From: the human T2T-CHM13v2.0 reference genome, Homo sapiens
Assembly: GCF_009914755.1 (NCBI RefSeq)
Contig: NC_060935.1
Length of the DNA: 64,000 nt
Direction: 5' to 3' (one strand)
In this document: positions 1-64,000 of the stretch, in pieces
Layout of the letters: each line of letters starts with the position of its first letter
Numbering within the stretch: position 1 is the first letter of the stretch
Program-made: the position numbers and the translations under genes
Notes under the pieces: generated by a model
Told to the model about the DNA's origin: nothing
What the model saw: only the letters and a program-made list of their open reading frames with translations
The model's database searches: none

Positions 1-462
1 CCTCCCTCTGTACCTGGACTTTGAGACAGGCATAGTCAAGTGAGACTTTAAATATTGATTCCACGTGATGGAAGCGGCCACCATCGAACACATGACCCAG
101 CCTCAGCCACTTGGGTGATTCCACTCATGACCATGTCTCTGAAGAAATGCAGAGTTCATAATGGAGAAGGCAGAGGCAACATGTTCCAGCAACAGCTCTG
201 GAGTGTGGTGAGATTTGGGGATGGGACTGCTGCCAGCAGTGCTCAGCTGCCTGTGGAGGTGGTGTTGGTTGTGCCCGTCAGCATCCTGACAGTTTGCGGT
301 GTGACTTGGCTGTGTTTCCAGCTGTCTGCCTTCTCCTGAATCCTGCCTGTTCTCAAACCTAGTTCTTTCCAATAGCCCATTTCCTTCCAATAAACTCTCC
401 TCTTGCGCAAGTTAACCAGCGTCATATACAGTTGTTTGCACCTAAGAACCCTGACTGGTTAC
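1..462 (+). mobile_element. ERVL-class solo LTR (LTR33-like), truncated by the window edge
   Basis: AATAAA followed by gttaaccagcgtcatatacagttgtttgcacctaagaaccctgactggttaca, resembling the LTR33 3' terminus. Confidence 0.6.
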
Positions 463-1191
463 AGTGGAAGCTGGCCTGGCACAGGGCTGAGGAAGGGGTG
501 GGAGGAGGCCAGTGTCCAGGCTGTGCAGCAGCTCTCTCATGCCCCAGTGATTTCCCATGAACCCCATACATCATCACCTTAGTGACGGGGTGACAGACCC
601 TCCTTTTGCTTCCCACACACACACACAAACAAAAACTGTGCTGTTTGGATGTATTTAAACCTTCCAGGCTGCTTTTGATAGAGTTTGAGGGAAAAAAGTG
701 GATGAAAAGATCAGATTCTGAAGACCGCCCTTCTTCATCTGATCACACCTAAAATTCTTGGTGGGATTCTTAAGCCCTTTATCATTGTAAGATATGCATA
801 CATACACTCCTGCACTCTAGATTGTATGTAATGCAGGAATAAAATGTAGGAACAAAAAAGGTAAAATGCAGGAATTTCCAGTGTCCAAATCAATGTCTAT
901 CCAGCTCAAGGTACAGAATGTTTCCAACACATCAGAAGATTCCTTCATCCCGTTCCCAGTCTTTTCTGTCTTCTATCATGTACAATTACTTTTCCCCGTC
1001 CTTGAACTTAATATAAATGGAGCCATTTAATACATAGCTTTTTATGCCTGATTCCTTATGTCTGTGAGCATCCTCCATGTTGGGTGATGCAGTAGAACAT
1101 TCCTTCTTATTGCTGCACTTACGCTAAGTATAAATATGTAATTTATCCATCTGCTGTTGATAACAATGGGTATTTCTTAAAAGAGTAAGTC

Positions 1192-1345
1192 TTTTATCGA
1201 AGCATAAGGGAAAAGAGCTAATGCATGCTTGGTTTAATACCTAGGTAATGGATTAATAGGTGCAGCAAACCACCATGACACACATTTACCTATGTAACAA
1301 ACCTGCACATCCTGCACGTGTACCCCCAAACTTAAAAATGAAATC
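1192..1345 (+). mobile_element. Short L1PA 3'-end insertion
   Basis: L1 3' terminus (ggtgcagcaaaccaccatgacacacatttacctatgtaacaaacctgcac). TSD AAAAGAGTAAGTC at 1179-1191 / 1346-1358. Confidence 0.85.
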
Positions 1346-3199
1346 AAAAGAGTAAGTCAAACTTTGATGCTTTCATGATGATAGAATAAACATAAAAAGA
1401 GTTCATTTGCTACACAGAGGTAATATATTGAATATACATATATATCAACTGAACATTTTCTGGACAGTTTTGTAAAATAATAGCCATCAGTTAATCCACC
1501 AAATTTGTTAATGCTTATTAAATCTAATGACATAGTTATTAATTTAATGTTTAATTAAAATGAATATACTTGGCATTTAGATTTTAAATGGTCTATGTTA
1601 TGACGAAGATCTATTTTTCATGGGCTATGATTTACAGGTTAATAACTATTGAGGTGCCCTATGTAATCAATACAGGAAGTAGTTTATTGTTCATTTTATA
1701 AAATTGGAGATCTGATTTTGATTATAAAATAATTATTGCTTATTGTATATGATGTATCTTTTTGCTTTTAGGACAGATCATTGATCATATTTTTATTTGA
1801 CGCTAAATTTCCCATCAGACACCATGTCTCGTAACAGCATTGTTACTATAGAAATACATGGTCAGGTTTATGTTATGCTGGGAACATATTGCTGTGAGTC
1901 CTGAATGATAGGTAGAAGCTGACCAGTAGAGGAGAGGGCAGACCTTTCCAGGCAGAGGAATGACCAGAGTCCCAAACCCTACACATTTGGGGAAAAGCAA
2001 GTGATATTAGGGGATGAATCACTGAGTGTATAAAGAGGTCGATAGAATATTTGGGTGAGAGGAATGGTAACAGGGACAATCAGTCTCCATTCAGCACTCT
2101 GAGGGGAGAACTAATGGAGAAAGAAGATACAGTAGTCAAAAGGAGATCAAAAGAGGTGATTTAATGTGGGTAAAAGTTGATTGGAAGGCAGAGCTTGGAT
2201 CTGCAACTACAATAGAATTCTCTAATGCCTTCTGACGCCACAGAGTAATTTTACAAACCCAGCTACAATCACTTCCCTACAAATTGGGCGAGAGCACATC
2301 ACATGCTCAGTTTGGTCTCCCAGTCCTAGCAGTCGGGAGCATAACAACCCCTTTAGAAAGAGTAAGGAAGGAAATGTGAGCAAGAAAGAATTATTTTCAT
2401 TCTGTGCTCCCCTAGGGCATGGAAAGATAGGTTTCCACTCAAAGAGGAATGGAATCATCTGCTTTAAACCAAAGATCAGCCCCTTCACAGGATTTATTTG
2501 CACGAAGTCATATTTCCTCTTATGGACCAATATAGAAACATGTATCTCACATATATGCATAGCCACAGGTAAAATCTTGTTCCCAACATTCCATAAATAT
2601 AACTCAAATCTCCTTGTGTTTGAGTGCGAAATATCTAATTTTTTAAAGCCCCAAAGAAGTAAATAGAAAGTTTAAAAACATAGCTTCCCCTCAATCCATC
2701 TATTTTCCTGTACTAGTTAGTGATGTGAACTGCGATCTGGGAGCTCAGGATATTTGGGTATAATTTTTTTAGATAGCTTAACAAAATGTTTCTCAAATCA
2801 AAAACACTTCAGAGACATCCTACCCTATTTGGGATGTCTCTGGGAGCTATATTACAAGCCTGCTTGCACCGTAGATAACTTTGAGAAAGAGAAACACTGC
2901 TCTGAAGCAATTCACCAGCACTTCCAACTTAGGATGAGATTCCTGAATTTAGAGCATGGACAAGAAACTCTACTCCACCATTCTGTCCATGAGCAAGCAG
3001 AGAAGAGAGATATGTAACTGCTGATCATAATCTTCATCTTTCCTTTGTGCCTCTATCCTACAGCCTGGTAAAGTAGGCGAGTATACCCACACTGGCCAGA
3101 CAAGAGCTTGGAAAATGGATCTTTTGGTTCACCAGCTCAGCTCTCTGGTGCAGAATCTACAGAACAGAATAAACCCATATGGTTTACAGTGTTGTCAGT

Positions 3200-3730
3200 G
3201 GGATGTAGGAAAATCACAGGGTTAGTGCAGGGCTAGTAAAGGAGGCACCATTACGATGTGTAGGCTGAAGTGGACAAGGAGAGAGCTGTGTGGGAGGGCC
3301 TCACTTGGCATGAATGTGACTCCTGGTGGATGGATGCGGTCCACAGCACTCCCACAGGAAGAGGACGGAGGAATAAATATCCTGCCTTGCTTTTTTTTTC
3401 CCTGCATTGTTCACTAAGACAAAGGGCAAGAAAGTCTGCTAATGCAGTTCAGATCAGCCAGACTCCCAGGGGACAGTGCAGGACAGATAAGTGCAGAGAC
3501 TGCATTTGAATGTCGAACAGAGGACAATCAGCACAGTCAGAAACACAACCCTACAAATGAGGCCCAAATGGATAGGACAAGTAAAATGATAAAATGTAGG
3601 CCACCCAACTATCTCAGGCATATGGAACGGGAGGCCAGGAACAGCAAGAAGACATCCAAGTCCTCCAGGGGGGCGGGATCTGTTGAAAACTGCTAGTTTT
3701 CGTCAGAAATGGAACAGGGCCAGGGTAAGT
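3200..3730 (+). promoter_or_regulatory. Conserved paralogous non-coding block with O/E and HD-like sites
   Basis: TCCCAGGGGA (TCCC-N2-GGGA, 3464-3473) lies about 25 bp downstream of CTAATGC. Both motifs are retained in the paralog (31592-31626). A consensus donor GTAAGT is at 3725-3730. Confidence 0.35.
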
Positions 3731-3999
3731 GGGACGGAGTCGTGGTTGCAGCTCTAAATGGGAAGAGCAAAGACGGAGGAAGCAAGGATATCGCTAACAG
3801 TAAAACAGGCCTCTTTTCCATTCTAAGGGGGAATAATTGATTCCAATGGGAAAAACCAAAACTTTACTCAACAAATAGAAACTAAAAATATAGATAAGTA
3901 TACCAAACAAAGGAAAAGCTCAAGAGACAGACAATTCAAATGCAATGCAGTTTGGATTTGGGGATGTGGGTTTCACTAACATCACAGCAGCAAACCTAA

Positions 4000-4404
<405 letters not shown>

Positions 4405-5629
4405 TCTTATCAGACTTTTATGCACAATAGCTTCAAGTAAGTTTTCACGAAATTCAAACACCTGTTCCTGCTTCTCTTTCCCAGAGAGCTTGCCTCAGGA
4501 TGCTGAAGTGTGGTTTACCTACACAGGAGATGCAAAATTACTTGGAAATTTGCACTTCATTGGAGGCAACCCAGAAGGAATGACTGATTAGTGTGAAGGC
4601 GTAAATACTCTAGTCCCACTACCACTGACAAGGACAACTGCGGCATGTGAGCTGAACTGAATTTAGAGCTTCTAAATCATACATAACTGCTAGATATGTA
4701 TTCTTTTATATCTATGATATATTTCTTAAAATTCAGCCTTTGAGCAGGAACAAAGCCTAAAAACCCTATAAGAGTCCAGAAAAGCAAGAAGCCACCTACA
4801 AAAATAGAAGGAGGTAAGTGAAAAGTGAGAGCAAGTTCCTAGCACCCTAAAGAAAAATCTAGCTCGATTGATTGATTGCAGGATCCCTTTCCAACTCACT
4901 GGCTATGTTCCCCTCCTTTCCATAAATGATCAAGTTGGATCCCCAGTTCCTTCACCAAAAGGAAAGGGATTTTGAATTAGGAATAAACCCTTTGGACAGT
5001 GTTTGTGTTACAATGTGTCATTTATATATATAGTTCTCCCACCAAAGGGTGGGTTCAATTTTTCTAAATAAAAAGTTTTGCAGTCCCTATAAAGTCCAAA
5101 CTTAAAGTGCTCTTTCAAGTTTTGCTACATAGAGATGCCGGTTTTCTGAGGACCCTAATTGACTGCTAGATAAAGATTAGGAAGATGAGAGTTGACAAAA
5201 AACATTTAAGTAGAAAAAAAAACATTTAAGTAGAATCTCCACTTTTTATAAAGTGCTGCCCTAATGAGGCTAATTTCTGACTGTGTGCACTACACTTCCC
5301 ACTTATACCTGAGTCCCTTTAGGAAAAGATCGTTCTCACTCAGAGATAAAGAAGATGGAGGGGTGGGTGTAGAATGAACTCTCAAGAACAGAGAGCAACC
5401 ACTGGGAAGAGAATGGGCTATTCACTTATATTTTGAGATGCTATCTGTTCTCTTTAAATGTGTTTAAATTAATGGCTTCAGGAAATCAAACGTGGCCTTG
5501 TAAAAAATAATTTTCTCAACCTCCTGGAATCTTCATTCTTTCACCAACTAAATAGTTATTAAGCATCCACGGCCAGTCACTCTTCCAAGCAATGTTGAGG
5601 TAACCATGCCCTCAATGAATTTATATTCT

Positions 5630-8600
5630 TCATCTGTGTATCTATACTTTCAGCAACACCACACTGTCTTCAATAATACAGCGTCGTTGTAAGTGTTGAA
5701 ATCAAGTGGTATCAGTCTTCTGACTTTATTCTTCTTCTTTAGAATTGTGTTGGCTACTCTGAGTTTTGTCCCTTTCCATATAACTTTTTGAATCAACTTG
5801 CTCATATAAATGAAATAACTTGCTGGGATTTCGTGATTGCATTGAATCTATAAATCTGTTGGAAGGAACTTAAATCTTAGCAATGTTGTGTCTTTCTAGT
5901 CATGAATATAGAATAGCTCTTTATGTAGATCTTTCATTTGTTTCATCAGAGTTTCGTAGTTTTCCTCATAGAGATTTTGTACATATTTTGTAAGATTTAT
6001 TCCTAAACACTTCAAGTGTTAGTGTGAATTGTTTTGTGTTTTTAATTTCAAATTCCATTTATCCATTGCTGGTATACATGAAAGCAATTAACTTTTTATA
6101 TTTTTTTTCTATTTTTATAGTAACCTTGTCTCCTGAAACTAGTTATAATTGCTTATTGGTTCCATGGGTTTTTTTATGTTCATTCTTTGCGATTTTCAAC
6201 ACAGACATTTATGTCAGCTGCAAACAAAGTTTTATTTCTTCCTTCCCAATCTGTATACTGTTTACATCATTTTCTTTTACTATTGCATTAGCCAGGACTT
6301 CCAATACCATGTTAAATGGGAGTGGTGAGAAGCAGCATCCTGTCTTTGTTCTGATTATAGGAAGAAAGCACCTAGTTTCTCACCAATAAATATGATGCTA
6401 TCAGTAGGTTTTTTTTGTAGAGGTTCTTTATCAGACACAAAACTTCCCCTTATTCATAGTTTTTCAGGAAGTTCTTTCATGAATGGGTTTGGGATTTTGT
6501 CAAGTGTTTTCTGTGCATCTATTGATAAGATCTTGTCTTTTTTTTTTCTTTAAACTTCTCTGGTCTTAATGAAGAATTTTATATTGATTCTATCTTTTTC
6601 TCCCTTGTTAGCTGATCAATTATACTTTTAAAAAATTTTTAGTGGGTACTCTAAAGTTTGCAATGTGCATTTACAACTAATAAAAGTCTACTTTCAAATA
6701 ACACCATATCACATCCTGGGTAGTGCAGGTACTTTATAACAGAGTATGCCCAATCCCTCCCTTCCATCCCTTATAACATTGCTGTCATTAATTTCACCTA
6801 TTCATAAGCTATGGTTACCCAATATGTTAGTGCTATTATCATTTTAGCAATCATTTCTCTGTTAGATTAATTAAGACTAAGAAAAAGGAGTTTATTTGAC
6901 TTTCACTTATTCCTGCTCTAATGACTTCCCTTTTTTTATGTAGATCTTCTTTCTGAAGAACTCCTTTCTTGCATGACAGCTGTACCAGCAACAAATTCTC
7001 TCAGCTTTTGTTTGTCAGAAAAAGTTTTTACCTAACTCTCCGTTACATTTGAAGGATAATTTCACCAGATACAAAACTCTAGGTTGGTGAATTGTTGTTG
7101 TTGCTGTTGTTGTTTTTCCAGCACTTTAAATCTGTTACTTCACTCTCTTCTTGCTTGCAAGGTTTCTGAATAGAAGTCTAATGTAATTCTTATCCTTATT
7201 CTTTTATAGATAAGATCATACAAGTAAGATGGGTATTTTTCCTCTGGCTTCTTTCAAGATTTTTTTTTGTCTGGTTTTCTGCCATTTGAATATGATATGG
7301 CTAGGTGTAGACTTCTTAATATTTATCCTGCTTACTGTTTAGTGAGGTTCTTAGATGTATAGTTTTGATGTCTGTTATTAATTTTAGAAAATTCTTAGCC
7401 GTTATTATTTTAAATATTTCTTCTGGATTTTTTATTTTTTTCTCTCTTCTAGTATTTTTATTATGCATATGTCATGCCTTTTATAATTGTCCCACAATTC
7501 TTGCGTATTCTGTTCCATTTTTTTCATTCTATTTTCTCTTGACATTTCTGTTTGGGAAATGTCAGTTAACATATCTTTAGGACCACTGATGCTTTCCTCT
7601 ACCATACCCAGTCTACTTATGAGTCTATCAAAGGCATTTTTCATTTCTCTTACAGTGGTTTTTGTTTTTTTAAGTATTTCCTTTTGATTCTTTCTTAGAA
7701 GTTTCCATCTCACTGCTTACATTGCTCATCTGTTCTTGCCAGATGTCTGCTATTTTTATTAGAGCCCTGAGCGTATTAATCATAGCTGTTTTAAATTCCC
7801 AGTCTGATCATTCCAACATCCTCCCTTATACCTTAGTATGGTTGCTTGTTTTGTCTGTTTACTGTTTACTGTTTACTGTAGCTGTAGGTGTCTAAAGCTT
7901 CAACTTTCTCTAGTACCATCTTGTCTCCTCATGTTGTCTCAGGATTTCCCTAGAAACTCTCTTAAACAGAGTCTGAGCTGTGCTTTAACCCCCTGTTTTT
8001 ATACAGGAGATTAATGGATGTGATAGTAAAGTGTGGGTGGGAGACAAAACATTCTCTATTGCTGTGATTAAGTCTCGGCCTTTTTGTTGGCCTATTCCCT
8101 GGGGCTGTGACCTTCACAAGTGCTTCTCAGCTCTTTCTACTCCTTAGGTGAGACAGACTAGAGGGAGCGGGAGGGGACTGAAGTTAGGAATTTCACTTCC
8201 CCAATATTGTGTAGACTGAAGTATGGTTTTCTGGGAGGTTAAGTGAGAACAAAAAGCTCTGAGTGTATTTTGAAATGGTTCCTTTTCCCCTCTCCCTGTC
8301 CAACACTAGTGGAACTAGACTCTGATCTTCACCATGAAAACCCGGTGGGTCTCCTGGAGGTAGAACTCCCAACAGTATGGGGACTCCCCCACCAAGACTG
8401 GGTTCCCTGGAGTTTTTACCTTTCAAGCTGGTCCACACTCAGACTCCAGCAATTCATCAACTACCTCTCAAGTGTTCTGTGTTCATATAGATATGTACAC
8501 ACATGCATACTAACTCCAGTAGCTTCTGCTCTGGATAAGCAGTTATTCTCTTCTCACTTCTTCCTGCAGTTTTCAGGGAGTCAGTTTGTTCTGTGACCTC

Positions 8601-8700
8601 AATTCTCTGATGGCTCTAAGAAAAGTGGTTGATTTTGAGTTTGTTTGGCTTTTTACTTGTGAGGATAAGAGTTATAACTTCCAACCTCTCTGAGCTCAAA
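5630..8700 (-). mobile_element. Old L1M fragments
   Basis: T-rich decayed ORF2/ORF1-like sequence. ORF 7432-7713 resembles the L1 ORF1 coiled coil. Boundaries are approximate. Confidence 0.7.
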
Positions 8701-10346
8701 CCATCTCTTATTTTTTAAAACAGATATGTAAGTTAATACATAAGTGTTTGTTGAATTGAAAATGTTTGCCATTTTGGTATCTTAAGAGCTCAATGTCTCT
8801 TCCTCCGGGACAGCAACAATCAAGCAAAGATACAGGTGATCAAATCACGGGGTGGAGGTGGAAAATCAGAAGAAACCAAAATGTTGCCAGAGTTGAAATT
8901 ACCATGGGTTATCTGTGTTGCTTCCTCTCCTCTCCTCTATCCTCTTCTGTCCTGTTCATTCTCTAACCCATGCCTCTTCTGTGTTTGATTTCTCTTCTTG
9001 TTGCCTAATAATATCCTATGCTCCCTCCTCTTTAAGTCATTTCCATTGGAAGATACATCCCTAAATCCCCTTTTATTAAATTTCAAAACAAAAAAGGGTC
9101 TCTAGATACATAAATATGTAGGTAGATAGATAGAAGGTACAGAGATATGCTTGTGTATACCTATTCTATTTCTGGGAATAGTTGCATCCAGGAGGAAGAA
9201 CATAAGCATGGGTGAACTGATGTGAAAGGAAACCTTATTTCTACTGTATACTTTTTTGTACTGTTTAATTTTTTACCATGACATGTATTCTCAAGAAAAA
9301 TGTATTCCTTCTTAAGTGGAAGCTGTTAATCACCCACCCATAATCTAATTACTGCCATCTGCAGAAGAAAACAAATCCTACAGCAAACATCTTATTCAAC
9401 AGTGAAAGCCTTAATGCCTTTACCCTAAGGTCAGAAACAAGACAGGGTCATCCATTCTCATCTCTATTAATCATTGTATTGGAAGTCTTAGACAGGACAC
9501 TGAAAAAAATAAAATAGATAAAAGGTATAAAGACCATTAAGGAAGAATCAAACCTGTCTTTATTTGCAGATTACATGAGTATATACAGAAAAAACAAAGT
9601 ACAAATTCTTAGTTTCTCTTTTGTCGAGTTTAGCTAACAATTAGATTTCATAAGTGAAATAACAAAGATGCTAGATACAAATTCAGTATACAAAAAACAA
9701 CTGTGCTACTACATACTACTAATAATTGAAAATTAAATTTTAAAAAGTTATTTAAAATAAAGTAAAAGGTATGAAAGGTATGAAATTCCACTTCGAAACA
9801 AGAAAAGCATGTCTGTTTTCCTCATTACTATTCACCATTGTAATGGGAGAATACAGCACTTTGGCTCCATGTCAACTTCTCTCAAATTAGTCCCACTAAA
9901 TTATTGTCACTTGATCTTCAAATACACACGTACAAATATAGCCAATACAATTCAGGGAGGAGAGAAGGTCTTTTCAATAAATGATGCTGATGCAACTTAA
10001 TATCTTTATGAAAGAAATAAAACAACTGCACACCATACATGATAACTGATTTAAAATTGATCTAAAATCTAAATTTTAAAGGAAAAATCATGAAGCTTTC
10101 AAAGGAAAACCTGAGAATGACTTTGTGACTATGTAGTAGGAAAAAAATTAAACAGAAGAAAGCATGAACAGTAAAAGAAGTGGACAAATGAACTTTATTC
10201 AAATTGAAATTGAAATATCATTATCAAAGGACATAATTAATGAGTAGTCATGGGGCAAGCCAGAGACTGAGTAAAGATAACTGCAATGTGTGTGTCTGAA
10301 AAAGTACTCATATCCAGATTATACGTTTTAAAAAACTAATCAATAA

Positions 10347-10663
<317 letters not shown>

Positions 10664-10759
10664 AACAACACTATTTTTAAGTAGCCAAATGACTTGAACA
10701 GGCACTTCACAAATGGTGATGTCCAAATAGCTAATGAACATATAAAAAGTGCCCAACAA

Positions 10760-11274
<515 letters not shown>

Positions 11275-11560
11275 TCATTATTTATCAGGGAAATATCTAA
11301 AAGACTAAAGCAATACTGTACTACACACCCAACGGAGTAATTAAAATGAAAAATACTGAAAATAAGGATGAAGAGTATCCTTTTCTGGAATTTATTGATG
11401 GGAGTGCAAATCAGTTTAAATATTTTGGAAGACAATTTGATAGCATTTAGAAGCCTAAACATATGCCTACCTTGTGACCCATAAAATCTACATCTAGGTA
11501 TATACCCAAACAAAAATAAGTGTATATTTCCAGCAAAATACATGTTCAAGAATGTTTATA

Positions 11561-11995
<435 letters not shown>

Positions 11996-13667
11996 TTATG
12001 GATGAATCTCACATGACTCTCTATGTTAAGTGAAACGTAAGAAAGTAAATGCACTATTTAACATTTATATGAAGTTCAAGCACGAGAAAAATGAAACTGT
12101 GATGATAAAGTAAGAATAGTGAATATTTCCAGGAAGAGCATGGGGAGTAGTAATTACTGGGAAAGGGCAGGCAGGAGTACCCTGAAATGATAAAAAATCT
12201 GCTATATTTTCATTTGGGTGGAGGTAAGTAATCATAGCCTTATAAATGTGAAAAAAAATCATCGAGCAGTTAATGTTTGTGCACTTCACTGTAAAATTTA
12301 TATTTCAATTTAAGAAGGAGTAGGGTGTTTTCATTGTACTGATTCTCCACCATTCCCAGTGCACCCTCAATCCATGTGTCTTGAATTTCATCATCATTCA
12401 TCTCCCTTAGCATCAAAACACAACCCTCCCCTACACTTTCATTTCCTGAATTCTATCCTCGTTAAACCAAAAGATTCCAAAGGAAGAAAGCTAAACATTA
12501 ATCCGAACTTCCCCTTTTTCTAATAGAAGATAACTTTTCAAAGTTTGTAAATTAAACTATCTTCCAGACAGTTCATATGCCATGACTTCTGAAATAATTG
12601 TTACCATTACTAATGTATTCAGATCAAAAAAATTACTCTCATTCGTTATACAAAGTTGTACTTCCACTTACCCAATGCTGTGAATATATGACCTCTCCTA
12701 AGACCACCGTCCCTTCCCTTTATGCCCTATTGTTATTAATAGAAGGTCACAGATATATGCAATGTCTTAACTATATAATGGCAATTGCCTCCCCTAACAA
12801 CTAGTTGGCTGCCGTGGTTCTAATGGCTCACTTATCCAGAGCTGTCTATTACTAATTTACATTATTCAGACCTTTGAGGTGAGGCTCCAAATTCTGTCTC
12901 CGTTAATCTTCAGATGAAGAATAAAGCTTGTATCTAACAAATTTAACTCCCTCAACTCTGTTTATCTCTCCCTTAGAAGGCCTTCTATTGTAAGCCTTCA
13001 CTCAAGGCTCTATACCATCTCCATGGGCACCATCCTTGATTCTATAAGGAACCTAATCTACTTCTCACTCACACACCCCAAAATTCTTTAAAATTTTCTC
13101 TTATCTTTTTGTCAAGACCACATCAACCACATTTTTCACTTCCAACACTCTTGCAAAAATGTTATTCCAAAAATTAACCTTTGAAAAGTTGCATGACATC
13201 ACTATGAATATAATTAGATATCTTTAAATGCAAAAAAAAAAATTTTAAATGAAATCAGTCAGGGAAACGATGGAACAAGGAAGTGTAGCTGAAGAAAAAC
13301 ACAGCAGATTGTATTAAAATTCAAGAGCCTGGACTCTAGTTTCAGCTCTGGCATCAGGTACATGTGTGTCCTTTGGCAGCCTACAAAATATTTTTGAGTG
13401 TGATGTATTGCATGAGGAGACTGGAGTAAATGATTTCATAAGCCTATTCAAGATTAAACCCTGTATAACAGTAGAAACTATTCTCATAAAATAACAATTG
13501 GAATAGTTGGTGTGGATAAGCAGTGCAGGGTGTAAGTGCACTTAAGAATACATTTAAAATTTTTCTCTAAGTATAGGAGAGAAAGCAGTGGCATTTGTTC
13601 CCTCACTGAAAAAAAGAAAAGAAACCCCCTGATTAACAAAGGTTTGGATTCCCTTTCTCATTCATTT

Positions 13668-14599
13668 TTAAGAGACTAATTTTCTGCAAAAGGTTCTCCT
13701 CAGGGCAACTTTGACATCTTTATTCCTCAGGCTGTAGATTAATGGGTTAAACATGGGCACCACAGCAGTACAAAAAATGGAGGACACTTTCCCCTGGTCC
13801 AGGGGTAGAATAGAAGGTGGTTTGAGGTACATGAAAGCACCTGACCCAAAGAAAAGCGATACCACAATTATGTGGGAACTGCAGGTACTGAAGGCTTTAG
13901 ACCTGCCCTCTGTGGAACTAATGTGGAGAATGCTGGAAAGAATAAAACCATAAGAGAGAAAAATGGTGACAATCGGCACCCCAATGCCAACGGTCACAAT
14001 AATAAAAACCACCAGCAAATTTATGTAAGAGCTGTTGCAGGAGAGCTCAAGGAGAGGAAGGATGTCACACATATAGTGATTGACAAGGTTGTCTCCACAA
14101 AAGGACATAAACATTATGTTTCCCATATGAGCCACAGCCCCAAAATCCCCATCCCATAGACACCCAGTAAAAGGAGCAAACACATCTGGGGAGACATGGT
14201 GACCGTGTACAACAGTGGGTTACAGATGCCCACGTAGCGGTCATACGCCATCGCTGATAGAATATAGGATTCAGAAAAGACAAAGAAACAGAAGAAAAAA
14301 AGCTGAGTCATACACCCTGCATAGGAAATGATGTTCTCTGAGACAAAGCTCATCAGCATTTTAGGGGCGAGGGTAGTGGAATAACTAAAATCTATGAAGG
14401 ACAAGTTGAAGGGGAAAAAGTACATGGGGATATGCAGGCGAGAGTTGAGCCCTATCAGGATTATCAAGCCCAGGTTCCCCACCACCGTGACCGCGTAGAA
14501 ACCTAGAAACAGGAAGAAGGCGGGGATCTGGAGTCCCGGCTGGTCGGTTAAGCCTGAGAGGATAAACGCTGTCACGGAGGAGGAGTTCTTGGCAGGCAT
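13668..14599 (-). pseudogene. OR8B9P: Olfactory receptor family 8 subfamily B pseudogene (single 1-bp frameshift)
   Basis: ORF 14114-14599 has OR motifs (N-glycosylation [21 protein letters not shown]). ORF 13668-14183 has NHYMCD, KAFSTCSSH and PMFNPLIYSLRN. The frame switches at the A-run 14142-14145, which is one base shorter than in the paralog at 49451-49461. Span of 932 nt = 936 minus one codon minus 1 nt. OR8B subfamily is from resemblance to recalled OR8B8/OR8B12. The exact symbol is from recalled gene order and is less certain than the pseudogene call. Confidence 0.9.
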
Positions 14600-14864
14600 T
14601 CTCCTCTAGGACTGTCTGTGAGAGAAAAAGAAAGAGTCACTCAGAAAGAGAGAAAGGCTACACACACCGGGAGGTTAATGGAAATTAAGGTAGTGGGAGG
14701 GAGAAGAAAAGAAACATTTACTGAGCACTAACTATGGGATAGGCACTGTTCTAAACGCTGTGTGGCGTTACACTCATCCCTGTCTGGGTTACCTGCACAA
14801 AGTCCCAGGGCTATAGAGTTGCCGCAGCAGGAGAGCTCTGCGGTCTGACTCCCCTGGTCTGAGC

Positions 14865-15230
14865 ATTTTTGTGGGGGTGGGGTGGGGGGGGTGGCAGGGA
14901 TAAAGACTTTATTTTCCACTGTATAATCTCAATGTTCACTTGGTTTTTAGTTGTTTTTTTTTTTTTTTAACACAAATTAACCATTTAAAACTTGTAATTA
15001 AATGATACTCAATTACAGAGGAAAATATCCACAGTGCTATAGAAAAAAAAATACCAATGGACACAGGAAATATTATCAACATGACTCATCATTAAATAAA
15101 TGCAGATTGAAGGTAGGAACAATGATATGAGTTAGTGTGCGCTTCACAGGAACATCGAAATTACTCCTCTTATCTTCTCACAGTTGACACTGAGCCTTCA
15201 GTGACAAGCCGGGGCTCTGACAGCTGAGAG
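14865..15230 (-). pseudogene. Retroposed 5'-truncated mRNA 3'-end fragment (parent gene not recognised)
   Basis: Flanked by direct repeats TGGTCTGAGC (14855-14864, 15231-15240) next to a TT/AAAA L1-endonuclease-type site. It has a minus-strand AATAAA (14908-14913) followed by a degenerate C/A-rich tail. It is absent at the paralogous site (50578-50597). Confidence 0.6.
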
Positions 15231-15307
15231 TGGTCTGAGCTTTCTTTTAACCACTCTGCTGTGGCACCCAGTGGCTGTGGCACCCAGTGGCTCAGACAGG
15301 CACTCAC

Positions 15308-15663
15308 CCCCTTCAGCTTGGAGCCATGGTGCTGCTCTCTACTGCCCGTTGCCCATCTCTTTCACGGAAACCCAGTGGCCCTGCTGAAAAGAATGTGACA
15401 ACTTGGAGCCCAGGCCCCTCTGCTTCTGCTTCTCCACCTTGAGAATCCTTATTCTCTTTGAGAATCTTGGTTCTCTTGCAGAGCTGAAGAAAACGATCTC
15501 TGATTGTGACTTTGCCCCAAGGCTTCTGCCCAGCTTCCAGGAATGAGACAGCAGTCTTTCCTAACACCGTGGATAACAGGCGTCTGGAGAGTTTTATTCT
15601 GGAGTACAGACCTCGGAGTGGCTACAGAGCCTCCCTCAGGGCCATTGCCAGAGACCAAGTTCC
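15308..15663 (-). other. Putative non-coding 5'-UTR exon of the first OR8B pseudogene
   Basis: On the minus strand there is an acceptor tttccttttcctcAG (15664-15665) and a donor GTGAGT (15302-15307). The 356-nt segment is conserved with the paralog at 50636-50991. Confidence 0.5.
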
Positions 15664-15696
15664 CTGAGGAAAAGGAAATGTTTGTTTACACTCTTG

Positions 15697-15770
15697 ATCA
15701 TACTTTTAATGTATGTATCATACTTTATGTATGTATCATACATACTTTAATGTATGTATCATACTTTTAA
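15697..15770. repeat. Short tandem repeat, ~20-bp unit (tcatacttt(t)aatgtatgta), about 3.5 copies
   Basis: Visible in sequence and absent from the paralog (51020-51050). Confidence 0.8.
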
Positions 15771-16200
15771 CCTATTCTTTCATTTAGGTTACATCTTTTT
15801 AAGCACAAATAAGGACAAGGCTCTATGGGAAAAACCAATGCTTGCTACCTTGTATTGAGCACTTACTGTATACCAAATACTGTATCCAACCCAGCACCTT
15901 CATACAGACACCAAGAATCCAAAACCAATGTACAAATGATTTTACCTCATTTATTTCTCACAACAACCTCATAAATTAGACATGTTAATCTCCGCTTTAA
16001 AAGTGAGAAAACACACACAGCTAACAGATTCCAGAATCTTAAGTCAAACCCTGATCTGTCTAACTCCAATTTTCATGGTCTTTTCCACTGGCTGTACTAC
16101 CTCCCTGTGAGTGATAATGAATTCTCTGAAGCAGGATTTTTACTTACAAAGATCTCATGAGATTCTTGATAGATAAAAACAAGCAGTCTTAAAGGATGGC

Positions 16201-16578
16201 TGCTATAGTTTGGATACTTGACCTTCCAAACCTCATGTTGAAATTTGATCCCCAATGATGGAGGTGGAGCCTAAGAGGAGAGTTTGAGATACAGGGGCAG
16301 TGCCACCCTAGTGGTAATGAATGAATCCTCACTCTATTAGTTCTCATATTAGCACCTCTCTTTCCTCTCGCTTCCTCCCTATTGCCATGTGATCTCTCCG
16401 TACCAGTTCCCCTGGCTTTTTGCCATGGGTGGAAGCTCCCTGAGGTCCTCACGAGAAGTAGATGCTGGCACCATGCGTCTTGAACAGCCTGCAGAACAGT
16501 AAGCCAAGTAAAAGTCTTTTCTTCATGAATTACCCAGTCTCAGGTATTCTTTCACAGCAACATATGTGGAATAAGACA
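16201..16578 (+). mobile_element. MaLR solo LTR (MSTB-like)
   Basis: Begins tgctatagtttggat...ctcatgttgaaatttgatcccc and ends aattacccagtctcaggtattct...aagaca. Absent in copy B. Confidence 0.8.
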
Positions 16579-16889
16579 AAGGTAGAAAGTGTTAGAGCCA
16601 GGAAAGGTCAAATTAGGGAGTGCTGGGCTTCACAGGAGAAGAGTCATTATTCCACTCACATCCAATATTTACCAAAATTTATACAAACTTTTCCAAGCTA
16701 AAAAAATAAAGAAATCTTCCCTGGTTTTCCTGCACTACCTGTTCATGCAAATTAAGCTTGATAATTAAAAACAAATACTAATTAGATAACTAATATCAAT
16801 TTTTGTCAAGATGTGAAGGCCAGGGAAGGGACCCCACAGCTAATATGTCAGATAATGGGGACTTGAAGAAAGACGTAAACAAAAATAAT

Positions 16890-17150
16890 ATTCCTTCAGC
16901 AAATACATATCGAGCATCTACTATGTCCCAGAAACTCTTCTAAGTTCTTAGTTGGGGGAAAAAAAAAAAAGCAAATTCTTGCCCTCATGAAGTTTGCATT
17001 CAAGTGGGAGAAGACAAAAAAAAAAGATATAAATGAAAGAAAAAAAACATGTAAAATCAAAAGTGCTAGGAAAAAAAAAAAGCCAGGGAGAGGGGTAGAA
17101 AAGGAAGGGGCACAGATTTAATTTTAAATAGAGTAATCTGACATTTCAGC
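16890..17150. mobile_element. L2 fragment
   Basis: ttccttcagcaaatacatatcgagcatctactatgtcccag...tgccctcatgaagtttgcattc. Confidence 0.6.
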
Positions 17151-17276
17151 AATGACTCAGAAGAGATTTGAAAAGTGTTTACTTGATAAGATCAGTTACT
17201 CTTCTAAAACATTAGGCACTCATGGCTTAACCAGCAACCCTCCAAGGCATCACATTTTTATCCTGCACTGTAAATG

Positions 17277-18047
17277 CAATATCTTAAGCCAAATTACTGG
17301 CTCTACGGAAGAAAATTATGAAAATAGTAAGAAGATAAAGGGGCAAGAGAACTGTTGAGGATTCAGATAATCACAAGTCACACAATATTGGTTAATGACT
17401 GAGACTGGTATGAAGGCTAAAAAAGCTTTGTGTAGCAACTTGCATTTTATAGCCCTTACTATGGACTTCTATATATTAAAGATGACAGATTTCATAGCCA
17501 AGAAATAAATCTCTATATGGGGAAATTCAAGCTTCAGTTAGCAGACGGGTTATACATGTTTTTAGTCAGAGTTAAAGGCTACAGTCCTCTTGGAGAAGCT
17601 ATGAAATCATAACACAAAGGCAGAAGTCTTCTTCCAGGCAAGTCCACTGCACACAGGCCAGATGTGCACATGTATGAGTGAAGACTTGCTCACCCTCAGC
17701 TCAGTCTCAGGAATGATAATGTCTCATTGGTCAATGTACACTTGGAACTGTCCACGTCCCAGAGTAGTTCTAATGAATCCCAATCCTTGCTCTCAATCCC
17801 ATTATGCACACTTAAGAAATAGAGAAAAACAATTCATTATCAAAAAATTAATAATAATAAAAATTAAAATTAAAATAATGCAAGTTGCTACACAAAGCTT
17901 TTTTAGCCTTCATACCAGTCTCAGTCATTAACCAACATTGTGTGACTTGTGATTATCTGAATCCTCAACAAGGTCTCTCGCCCCTTTATCTTCTTACTAT
18001 TTTCATAATTCTCTTCCTTAGAGCCAATAATTTGGCTTAAGATATTG
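17277..18047. repeat. Inverted repeat, 170/171-bp arms (17277-17446 and 17877-18047) with a 430-bp spacer
   Basis: The right arm is the reverse complement of the left arm, with about 6 substitutions and 1 indel by manual comparison. Confidence 0.95.
17688..17810 (-). promoter_or_regulatory. Putative promoter/first-exon donor of the first OR8B pseudogene
   Basis: Donor GTGAGC (17688-17693, minus strand), homeodomain-type TAATGA at 17771-17776 and a weak O/E-like TCCCAGAG next to it. The block is conserved with 51772-51890. HD plus O/E sites are the established OR promoter motifs. Confidence 0.45.
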
Positions 18048-20570
18048 GGTCTTGAGACCCAAAGGGCAAAGAGGACCTTAGGGGTTCATTTAACATTTAC
18101 TTTCCTTTAGAAGATTTAGAGGGTTCTTGTATTCCTGATGCCACACCAGGAAAGTTCTTCTGAGGTTTTTGTCACTTCAGAGATGGTTTCCATGGGAACT
18201 TCATTTCAAATGCATCAGCGTTTTATTTCAAATGAACCAGGGTTTCTTCAAACCATTTTCACTGTTGATTTACTCCAATATAAGCACAGAGAAGCATAGA
18301 AATAAATATTCTTGCTTAATTTACTTTTGATGCAGAACTGTCCGTTTTTCCAAAGCTTGAATCTCTGTATAATGGATTCTTTGTTCTATTTATTGCTAAC
18401 ATTAACATTATTAAAATATATATGAGACATGGATTATAACATACTCATGTGGTAAGCATATGTACAATGTGCTTTGTGTATATGGCACATGCATTAACCT
18501 TCAAGTGTCTTGTAGACCGTCAAACAGCACAAGGGTGGTGGTAAAGGCAGTATCCTTCACTCCACATAAAAGAAATGTAGGAATAAGCCACAATTTCAAC
18601 AAAAAACACATGAAAGCCTGTCCAGAGAGAAAAGATGGCAGCTGAAATGTCTGCATATGAAATGATTTCAGTTAGGATCTAAGGATGGGCACAAAATTAG
18701 ACGTATCTACCAGAAGTCATGTGGTTTGCAATTATACTTAATGGTATATTAGTCTTCAATATGTGTGTGTGGCATATTAAAATGCTAATAAAGGATGCAA
18801 AAGAAATCGTTGACTTCCTAAAGAGATTTACAGTCTAATAGAGTCATCTCCCATTCTGTCTCTTTATCCTCCTTACCCACTCAATGTTTCAAAATTCCCA
18901 GTGACCAGTTCTCAATCATCTCTGCCTCTTGCTTCTTAAATGTTTGGTCATCTCATCTCATGACTTTGAAAACATTCTCTACATGGTTAGTACCTAAATT
19001 TGCTCTTACCTTTCTGTTAATTCCCTGTCCTGTGTATATGGCCTCTCTAGCAGAATGTTCCAGTATCATGCTCGTTGTCACCCTGAACTCAACAAGTACA
19101 AAGATTAACATATCACCTTTGTCCCCAAAATAGACATCTGTCTAACCTTCCCAGTTTTATTGGAGAGGAAGTAGAGTGTCGTATTAATATGGTGTTACTA
19201 GTCCTGGTTTGTTTGGGATCCTCCACTTTTAGATCTATTGTCCCAGAAAAATTACTAGTAACAATCCTTTTCACTATGAAATCTATTCCACTTAGGTCAC
19301 AAATTGCATGATTTCTGTGTGCGTTCAGAGCATAAACTTTAGGATCTAACCAACTTCTATGATTACTTGCTCTGCTGCTTACTAGGTGTGTGACATTGAA
19401 AATGTTTAACCTCTTCTGAGCTTTAAATTACTTATCTTAAAATGGGGATAATAATCATAAATGTTGCACTTTCTAGTATGTAGAACATGCAACACAGAAG
19501 GTATTAAAAAGTATTAGGTTGCTATTATTATGTTCAAATCTATGCCCGTGGATGAAAGGAATATTTTAAACTGCCATGGTACACAGGATCAGCTAAAACA
19601 GAGAGAGACTTAAGGCAGGAAGATCAGTTAAGGTGGTTCCACAAGCAGTAGAAATAGTAAAGCAAAAACAGAATCAAGTGATGACATCATGAAGAAACAG
19701 GATTTAATATCTCTATGGTTTGGAGAAGGACAGAAAGGAAAAAAAGCACAAGTGAAACCTGACCAAAATTTTAAGATGAGGGAAGTTTGAGTAGGATGGC
19801 AGAAAATGAACAAATAAGGAATGAGGAAGATAAGAAGCTAAATTTCAGTCTACATGACAAAATGCTGCTCGAACCCTTCAAAAGGAATGATAAGTTTTTA
19901 AAAAAACAGCAATGAAGGAGGGAGAAAAGGAGTCAAAATACAAATTAGGGAATCAGCTAAACATAGGTGAACCCAAAAGAATGATGAATTTTTCCAAGCA
20001 GAAATATTTAAAGACAGAATAGTCAAGGATTAAGAACTAAGCCCTTCCAAAAATACCCACAGTTAGAAAACGGGAGAAGGAAATTGACCAATGGGAATGT
20101 CAGAAAAACCAAGTGGAACAACTGAGAGCAAGATTTAGAAACAAACAGACCTGGAGTCAAATTCCAACTCCATAGCTGTATGAATTTGGAAAATTTATTT
20201 AACATCATGGAGACATAGCGTTTCTATCTGAAAACCAGATATAGTAATAACATGCTTGCAGATGTGCATAAGGTATAAAATTTGAGTTTTGTGAATATTC
20301 TTTTAGTATTTCTTGAATTTATGGAATTTACAGAGGCCAAAAAAAGAGAATTTCAAGAGTGAGCATAACTAATATTTCTGTGCATTCAAGAGGATAAAAA
20401 AGAACTGAAAATGACTTTAAGTAACTTGTACCCTTGCAGTCTAATTTTCTTCTTCCATATCACTATTTATCTACACTTTGACCTTAAATGTTTGGAACAA
20501 TTCATCATTGAAGCCATCTTGGCTTGAAATTTCTTTTGTAAAGCACTTTAAGAACAAACTGTATTTTTTA

Positions 20571-22191
<1,621 letters not shown>

Positions 22192-22200
22192 AAGTGTTCA

Positions 22201-23880
22201 GAGTTTCTATTTCCTCTTTTGTAAATCTTAATAATTAGCATCTTTCAATGAATTTTCTAGTTCTTCTAAATTGTCAACTTTATTGGCATAAAGTTTTTTA
22301 TATTATATATATACACACACACACACAATCTGTAGGATCTGTAGTGATTGACCCTTTCATTCTTGATATTATTAATTTTAGTTTTAGATCTTTTTCTTGA
22401 TTGACCTAAATTTTATTAATTACAAAATTAAAATTTTACTGACTTTTTACAAGAGCTACATTCTGTTTTCATTGATTTTTCTGTATTAATTGTTAATCTT
22501 CTATTTCATTAATTTATACTTCACCCTTATAATTTCTTTCCTTTTACTTTAGGTTCAATTTGCTATTCTGTTTCTAGGTTTTTACAAGGAGGGTCATGAG
22601 TTATTGATTTTAAACTTTTCCTCTCTACTATGAAAATTTTAAATTATAAATTTATCTTGAAAAACTGCTTTAGCTGAATCATACAAGCCCTAGCATTTTT
22701 TTCATTTTTATTCATTTAGAAAATATTTTCTAACTTCTATCATCATTTCTTTTTCAATAATTGGGTTATTTAGAAATGTGTAGTTCAATTTCCAAATATT
22801 TAGAGATTTTACAGAGATCTGTTCTAGTTTCTAATTTAATTCCACAGTAGTCAGAGAACATATTCTGTGTGTTTCAGTACTTCTAAATTTATTGAAACTT
22901 GTTTAATCTCTCAGCATATGGTCTATCTTGGTGAATTTTCCATTGGTACTTGAAAAAAATCTCTATTCTATTGTTGTTGAGTAAGATGTTCTATAAATGT
23001 CATTTTGTTCCTGTAAGTTGATAGTGTTATTTAAGTCTTCTATGTCCATAATACTTTTCTGTCTCCTTGCACTAAAAGAAGAATGTTAAAATATTCAACT
23101 TCAATGATGAATTGTTCTGTCTTTTTTCAGTTCTGTCAATATTTGCTTTATGTATTTGAAGTTCTGTTATTAGTTGGGTACACATTTAAAATTGTGTATT
23201 TTTGGTAAATTGATACTTGAATTGTTATGAAATATCTGTGATGATCTTTGTTAATATTCCAAATTCTGAAGTCTACTGTGTCAGAAATTAATATAGATAT
23301 TCCAGATTTTATTAGTTCTTATACAGTGTTTCTTTTCCCAACCTTTTTTAAAAGAAAATATCTGTCTTTATATATAAAATGTGGTTTATTTAAATTGCAT
23401 TTAGTTGAGTTTTGGGTTTTTTTTAATCCAGTGTGGCTTTTTCTGTCTCTTAATTGGCATGTTTAGACTATTTATATTCAATGTAATTATTGAGTTAAGC
23501 CTACACTCTTGCCGTTTGTTTTCTACCCGTCCCATCTGGTCTGGTCTTTGTTACTTTTTTCTTCTCTTTTCTTGCCTTCTTTTGGTTTATTTGAGTACCT
23601 TTTAGTATTGTTTTTCATCTCTTCTGTTGTCTTATTAACTATATCTCATTTTATTAGATGGTTTCTAGTAGCATTGACAATATGCAACTTTATCAAAATA
23701 TCTTCAACTAATATTTTAATACTTTATGCATGGTATAAAGAACCTCAAAAGAGTATACTTCCATTGCTCCTTCTATCCTTTATGCCATCATTATTGTATA
23801 TTGTATTTTATCGTGCTGTGAACCCTATAATAGGTGGTTCTAATCTTTGCTATAAACAGTAAATTACATACTAAAGAATT
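22201..23880 (-). mobile_element. Old L1M fragment (host of the L1PA2 insertion; continues at about 20440-20580)
   Basis: Decayed antisense ORF2-like T-rich sequence. Confidence 0.65.
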
Positions 23881-23927
23881 TTTTTAATGAAATAAACATT
23901 AGTAGATTATATTTAGGTTCTTTAAGG

Positions 23928-24910
23928 TGATCATGGAAGTCATTTCTCAGATATACCCCTTCAGGAAGTGTGAAAGATTAATCACCCCTGATGCTGCACT
24001 CTAAAATCAATTACCATATTTGCATGGAGGCCATGCTTCCCAAAGACTACATCCAGCCAATGACTAGAAAGAACAGAGATATTAAAGCAGGTCTTTTTCT
24101 GCTAGACATGAGATTTCTCCCATAAAATTTGGCTCAAAAATTCTGTCAGTCTTTCCATCAGCCTGACCAGTTTGCTAGCTCTTTCGGCTTCTTTCAGCTC
24201 CCTCCCTATTTTCCCTGACAGGTGTTAAATATCTAATCTTGTCTTAATATCTGCTTTTCAGAGGACTTGGACCAATGCAAGTGATAATAAATGTGATCCA
24301 ATCAAAAGTACCATAAAATAAGAACTAGAGACTGACTCAACTGATTGTCTTGTGGGTGAAGAGATTGCAATCCTAGCTGATAGGTTGGACATGGATAGTG
24401 CCTGGCACACAGTGACTGCTTAATTGCTAAAGATTTCTTGGGGACCACCTAAGAATATATCCCTGTGGATAGTAACACAGTTGTAGGTGGACTGATTAAA
24501 ACCATTGAAAATAATACCTTCAGAGGCAAAAGAATTGACTGGTTAGTGCTAAGTTGCCTGGCAGACAGATAATGAAAGACTATTAACCATTGGTAATTAG
24601 TAAATAGTTAATAGCTAAGTATTGGAGTTAGAGCACCTTTTGTTTTTGTTTTTGTTTTTGTTTTTGTTTTTGTTTCATGCCAGTTAATAAAGTCACATGT
24701 ACTTTTTTTTCAACTTTTATTTTAAGTTCTGGGGTACATGTGCAGGATGTGTAGGTTTGTTACGTAGGGAAACTTGTGCCATGGTGATTTGCTGCGCAGA
24801 TCAACCCATCACCCTGGAATTAAGCCCAGTACCTTTTTGACAACTTACAAAGAAGTTGTCTTCAGCCTGAGTAGCAGGCTGAAGTCAAGTAGTTGAAGTC
24901 ACAAAGCTCC
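23928..24910 (+). mobile_element. ERVL LTR16-like LTR plus start of internal region
   Basis: ggaggccatgcttccc...cagccaatgact and the terminus tatctgcttttcagaggacttggaccaatgca (about 24279), followed by ERVL-internal-like sequence. Interrupted by the small L1. Confidence 0.55.
24642..24829 (-). mobile_element. Short L1PA8-10-like 3' end with an extra 27-nt segment and a second tail
   Basis: L1 3' end at 24711-24829, A8 tail, unique 24676-24702, then a (CAAAAA)n tail. Flanked by agcacctttt / agtacctttt. Confidence 0.8.
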
Positions 24911-25697
24911 CAAAACTGTTTTCATTTTCCCATTTTACAGATAATGAAGTCAGAGCACATATGACTTGCCCAAAGCAACACAGCAAGAAATTAGCATACC
25001 TCGCCTCCTATGGAAGTCTTTTACCTGCAAATTTCAAAGATGTAATACTACTCTACTGCTGTATGCATTTTCCAACTATTCTAGAGGACTTTGGGAGTCT
25101 CAAAAGGAATTGTAATAATGTGATTGAAACATTTTGGAAAATGAGATATGACAGGGAGAAAAATTTAACACCAAATCCAGAGCAGTTTAGGGTAATGAAC
25201 CAGGAATGAACGCTAAATCTGTCACGGTGATAAAAGACTATTATGCTGGTGTAGCAATCCTAGTCAAGACTTGGATCTCTAATCCCACTCCAAACAACAA
25301 AAGGAAAACCTTCAATGCATGTAAGCAAACTAAATTCAACACCAATTTAATGGGTGGCCTGGCCTCACGGGACTCCCTCTTGCCACCAAGACTCATTATT
25401 AAGAGGTTAGTGTAAAGCCACAGGATTCCACCTACTTCAGGAGAGTAGCCTGGCACCATCACCAGTTGAAGTCCCATCCACAATCAAGGGCAAGCCTCCT
25501 TATAATTACCAAGATACTGGCACATAGCCTCACGAGTTATTTAGAGAATCATCTCTTGCTCTTAGTACTGATCCTCCTAAAGACAGAAACTACAGGCACC
25601 CTCCGCTCAGAACCAGCTGCCTGAAGCTGTTGCATCCTCATTCTGCCTATCCTGGGATTCCATCCCGATGACTGCACACCCCACACTTAGCAATATC

Positions 25698-25874
25698 ATA
25701 TCCCTTACACAGGCAATTGCAAAGCACATGCTCTCAGGTGCCCTGCTGCCTCATCACACAGGCGCCACCTCAGGAGGCTGAGCCTGGAGTGGCCACTGGA
25801 TGAGATGGTCAAGTTTGTAGCTACAGGCTTCCCCCTGTTGCTGATGTCTCTGGCATTTTCCCAAACTCTTCTTG
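25698..25874 (+). pseudogene. Decayed copy of pannexin-3 (PANX3) first coding exon (unprocessed gene fragment)
   Basis: Translation from ATA at 25698 is ISLTQAIAKHMLSGALLPHHTG, then a 1-nt deletion near 25764, then HLRRLSLEWPLDEMVKFVATGFPLLLMSLAFSQ. This is collinear with the recalled PANX3 N-terminus MSLAHTAAEYMLSDALLPDRRGPRLKGLRLELPLDRIVKFVAVGSPLLLMSLAFAQ (about 34/56 identities by my count). Start codon is ATG>ATA and no GT donor follows. Confidence 0.85.
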
Positions 25875-26339
25875 AGAGAGCTGCTGCCATTGTCCACTTT
25901 TGAATTGCAGCCAACAGTTGAAAACCCCATCAGAAGCATTTACTTTGGAGACCAACAAAGAAGAGGCAAAAGAAAAATGTGAGAAGGCTCAGCCTAACTT
26001 ATTGTCGCTTCCAGAATTTTTCAATGAAAAACATGGAAACAAACTTTTGTTTCCAGCATGTATGTTAGATAGAGGTGCCCACAACAGAAACAGAACCATG
26101 TGGTAAAGTAACTGCCTCATAACATTCTCAGTTTCACCTAAATCGTTCTTTATGTTATAATCTCTTTTCACTGCCTAGTGATCCTTGGCTCTTTTCTTGA
26201 AACTTGAAATGTATTAAACTGATAGGACACAGTGCGCTTTGGCCAGACTGGTCAAAAAGAGGATTCCACTAATCAGTGCTTCATGTGGGCTGTATTATTA
26301 GGAAACTCCTGTCCTACAGGTCTAATTCTTTTCTCCTGG

Positions 26340-28430
26340 GCTGAATTTAATGCAAATATTTTTTACAATTAGATTTTAACTTACCTGTTCATTATTTTAG
26401 CTATGATCTTAGCATTAATTTATTAGTGATTGCCCTATTAAGAATTGTTCTATTGAGATATACACATCCTTAACTTTCCACAGTCATTGCAGTTAATAAT
26501 GTACCATTCCATGTAAAATATGGAAATCTTGCAACACATGGATCTGTATCACTCATTTTTATGTTATAGTTTCATATCATATTATACATCAACATACACT
26601 ACAAATTCCACAATAACATGTAATTTTTATTTAAATTATTATATCGTTTCTATGTAAGTTGAGAGAAAACCACAACATTGTAGGTATCCACATTTCTGTA
26701 TCCATTTGCTTGCCAAAGGACATTTAGGTTACTTCCACCTCTTGGCTATTGTAAATAATGCTGCAATGAAGTCGGTGGCGCTAATATATCTTCCAGATCT
26801 TGGTTTCAATTTTTTGTCATATATTCAAAAGTGGAAAAAATAATATTTTTTATTATCCAGATACCTTCCATTCCTGGTGTCCTTCTTTGTTTTTATTTTA
26901 TTATAGTTTTAGGATCAAAGTTTTTAATCTGATTAATTTTTCTTCATCCTGAAGAACTTCCTTTATCTTTTCTTATGTTTAAGTCTGCTGGCAATATATT
27001 ATCTTATTTTTCTTTTATCTCAAAGTATATTTATTTTGCTTTTGTTCTCGAATATGTTTGCTAAATATAGATTTCTGGGTTGACAGTGGTGTTTTGTTTG
27101 TTTGTTTGTTTGTATGTTTTACCACTTTAAAGTGTTGCTGTACACTCTTCAGAATTTCATTGGTTCTGATGAGAAATCATGGTACTCCGTATGTAATATT
27201 TTTTTCTTGCTGATTTTTAAAATTTATTCTTCATATTAGACTTAAACAGTTTCATGATGATCTTCTTTCATAGGGCTTCTTTAAATTAATTCGGCTGGGT
27301 GATTAATTATAACCCCTCCGAATTGCCTGAATTTCATAAAAGAAAGAAAAATGTCTAGCTTTTATGAAATTTAGTAAATTCAGGTGGGTTATTTCTTCAG
27401 ATATTTTTTGCATCTTTTTCTTTCTTTTCTCTCCTTTTGGTATTACGATTAAACATGTTTGACCATTTTATGTCATCTAACAGATCTCTGAGGTTCTGTT
27501 CGTGATCCTCAACCTTTTTCTCTGTGTTTCACCTTACATGATTTCTATCGGTCAGTCTTCAAGTTTGCCTACCTTTTGTTCTGTTATGGCTATTAAGTAC
27601 ATTGCCTCTATTATTTCCAAAATTGTATGTTTCCATTCTAGAACTTCCTTTTTTTAGTGTTTGTATTTATATGTTGAGATTTATCACTCCTCACCTGAGA
27701 CTTTCATTTGGTACACAAAAGTTTTGTTTTACTTTATTGAGGGAATATATAATAACTACTTATAAATTCTTATCTGTTAATTTCAACATCTGGTTCCTCT
27801 TGTGTTCCAATGAATTGATTTTTTTCTTGAGAAATTTTTTTCATTTTCTTAGTTCTTTATATGTCAGGTAACTTGAGATTGTATCCTGGACATCGTAAAT
27901 GTTAAGTGGAAAGTCTGGATTTTTTTTTTTCTCCAGTGAGTTTTGTTTGCCTTCCTTTTACACAGAATTTTCTTGGCTGGGCTTAAAATGCAAGTTTTTC
28001 TTTCTTGAGCATGTCTGATACCAGTCCAGATATTTCATCTTTACTTGAGCTGCTGAGTCTGTGCTGCACGTGCATGATTTAGGTCAAAGATGTGAGTGAA
28101 TCCAGTTTGGGGATCTCCTCTCTGGTTCATTTGTTTCCAGAACTTCCCCAGCTCTCTTCAGTATTTGGGATTTCTTGACTTTGCTTTTCTTGTTTCCTGA
28201 GTTAGAGAGGCTATGAATTTTTCCACATGGGCACTGTGTAGGCTACACTTGGTGCCAAGGAAAAAGCTACCAAGATGGGCGCTTACTTAGTATCGCTCCC
28301 CATCTCCCCTCCTCCAAGTGATTCTTCATTCCCTACCAGGATCAATCTGCTTCTGTTCATTCTACAGCACCTTCAGGGATTTTTGCTTTTCTTTAATTAT
28401 GTCTACATTTAATTTTCCTGTAGGGGTGTC
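26340..28430 (-). mobile_element. Old L1M fragments
   Basis: Decayed antisense L1-like sequence (gtctgctggcaata...tttatctcaaag). Confidence 0.6.
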
Positions 28431-29257
28431 ATCTGGTAGAGTTTTTGCTCGATCATACCCAGAATTTCTTTTTTTATCCGTTTATAATATACCCGCATTT
28501 CTTCACCCTACGCTATGGATAGCATACTTAAAGTGCAAAAATCTTCAGAGAGCAACACAGTCTGCAGTCACCACTCAGATCAAGGTACAGAACATTTCCA
28601 ACACCCAGAAGTTTCTTTCGTGACACTCTTTAGTCAACAGCAACACCACTCTCCCAAGAAGTTCCCATATTCTGTATTCTACCTTTATAGACCAACTTCA
28701 CCTATTCTTGAACTTGACATATTTTGTTCCCTGGTTTATTTTGATAATTATGTCTGTGAGATAGATGGGTCTGTGTTGTTATATGCAGCAGTACTTTGAA
28801 GGTTTTTTCTGTGTATTTTACCATTGTATTAATATACAGTTTGTTTCTCCATTTCATTTTATGACAATAATTATTTCTTAAAATAATGTCGGATGATGCA
28901 GCTCTGATGGTAATAGAAAACATTATACATGACTTACATACTACACAGATAGATACTGAATATGTGTGTCACTTCAAAAGTTTCTGGGTAGGTTTATAAA
29001 ATAGCAAAGGTCATCAACACATCTCTAAATTCATGTTAATGTTTATTAAAGTTAATTACATTATTGTTAGTTAAATTCTTGTTTAACATACATTTATGTT
29101 TTAAGTAGTCAAAATCACAATAAAGATCTATTTTTCATGGGCCGTATAACTTTGCTTTATTGCCTATTGACTTTCCCTAGATAATCAATTCAGAAAGTAG
29201 CTCATGCCCCATTTTATAAAATTAGAGACCTTGATGAAACATAATTACATGTTTTAA

Positions 29258-29617
<360 letters not shown>

Positions 29618-30001
29618 TATTTTACTTTAAATTCTACTCAGAAACCATGTCCCATTATGTTACTATTACATTGTTTCTAAGAAAATATGTTCTCAGATTT
29701 ATAATATAGTAGGAACATATTACTATGAGTCATGAATAATAAGCAGGTTAACAGCAGAGGGTGAAGGAGGGCATTGCAGGCATAGGAACAAAAAAAAAAA
29801 AAAAAGCAAAAACAAAAATTGGAAATGGAAGCCCAGTAAAGCCCTGCATATTTGGGCAAAGGTGCATGACACTACGGGCTACAATGCTGAATGGGTGGAA
29901 GGGTAAGAAGGCGGTAGTTGAGGTTGTTAAAGATGATGACCATTTATCCTATTCTCTGCACCCTCACTGGAAGACAAATTGAGAAATAAGACACAGGATA
30001 A

Positions 30002-30439
<438 letters not shown>

Positions 30440-31344
30440 TAATGAACCCAGGCACAAGGAGAAACAAACAATATCAGGCCTCCCCTACCAAGGGGGATGG
30501 GGTACATCAAAGAGGCTACAAATGCTGGTCCAGAGGACAGGCCAGTCCTAAAAAGAGAACCCTGTGGAGACCAGGCCATTCAACTCCAGTTCAGTTACCC
30601 AGCTTCAGCAGGGAAAAGCGGAAATATGGATAAAATAAAAGGATTCCTCTCATTCTTTACTCTGCTAGGGCATGAAAAATAGGTGCCCATTTAAAAGGAA
30701 TCATCTGCTTTCGGCCAGAAATAATTGGCCCATTTAGAAAGAAGGGAAATCTTTTGCCAAAACCAGGTTTCCTCTTGTGAAAAACACGTAATTGCTTATC
30801 TCATATAAGTACATAGTTGCGTGTTAAATTATTGCTTCCGACGCCCCATAAATATAGCTAAGAACTATTTCACTGCTGATACATTTATTTTTCAAATTAT
30901 CTTGAAAAAGTAACTAGAAAATGTAAAGAAGGCAACCTCTCTAAAACTATTTCCACTTCAGCCCAGACGTTTCCCTACACTGGTTGGTGACCTGACCTAC
31001 TTCTGGGGAACGAGATTATCCTATGCAATCTTTGGACAAATAACCAAAATGTGAGCTGTTTTAGAAGCCTGCTTTCCCACACCATATGTAACTTCAAGAA
31101 GAAAAAGGGTAGACGTTGTTCTGCAACAATTCACCAGCGCTTCCCACTTGCAATAACATTCTTGAATTCAGAGTAGTAACAGGGCACTCCATTCTGCCAT
31201 TATTTGTGTGAGTAAAGAGGGACAGAGAGATGGCCAGAAGAGATTCCAGAAGACTAATCCCACTGGCCACCAACTAGGCCCTCTGGTGCACAAGATGTTA
31301 TATGATTTGGTTAAGCAGAGAACAGAAACTAATTTCAAAGTATG

Positions 31345-32210
<866 letters not shown>

Positions 32211-32529
32211 TCAGTGGTTCCAGCTCTAAATGTCTGGGAAGAGCAAAGGCATAGGAAGCCAGGATACCACTAACAGCAAAACAGACTTCTCTTTCCATTC
32301 CAAGGGGGAGTAATTCACTCACAATTAACAAAATCAAAATTTTCCTCAATAGGTAGAGCATCAAGATAAAGATAGATATGCTCTATTATGAGTTTTGTTT
32401 ATGTTCACTTATCAAGAGCAGAAAATGTATCCGGAATGAGGGAAGCTGAGGAGACGAATGATAAATGACCAATTCAGATGCAATTCTTCTCTCCTTAGTG
32501 TTACATCAGTAACAAAGAAACACCTCTGC

Positions 32530-33010
32530 CAGTCGTAGGTGTACCAGATACTTGTCAGTGCTCCACCCCCACGCGCTCAGATCCTGTTCTCATTTTGATG
32601 CACACCAATTTCAAGTAAGCTTTCACAAACTCCCAACAGCCAGCACCTACTTTTCTTTGCCAGAGAGTTCTACTCCAGGTGCCAGAGCCCACGTCTCCTG
32701 CTCTGGAGAGCCGGGAAATGTATGTCCCCTGGAACATCCCTGAACCCATGACTGACGTGTGTCAGGGCAAAAATATTCCTGAAGCCTGGCCCCTGCCAGG
32801 ATAATTCTGAGTCACGTGTCTTCAAAGACTCCATGTAGATTTGAGCCAAAGCTGCCTATTTTCAGAATGTGATTGCCATTGCACACTTTCTCAGTCTTCC
32901 TCAGACTCACATGTGCATCCCTCCACTAGATTTGCCTGAAATGCCTCCAAAGAAATCACTTTAATTTGAATCTTCATCTTAGGGTCTTCTGATAAACTCA
33001 ATCCATAACT
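32530..33010 (+). mobile_element. Old ERVL LTR (LTR16-like); partial paralog at about 4010-4680
   Basis: The terminus aaatcactttaatttgaatcttcatcttagggtcttctg resembles the LTR16 3' end. Confidence 0.4.
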
Positions 33011-33149
33011 GAGAAGAAGAAAACCAAATAAAGATTGCACCCAGAGGAAAGAAGATGAAAAAACCATTTGAGGAAAAATGTTAAACCATCACTTTTTAGA
33101 AGGAAAGTGTTTCGAATGCAGAATATATCATGAAAGAATTCAAAAGCAA

Positions 33150-34128
33150 AATGCACGTTTTATATCAGTGTATCTTCAAATCACAGGAAATATCTTAGAG
33201 TTCTCATCTCAGGAAACTGGCTGTTGAGTCCAGCATGGCTGCCACTGGCTGTAGAAGATAACGGGGTAACCCAGTGGTTTTCAGAGGTTGGTTCCCAGAG
33301 CAACAGCAAAAGTATCACCTGGGAACTTCCTGGGAATAAAGATTCCTGAGTGCTACTTTAAACCTACTGAAGCAGAAACTGTGAACAGAGCCCAGAATCC
33401 GCATTTTTCACAAGCCTTCAAGAGATGATTGGTGTAGCCCCTGGACCCAGGAAGTGAACTAACATATATGCATGTACCTAATCCAAAGAAAAAGAAAAGC
33501 TTTTGAGTTTGCCTCAGGAAAGAGAAAATGGAGGATGGTGGAAAGGATAGTATGTCAGAGATGAAGATGATCAGTCACTACGCAATGACTACAAAATCAC
33601 CAGCTTGTGAAGCAGGTGCTCTAAGGAGAGTTTGATGAAAAGAAGTGTGCCACACACAGTGGTTGATGATGCTGCGGTCACAGAAAGACAGACTGACCAT
33701 TGCCTCTGGGTGGGCCATGACACCATCAATACCTACCCCAGTGCAAGCCAAGCATCGTCAGAGAACAGACCTGAGGCACACAGATCCCACAGTGACCCCA
33801 AGCCAAAAGTATTAGAGTGCTCACTGATAGCAAAGCAGATAAAGACAAGGGCAGAATCTTGCACTTCAAATTAGTGGTGATGTACCTCTCAGATATAGAG
33901 TTCATTATCATTTTAATTAAAATGACAAAGGAGTAGGACATCTGAAAAACAAAAACAAAAGAAAACAAGCTGAAGACAAGTTCACCAGGATGTTGAGGAG
34001 AGAACTTAGCCCAAGCACTGAGTGGCCAAGCACTTAAAATGAGGAGAAGCATACAGGCTGGAATTGTTGTCCATTTGTGAAACAAACAAAAATAAAAGTA
34101 GTCTCTGTTGAGACATTTCCCAAGCCAT
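33150..34128 (-). pseudogene. Highly decayed olfactory receptor pseudogene (family 8-like), interrupted by MER5A
   Basis: Manual minus-strand translation across several frameshifts gives collinear OR segments: GNVSTETTFIFVCFT (N-terminus, NxS sequon), AWGHCGIC (~MAYDRYVAIC), GVGIDGVMAHPEAMVSLSFCDRSIINHCV (~GMGFAGAMAHTGxMxxLSFCxxNxINHYxC), ILSTILHFLFPEANSKAF, FFGLGTCIYV, and VIFYS..VAAMLDSTASFLR (~VFYTxVVPMLNPLIYSLR). A splice acceptor (ttctgtcctacctacag) lies about 20 nt upstream of the ATG at 34128. It may be an annotated OR8A-named pseudogene; symbol not certain. Confidence 0.8.
33272..33430. mobile_element. MER5A (hAT-Charlie DNA transposon)
   Basis: cagtggttttcag...cagcaaaagtatcacctgggaactt...cctactgaagcagaaact...tttcacaagccttcaagagatgatt, the typical MER5A layout. 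Confidence 0.75.
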
Positions 34129-35105
34129 TCACTTCTGGGGAGTCATTTCTGTAGGTAGGACAGAAGAACCTCTTTTTGGACAAAACAGATTCCATGACTC
34201 TGAAATGAGAATTTCTATTGCTTTAAAAAGAGAATGACTAGCCTTAACACAGGACAGATGAGTAATGTAAGAACGCCTGTCTTTTCCTGTGTCTTTCTGA
34301 ACCTTCCTGAGCCCTTCCCATGTCAGTGCACTACCAGGTTTGAAATGCCCTGATACAACCAGCTCCTCAGGCTGGGCCATACTAAGAGTGTGCACAGGAA
34401 ACCTAGTACTCACAGAAAATATGGGGAAGCAGTATCTCAGAGAGCCTCAGTAGCTGCCCAGGTTGTTCAGGAACCACATTTTGAATCAGAAATGAGAACT
34501 GGCAAGAGACCTAGAGACATCATGATCTCTGCCTTCATTGCTTCAGTCGCCCCCACACCAGAATCAAATTGGGCCAGGAGGCAATTTCCAAAATACTCAT
34601 TTTCAGGCCTCCATATTAGGAAGAATATAAAGAGACACATGATGCCACCATGCAGCCACACTCCCTTGTTCAGCTTAGGGTCAGCAGTGCAGAGTCTTTC
34701 AGCCCCCGCACTCCCACTTCCTAGGAAGGGAGGTGGCTTGGATGGTATTTGGGTGGGGAAGTCCTTAGTATATGTTCTTTTCTTTTACTGTAATGGTAAG
34801 AAAATTAAAGCCTCCATTATCCTGGAATCACTTCTTGTCTAAAAACCATGGTTTCAAATCAAGTCTGTGCCTAAATACGCCTCCCCAGTTGAAGAAAAAA
34901 AAAAATCTGTCTATGGCATTAGGGCCATAAGATGATATTTAAAAGGAGTTGTCTTTTACATGTGTATAGATCAGAGATCTGACTGGAAACCCAAGAAACT
35001 TCCCTCAGATACTCTCCTAGGAAGAGTTTCTGTAATAAACAAGAAAATGCGTAGTTTTTACAAATAGAGCACATTTTGACTTCTGCCCAGAATTTTACTT
35101 CCCAT

Positions 35106-35400
35106 GGCCAGGTGCAGTGGCTCACACCTGTAATCCCAGCACTTTGGGAGGCTGAGGATCTCTTGGGCCCATGAGTTTGAGACTAGTCTAGGCAACATAG
35201 TGAGACCCCATCTCTACAAAAATGTTTAAAATCTGCTGGACGTGGTGGCTTGCACCTGTAGTCCTAGCTACCCAGGAGGCTGAGGAAGGAGTATCACTTG
35301 AGCCCAGGAGGATGAGGTTGCAGTGAACTGTGATCATACCACTGCACTCCAGGCTGGACAATAGAGAGAGATCCTATCTCAAAACAACAACAACAAAGAA
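35106..35400 (+). mobile_element. AluJ
   Basis: Diverged dimer. TSD AGAATTT(T/G)ACTTCCCA. Confidence 0.9.
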
Positions 35401-37922
35401 AGAATTTGACTTCCCACAAAGACTTCTAATCTCCAGAGTAAAATCAGGAGCCCCTCTTTCCAGAGCCCTGAAAGGGTGCAGGATTAACTCTAAGTGGGAA
35501 TCCCTAGACTGACTCCCTACAATAATGACAAATATTCAAGAACACAATTTGTGAGCCCGGCAATTGATTAGGCTCCTAACATGCCCAACATAGCAAAGCC
35601 CAGCATCATATTATCTTTTTCAGAAAAATTATCTAGAAACTTTCAAAGCTACCAAAAATTCTGGGTATTCAAATAACAATGGAAGCTGCCCCACAAGGGC
35701 TTGAAACTTGTTCATGAAGGAGAGAGAGAAGTAAATGTCATATTACCATTGGCTGTATGGAAGCAGTGATGAGCTGTGTAGGACAGCAGGGAAGAATCAC
35801 ACATAACCATGGTGACATTTTTCTAAAGATACTTCACTTTTGGAGGCAAGAATCAGTACATATTCTCTATTATCTTGGCTAAGGCAGAAGTTCACTATAT
35901 GAATGATTCATATCTTTATTCAATAACTATTCTATAATTTCATAATTTCTACATTTAGAAAAGAATATAAAATTAAATTATACCCAATTGCTATAAAAAG
36001 TTTCCTTCAAAACATGATGTTCATTGAATAATGGTACAATTATTTTCTAGAGTTTACCTTCTTAAATAATGCTATTTATTTTCCTCATACATTTGAAATA
36101 AAATATAGTGTTGAAAAACTGGAGTGGACATAACACTTTCAAGTTTAGGCCAGATAACCACTAATCCATTCTCCATTCCTGCAATTTTGTCATCTCAAGA
36201 ATGTTACATAAGTGGAATCATACAGAATTTAATATTTGAAATTGGCTTTTTCCATGCAGCATAATTATCTTGTGATTTACCCAAGTTGTTGTGCATATAA
36301 ACAATTTATTCTATTTTGGAGGAGGGAGGTATGGCTATAAGAGGGCAACAGGCAACATGAGGGACCCTTATGGTGATGAAGCTTTTCTGTATTTTGACTG
36401 CACCAATGTATCTCAGTTGTGATATTGCACCATAGTTTTGCAAGATGTTACCATTGGGAGAAACTGGGTAAAAGGTATGTAGAATCTCTGCAGTGTTTTT
36501 TACAACTTCATGTGAATCTTCAATTATATCAAAATCAAACATTTAATTTAAATAAATAAATAAATTTAGGTCAGACAGAGTGGCCCCTTCCACCTCGCGA
36601 CTTCATGCCTAAATGTCAGGACAGTAATCAAGACACATAAACAGAAGCTAAACCTGTGGCTCAAGATGCCCTGAAAACCAAACAAAAAGTCCTCAACAGC
36701 ATAGAAAAATCAGATTTTTAAATACAAGTACAGGCGTGTTATACTCTGCACTAGGGTACAAAAGGAAACATGGGGAATAAACTGTACATGTAACAAACAA
36801 ACAAAAATGGCCATGAGAATGTGAATGTAGAGAGGAAAGAAGCATTGGTCACTTTTCTTAATTTGGGGAAGAAAAGGAGAAAGACAGAAGTATCAAGCAA
36901 AACGTTTAAGGATAAATCAGGTTCGCATAAGTTTAGAGGTAAAAGATTCAGTGAAGATGAAGAGATTGATGGTCTAAGAAACACAAGGAGATTTTGAGAA
37001 AATAAAATCCCAAAGAAGACAAGAATTTGCCAAAATTTAACATCCATTCATTTTTTAAAATTTAACTTTTATTTTAAGTTCAGGGATAGAAGTACAGGTT
37101 TGTTACATAGGTAAACTTGTGTCATGGGGGTTTATTGTACAGATTATTTCGTCTCCCATGGATTAAGCCTAGTACCCGTTAGTTATTTTTCTTGATACTC
37201 TCTCTCTTCCCATCATCCACCCTCCAACAGGCCCCAGTGTGTATTGTTCCCACATATGTGTCCATGTGTTCTCATCATTTCACTCCAACTTATAAGTGAG
37301 AACGTGTAGTATTTGGTTTTCTGTTGCTGCATTAGTTTGCTAAAGATATTGGTCTCCAGCTCCATCCACGTTCCTGCAAAGGACATGATCTCATTCTTTT
37401 GTATGACTGCATGGTATTCCATGGTGTATATGTACCATATTTTCTTTATCCAGCCTACCATTGATGAACATTTAGGTTGATTTCATGTCTTTGCTATTGT
37501 GACTAGTGCTTCAATGAACATACAAGTGCATGTGTCTTTATAAAAGAATAGTTTATATTCCTTTGGGTATATACCCAGTAATGGGATTGATAGGTAAAAC
37601 AGTATCTTTGTTTTTAGGTCTTTGATGAATAGCCACACTGTCCTTCAAATTGGTTGAACTAATTTGCACTCCCCCCAACAGTGTATAAGTGTTCCTTTTT
37701 CTTTGCAACCTCACCAGCATCTGTTATTTTTTGACTTTTTGAATAATAGCTATTCTGACTGGTATGAGATAGTACCTCATTGTGGTTTTGATTTGCATTT
37801 CTCTAATAATCAGTGATGTTGAGTTTCTTTTTTATATGATTGTTGGTTGCATGTATGTCTTCTTTGGAGAAGTGTTTTTTCATGTCCTTTGCCCACTTTA
37901 TAATGGGATAGTTTTTTTTCTT

Positions 37923-39415
<1,493 letters not shown>

Positions 39416-40272
39416 TAAATTGATTGAAGTTCCTTATACATGCTGGATACTAGACATTTGTCAGATGCACAGTTTGCAACTCATTCTGTAGGTTTTCTGT
39501 TCATTCTGTTGATAGTTTCCTTTGCTGTGCAGAAGCTCTGTAGTTTAATTAGATCCTGTTTGTCAGTTTTTGCTTTGTTGCAATTGCTCTTGGTATCTTT
39601 GTCATGAAATCTTTGCCCATTCCTATGTCCAGGATGGTATTGCCTAGGTTGCCTTCCAGAGTTTTTATAGTTTTGGGTTTTACATTTAAATCTTTAATCC
39701 ATATTGAGTTAATTTTTGTGTATGGTGTAAGGAAGGGGTCCAGTTTCAATCTTCTGCATATGGCTAGCCAGTTATCCCAGCACCATTTATTGAATAGGGA
39801 ATCTTTTCCCCAGTGCCTGTTTTTGTCAGGTTTGTTGAAAATCAGATAGTTGTAGGTGTGTGGCCTTATTTCTGGGTTCTCTGTTCTGTTCCATTGGCCT
39901 ATATGTCTGTTTTTTATAAGTGTCATGCTGTTTTGGTTACTGTAACCCTGTAGTATAGTTTGAAGTCAACACGATGCCTCCAGCTTTGTTTTTTTTGCTG
40001 AGAATTGCCTTGGCTATTCAGGGTCTTTTTTTGTTTCATATGAATTTTAAACTAGTTTCTTCTAGTTCTGTGAAGAATGCCAGTGGTAGTAGTTTCATAG
40101 GAATAGGATTGAATCTATAAATTGCTTTGGGAAGTGTGGCCATTTTAATAATATTGATTATTTCTATCCATGAGCATGGAATGTTTTTCCATTTGCTTGT
40201 ATCATCTCTGATTTCTTTGAGCAGTTCTCCTTGTAAAGATCTTTTACCTCCCTGGTTACCTGTATTTCTAGG

Positions 40273-40273
<1 letters not shown>

Positions 40274-40316
<43 letters not shown>
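40274..40316. repeat. (TG)n microsatellite
   Basis: About 20 TG units inside the old L1. Confidence 0.95.
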
Positions 40317-40317
<1 letters not shown>

Positions 40318-43300
40318 GTGAATGGGATTGCATTCCTGATTTGGCCATTGGCTTGACTGGTTCCTATTTGGATGCCCTTAATTTCTTTCTCTTTCTTGAT
40401 TGCCTTGGCCAGGACTCCAACACAATTTTGAAAAGAGTGGCGAAAGAGGGCATCCTTGTCTTATGCAAGTTTTCAAGTGGAATGCTTCCAGCTTGTGCCC
40501 ATTCAGTATGATACTGGCTGTGGTTTGTCTCAGATGGATCTTATTATTATGAGGTTTGTTCCTTCAATACCTAATGTATCGAGAGTTTTTAACATGAAGC
40601 GGTGTTGAATTTTATACAAAGCCTTTTCTGCATCTATTGAGATCATCGTGTGGTTTTTGTCTTCAGTTCTGTTTGTGTGATGAATTCTGTTTGTGTTATT
40701 AATTTGCATATGTTGAACCAACCTTGCATCTCAAGGATAGAGCCTACTTGATAATGGTGGATAAGCTTTCTGAAATGCTGCCGTATTTGCCAGTAATTTT
40801 TTGATATTTTTTTGCATTGATGCTCATCAAGGATATTGGCCCGAAGTTTTCTTGTTTTGTTGTGTCTCTGCTAGGTTTTGCTATCAGGATGATACTGGCT
40901 TCATAGAATCAGTTAGGTAGAAGACCCTCTTCAATTTTTTGGAATAGTTTTAGCAGGAATAGTACCAGCTCTCCTTTGTACATCTGATACAATTCAGCTG
41001 TGAATCCATCTGCCTTTTTAAAGTCTGTTTTGTCTGAAACTAGGATTGTAACCCCTGCTTTCTTCTGTTTTCCATTTGCTTGGTAGATTTTTCTCCATCT
41101 CTTCATTTTCAGCTTCAATGCATGTGAGATGGGTCTCTTGTAGACAGCATGCCAATGGGTCTTGGTTCTTTATCCAGCTTGCCACTGTGTGTCTTTTAAT
41201 TGGGGCATTTAGCCCATTTACATTTAAGGTAGTATTGATATGTATGGATTTAATCCTGTCATTATGATGTTAGCCGATTAGTTTGCAAAGTTGTTTATGT
41301 AGTTGCTTTATAGTGTCACTGGTCTGTGTGCTTCAATATGTTTTTGTAGTGGCCAGTAGTGGTCTTTCCTTTCCATATTTAGTGCCTCCTTCAGGAGCTC
41401 TTGTTAAGGTAGATCTGGTGGTTACAAATTTCCTCAGTATCTGCTTGTCTGAAAAAGATCTTATTTCTCCTTCACTTATGAAGCTTAATTTGGTCAGATA
41501 TGAAATTCTGGATTGGAATTTCTTTTCTTTAAGAATGTTGAATATTGGCCCCCAATATCTTCTGGCTTGTTAGGGTTTCTGATGAGAGGTCCACTGATAG
41601 CCTAATGGGCTTCCCTTTGTAGGTGATGTGACTTTTCTCTCTAGCTGCCTTTAACTTTTTTTCTTTCATTTGACCTTACAGAATCTGATGATTATGTGTC
41701 TTGGGGATGGTCTTCTTGTGAAGTATCTCACTGGGATTCTCTGCATTTCCTGAATTTGAATGTTGCCCTCTCTAGAGACAGATTGGGGAGAGAGCTAGAT
41801 TGGGGAAGATCTCATGAATGATATCCTGAAATATGTTTTCCAGGTTGGTTCCATTCTCTGCATCTCTTTCGGAGTCCCCAAGGAATCATAGATTTGATCT
41901 CTTTACATAATCTCATATTTCTCAGAGTTTTAGTCATTTTTTTTCATTCTTTTTGCTCTGTTCTTGTCTAACCATCTTATTTCAGAAAGCTGGGCTTCAA
42001 GCTCTGAGATTTTTTCCTCCACTTGGTCTATTCTGCTATTAATACTTATGATTGATTGCATTATGAAATTCTTGTAGTGTGTTTTTCAGCTCTATCAGGT
42101 CAGTTATGTGCTTTTCTATACTGGTTATTTTGTCTGTCAGCTCCTGCATTGTTTTGTCATGATTTTTAGCTTCCTTGGATTGGGTTTCAATGTACTCCTG
42201 TAGCACAATGACCTTCATTCCTATCCATATTCTGAATTCTATTTCTGTCATTTCAAGCATCTCAGCCCAGTTCAGACCGCTTGCCGGATAGGTGATGTGG
42301 TTGCTTGGAGGAAAGAAGGCATTCTGGCTTTTTGAGTTGTCAGGGTTCTTGCACTGATTCATTTTCATCTTTGTGGGCTTATCTACCTTCAGTCTTTGAT
42401 GTTGCTGACTTTGGATGGATTTTTTTTTCCTTTTATCGTATTTGATGACCTTGAGGGTTTGATTGTGGTATAAGGTGGATTCAGCTGACTGGTTTTGTAT
42501 CTGAAAGATTTTAGGGGGCCAACATGCAGCTCCCAACTCCTGGACTGTGTGCTCTAACTCTGGGGGACTTGTATTGTGCCCCAACTTTGTTTTCTGGCTC
42601 CTTATGGTTAGTAATCCACTGCACTGGTGGGGGATGAGGTGTTACTGGACTGCTGGTCACTACACTCTGATGGGTGGTGTCAGCCAAAGCATTTCATAGT
42701 GCAGTGACAGTGTGATCTGTCCTTGTTCACACATGCCAGCAGCAGAGGTAACGGCAGGTGCAGCAGGGTGCTAGTGGGTGCCGGGATGCCTGCCTCCCTG
42801 CAGGTGTTTACCACAGTGGCAGAGGCAACATAGCTGGGGGACGTGGGGGGCGGGCCTTGCTGGCAACTGTGTGCACTGTCACACTGGAAGTGGTGTTGGT
42901 TCAGGGGTGGGGCACTTGTAGGCACAAGTCTGGGTGCTTCCTCTGTGCCCCACAAGCAGGAGTGATCACTTAGGGCAAGGGAGGATCCACTGTTAGCACA
43001 ATGGTGGGGCACTGGCGGGAATAGAGCTGGCTGGGTCTTTGCTTCCAAGGCTCTGTCTGCAATGGCAGTCAGGGGACGGCAGGGCAGACTGCATTCCTGC
43101 ACACCGGCAAGGCAAGGAAAGCAAAACCTGCCCACGCAGGCACTCACCAGCAAAGCAAGGTTGGGGGTTGCCATGGGCCTGAAGGAAGCTACCATATGAG
43201 GAGAGAGGGAGCATGTGGGCTGGTGTGTGGCCATAGAGGCTGCCCTTTGGGAGCTCTCTACCAGTCAGGCACAATCTGCCAGTGCAGAAGCTATGATGCA

Positions 43301-43939
43301 GCCCCCATGGCACCTGAGACTGCCTTGCAGGCAGGCACAGCCAGGCTGAGGACCCAGGAGAGGCCAGCAGCCCAAGGGTTGCTCAGGTCAAACCAGCCCT
43401 GTCTGATGGGCAAGACTGCCCTGCAGAGTTGAGGTCTGACTGTCCTTCTTGGGCTAAAGTCTCCTATGGGAGTAAGTTGAGCCTAGGGGAATGGCTGTCC
43501 CTGCCCATGCTCTGCTACGGATACTTCCACACCAAACCCTCTGGGCTCATAATCAGGCTTGCTGCCCAAACCACTTCTTTAAGCAGCCCTCCTTGCCAAC
43601 TAGAATGTCCGTGGTGGCCGAAGGGTCTCCTCCTACTGGGGTTCCAGAGCCCCGTGGTGAGAGCAGGTTGTTCCTTGCCAGTTCAACTCACTCATTCCCC
43701 TAGAGCTGTTGGGGGCCAGGAATGAGTCCTCGTGCATGGCAGCTCCATGCACATTCCCAGCTTTCTTCCCCTTCACCCCAGCTTCTGTGTCTTCCCTCCA
43801 TCCACCCTCAGTGCCTTCCCTCTGAAGATCTGTTAGGAGCACGCCAGTCATTTCAGTCCCTCAGTAAAAGGTGCTCCACCTGGCTGCGTCTAGTCAGCCG
43901 TCTTGCCCTCCTCTTGTTTCCATTCATGTTTTTAAAATA

Positions 43940-46790
43940 TTCATTAAATCAAGGAATGATGGATACCTCTTTAAGATGGCAAAATATATAAATTTCAGCC
44001 CAAAGCCAGCAACTTACTTTGGAAACACTAGCATCAAAACCAGGATGCTTACAGCCTTCACTGTAAGCAATTATTTAACACTGTATTAAAGTTATTAGAA
44101 AATGCAGGTGTAAATGGGAAAGAAATAAGAGGCATAAGTGTCAGGAGGAAAAAATTACAGCTATCTCTATACAGATAAAATTTATTATGTATTTGGAAAG
44201 CCTGAGAGAATCTATAGAAAAATCTCTACAAATAATAACAGTTACATTACAAAGTAGATAATTAACAGAGTAATACATCGAATGCATATGTATAAGTAAT
44301 AATAATATCTAATGAAAGATAAGACAAAATAAAACAAAATTCCCAAGCACAATTATAATAAGAAATATGCAAAACATAGATAAGGAATTATGAAACACTC
44401 TTAAAAGATACTAAAGTAGACCCCCAAGACATGGAAAGGCATATCACAGTTTATGATTGGAAGCCTCAAGATCCAAAGATTTTGATTCTCCTTAAATTTA
44501 CTTCTAAATTTAAGATGCAATCTTAAATGCATCTGTGCAGCAAATATGCCATCAGGTTTTTTTCTGGAGCTAGACAGATTAATTATAAAGATTATGGTTA
44601 AACATGAATAGTCAGCAAAACCCTAAAAAAGAGGAACAATATGTGGGAGGTTACCCTCAAGATATGAAAACATAATGAAGCTTCTACAGTTAAAGTAGTG
44701 TGATATTGGCTTATGGGTAGACAGATACATAGACCAATGGAACAGAATGGAAAAACACAGAAATAGCCCAGCTGCCTTTGAAATTCAGTATGAGATAAAG
44801 GCAGGAGCTCAAAAGTAGAAAAAAGAGGGACTATTTAATAAATGACAATAAAATAACTGGGTAACCATAAGAAAAAAGACAAAGTTGGATCTATTCCTCA
44901 CATGATACACTGGTATAATTTCTAAATAGATGAGACATCCCAATGTAAAAGAATGAAGCCATAAAAATATTATTAAAAAATGAATTTTCTTCATCACCTA
45001 AGAAGCGACAAAACTCTTAACTTTGATTAAAATACCTGAAACAATAAAAGATTAATACATTTAAGGTAAAAAAATTGTATCATGAGAAAAGTCAAAAACC
45101 AAATCACAAATTGGAAAAAAAATACATGCAACTTACACCTCAGACAAAAAGCTATTATTCCTAATATACTGTTCTCTTAAAACTTGAAAAGATCAAAATC
45201 CCAATAGTTAAGTGAGGAAAAGGTACAAAACAAATAGACCATATAGGAATACCAATAGCTATTAAAAACATGAAAACATCCCCAGTCTTTCTCATAATAA
45301 GAGAAATGCAAAATTAAACAACACAAAAACTGTTTCTCACCTATCAGGTTGGAAAATTTGAAAATTCTGAGAAGATGCTGGGTTGGAGAGACTATAGGAA
45401 AGTAGACACTGTCATTCACTGCTACAGAAAATACAAATGCCTGTTCTCCCCAAAATGATCCACAGATTCAAGACAATTCCACTAAACTTTCAGAAGGTTA
45501 TTTTTGTTGGAATTTATAAGTTTATTCTGAAAACTAATATGGAAAATCAAAGGACCTAATATAGCCAAAATAACTCTTTAAACGGTGAATGATGATGGAG
45601 GACTTACACTAACTGATTTCAAGAATTATCCTAAAGCTACAGTAATCAAAGCTGTGTGATATTGCTCTCAAGATAGATAAATGAAAGGGACAGAAGAGAG
45701 AACAGAAACAGACACACACAAATAGGATCAGCTGAATTTTAACTTAGATGAACAACCATAGGAAAGCTATGTGCAAAAAAAATTATAGATAATAATTAAT
45801 AATCCATGCCTCACAATATGTACAAAGATAAACTCAAAATGGGTTACAGATACAAATGTAAAAAAAAAAATACAAAACTTCTGCAATAAGATGTAGGAGA
45901 AAATCTTTGTAACATTTCTTAAACAAAAAGTTTTGGATATAACAACAAATCTACAATTCATGAATTTAAAAAGTGATAAATTGGACTTCACTAAAATTAA
46001 GAACTTCTGTTAATAGAATTAAAAGATAAGCCATGAACTGTCTGAAAATTTAAAATTTGATAAATGAGTATTAGGCTTATTACCTGCATGACAAAATAAT
46101 CTGCACACCAAATCCCAGTGACATACGATTTACCCATGTAACAAACCTGTACATTAGCCCTCTCTGCCTAAAATAAAAGTTTGAAATAAAAATAAAATAA
46201 AATAAAACTTGAAAAAGGACTTGAATCCTTTTTTGACTCAAATTTTTTGAAAACCATTTGGCAGTATTTATAAAAACTAAATATTATGTCTACCCTATTA
46301 TTGAGCAAGTCCACATCTCATTATATACCCAAAAGAAATGTTTCCATAGTTCAACCAAAATACATGTTCACAAATGTTCATAGAAGCTTTATTAATAATA
46401 AGCAAAAACTGGAAACTAACTGTTCATTAACAGGATAAATAATTGTATACACATAATGGGATACTACATAGAGACAAAATAATAACGTTAATCTCTGCAT
46501 ACATGCAACAATACAGATGAGTATCACAGCCTTTATGTTGGGGAAAAGAAACCAGAAACAGTACAGTACATGTTGATATGAACAGTGGCTAGCTGTGGGA
46601 GTGGGCGTTGAGAGAGGGTAGTGTTCACTGGGAATGAACAAGAGAAGACCTTCTAAGGTGGTTGAAAGCATTTTACATTTTAATCCAGCTTGTGGTTACA
46701 CAGGCACATACATATGAAAAAGTTCAATGAGCTATATACTTAAAATCTGTACACTTTACTGTAAGTTAGTCTACAACATTTTATAAAGGT
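43940..46790 (+). mobile_element. Old L1M fragments, including a small L1 3'-end piece at about 46065-46205
   Basis: A-rich decayed ORF2 (gaccaatggaacagaatgg, aaagctacagtaatcaaa) and an L1M-type 3' end. Confidence 0.65.
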
Positions 46791-47254
46791 AGTATCTATT
46801 TTATTTTATTACTGATATTGGACTGCATACCCACCACACCCACCCCACTCCCAAATTATAGGTCCCTTGGATTCAGTGGTCTATTCAATCCCATCTAAAC
46901 CACAATCCCGCCACTGTACGCCTATTCTTTTCATTTCACTAACATTGAACAGAATCACTGTAGTGCAAACTAAACATTTCTCCAAACTTCCCTTATTTAC
47001 CAGTAGAAGGGGACTTCCCTACAGAAAAGTTCCTAAGCATTTCACTTATCACTGCTTCTCAAAGAAAGTTTACCACTCCTGGTGGGTTTAGATTCTTTAT
47101 ATACAGCTATATTCCCCTTTACATAATATTGGGGATGTATTAGCTTATCTGGAGAGCACCATTGCTTCACCACATGTCCCATTATTAAAATATCACGGCT
47201 TTCTGCAAGGCCTGAAAATTTAATTATCAATTGCCTCTTCTAATAAGCAACTGC

Positions 47255-47575
47255 GGCCGGGCACAGTGGCTCACATCTGTAATCCCAGCACTTTGGGAGG
47301 CCAAGGCGGGTGGATCACGAGGTCAGGAGTTTGAGACCAGCCTAGCCAAGAGACCAGCCTGGCCAATATGGTGAAACTCCGTCTCTACTAAAAATATAAA
47401 AATTAGCCGAGCGTGGTGATGGGCACCTTTAATCCCAGATACTTGGGAGGCTGAGGCAGGAAAATTGCTTGAACCCAGGAGGCAGAGGCTGCAGTGAGCC
47501 AAAGATTGCGCCATTGCACTCCAGCCTAGGTGACAGAGCAAGACTCTGACTCAATATAAATAAATAAATAAATAA
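47255..47575 (+). mobile_element. AluS (Sg-like) with an internal 17-bp tandem duplication
   Basis: gagaccagcct(a/g)gccaa occurs twice at 47333-47366. (TAAA)n tail. TSD AATAAG(C/G)AACTGC. Confidence 0.95.
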
Positions 47576-47644
47576 GGAACTGCTTGGTTCTGCCCTGATA
47601 TGTTCCCCAAACTATTTTCTGCTCTGTTACTTCCTCTTGACCAG

Positions 47645-48107
47645 TAACATCCATTAGAAAATAATGCAAATCATGTATGTAATTTTAAATTTTCTAGTAC
47701 ATAAAAAACTGAACAGAAATTATTTTAATGATATATTTTATTTAACATAATATATCCAAAATGTTATTTCAACATATAATTAATATAAAAATTAATCAGT
47801 GGGGGCCAGGCACAGTGGCTTAAGCCTGTAATCCTAGCACTTTGGGAGGCCGAGGCGGGTGGATTGCCTGAGCTCAGGAGTTTCAGACCAGCCTGGGCGA
47901 CATGGTGAAACCCTGTCTCTACTAAAATACCAAAAAAAAAAAAAAAATCAATGGGATGTTTTATATTTTTTATAATAATTCTTCAAAGATCTAATGTGCA
48001 TTTTATACTTACATTGCACACTTAGAGTATGTATCAATATGGATGATCACTTTTCAAGTGTTCAATAGACATGCATGGCTAGTCACTACCATATTGGATA
48101 GTACAGC
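47645..48107. mobile_element. MER33 DNA transposon (interrupted by an Alu monomer)
   Basis: tatgtaattttaaattttctagt...tttatttaacataatatatccaaaatg...atggctagtcactaccatattggatagtacagc. Confidence 0.7.
47804..47947 (+). mobile_element. Alu left monomer with poly(A)
   Basis: Left arm only, then an A-tail. Flanked by aatca(g/a)tggg. Confidence 0.9.
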
Positions 48108-48977
48108 TCCCAATCATCTTGAACTACATACTTCTCCATAAGACCTCTAACACCCAAGTTAACCCTTGAAATGAAACTCCAGATGCTGTCTCTGTTGGTC
48201 TTAAAATAACATGACACCTCCACCCAACATCTTTACATCCCTTAAAATTTTATATCTCTCCCTTGGAAGTTCTAAACCACTAAACTAGTTCTAAACCCTA
48301 GGGCTCCACTCACCAAGTCAGTGGGCCCCACGCTTACTTCTATATGAAACCTAACATACTTCCCACTTACACATTATAAAATTCATCAAACACTGATCTT
48401 GTCATTTTGCCAAGACCACCTCAACAAAACGTTTCACCTCCTACGTTCTTGCAAAAAGTGATACATTAAAATTATCCTGTGAAAAATAGCATGAAATTAC
48501 TGTGAATATATTTAGAACTTAAATTTGTTAGGTCAACTAGCATGTGAAATGAAATCTTCCAAAAAGAAATGAGACAATAAAGAATAGCATAAAGGAAAAC
48601 ACTGTGGATTGGGATTCGAGCTGGGATTCCAGTCCCAGGTCTGCCACTAGGTAATTTTATGTTCCTGGGCAAATACACAAATACTTCTGAGTCTGCAATT
48701 TGTGGTGTATTACATAAAGGGGAAAGATAAAATTATTCCTAAGCCTCATTCAACATTGAATATTCTATAGGTGTAGAAACTTCTTTATAAATCAAGGAAG
48801 AGATGGAGGTGAGGGTGGGGAAGAATAAATCCACTCAGAAAAGAGAGTTAAAATTTTCTCTATATATAGGATGGAAAGCACTGGAAGCTTAGATTCCTCA
48901 CTGAAAAAAAAATCATCGCAAAAGCAATCTGATTTTAAAAAAATCCTAGTATCTCTTTTCTGTTTCTAAAATTTTTT

Positions 48978-49913
48978 TCAAGAAAAGCTTATTCTGGAAA
49001 AGGTTCTCTTCAGGGCAAGTTTGACATCCTTATTCCTCAGGCTGTAGATTAATGGGTTAAACATGGGCACCACAGTGGTATAGAACAGGGAGGACACTTT
49101 CCCCTGGTCCAGGGGTAAAATGGAAGGGGGTTTGAGGTACGTAAAAGCTCCTGACCCAAAGAAAAGAGAAACTGCAATTATGTAGGAGCTGCAGCTACTG
49201 AAGGCTTTAGACCTGCCCTCAGCAGAACTAACGCGGAGAATGCTGGAAAGAATAAAACCATAAGAGATAAAAACGGCAACAATGGGCACCCCAATGCCAA
49301 CGGTCACAACAATAAAGATGACCAGGACATTTATGTAAGAGCCGTTGCAGGAGAGCTCAAGAAGGGGAAGGATGTCACACATGTAGTGATTGACAAGGTT
49401 GTCTGCACAAAAGGTGAGAAACACTATATTTCCTGTATGAGCCACAGCCCCAAAAACCCCCATCCCGTAGACACCCAGTAAAAGGAGCAAACACACCTGG
49501 GGAGACATGGTGATCGTGTACAACAGTGGGTTACAGATGCCCACGTAGCGGTCCTACACCATCGCCGACAGGATGAAGGACTCAGAAAAGACAAAGAAAC
49601 AGAAGAAGAAGAACTGACTCATACACCCTGTGAAGGAAATAATGTTCTTCCTTGAGACAAAACTCATCAGCATTTTGGGAATGATGGTCGTAGAGAAACT
49701 AAAATCTACGAGGGACAAGTTGAAGGGGAAAAAGTACATGGGGATATGCAGGCGAGAGTTGAGCCCTATCAGGATTATCAAGCCCAGGTTCCCCACCACC
49801 GTGACCGCGTAGAAACCTAGAAACAGGAAGAAGACGGGGACCTGGAGTCCCGGCTGGTGGATTAAGCCTGCGAGGATAAACTCTGTCACGGAGGAGGAGT
49901 TCTCGGCAGCCAT
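48978..49913 (-). pseudogene. OR8B10P: Olfactory receptor family 8 subfamily B pseudogene (single premature TAG)
   Basis: ORFs 49554-49913 and 48978-49544 are in the same frame (936 nt, 311 codons plus stop). MAYDRY reads M-V-stop-D-R-Y (ATG GTG TAG GAC CGC TAC; stop at 49554-49556). KAFSTCSSH reads KAFSSCSSY. The symbol is from recalled gene order and is less certain than the pseudogene call. Confidence 0.9.
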
Positions 49914-50635
49914 TCTCCTCTAGGCAAAGCTGTGAAGGAAAAAGACTCAGTGAGAGAACGAGAAAGAATCCTCCCCTGCTTAAGAATGACATCGGAGCAG
50001 AGAGATTATTGAACTTCTAGAAGATATTTCCTTATTCCCTTGTCTCTGTTTTCACCTTCCCCAAGTGCCCTTTAGCCATCCTGGTAACTGTCTGAGGGTG
50101 ACATTTGCAGAGTGAAGGCTGCCGAGACTAAGGAGAGAGTCGGCAGAATTGAGCTGGAACAACCCTCCAACCCTCGCCGTGGCCCTCCCCGCTGTGTACT
50201 TCATTCCCTCTACAGCCCTTGATCAAGTCGGTAAAACCGGCGGCCCTTCTCTGGAGAGGTGGGAACCACTTGACCTTTCCAGACCTTCTACTTTGGGGTC
50301 TGTACTAAACGGAGCAGTAAGATGACGTTGTATCGTCCACAGTCTTTACTGGCATGACTGTGGAATTAGTATAGGATAATAGGGATGGAGTAATTATGTA
50401 ACGTTATTCATTAAAAGCTAAGAAAAAGGAAGAGAAACATTTATCAAATGTGTCTGAATGCTGTCTGGCATTACAACCATCACCATTCGACACATGAGGA
50501 TACAAAGCCTAAGCCACTTGCACAAAGCTCTAGTGCAACTGAGTTGCAGCAGCAGGGAAACTCCGTGGTCTGCCTCCCCTAGTCTGAGCTTTTAACCACT
50601 CTGCTGTGGCACCAGTGGCTCAGACAGGCACTCAC

Positions 50636-50991
50636 CCTCTACAGCTTGGAGCCACAGTGCTGCTGTCTACTGCCCCTCGCCCATCTCTTTTGCAGAAATC
50701 CAAATGGCCTTGCTGTAAAGAAAGTGGCAACTTAGAGCCCAGACACCCTCTGCTTCTGCTTCTCCACTTTGAGGATTAAAACCTCCAATTTATCTTGATT
50801 CTTTTGCTGAGATGAAGAACACTATCTCTGATCATGGCTTTGCCCCGAGGCTTCTGCCCAGCTTCCAGAGATGAGACCGCAGTCTTTCCTGACACTGCGG
50901 ATAACAAGCATCTGGAGAGTTTTATTCTGGAATAGAGACCTCAGAGTAGTTACGGAGGCTCCCTCAGGACCATTGCCAGAGACCAAGTTCT
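50636..50991 (-). other. Putative non-coding 5'-UTR exon of the second OR8B pseudogene
   Basis: Acceptor tttccttttccttAG (50992-50993) and donor GTGAGT (50630-50635). Same 356-nt length as the paralogous segment. Confidence 0.5.
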
Positions 50992-51771
50992 CTAAGGAAA
51001 AGGAAATGTTTGTTTTCACACTTGATAATGCTCCACGGGGCTTTTAATGACCTAATATTTCATTCGGGTCGCATCGTTTTAAGCACAATTTTTCTTGCTA
51101 CCTTATATTGACAACTTACTGTGTACCAAACACTGTATCTGACCCAGCACCTTCATACAGACACCAAGGATCCAACAACAATGTCCAATTTTACCTCATT
51201 TATTTCTCACAGTACCTTCATAAATCAGACATGTTAATCTCCACTTTAAAAGTGAGAAGCACACGCAGCTAATAGATTCTAGAATCTTGAGTCAAACTCT
51301 GGTCTGTCCAGCTCCAAATGTCACAGGGGCGAGGGACCCTGCTGAGCTTCTTAAGCAATCACAAGACACTTAATGTGTGTAACTGACAACACCCAATTTT
51401 GTCTCCAGACACCAGAGTTGGCTCCTCTAAACATTGTCAAAACCATTTTCAGGAGGGGATCTCATTAATACAGGGACTAATACAGTTTCCTGTGGCAACT
51501 AGCCTTTCACACCCCTAACCAGGGCCTTTTGTGTATTAAGGATGATACATTTCATAGCCAAGAAATAAATCTCTATTTGGGGAAATTAGAGCTTCAGTAT
51601 GCCAACAGGTTAGATATGTTTTTGATCCTGCTTCGATGGCAGAAATATTCTTGGAGAAGTTATAAAATCTTAACACAAAAGCAGAAGTCCATCTTCAGGC
51701 AAGTCCAAGTGAAACCACCGCACACAAGCCTGTGTGTTTATGAGGATGTGCACATATGTCAGTCAAGCCAT

Positions 51772-51890
51772 GCTCACTCTCAGCTCAGTCTCAGCAATGA
51801 GGTTGCCTCATCTGTCGTTATACACTTAGAATTGTCCACACCCCGGAGTGACCCTAATGGATCCCAATCCCTGTCTCAGTCCCACTGCAC
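51772..51890 (-). promoter_or_regulatory. Putative promoter/first-exon donor of the second OR8B pseudogene
   Basis: Donor GTGAGC (51772-51777, minus strand) and TAATGG at 51855-51860. Paralogous to 17688-17810. Confidence 0.4.
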
Positions 51891-54800
51891 AAAAGTTACA
51901 AAGGGAGAAAAATAATTTATTAAACAAAATGTACATGAGTCCATTAAGCAGGCTTTCCTTCAGATCCAAGTGCAAAGAAGACATTGGAGGTTCTCTGGAA
52001 GCTCTATGGGGAATTTTGTCTGTTACTTCAGAGACAGTTGCCATGGCAACTACATTTCCAAATGCATCTTAGACAAGGCTTCTCTAAAGCTGTGTTACCT
52101 GATGACTCACTTCAGTACAAGCAGCAAGCAAAAAAAAAACCTATCTGAAAAAATTTTTTCTTCTTGTATCTATTTCATACTTAAACGATATATTATACAT
52201 GTTACATTACAGAGCATGTGAACATTTACATACAATAAAATATCTTTACATATATGTCTCATGCATGTGTGTTAGCTCTCAGACTTCAGGTAGATCATCA
52301 AGTGGTGACAGTATGGCACGGGGTCAATCACTAAACTTACTAGTTTCCCAACCACAATAAGAAGAAGCACAAACCTGGCCAGAGAGGAGAGACGGCACTT
52401 GAAATAGTCATTTCAATAGCATTCAAATAGCCTTAATTAACTCCTGAGAAAGAAGATAGAATTAAATTCATCTATCACCAGTCATATGGGTCTGCAATGT
52501 CCTTAATGTTAAATTGATTTAATAAGTGTATTTAGCATGTATAGTAATATGTGAGGTCAGGGATACAAAAGGCATTGTTTGTGCCAGAAAGAAATGCATA
52601 GTCTAATAGAAACACGTCCCATATTGGCTCATCTTTCTACTTCTGTCCCTTCATATTTCACATTTACCAGGATTCACTTCTGTGCCTTATTTCCACGCTT
52701 TTTCTGCTTCCTTAAATTCTCAGTGAGTTACTTTGTTTCATGGCTTCAACAAACCCTCTATATGGATGGCTGCCAAATTTGTGTCTTTAGTTCTCAGTTT
52801 CCTGTTAAGCTCCTTTCCTGTGTGTCCCACATTTATTTTGGATATTTCTAAGAGGCTGTTCTCCAATCATCCCTGAACTTGAGTACAAAGATGAGTATAT
52901 GGCTCTTTACCCCAAAAGTAAATGTCCTCTCAACCATTCCCTTTATTTATTTGGCTGTAATCAATGATGAGAAAGTAGAATGTAGAACTTATAAAGTTAA
53001 TCTAAATCCTGGCTTTTCTAGAACCATCCCAGTTTATGCCTATTATCTCAGAAAAATTACTAGTATCTCCCCTTTCATTCTGAAATATGTCCCAGTTGAA
53101 TAAGCATTCAGAGCATGAACTTTGGAATCTGGCAGAACTCAGCTCAAATCTCTGACACTTACAGACTGTGTGATCTTGGGAACTTTGTTTAACCCTTCTA
53201 TGAGTTTCTGGTGTTGTAATGTTAAAATGGGAAAAATACTGGTAATTCAAAGGATTGTTTTAATGAATAAATAATGCACCTTCTGGCACAAAGACACAAA
53301 AAAATCTATTATTATTTATTATTATTTCGTAAATAATTCTTTTAAGTGTATTACTTTTATTTAATTTTCATTAAATAAATAAAATTTACTTATCATCTAT
53401 TAGAGTAGTAACAATTACTATCCCCTTGGATAAAAGTAATTGCAGAATGGGCTAGAACAGGAAGAGACTGAAGGCAGGGAAATCAACTCAGAGACTACAC
53501 AAGAGTAGAAACAGAGAGGATGAACAGTGCCACATGTTATGATATTACGATGAAATGCAAAACAATGTTTGGCATCTCTGTGCTTGGAGAGAGAAAAACA
53601 GAGACGAGGAGACATACATCAAGTTTGATTGCATTTTCAAGCCCAGGAAAACAGGAGCAGAATGACAAGAATGGAGAAATAAGGAGGGAGAAGGGTAAAG
53701 AGCTGAGTTTTAGACAAAAATGTGAAATATTAACAGGACCTCCAAATGACAAGGATCAGAAATAAGTAGAAAACTGGAAATCAGAACTTGGGTAAAGGGA
53801 TCAGATACAAATAGAGGAATCATCTGAGCAGAAGTGGTCATGGAAAAATGGGGAAATAGCCACAAGGAAGAGTGTTTAAAGACAGAATAATCGGGACAAG
53901 GATTGACTCTTTCAAAAACGCCAACAAATAGGTAATGAAAGAAGGACATTGACAAAAGGAAATGTCAAAAAATAAAAAAGCAAATGTAGCAACTGAGAGC
54001 AAGCATTTGAGAAGAAAAATATCTGGAATTAAACCCCAACTGTGTTGCTCATTTCCCAGGTGAACTTGAATAAGTTACTTAACCCAGTTAAGACTCAGCG
54101 ACCCTATCTAAAAAAAAATAGGGATAACAATATCAAATTTGCAGATGTTTGTGAGAATTACATTGTGCCCCAATGAATATTCATTTAGTCAATATTAGTG
54201 GAATTTATAAAACGTCACAGAAGCCAAAGGTGGAGAGAATTTCAAGAGTGAGGAATATATGTTACCAAGAGTTTCATGGGAAGAAAAACTGAAAAATAAG
54301 CTTAAACTAAGTCATTCTCTCGCCTTTCTATTCACTCATTTTTCCGTACCATTCTTACTGTGCTTAGTCTAATAAAATTTTATACTATTCATTGATTATT
54401 TCAAGACTATATTCCATAAGGCCCAACTAGATTAAATACTTCTTCAAGGAAAATTTTAAATCCTATAGCTTCGGGGGTACACTAACATAATCATTATTTA
54501 TCAGATGACGAATACTTTATAGATAATCTTCAAAAAATGATGAATGTAATAAACTTGCATGTAAATATAATGCAATAAAAATCCATATTACAAAAACATA
54601 ATTCTGGGGATTTTCTTAACTACCTGAAATAATTTGCCACATTTTATTCTCATGAAAAAAGTAATATGAGCTACACATAATTAAATTTACTGAAACTAAG
54701 TTAGAAGGCTTCACTGTGTTAACATTGATACTGACATTCATTGACACTGAAATGACAATGATGCCAGAAGATTTCTGTCTGTCAAGGTCAAAGTGTTTGT

Positions 54801-55555
54801 AGAAGACATCTCCCCCTTTCTTGTAGGTGCTGGCAAAAGAAAGTAGCTAAATGGCAGAAATTGCTCCGAAGGCTTTAGCTAGAGAGCTGCCAAGAAACTT
54901 AAAACTTCTCAAAACTGAATTCTCTTTCCTAGGGGACTTAAATTCTGGAAAAGTGCTAATTTATGCAAAGATACTGTAAAATCTATCATTTACAAGGAGT
55001 GTAAAGAGTACAAAAGAAATCAAGACTGTGCTAGAAAGTACAATATGGTGGGGTTAATCAGGACAAACCTATAAAAAACCTTCAAGCAATTTACTGGAAG
55101 TGAAGTACGTGGTTTGATGAGTAGAAGCAGGGAAATTATTCTAAGCATAACAGAGACATCTTAATTGACTAATAATAAAATTAAATTGAATGTCTTTTAT
55201 GTGCAAAGAAACTAAGCGGTTTTATAAAGACAGCAAGGTAACAACGTTTTCTTGTTGGATAGACTCCTCTCTAGTCCTAATTGCAGGATTGAAGAGACTG
55301 TCTACAATTTCTAAAGACTTCTGAAAAGAAAAGCCACACACTCTCCCAGTGATGCATTCCAATATTTTGCAAAGCTTTCTCTCGGGAACTTTATTCTGGT
55401 GATTAACAGAAATCAAGAGGCAATGTAGCATCCTAGACAGATGCTAGGATTAGGAGTCTAAAGATCTGACTCTGGTCATGCAGTCTTGGAGAAGTCACTA
55501 AGATGTCCTTGCCTAGAAATTCCTCCTCTATAAAAGGAAAATTAAAACCTGCCTT

Positions 55556-55620
55556 ATAGATTGCTTGAGCCCAAGAGTTTGAGACCAGCCTGGGCAACAT
55601 AGTGAGACCTTGTCTCTATT
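55556..55620 (+). mobile_element. Short Alu/FLAM fragment
   Basis: gattgcttgagcccaagagtttgagaccagcctgggcaacatagtgagacc. Confidence 0.8.
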
Positions 55621-55765
55621 TTATTTTATTCAAGAAAGAATTACTAGACCAACCAAGAAGCAGGAAAATGTGGCCCATAACCCAAAAGAAAAATTGGTTT
55701 ATAAAAAGAAATTTTTAAAATGATAGAAATGATATTCGTGAAAGAGGGCTTTAAAACAACTGTTG

Positions 55766-56323
<558 letters not shown>

Positions 56324-57989
56324 TTAAAGGAAAACGTGAACAGAGAGAAGACACGAGAAAGAGCCAATGGAACATCTAGGTATGAAAACTACAACATCCA
56401 AAATAAGGCTGAGATAATTCCACTCCCACTTCTCTCACTAACACAACAAACTTCTTCAAAAATCCCTGTAGGGTCAATGGTTTGCTTTGCTGGACAAGAC
56501 CCCTCCCTTACTAGGCAAAAAATCAATTCAAATTTGAAGTTTTAAATTGATTTTTTGAGCTGTGATCTCACGTTTTGACAATTATGAGTTTCCACCAAGG
56601 TTATTCTGAGGACTCTAACTTGAAAATAAATAAAGGTGTGCTCACAGGAAAAAAAACAAAAAAACAAAAAACAAAACACCTGCCTTATATATGCCACAAC
56701 ATTCTTGAATAGATCAAACCAGCAGTTGTTAAATTTGATGAACATTTTTCAGTCTCTTTTTACTTGACACAGGGGACAGCTAACTCCTTGAAACACTCAT
56801 TTTCCTTCTTTGAAGACACATCATCCTTCCGATCTTCCTCCAACTTCTGGCTACTTCTCAGTCTCCTTCAAGGGCAAACGTTGGATATTCCTCAGGGTTC
56901 TAGCCTCAGTCTTCTTCTCTCGGCTTTCTACTTATGCACTCCAAAATATTGTCTACTCTCCTGTCTCATATTACCCTCTGCTGATGACTTCCAGATCTGT
57001 ATGTCTGTCCACAGCTGAACACTCGACACCTAAAATTCAACACATTAAAAAATCGGTATCACAATCTTTCCTCAAAAAACTTCTCCTTCCCCTATATTTC
57101 CCATCTTAATAACCAACACCATTTTCCCAGCTGCTGAATCACCTACATCAATAATAAAGTCAATTTGATTCTAACTTTTAAAAGAATCAGGCCAGTTCCC
57201 TGAAAATTAGTTCACTGAAATTTAATTTACCAACAGGACAATTTACCAAAAACCAATTCAACAATGAGCAATTTGCAAAACTTTGTTATCCCTTTTAACA
57301 ACTTATTTTTTACAAGTACTCTACATATGCATTAGAAAAATTATAAAATACATAGTATTTTATACATAGTACTTTACAATAGAGCAGGAAATAAAAATTA
57401 TTCATATTTCCACCACCCATAAATAACCACTGTTAAGATTTAGGTGCATTATGTTTGATGTTAGATTATATTGTACATATGATCTTGAAATATTTTTAAA
57501 CTGTATATCATCGGCATCTTCTTATGTCAATAAATAAACATTATTTTTAATAGCTTTATGATATCCCTTCCATGGGAGTACTATCATTTCGTATGTCAAT
57601 TCTTTGTTTGACATTTTATTATGTCCAGTTTTCACTATGATAAACACAGCAGAGATGAATATGCATTTTTGGAAACCTAACCATTTATTTTCTGAGGATG
57701 AATTCCTAGAAGTCAAATTGCTAAGTCTAAAAATATGCTGTTTAAGAATATTGCGGAAATGTTCTCAAGAAAGACTTTTGCAATAACACTCCTACTAGCA
57801 ATGTCTGAGCATGTCTTTTTCTCCATGTCTTTTCTAACAATTTCCTAATGCATCCAATACATGCTAAAAATGCCATCACATTGTTTTAATTCATACTTCT
57901 TCGATTATATGTTAGGCTTTAGGAATTTATTTTTATATTTCTTGACCTTACCCATTTATACACATTATAGGAATATTTAAATCTACTTT

Positions 57990-58600
57990 GTTATACAGCC
58001 ATTATGGAAAACAGTTTGGAGATTCCTCAAAAATGTTAAAATAGAACTACCATATGATCTAGCAATCCCATTACTGAGCAAATATCCAAAGGAAATGAAA
58101 TCAGTATATTAAAGACATGTCTGCACTTCCATGTTTATTGTAGCACTATTCACAATAGTCAAGATATGGAATCAAACTAAATGCCCATCTAATAAAGAAT
58201 GGATAAAGAAAATATGGTATATATACACAATGGAATACTATTCAGCCATAAAACAGAATAAAATCTTATCTTTTGCAGCAACATGGATGAAGCTGGAAGA
58301 CATTATGTTAAGTGAAATAAGCCAGGCACAGAAAGACAAAATACTGCATATTCTCACTCAAATGTGGAAGCTAAAAATGTAAGGTGACTGTAGCAAATAA
58401 CAATGTAATGTATATTTCAAGATAGCTAGAAGAAAAGATTTGGGATGTTATCACCACAAAGAAATGATAAATGTTTAAAGCTATTAATATGGTAATTAGC
58501 CTGATTTGATCATTATAAAATGTATACATGCATTGAAACATCATGCTGTATGCCATAAATATATACAATTATTATACATCAACCATAAGGTTTAAAAGTA
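57990..58600 (+). mobile_element. L1MA/L1PB-like 3' end
   Basis: ORF 58131-58382 resembles the ORF2 C-terminus (MFIVALFTIVKIWNQ...MEYYSAIK). Confidence 0.8.
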
Positions 58601-60995
58601 ATTAATAAAAATAAAATAAATACTTTATTGAGGTATAACTGAAGTAAAATAAACTCAATTGATGTATACAATTCAGTAATTTTTGACAAATGTATATATT
58701 CATGCAACCACCACTCAATCAAGATATATGTCATTTTCATTGCCATAAAAAGTTCCCTGGTATAATAAATGACCTTCAAGCTTGGTCTGAGCCAACTATT
58801 GCCTGATTTCAGTCACGATGCATTGTTTTTGCCTGTTATCAAATTTTGTAAAAATGTTATCATTCAGCATATACACTTTTTTGTCAAGTTCCTTTCACTC
58901 AGCATAAACATTTTTGATTCATTCATGTTATTGGGTGTATCAATAGTTCATCCCTTTTATTGTTGAATAATAATCATTCATATTAATAGACCACAATTTG
59001 TTTACGGCTTTGCACATTGAGAGAAATTTGGATCGTTTCCAATTTGGGACTAATGTAAATAAAAGCTTCTCAAATATCCATATGTAAGTCATTTGGTGGA
59101 CATATGCTTCCATGTCACTTGGATAAATATCTTAGCAGTGGAATTGCTAGGTGAGCTAGAATGTGTACTTTTAATTATGTAAAAATCTGCCAAAATGTTT
59201 TCCAAAGTGGTTGTGCCATTTTATACTCCTACAAGCAATAACTGAGAGTTTCAGGTGCTCACCAATACTTGGTATTGTCAGTATTTTTAATTTAGCCATT
59301 CTATTGGGTATGAAATGGTGTCACAATTTTATTTACATTTCTCTCACTATTAGTGATATTAATCCTATTTTCATGTTCTTATAGACCAATTTGGCTATTT
59401 ATATATTTCTTACTTGGCTATTATGTTTTCTTATTATTGCATCTAGATATAAGTCCTTTGTCAAATATATTTTGAAAATACTTAATCTCAGTTAGTGGCC
59501 TGTTTTTCATTTTCTTAGTAGTATTTGCAAGGAATAGAGTTTTAAATTTTTATGAAGTCCCATTTATATTGTGGTTAGTGATGTTTTTTGTTCTGTCTAA
59601 AATTATTTGCCTAGCCCAAGGTTGTAAAAGCTTTTTTTTCCTTCTATGTATTCCTTTAGAACTTGTATTATTTTTGTTTGTTTTCCTTTTATAAATTTAT
59701 TTTTATTTTCAATTTTTGTAGGTACATAGTAGGTGTATATATTTATGGGGTATATGAGATGGCTTCATATAGACATACAATGTGAAATAAGCATATCATA
59801 AAGAATGGGGCATCTATTCCCTCAAGCATTTATCTTTTGAGTTACAAACAAAACAACTGCATTCTTTGAGTTATTTTTAAAAGTACAGCTAAATTATTAC
59901 TGACTATATTCGCCCTGTTGTGCTATCAAATAGTAGGTCTTATTCATCCTTCCTATTTTTTTTTTTTTTTTTGTATCCATTAGCCATCTCCATCTCCTCC
60001 TTTTCCCCCTAACTACCTTCCCAGACTCTGGTAACCATCCTTCTACTCTCTATGTCCATGAATTCAACTGTTTTGATTTTTAGATCCCACAAATAAGTGA
60101 GACCATGTGATTGATGTTTGTCTTTCTGTGCTTGGCTTATTTCATTTAACATAATGACCTCCAGTTCCATCCATGTTGTTGCAAGTGACAGGATCTCATT
60201 CTTTTTTATGGCTAAATAGTACTCCATTGTGTATACATACCACATTTTCTTTATTCATTCATCTGTTTATGGACAATTAGATTGCTTTCAAATCTTCACT
60301 ACTGTGAACAGTGCTGCAACAAGCATGGGATTGCAGATACCTTTTCGAGATACTGATTTCCTCTCTTTTCATTGATTGATGGATCATGTGATAGCTTTAT
60401 TTCTAATTTTTTGAGGAATCTCCATAGTGATTGTACTAATTTTCATTCCCACCAACATTGTGCAAGGGTTCCCTTTTTTCCACATCCTCACCAGAATTCG
60501 TTATTGCCTGTAATTTGCATATAAGCCATTTTAACTGTGGTGAGATGATATCTGATTGTAATTTTGATTTGCCTTTCTGTGATGATTAATGATTTTGAGC
60601 ACCTTTTCATATACCTGTATGCCAGTTGTATGTCTTCTTTTGAGAAATGTCTATTCAAATCTTTTGCCCATTTTTGATCAGATTATTAGATTTTTCTTAT
60701 AGAGTTGTTTTATCTCCTTACATATTCTGATTATTAATCCCTTGTCAGATGGGTAGTTTGCAAATATTTTTTCCCATTCTGTGGATTGTCCAATTAAACT
60801 ATGTTATATTATTTAGTATGGTTCCAAAGTTAATGAGTTTCTATACTTTTTTAGTCCTTTTACTATCCAAAATGTTCCTTATTTTGGATTATTTCTATTG
60901 TTATACTTTCAAGTTTGTGGATCTTTCTTTCCTTCAGTGTCTAATCTTCTATTAACCTTATTCAGTGTATACTTTATTTCAAATATTGTATTTTC

Positions 60996-61294
<299 letters not shown>

Positions 61295-61846
61295 CAGATA
61301 TTGTATTTTCATCTCTAGTACTTCAGCTTAGGTCTTCATTATACTTTTCATTTTTCCCTGCATTGAGTTAATGTTCTCCTTTTCATTCTTGAGCATGTTT
61401 TTAATAAATGTAATAACATTTTTAAGGTCTCTACCTATTAATTTCATCATTGCTGTCATTTCTGGGTCTATTTCTATTGATTGCTCTTTCTTCTGGTTAT
61501 GCTTATATTTTCCTGCTTCCTTTACTGGTTACATTTTATTGGATGCCAGAAATTGTGATTTTTACATTATCAAATGGAAGATTTTGTTGTATTCTTTTGA
61601 AGATGATCAGATATTTTTCTGGCACATAGTTAAGTTATTTACGTATAAGTTTGACTATCCCAAGTCTTGTTTTAAAGCTTTGTTAGGAAGATTCAAAGCT
61701 GTTTCACTCTTTTAAAGTCTCTACCTAATGCTGTATGTATTATGAGATGTCTACACAGTGGCTTGAAGGAAATCAGACTATTTCAAGCTTTTTATAAGTT
61801 TCTGAAGTTTTTTGACCACTCGTTTCATGTAGTCCTTCACTCTGAA

Positions 61847-61901
61847 ATTTTATCCCACACATATGCAGATCAAGTTTTATCCCACACATATGCAGATCAA
61901 G
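61847..61901. repeat. Perfect ~27-bp tandem duplication
   Basis: tttatcccacacatatgcagatcaag occurs twice. Confidence 0.85.
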
Positions 61902-64000
61902 AAATAGACGTTCCTCTGCAGATCTCTGATTTTCTATGTATAGCTCCCCCATTCTTGGGTATTCTGCCCTGCATCATCTAGCCACATACATCTTTCCAAA
62001 TACTGACTTCTGATTTTTCAACTTAGACATCACTGATCTCTTTCTTTTGACCACTCTAGATTGCGGCATGAAAAATACCTATAGTCAAGAAAGCCAAACA
62101 ATCAGAGGGCTCATGTTTTTTTTCTTTCCCTCCTTTCAGAAATCAGTTTGATATTGTCTGTTGTCAAACATCAGAAAAGTTGTGTTTCATTTATTTTGCC
62201 TGATTATCTAGTTGTTTATGGCCCAAAGACAATTTCAGTAGGAGTTTATCTTTCATGGATGGCAGTGAAAATTCACTCACTAAATTTTAACTATGCTGAA
62301 TCACTATGTTGAAAAATTACTCAAATTCAAAAAATATTATTTTCACTGACATGGAATTTTTTTTTGCTTACCCATAAATCATAAAATCTAAGGAACAAAA
62401 TAGCTTAATGTTATTTCATCTAATGACCCTTCTTGTTTAGAATGTAGGAATCTTTAGCCAATGTCAGGCAATTGACCTTCAAGGAACTTACATTCACCAC
62501 TGTATAATTATTCAACACAATCTACCAAACTACCTCTAGCAAATAACTTACGAGAAAAAAATACCAGCTGCTTTTATAAATTATGTTTTCTTATGTTTTT
62601 TTTCTCATTAGATAGACAGGAGAAATGAAAAAAAATTATCCTAAGAAGATGCTCCAGTGACAGCAGTTGTTTCTTGAGATCAACTGTGAACTGCCATTTT
62701 TACTTAGATGTACCAACACCCCTTCTAAGGGCATCTACACATGATTACCATCAAGTGAATGTCTTCTCTGCATTGGTGATGTTTGCTCTAAAAATAGACA
62801 AACTATAAATAGCATTTTGAAATCAATAGAGTAGAAACAGGGAAATGGTAAAGCATAAGAGATCTTGACATTATTCCATAGAACACATTTGCTGTGAGGA
62901 GAGAAAGTGGCTAAGGATAGGCTGATCACTAAGAATCCCAGGATTTAAGAATATGCAGAGAGGGGCATCAGGGAAAATGCCCACTTTCCTCTCAAATCAT
63001 TTTGTTCTTGGTTAGTGAGCTGCATTATATGCTTTTTTCTAGTTCTACCTACTCCTAATCCTGATTCAATCTGAACTTTTTCTGAATCCTCCGAGCACAG
63101 TAGACAGCAAACAATCCCAGATCTTTCCTCAGTGCTTTATTTTACTCAAGAGAAACTGTATTCCGGGCCTAATTTACCCAATTCTTCAAGCTACAAAGTT
63201 ATTCGAGTTCAATATACACAAAACAGTCAAATAACAAAATCTTTACTTTCTTCTATGGCTGAACTTCTCTGCATACCCAGAGACACAGAGCTCAATGCCC
63301 AGAAAATGCCACAAATTAATTAAGACAGAATTCCTATAGGTTGAAACCTGATGTAATTATTTTTAAGGCTCCGTAGGTGATCATAACGTGTAGCAAAATT
63401 AAGGATAACTACCCTAGGACCTCAGGTTCAATAAAAAATTTGAACAAAGTCCAGATGGCTAATGAAAACTCATACTTGTACAGCAACTGAATTATCTGGA
63501 AAACATTTCCATGTATATTATTGATTTTTATTTTTAAAACAGTCTTGAAAATTGATATTATAACTCTATTTTTCAGAAATAGGAGTTAACTTGTGATTGT
63601 TGGCCCAGGCTACTAGGATTTGAGATGAGATGAGCTCATGTTTTCATTGTGGGTGTAATATTTTGGAACTGCATAGATGACAAGGGAGATACCATCTCCA
63701 GGATAAAATACATCTTTAATTCCAAGAAATAAGATATACTAGTAGTGGCCTCTAAGGTAATTAAGGAAGATACGGATAGTAAAACTCCAGGTGGAGCTTT
63801 TTCCCACCTTCATGATCTCCAAAACACTCCAAAGTTGCCTGAATCCTGGAAAACATTAGAAGGAGTGAGGAGATAAAATAAGGAAAAGTAAGGAAAGAAT
63901 TCAAGATAACAAACTCAGGGGCAGATGCTTATATCTAGCCTAACCAGAAAGCCTCATATATAGCCTTCCTTAGGCTCTTCTCTTTCATCCCTGCAGACCT

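What the first reader, a model, noticed from the sequence alone, without database searches (positions are those of the whole stretch)
17277..18047. Young 170-bp inverted repeat bracketing the OR promoter/first exon: a potentially invertible cassette
Seen: arms 17277-17446 and 17877-18047 are about 96% identical reverse complements of sequence I do not recognise as a repeat. The 430-bp spacer holds the putative exon-1 donor (17688-17693) and the TAATGA site (17771). In the paralog the spacer is in the same orientation (51490-51930) and the right arm is absent. The right arm, preceded by an AT-rich stretch, is therefore the derived copy. Inference: it arose by template-switch inverted duplication. 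The arms could extrude a hairpin/cruciform, homogenise by conversion, or mediate inversion of the promoter/exon 1, which would redirect or silence transcription.
Basis: partly seen in the sequence, partly recalled or inferred. Interest (0 to 1): 0.7.

Follow-up and report, generated by a model that had tools for sequence, protein, structure and literature searches.

The report
Old inverted duplication in odour-receptor promoter
A 171-base piece of DNA sits copied backwards 430 bases from its source, in the likely promoter of a broken but still transcribed odour-receptor gene; it is likely a one-off DNA-repair accident in an ape ancestor rather than a flip switch.

Summary
The repeat is real: 17277-17446 and 17877-18047 match at 164 of 171 columns, and the arm has only these two hits in the genome search. 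Four paralogous OR8 loci lack the right arm and resume right after it, and two of them hold the left arm's homolog in place. The right arm is therefore an inserted inverted copy (net gain about 175-200 bp), with AT-rich filler at one junction and an 8-bp fold-back hairpin at the other. This is the anatomy of the common short inverted-duplication class of structural variant. The spacer is homologous to OR8B8's annotated exon 1, so the copy likely landed about 70 bp upstream of the OR8B9P start site. It is not very young: 4.1% divergence (95% CI 1.6-8.4%), likely older than the human-chimp split. A flip switch has little support. The spacer keeps the ancestral orientation, the longest perfect tract is 59 bp, the 430-bp spacer disfavours cruciforms, and the arms show no significant homogenisation. 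No inversion is listed here in a 41-genome T2T call set. OR8B9P is frameshifted, yet still transcribed in human olfactory epithelium. Rare inversion alleles are not excluded. Ordinary; low interest.

The parts
17277..17446 (+). Left arm: ancestral locus DNA, in the predicted intron 1 of OR8B9P; source of the copy
   Evidence: Homologous in place and orientation to the OR8B12-upstream paralog (16890-17401 aligns, E 6e-10) and weakly to OR8B10P (17339-17399, E 0.014). Carries a ~85-bp deletion against three paralogs near 17402 that the right arm shares
17877..18047 (-). Right arm: inserted inverted copy of the left arm, 164/171 identical
   Evidence: Absent from 4 of 4 paralogous loci, which resume at about 18050; only two hits in G000
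17447..17876 (.). 430-bp spacer in ancestral orientation; holds the predicted exon 1 and proximal promoter
   Evidence: Same orientation as all four paralogs
17850..17876 (+). AT-rich junction filler: (AAT)3 followed by three TAAAA(A)T units, matching the 6 bases next to the left arm's inner end; compatible with repeated priming
   Evidence: Sequence; absent from paralogs; mechanism inferred
18045..18062 (.). 8-bp-stem, 2-nt-loop hairpin straddling the outer junction; gives a possible 3-bp junction microhomology (TTG/CAA)
   Evidence: such hairpins cover 0.48% of bases in the 264 kb; snap-back origin inferred
17694..17779 (-). Predicted exon 1 of OR8B9P
   Evidence: OR8B8's annotated 5' end aligns to 17779 and its 121-bp exon 1 aligns to the spacer; no transcript model covers it in OR8B9P
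17688..17693 (-). Predicted splice donor GTGAGC (also in OR8B10P; OR8B8 uses a nearby, different donor)
17834..17839 (-). Homeodomain-type TAATGA shared with OR8B8 and the OR8Q1P-side paralog, about 12 bp from the insertion point
   Evidence: motif recalled
17771..17776 (+).
17925..17930 (-). TAATGA carried into the promoter by the copied arm
15308..15663 (-). Likely exon 2. HAVANA annotates 15541-15308 as a 'partial' first exon; its 5' end is not at an AG, and an acceptor conserved in OR8B10P lies at 15663
13668..14599 (-). OR8B9P coding region: full length, no in-frame stop, one 1-bp deletion near 14144 (and an in-frame 3-bp gap)
51477..51922 (+). OR8B10P paralog of the spacer, without the right arm

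Best explanation
The right arm is a single inverted copy of nearby DNA inserted into the likely core promoter of OR8B9, likely made by template-switch (fold-back) synthesis during break repair in an ape ancestor, and it is likely fixed and without regulatory function today. Shown: the copy, its direction, a net gain of about 175-200 bp, the absence of a target-site duplication, and the ancestral orientation of the spacer. Inferred steps: a break near 17850; the resected left 3' end primed on its own strand at a TAAAAT microhomology 430 nt back, after some slippage that left the AT filler; it copied 170 nt; it then joined the right end through a 3-bp microhomology that a short snap-back on that end had created (the 8-bp hairpin), losing about 21-25 bp of promoter. 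A replication-fork template switch (FoSTeS/MMBIR) would give the same product. Since then the arms have drifted apart. The gene lost its reading frame by separate lesions but is still transcribed in olfactory epithelium.
For: Right arm absent in 4 of 4 paralogous loci, left arm homolog in place in 2 of 4. Both arms share a locus-specific ~85-bp deletion, so the copy postdates it. Two hits genome-wide; no flanking direct repeats. Junction hairpin with a 0.48% background. Inverted duplications are the commonest non-mobile-element inversion class: 277 events, median 284 bp, mostly 1-15 bp microhomology (PMC12350158 passages). GRCh38-to-T2T offset is 28,671 at the ATGs of both OR8B9P and OR8B10P, on either side of the repeat, so GRCh38 has the same net length across it. 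OR8B9P expression is above zero in 12 of 12 olfactory samples (PMC7055050 supplement 7) and above floor in 4 of 4 epithelia versus floor in 17 control tissues (PMC4982115 Table S7); three samples overlap by name between the two studies.
Against: No primate ortholog without the insertion could be examined, so the age, the exact lost bases and the microhomologies rest on paralogs of 60-75% identity. The OR8B12-upstream paralog also lacks the 21-25 bp, so that loss may be separate. The 430-nt priming distance far exceeds the under-10 to 25 bp typical of SD-MMEJ (PMC5728401). AT-rich filler can arise by later slippage. By eye, 5-6 of the 7 arm differences are derived in the left arm, an asymmetry that is not significant (binomial P 0.13-0.45). 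Expression data do not show which promoter is used.
Confidence: 0.78

Rival explanations
1. The arms act as a substrate for occasional homologous recombination that flips the 430-bp promoter/exon 1, giving a rare or recurrent inversion polymorphism that would switch OR8B9P transcription off.
For: Arms are 96% identical and close together. Recombination on matches under 50 bp is reported for nearby alpha-globin repeats (PMC2583991). A 2026 catalogue includes candidate inversions from 197 bp with repeats from 140 bp (PMC13629690); its table could not be seen. Small inversions are often misaligned by mappers.
Against: The CHM13 spacer has the ancestral orientation. The longest perfect tract is 59 bp, against a 20-fold drop from 232 to 134 bp and a meiotic estimate of 300-500 bp. 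The 24 NAHR inversions of PMC6748972 have repeats of 654 bp to 24.2 kb. No row holds 124513 or 124514 in the 373-region, 41-genome T2T supplement. Any flip would affect a pseudogene only.
Confidence: 0.1
2. The insertion was the first hit that weakened a then-functional OR8B9 promoter in the great-ape ancestor by displacing distal homeodomain and O/E sites about 175 bp; relaxed selection then let the coding region decay separately in each ape.
For: It lands within the 200 bp upstream of the inferred start site, where O/E and homeodomain sites concentrate (PMC3247239). Branch dN/dS is 0.28, so constraint lasted for most of the branch. Chimp shares the human frameshift while orangutan has different lesions, and the mouse, rat and cow orthologs are intact (PMC7160942 supplement). 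The age range overlaps.
Against: OR8B9P is still expressed, in 10 of 12 samples at a level equal to or above intact OR8B12. The proximal TAATGA survives and the copy brings another. Loss of OR genes in apes is common (recalled), so timing alone says little.
Confidence: 0.08
3. The arms are terminal inverted repeats of a DNA transposon or MITE that captured the spacer.
For: Long near-identical inverted ends around a short core look like a MITE.
Against: Two hits in the genome (the tool warns that its search skips common words). No target-site duplication. Left arm and spacer are ancestral locus DNA shared with paralogs. RepeatMasker itself could not be run.
Confidence: 0.01
4. The repeat works as a structural element: a cruciform in promoter DNA, or a long RNA hairpin in a read-through transcript.
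For: As a single strand the 771 nt fold at -208 kcal/mol (DNA) and -353/-391 (RNA), against -32 for the spacer alone. Spaced repeats can pair in long single-stranded DNA in yeast (PMC10164571).
Against: Any 170-bp repeat folds like this on paper. In duplex DNA a spacer increase from 12 to 100 bp cuts repeat-induced recombination 300-fold in yeast. The predicted transcript starts inside the spacer and would carry only one arm. No Rfam match at E up to 1.
Confidence: 0.03

Closest known systems
Short inverted duplications (INVDUP class of structural variants; PMC12350158)
   Same: Local segment of a few hundred bp copied in reverse orientation near its source, with no long homology at the junctions and a replicative or repair origin
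   Different: Those were found as polymorphisms; this one is 4% diverged and likely fixed. It lies in the predicted promoter of an OR pseudogene.
Synthesis-dependent MMEJ / polymerase-theta snap-back insertions (PMC5728401) and FoSTeS/MMBIR
   Same: Inserted DNA forms a new inverted repeat with its template; short fold-back at the junction; small deletion; filler made of junction-adjacent words
   Different: A 170-bp tract primed 430 nt away is far beyond the under-10 to 25 bp primer spacing reported for SD-MMEJ. The size fits MMBIR-type switching better. The enzyme cannot be read from sequence.
Recurrent NAHR inversions that swap promoters or first exons, e.g. HsInv0030 at CTRB1/CTRB2 (PMC6748972)
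   Same: Inverted repeats above 90% identity around a promoter and first exon
   Different: Those repeats are 654 bp to 24 kb and both orientations are observed. Here the arms are 171 bp with a 59-bp perfect tract, one orientation is seen, and the gene is a pseudogene.

Membership tests
Short inverted duplication (INVDUP) | Local segment duplicated in reverse orientation near its source, absent from the ancestral state | tested here: met
   Absent in 4 of 4 paralogous loci; source 430 bp away
Short inverted duplication (INVDUP) | Size of a few hundred bp (median 284) | tested here: met
   171-bp copy plus about 27 bp filler; class size
Short inverted duplication (INVDUP) | Junctions with 1-15 bp microhomology and no long homology | tested here: inconclusive
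   No long homology; 6-bp and 3-bp microhomologies are inferred without a pre-insertion ortholog
Recurrent NAHR inversion | Inverted repeats above 90% identical at both ends | tested here: met
   95.9%
Recurrent NAHR inversion | Repeat length and perfect tract sufficient for efficient recombination (654 bp or more in the validated set; perfect tract above about 134-300 bp) | tested here: not met
   171 bp; longest perfect tract 59 bp. Exceptions with shorter matches are published
Recurrent NAHR inversion | Both orientations observed among haplotypes or species | tested here: inconclusive
   CHM13 ancestral; no row in the 41-genome T2T supplement. PMC12350158 supplement holds no inversion list; PMC11451754 file was cut. 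No haplotype sequences available
DNA transposon / MITE | Dispersed copies | tested here: not met
   2 hits in G000, both at this locus
DNA transposon / MITE | Target-site duplication | tested here: not met
   No direct repeat of 3 bp or more around the whole repeat, or 4 bp or more around the insert
DNA transposon / MITE | Match to a Dfam/Repbase consensus | not testable with these tools
   No repeat library available
SD-MMEJ snap-back insertion | Inverted primer repeats within about 25 bp of the break | tested here: inconclusive
   Fits the 8-bp outer hairpin; does not fit the 430-nt jump
Conversion-maintained palindrome | Arm identity above 99% (PMC8981503, abstract start in search listing) | tested here: not met
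   95.9%; paralog-shared bases survive in one arm only
Cruciform-forming palindrome | Spacer of at most a few tens of bp | tested here: not met
   430 bp; spacer dependence

The most novel reading that the evidence does not exclude
A datable repair accident dropped an inverted intron copy into the working promoter of ape OR8B9, displaced its distal sites, started the gene's decay, and left a 171-bp repeat that still flips the promoter and first exon in rare human alleles, giving a natural on/off test of what an OR promoter needs to be chosen.
Probability: 0.07. Interest if true: 0.5.

Novelty: new member of a known kind. Interest (0 to 1): 0.2.

Why it matters
On the best reading it matters little: it is a well-preserved fossil of a common mutation class. 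A rough scaling from 277 polymorphic events suggests several hundred such fixed copies of this age per genome (assumes neutrality and a recalled SNV diversity). Two modest uses remain. The junctions keep a readable repair signature. The locus also suggests that an OR promoter can stay olfactory-specific after a 175-200 bp insertion about 70 bp upstream of its inferred start. If inverted alleles exist, they would test minimal OR promoter needs and the lower length limit of recombination-mediated inversion. I found no description of this repeat: 'OR8B9P' is in the main text of 2 unrelated papers (listing only), and a combined-term search gave nothing on it (listing only).

Tried and rejected
Transposon termini: rejected. 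Left arm as the derived copy: rejected, since paralogs hold it in place. Conversion between arms: inner 59 bp identical but P 0.05-0.08, and differences persist. Known structured RNA: no Rfam match. Strict O/E patterns (recalled) found no site in OR8B9P 17200-18300, OR8B10P or the OR8Q1P-side paralog, and found sites in OR8B8 and OR8B12-upstream, so I do not claim that an O/E site was destroyed. Inversion catalogues: PMC10150506 supplement, no match (informative but weak for sub-kb events). PMC12350158 supplement, no match but it holds no inversion list, so that negative carries no weight. PMC11451754 supplement, no match in a cut file. PMC13629690 Table S1 was not seen. The OR8 cluster left of chr11:124,376,001 was not examined base by base; the genome-wide DNA searches missed the OR8B8 paralog, so further weak paralogs may exist. 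No primate or other mammalian genome and no repeat library was available.

Full report
OBSERVATION. Self-BLAST of the window finds 17277-17446 against 18047-17877 at 95.9% over 171 columns: six substitutions and one 1-bp indel, with a longest perfect tract of 59 bp at the inner end. The arm has two hits in the whole genome, both here; the tool warns that its search is not exhaustive. In the 264 kb examined (chr11:124,376,001-124,640,000) only three inverted pairs of at least 60 bp and 88% identity lie within 5 kb of each other. The repeat is real. Rfam gives no match.

WHICH ARM IS NEW. The spacer and right flank have four paralogous loci in those 264 kb: OR8B10P (window 51.5 kb), a site upstream of OR8B12, a site near OR8Q1P, and the 5' end of OR8B8. 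All four have the spacer in the same orientation, lack the right arm and resume near 18050. The OR8B12-upstream locus aligns across the left arm in place (E 6e-10) and OR8B10P does so weakly (E 0.014). OR8B8 matches only the inner end, and the fourth locus is interrupted there by an Alu-like stretch (recalled identification). Both arms share a deletion of about 85 bp against three paralogs, so the copy was made after that deletion. Net gain is about 175 bp against the OR8Q1P-side locus and about 200 bp against OR8B12-upstream. Three paralogs have 21-25 bp at the insertion point that OR8B9P lacks; OR8B12-upstream lacks them too, so that loss is not securely tied to the event. There is no target-site duplication.

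JUNCTIONS. The inner junction has about 27 bp of AT-rich filler built of AAT and TAAAA(A)T units, and TAAAAT is the reverse complement of the bases at the left arm's inner end. The outer junction is straddled by an 8-bp-stem hairpin at 18045-18062; hairpins of that kind cover 0.48% of bases in the region, though I looked for the pattern after seeing it. Both fit fold-back priming followed by joining at a 3-bp microhomology, as in the snap-back model (PMC5728401, passages). The 430-nt jump is much longer than that paper's typical primer spacing, so a fork template switch is as likely. These steps are inferred. The product matches the inverted-duplication class: 277 events, median 284 bp, mostly 1-15 bp microhomology (PMC12350158, passages).

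WHERE IT LANDED. OR8B8's annotated 5' end aligns to window 17779, and its 121-bp exon 1 (PMC7055050 supplement 5) covers the spacer. HAVANA's OR8B9P model begins at 15541, tagged partial. Its donor at 15308 and acceptor at 14615 map exactly with an offset of 28,671, its 5' end is not at an AG, and an acceptor conserved in OR8B10P lies at 15663. Sequence just upstream of OR8B8's exon 2 aligns to 15473-15543. I infer three exons as in OR8B8, with exon 1 at about 17779-17694, the left arm in intron 1 and the right arm about 70-270 bp upstream of the start. No transcript directly shows this exon. The TAATGA shared with OR8B8 is the minus-strand one at 17839-17834; it survives, and the copy adds another at 17930-17925. 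O/E and homeodomain sites are enriched in the 200 bp upstream of mouse OR start sites (PMC3247239, passages).

THE GENE. OR8B9P has a full-length coding region at 14599-13668 with one 1-bp deletion near 14144 and no stop; branch dN/dS is 0.28 by a three-point estimate. In PMC7160942's supplement chimp has the same frameshift plus two stops, orangutan has different lesions and reads through the human site, and mouse, rat and cow OR8B9 are intact. The pseudogene is expressed: above zero in 12 of 12 olfactory samples, 1.9-136 normalised counts, against 2.9-16.2 for OR8B12 and non-zero in 4 of 12 for OR8B10P. In PMC4982115 it is above floor in 4 of 4 epithelia and at floor in 17 control tissues. 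Three samples overlap by name between these sets. These counts do not identify the promoter used.

AGE. Arm divergence is 7/171 = 4.1%, 95% CI 1.6-8.4%. With recalled neutral divergences (human-chimp about 1.2%, orangutan about 3%, macaque about 6.5%) the copy likely predates the human-chimp split and dates from the ape era. GRCh38 has the same net length across the interval (offset 28,671 at both flanking ATGs), barring compensating indels. By eye against two paralogs, 5-6 of the 7 differences are derived in the left arm and 1-2 in the right; this is not significant (P 0.13-0.45).

THE SWITCH IDEA. Against it: ancestral orientation in CHM13; a 59-bp perfect tract against a 20-fold drop at 134 bp and a 300-500 bp meiotic estimate (PMC2583991, passages); validated NAHR inversions with repeats of 654 bp or more (PMC6748972, passages); no matching row among 373 regions from 41 genomes on T2T (PMC10150506, supplement search and passages); steep loss of cruciform-driven instability with spacer length in yeast (PMC10164571, passages); no significant homogenisation; and a pseudogene target. 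For it: short close repeats sometimes recombine, a 2026 catalogue tests candidates with repeats from 140 bp (PMC13629690, passages and section 7; its table unseen), and small inversions are easily missed. The supplements of PMC12350158 (no inversion list) and PMC11451754 (cut file, supplement search only) do not settle it. That OR choice does not use DNA rearrangement is recalled, not checked here.

VERDICT. A likely fixed, ape-age inverted duplication in the predicted promoter of a transcribed OR pseudogene: a new member of a common, known mutation class. Origin as a local inverted duplication is well supported. Neutrality and fixation are likely (0.78). Rare inversion alleles (0.10) and a first-hit role in the gene's decay (0.08) stay open until haplotypes and ape genomes are read. 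Interest 0.2.

Noticed in passing
window 14519-14399 and the matching OR8B10P coding stretch near 49830-49710: A 121-bp perfectly identical tract between OR8B9P and OR8B10P coding regions that are 88% identical overall (0 of 10,000 shuffles reach it): likely gene conversion between the two pseudogenes, 35 kb apart.
   Followed up: partly
window 13668-14599: RefSeq's OR8B9P span (13749-14234) covers only about half of a full-length coding region that has a single frameshift.
   Followed up: yes
window 18186-18199; 52037-52050; chr11:124474594-124474607: An X-box-like palindrome (RFX consensus recalled) matches in 3 of 5 paralogous OR8 promoters, with near matches in the other two. RFX is not the usual OR promoter factor.
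   Followed up: partly
chr11:124580.4-124581.0 kb (L009) and 124620.0-124620.4 kb (L008): Promoter/exon-1 homologs about 6.6 kb beyond HAVANA's first exon of OR8B12, and one near OR8Q1P that points away from it with no OR coding region found by tblastn in between: possible true OR8B12 promoter or an orphan promoter.
   Followed up: no
window about 16905-17170: Old dispersed-repeat remnant left of the left arm, with hits on three other chromosomes; looks like an L2 3' end (recalled). It lies outside the arms.
   Followed up: no
chr11:124414884-124422960 (window -81116 to -73040) and window-frame 86436-88860: Two other close inverted pairs in the cluster: 2.2-kb arms at 96.6% that match other dispersed copies (likely L1), and 123-bp arms at 92.7%. 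The 2.2-kb pair between OR8B2 and OR8B3 is a better inversion candidate than the finding.
   Followed up: no
window 17273-17280 and 17440-17447: The left arm is itself bounded by an 8-bp AT-rich inverted word; probably chance.
   Followed up: no

What the first reader, a model, noticed from the sequence alone, without database searches (positions are those of the whole stretch)
25300..25874. Decayed PANX3 exon-1 and upstream-region relic inside an OR cluster
Seen: 25698-25864 translates, with one 1-nt deletion and ATG>ATA, to a peptide ending LDEMVKFVATGFPLLLMSLAFSQ. The ORF track misses it. Known: this matches the recalled pannexin-3 N-terminus/TM1, PANX3 lies next to the OR8 cluster on 11q24.2, and it is a RUNX2 target. 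Similarity stops where PANX3 exon 1 should end, and there is no poly(A) or TSD, so DNA-level duplication is more likely than retrotransposition. An AAGCCACA (one mismatch from a RUNX AACCACA site) sits about 280 bp upstream, with a TATAAT at 25501. Inference: an old OR-cluster duplication carried the 5' end of the flanking PANX3 gene and left it between copies A and B, possibly with residual bone/cartilage regulatory activity.
Basis: partly seen in the sequence, partly recalled or inferred. Interest (0 to 1): 0.8.

Follow-up and report, generated by a model that had tools for sequence, protein, structure and literature searches.

The report
Dead PANX3 promoter/exon-1 copy in OR8 cluster
This stretch is a long-dead partial copy of the start of the pannexin-3 gene, one of four such leftovers that olfactory-receptor tandem duplications strewed upstream of the real gene; it is a real but ordinary kind of genomic fossil.

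Summary
Window 24913-26066 (+) is homologous to the PANX3 promoter, 5'UTR, coding exon 1 and a little of intron 1. It is 66% identical over 1039 aligned positions (E about 1e-108). The translated piece hits solved Pannexin-3 chains at residues 28-58 (E 4e-7).

The copy is dead. Its start codon is ATA, it has a 1-nt deletion and a premature TGA, and the splice donor GT has become GA.

Homology covers about 650 bp of untranscribed promoter, so the copy arose by DNA-level duplication and not by retrotransposition.

It is not unique. Four relics lie 33 to 148 kb upstream of PANX3, at about -4422, 24913, 67128 and 109432 in window coordinates. Three of them follow an OR8A-type gene. Two of them (A and C) also keep intron 1 and exon 2. 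No copy was found elsewhere in the genome. An old partial PANX3 duplicate was probably carried along as the OR8B/OR8A unit multiplied.

I found no sign of retained regulatory function:
- The promoter part is no better conserved than the dead coding part.
- The one canonical RUNX motif of the PANX3 proximal promoter is mutated here.

Chromatin data and other mammals could not be examined. This is an ordinary duplicated pseudogene fragment that RefSeq does not annotate.

The parts
24913..25566 (+). Relic B: homologue of the PANX3 proximal promoter (PANX3 143390-144091 in window coordinates)
   Evidence: BLASTN 24913-25889 against 143390-144415, 66% over 1039, E about 1e-108. Five-copy MAFFT alignment.
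25294..25299 (+). ACAACA at the position of the only canonical RUNX-type ACCACA in the PANX3 proximal promoter (143783-143788); the motif is lost here
25415..25422 (+).
25501..25508 (+).
25537..25548 (+). TTATTTAGAGAA, 12/12 identical to the PANX3 element that lies 30 bp upstream of the annotated PANX3 start (144062-144073)
   Evidence: and the hub annotation for the gene start at 144092.
25567..25697 (+). Homologue of the PANX3 5'UTR
   Evidence: 62.5% identity to PANX3.
25698..25875 (+). Homologue of the PANX3 exon-1 coding part (aa 1-60). Disabled by ATG>ATA at 25698-25700, a 1-nt deletion after 25762, TGA at 25779-25781, and donor GT>GA at 25876-25877
25876..26066 (+). Remnant of PANX3 intron 1, after a deletion of about 120-140 bp shared with relic A. 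The related features lie outside the window and so cannot be listed as parts. In window coordinates they are: relic A -4422..-1414 (promoter, exon 1, intron 1, exon 2; after OR8A2P); relic C 67128-69586 (the same parts; after OR8A3P); relic D 109432-111241 (promoter, exon 1, start of intron 1; after OR8A1); and the parent PANX3 (start 144092, ATG 144221, exon 1 ends 144401, exon 2 is 145644-145787).
   Evidence: Local alignment against shuffles: versus relic A score 51 against 13.3+/-1.4; versus relic D 21 against 12.8+/-1.6 (0/200 shuffles reach it); versus PANX3 intron 18 against 13.0+/-1.5 (3/200). Colinear. Outside copies.

Best explanation
Window 24913-26066 is a non-functional, non-processed (DNA-duplicated) fragment of PANX3. 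It comprises about 650 bp of proximal promoter, the 5'UTR, coding exon 1 and a stub of intron 1.

Inferred mechanism. An old tandem duplication in the OR8B/OR8A array had its distal breakpoint just past PANX3 exon 2. The upstream copy therefore received a truncated 5' piece of PANX3, and the last copy kept the whole gene. Later duplications of the OR8B(-)/OR8A(+)/relic unit spread the fragment. There are now four relics (A, B, C, D), followed by OR8Q1P and the intact PANX3.

History of relic B. Relic B is the sister of relic A. After the two split, B lost its OR8A-type neighbour, the distal part of intron 1 and exon 2 by deletion.

Status. Since duplication the fragment has most likely evolved neutrally and does nothing. 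The homology, the four copies and the disabling mutations are shown. The single origin, the order of events and the age are inferred. The age is roughly 80 million years for the A/B split and over 100 million years for the first duplication, using a recalled neutral rate of about 2.2e-9 per site per year.
For: Homology to the PANX3 promoter and exon 1:
- 66% identity over 1039 positions, E about 1e-108.
- Whole-genome search, 68% identity, E 3.5e-59 to 7.1e-59.
- Protein level: Pannexin-3 aa 28-58, E 4e-7; 22/29 and 12/27 identities to PANX3 exon 1; genome-wide search with PANX3 exon 1, E 1.1e-5.

Disabling changes: ATA start, 1-nt deletion, TGA, and donor GT>GA.

DNA-level origin:
- Untranscribed promoter is included.
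- Intron 1 is retained in relics A, C and D, with a remnant in B.
- No poly(A) tract follows the relic.

Four relics and no others:
- Of the 19 matches to PANX3 143297-145797 in the whole genome, 1 is self, 7 are pieces of the four relics, and 11 are 30-60 bp low-information matches elsewhere.
- A profile search of the 214 kb around the window found no sixth copy.

Position relative to OR genes: relics A, C and D each lie 1.4-6 kb downstream of an OR8A-type gene, and PANX3 lies after OR8Q1P.

Tree: ((A,B) 100, (C,D) 91, PANX3). The PANX3 branch is short (0.136) against 0.27-0.34 for the relics. A and B share a deletion.

Common end: homology ends in both A and C just after exon 2 (145764-145798), although intron 1 remains alignable at 58-62%. 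The sequence after the relics is homologous among units and is not PANX3.

Neutral decay:
- 0 of 12 PANX3 CpGs are kept in relic B.
- The invariant-column fraction is 0.31 in the promoter and 0.28 in the dead coding part.
- Clustering of invariant columns is not significant by the 12-column window measure (P 0.07-0.14). The longest-run measure gave P 0.10 for all five copies and 0.02 for the four relics.
Against: - No chromatin, transcription or cross-species data could be consulted, so 'does nothing' is an inference from sequence alone.
- Some short promoter blocks are identical in all or nearly all five copies: TTATTTAGAGAA, AGCAATC, CAGCTGCCTGAAGCT. The longest run of columns invariant among the four relics (9) was reached by only 2% of column shuffles. 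Weak constraint is therefore not excluded.
- The end of homology coincides with the end of exon 2. It could partly reflect loss of detectability rather than the true breakpoint.
- The (C,D) grouping and the short internal branches make the order of duplications uncertain.
- The region further than 50 kb upstream of the window was covered only by the whole-genome search, which scores only the best candidates. A fifth, more decayed relic there could have been missed.
Confidence: 0.9

Rival explanations
1. The relic keeps part of the PANX3 promoter's activity. It would be a weak RUNX2- or homeodomain-responsive promoter or enhancer, active in bone, cartilage or tooth cells, or the source of an unannotated transcript.
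For: - The TATA-like box is 12/12 identical to PANX3.
- AAAGCCACAG and the TAATTA motif are kept.
- The Panx3 promoter is reported to contain Runx2 sites. I saw this only in a passage of PMC10045377 and as the title of Bond et al. 2011 in the reference list of PMC11070431. The primary paper is not held.
- The longest invariant run among the relics is slightly above the shuffle expectation (P 0.02).
Against: - The only canonical ACCACA in the proximal 920 bp of PANX3 is ACAACA here.
- The promoter part is no better conserved than the frameshifted coding part: 0.31 against 0.28 invariant columns, and 70% against 72.5% identity to PANX3.
- None of the 12 PANX3 CpGs is kept.
- RefSeq lists no functional element or transcript here (hub annotation).
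- The splice donor is lost, so no PANX3-like spliced transcript can form.
Confidence: 0.06
2. The four relics arose from several independent partial duplications of PANX3, rather than from one ancestral junction copied along with the OR unit.
For: - Relic-to-relic distances (K2P 0.48-0.60) exceed relic-to-PANX3 distances (0.40-0.45).
- The internal branches of the tree are short.
Against: - The larger relic-to-relic distances are explained by a slowly evolving PANX3 branch (0.136).
- A and C, from different clades, end at the same place just after exon 2.
- Sequences after the relics are homologous among units A, B, C and D and are not PANX3.
- Three relics share the same OR8A-type upstream neighbour.
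Confidence: 0.08
3. It is a processed (retrotransposed) PANX3 pseudogene, or a chance resemblance.
For: None beyond the similarity being strongest within the exon.
Against: - About 650 bp of untranscribed promoter are homologous.
- An intron remnant is present, and sister copies carry the whole of intron 1.
- There is no poly(A) tract.
- E-values are 1e-108 for DNA and 4e-7 for protein against the PDB.
Confidence: 0.01

Closest known systems
PANX3 (pannexin-3), 118 kb downstream on the same strand
   Same: Promoter, 5'UTR, exon 1 and the start of intron 1 are colinear and 66-70% identical. The encoded piece corresponds to the N-terminus and first transmembrane helix region (aa 1-60), with 22/29 identities over aa 28-56.
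   Different: It has no start codon, is frameshifted, has a premature stop and has lost the splice donor. Exons 2-4 are absent from this copy. It cannot encode a pannexin.
Duplicated (non-processed) pseudogene fragments left at the borders of tandem or segmental duplications
   Same: It is a partial copy of a flanking single-copy gene, with promoter and intron included and without poly(A). It sits at the unit boundary of a tandem gene-family array and was multiplied together with the unit.
   Different: Nothing categorical. The particular feature is that four copies of the same border fragment survive and mark the unit ends of the OR8B/OR8A array.
Olfactory-receptor pseudogenes of the same cluster (OR8B9P, OR8B10P, OR8A2P, OR8A3P)
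   Same: They are dead members of the same tandem units and of similar age.
   Different: They derive from a different parent gene family. The OR pseudogenes are annotated in RefSeq and the PANX3 relics are not (hub annotation).

Membership tests
Non-processed (DNA-duplicated) pseudogene fragment of PANX3 | Significant similarity to a parent exon | tested here: met
   PDB Pannexin-3 aa 28-58, E 4e-7. BLASTP against PANX3 exon 1, E 5e-14 and 3e-6. Genome-wide search, E 1.1e-5.
Non-processed (DNA-duplicated) pseudogene fragment of PANX3 | Homology extends into untranscribed flank (promoter) | tested here: met
   24913-25566 aligns to PANX3 143390-144091, about 70% identity over 445 aligned promoter columns.
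Non-processed (DNA-duplicated) pseudogene fragment of PANX3 | Intron sequence retained | tested here: met
   Relics A, C and D: 0.35-1.4 kb of intron 1 by BLAST. Relic B keeps only a remnant of about 190 bp; the evidence is weak against PANX3 (3/200 shuffles), clear against D (0/200) and against A (z about 27).
Non-processed (DNA-duplicated) pseudogene fragment of PANX3 | Disabling mutations or no intact reading frame | tested here: met
   ATA start, 1-nt deletion, TGA, donor GT>GA.
Processed (retrotransposed) pseudogene | Lacks promoter and introns; has a poly(A) tail and target-site duplications | tested here: not met
   Promoter and intron homology are present, and no A-run follows the relic.
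Functional pannexin gene (Pfam Innexin PF00876) | Intact ORF covering the four-helix channel domain | tested here: not met
   Only an exon-1 equivalent is present, and it is broken. No homologues of exons 2-4 were found in the window. The PF00876 genome scan did not report the locus.
RUNX2-responsive PANX3-type promoter | Canonical RUNX core (ACCACA/TGTGGT) at the conserved position | tested here: not met
   PANX3 ACCACA at 143783-143788 is ACAACA at 25294-25299. The near-site AAGCCACA is kept, but it is equally non-canonical in PANX3. Which site Bond et al. 2011 tested could not be read.
RUNX2-responsive PANX3-type promoter | Open chromatin, RUNX2 occupancy or transcription initiation in skeletal cells | not testable with these tools

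The most novel reading that the evidence does not exclude
The four PANX3 promoter relics are not inert. Spaced through the OR8B/OR8A array, with the TATA-like box and the TAATTA motif intact in three of the four (both are altered in relic A), they could act as tissue-specific promoters, enhancers or boundary elements, or as decoy sites for skeletal transcription factors. They could give unannotated transcripts or influence PANX3 or OR expression.
Probability: 0.05. Interest if true: 0.5.

Novelty: new member of a known kind. Interest (0 to 1): 0.25.

Why it matters
Taken alone, it adds an unannotated pseudogene fragment to a well-studied genome.

Taken together, the four relics are convenient markers. 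They show that the human OR8B/OR8A sub-cluster grew by repeated tandem duplication of one unit. The distal edge of that unit cut PANX3 just after exon 2.

They also give a non-OR, presumably neutral sequence for ordering and dating those duplications. Such a sequence is probably less affected than the OR coding regions by selection and gene conversion.

Finally, they warn anyone mapping PANX3 promoter reads or motifs that four paralogous promoter copies of 60-70% identity lie nearby.

Tried and rejected
- One search failed because of a coordinate slip of one base. It was corrected.
- The Pfam Innexin (PF00876) scan of the whole genome returned only PANX2 and one weak hit. It did not detect even PANX3 or PANX1, so it says nothing about the relics.
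- The whole-genome search with relic C was swamped by an unrelated repeat of about 100 bp and gave nothing useful.
- Rfam at gathering thresholds found nothing in 24000-27500.
The region beyond -50 kb was therefore covered only by the whole-genome searches.
- Bond et al. 2011, the primary paper on Runx2 and Panx3, is not held. The position of the tested Runx2 site is therefore unknown to me. My recollection of 'about 275 bp upstream' is unverified.
- Relics of PANX3 exons 3-4 were sought by tblastn of all 120 plus-strand ORFs of at least 25 aa of the PANX3 gene against 214 kb. The hits outside PANX3 that match relics come from exon-1-region ORFs, one short intron-1 ORF in relic C, and an out-of-frame exon-2 match in relic A. 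All other outside hits belong to ORFs with many scattered matches, which I read as interspersed repeats.
- A test for clustered conservation in the promoter was not significant by the 12-column window measure.
- Literature searches found no description of PANX3 pseudogenes or fragments. Of the 10 papers holding both 'PANX3' and 'pseudogene', I saw only the listing and abstract starts, plus one text look-up in PMC6042310, where PANX3 does not occur in the main text.
They are now described in the text of the last part.

Full report
**What is at the coordinates**

The window is chr11:124,496,001-124,560,000 of T2T-CHM13 (hub note; confirmed). Reading 25698-25781 in one frame gives ISLTQAIAKHMLSGALLPHHTGATSGG followed by TGA. 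Reading from 25778 in the frame shifted by one base gives LSLEWPLDEMVKFVATGFPLLLMSLAFSQ....

- The second piece was searched against the 177,635 distinct sequences of solved structures. Its four best hits are Pannexin-3, residues 28-58, E 4e-7 to 1e-5. The other 24 of the 28 rows are named Pannexin or Pannexin-1, at about 1e-3.
- Against the PANX3 exon-1 translation taken from the same genome, the two pieces are 12/27 (E 3e-6) and 22/29 (E 5e-14) identical.

This includes the ATG>ATA change (25698-25700) and the single-base deletion after 25762.

**Extent of the homology**

The real PANX3 lies at window coordinates 144092-153020 (hub annotation). In the sequence:
- the ATG is at 144221;
- exon 1 ends at 144401, followed by GTAAGT;
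- exon 2 is 145644-145787, and its translation is identical to Pannexin-3 residues 62-108.

Sensitive BLASTN aligns window 24913-25889 to PANX3 143390-144415, 66% over 1039 positions, E about 1e-108. The relic therefore holds four parts:
- about 650 bp homologous to the untranscribed promoter (24913-25566);
- the 5'UTR (25567-25697);
- the exon-1 coding part (25698-25875);
- a short stretch beyond the exon.

The splice donor GT is GA at 25876-25877.

The five-copy alignment shows why. After a deletion of about 120-140 bp shared with a sister copy, homology to intron 1 resumes up to about 26066. Local alignment of 25890-26400 against dinucleotide shuffles supports this:
- versus the sister copy, score 51 against 13.3+/-1.4;
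- versus relic D, 21 against 12.8+/-1.6 (0 of 200 shuffles reach it);
- versus the PANX3 intron, 18 against 13.0+/-1.5 (3 of 200);
- versus relic C, 17 against 12.6+/-1.4 (2 of 200).

Promoter homology, an intron remnant and the absence of a poly(A) tract exclude a processed pseudogene.

**It is one of four**

The same searches revealed three more copies outside the window:
- relic A at -4422..-1414;
- relic C at 67128-69586;
- relic D at 109432-111241.

I searched the whole genome with PANX3 143297-145797 and got 19 matches. One is self, 7 are pieces of these four relics, and 11 are 30-60 bp matches elsewhere; ten of those fall on an A-run of the intron, and one of 59 bp lies on chromosome 6.

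The genome-wide protein search with exon 1 gave six matches: PANX3, PANX1, relic B (E 1.1e-5), relic C (E 4.7e-4, two stops), PANX2 (E 0.58) and relic D (E 2.2). Relic A was not seen at the protein level.

A profile of the five copies found no sixth copy in the 214 kb from -50 kb to +164 kb. The five training copies match by construction.

A tblastn with the OR8A1 reading frame places the OR genes. They run in this order along the + strand:
- OR8B4 (-), OR8B8 (-);
- OR8A2P (+), then relic A;
- OR8B9P (-), then relic B;
- OR8B10P (-), OR8A3P (+), then relic C;
- OR8B12 (-), OR8A1 (+), then relic D;
- OR8Q1P (+), then PANX3.

Each relic thus sits at the distal end of an OR8B/OR8A unit. Unit B alone has no OR8A-type remnant at E<1e-3. 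Its upstream homology stops at about 24913. In unit C, by contrast, colinearity with the PANX3 upstream region runs for about 10 kb, 134002-145796 against 63670-69585.

**Origin**

Relics A and C also contain the rest of intron 1 (58-62% identity over 0.4-1.6 kb) and a decayed exon 2. In both, homology ends within a few tens of bases after exon 2, at PANX3 145764-145798.

Intron 1 is still alignable. A common end in copies from two different clades therefore points to one ancestral breakpoint at the start of intron 2. I cannot exclude some loss of detectability.

The sequences that follow the relics are homologous among units A, B, C and D and are not PANX3-derived.

A maximum-likelihood tree of the shared 794 columns gives ((A,B) 100, (C,D) 91, PANX3). 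The PANX3 branch is short (0.136), and the paths from the centre to the relics are 0.27-0.34. A and B share the intron deletion. B and D lack distal intron 1 and exon 2. Since their sister copies A and C have them, these parts were lost later.

The simplest history is as follows. One tandem duplication truncated PANX3 in the upstream copy. The OR8B/OR8A/relic unit then multiplied, and individual copies suffered deletions.

Using a recalled mammalian neutral rate of about 2.2e-9 per site per year, the branch lengths suggest roughly 80 million years for the A/B split and over 100 million years for the first duplication. This is an inference. Alignments at 60-70% identity make such dates rough minima.

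**Regulatory claims**

It is homologous, but it is equally non-canonical in the parent.
- The only canonical RUNX core (ACCACA) in the 920 bp before the PANX3 ATG, at 143783-143788, reads ACAACA in relic B (25294-25299). Only relic D keeps it.
- The element 30 bp upstream of the annotated PANX3 start, TTATTTAGAGAA, is 12/12 identical at 25537-25548.

That the Panx3 promoter holds Runx2 sites I saw only as a statement in a review passage (PMC10045377) and as the title of Bond et al. 2011 in a reference list (PMC11070431). The primary paper is not held. I cannot say which site was tested.

As an internal control for constraint, I compared the promoter part with the demonstrably dead coding part:
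- The fraction of columns invariant in all five copies is 0.31 in the promoter (484 columns), 0.30 in the 5'UTR (129) and 0.28 in the coding part (181).
- Identity of relic B to PANX3 is 70%, 62.5% and 72.5% for the same three parts.
- Clustering of invariant columns does not exceed column shuffles in 12-column windows (P 0.07 and 0.14).
- The longest invariant run is marginal (P 0.10 for all five copies, 0.02 for the four relics).
- None of the 12 PANX3 CpGs is kept in relic B.

No RNA family matches the region, and RefSeq lists no element here (hub annotation).

I therefore see no evidence for residual function. Chromatin, ChIP, CAGE and cross-species conservation could not be examined, so the point stays open at low probability.

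**Known or new**

RefSeq, as given by the hub, annotates none of the four relics. Five full-text searches returned no paper that describes a PANX3 pseudogene or fragment: 'PANX3' with 'pseudogene'; with 'olfactory receptor' and 'tandem duplication'; with 'OR8A1'; with 'segmental duplication'; and 'pannexin' with 'gene fragment' and 'olfactory receptor'. For the ten papers from the first search I saw only the listing and abstract starts, plus one look-up. GENCODE and RepeatMasker could not be checked.

The kind of object, a partial non-processed pseudogene at the edge of a tandem duplication, is well known.

**Verdict**

The feature is real. Biologically it is ordinary, and it most likely has no function. 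Interest 0.25.

Noticed in passing
L010:6316-6618 (window -3684..-3382, outside the window): Relic A carries an insertion of about 300 bp directly in front of its TATA-like box. The insertion is absent from relics B, C, D and from PANX3. From memory it resembles a Tigger/MER-type DNA-transposon remnant; this label was not tested.
   Followed up: no
window 14605-24913: Unit B has no OR8A-type remnant between OR8B9P and its PANX3 relic (tblastn with the OR8A1 ORF, E<1e-3). Unit C has 12.9 kb between the corresponding anchors, and unit B has 4.4 kb, which suggests a deletion.
   Followed up: partly
window 17277-18047: The self-BLAST shows this 770-bp stretch matching its own reverse complement (68.6% over 794, E 5e-100). 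It is therefore a large imperfect palindrome or inverted repeat. A smaller one lies at 27309-27392.
   Followed up: no
window 38247-39405 and 20586-21077: These stretches match 87102-88260 (96.6%) and 86164-86655 (97.2%) outside the window. This is far higher than the 60-75% identity of the surrounding duplication units. Both lie in stretches NCBI masks as repeats, so they are probably young interspersed repeats rather than recent duplication.
   Followed up: no
L011:9403-9505 (window 69403-69505, outside the window): An element of about 100 bp just inside the distal end of relic C has over 100 matches genome-wide. These include tandem arrays on contig C4 near 5.676 Mb and on C23/C24 near 1.36/1.42 Mb.
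   Followed up: no
window 71741-71890 (-), outside the window, inside LOC100421985: A weak OR-like match to the OR8A1 ORF (42% over 50 aa, E 3e-4).
   Followed up: no
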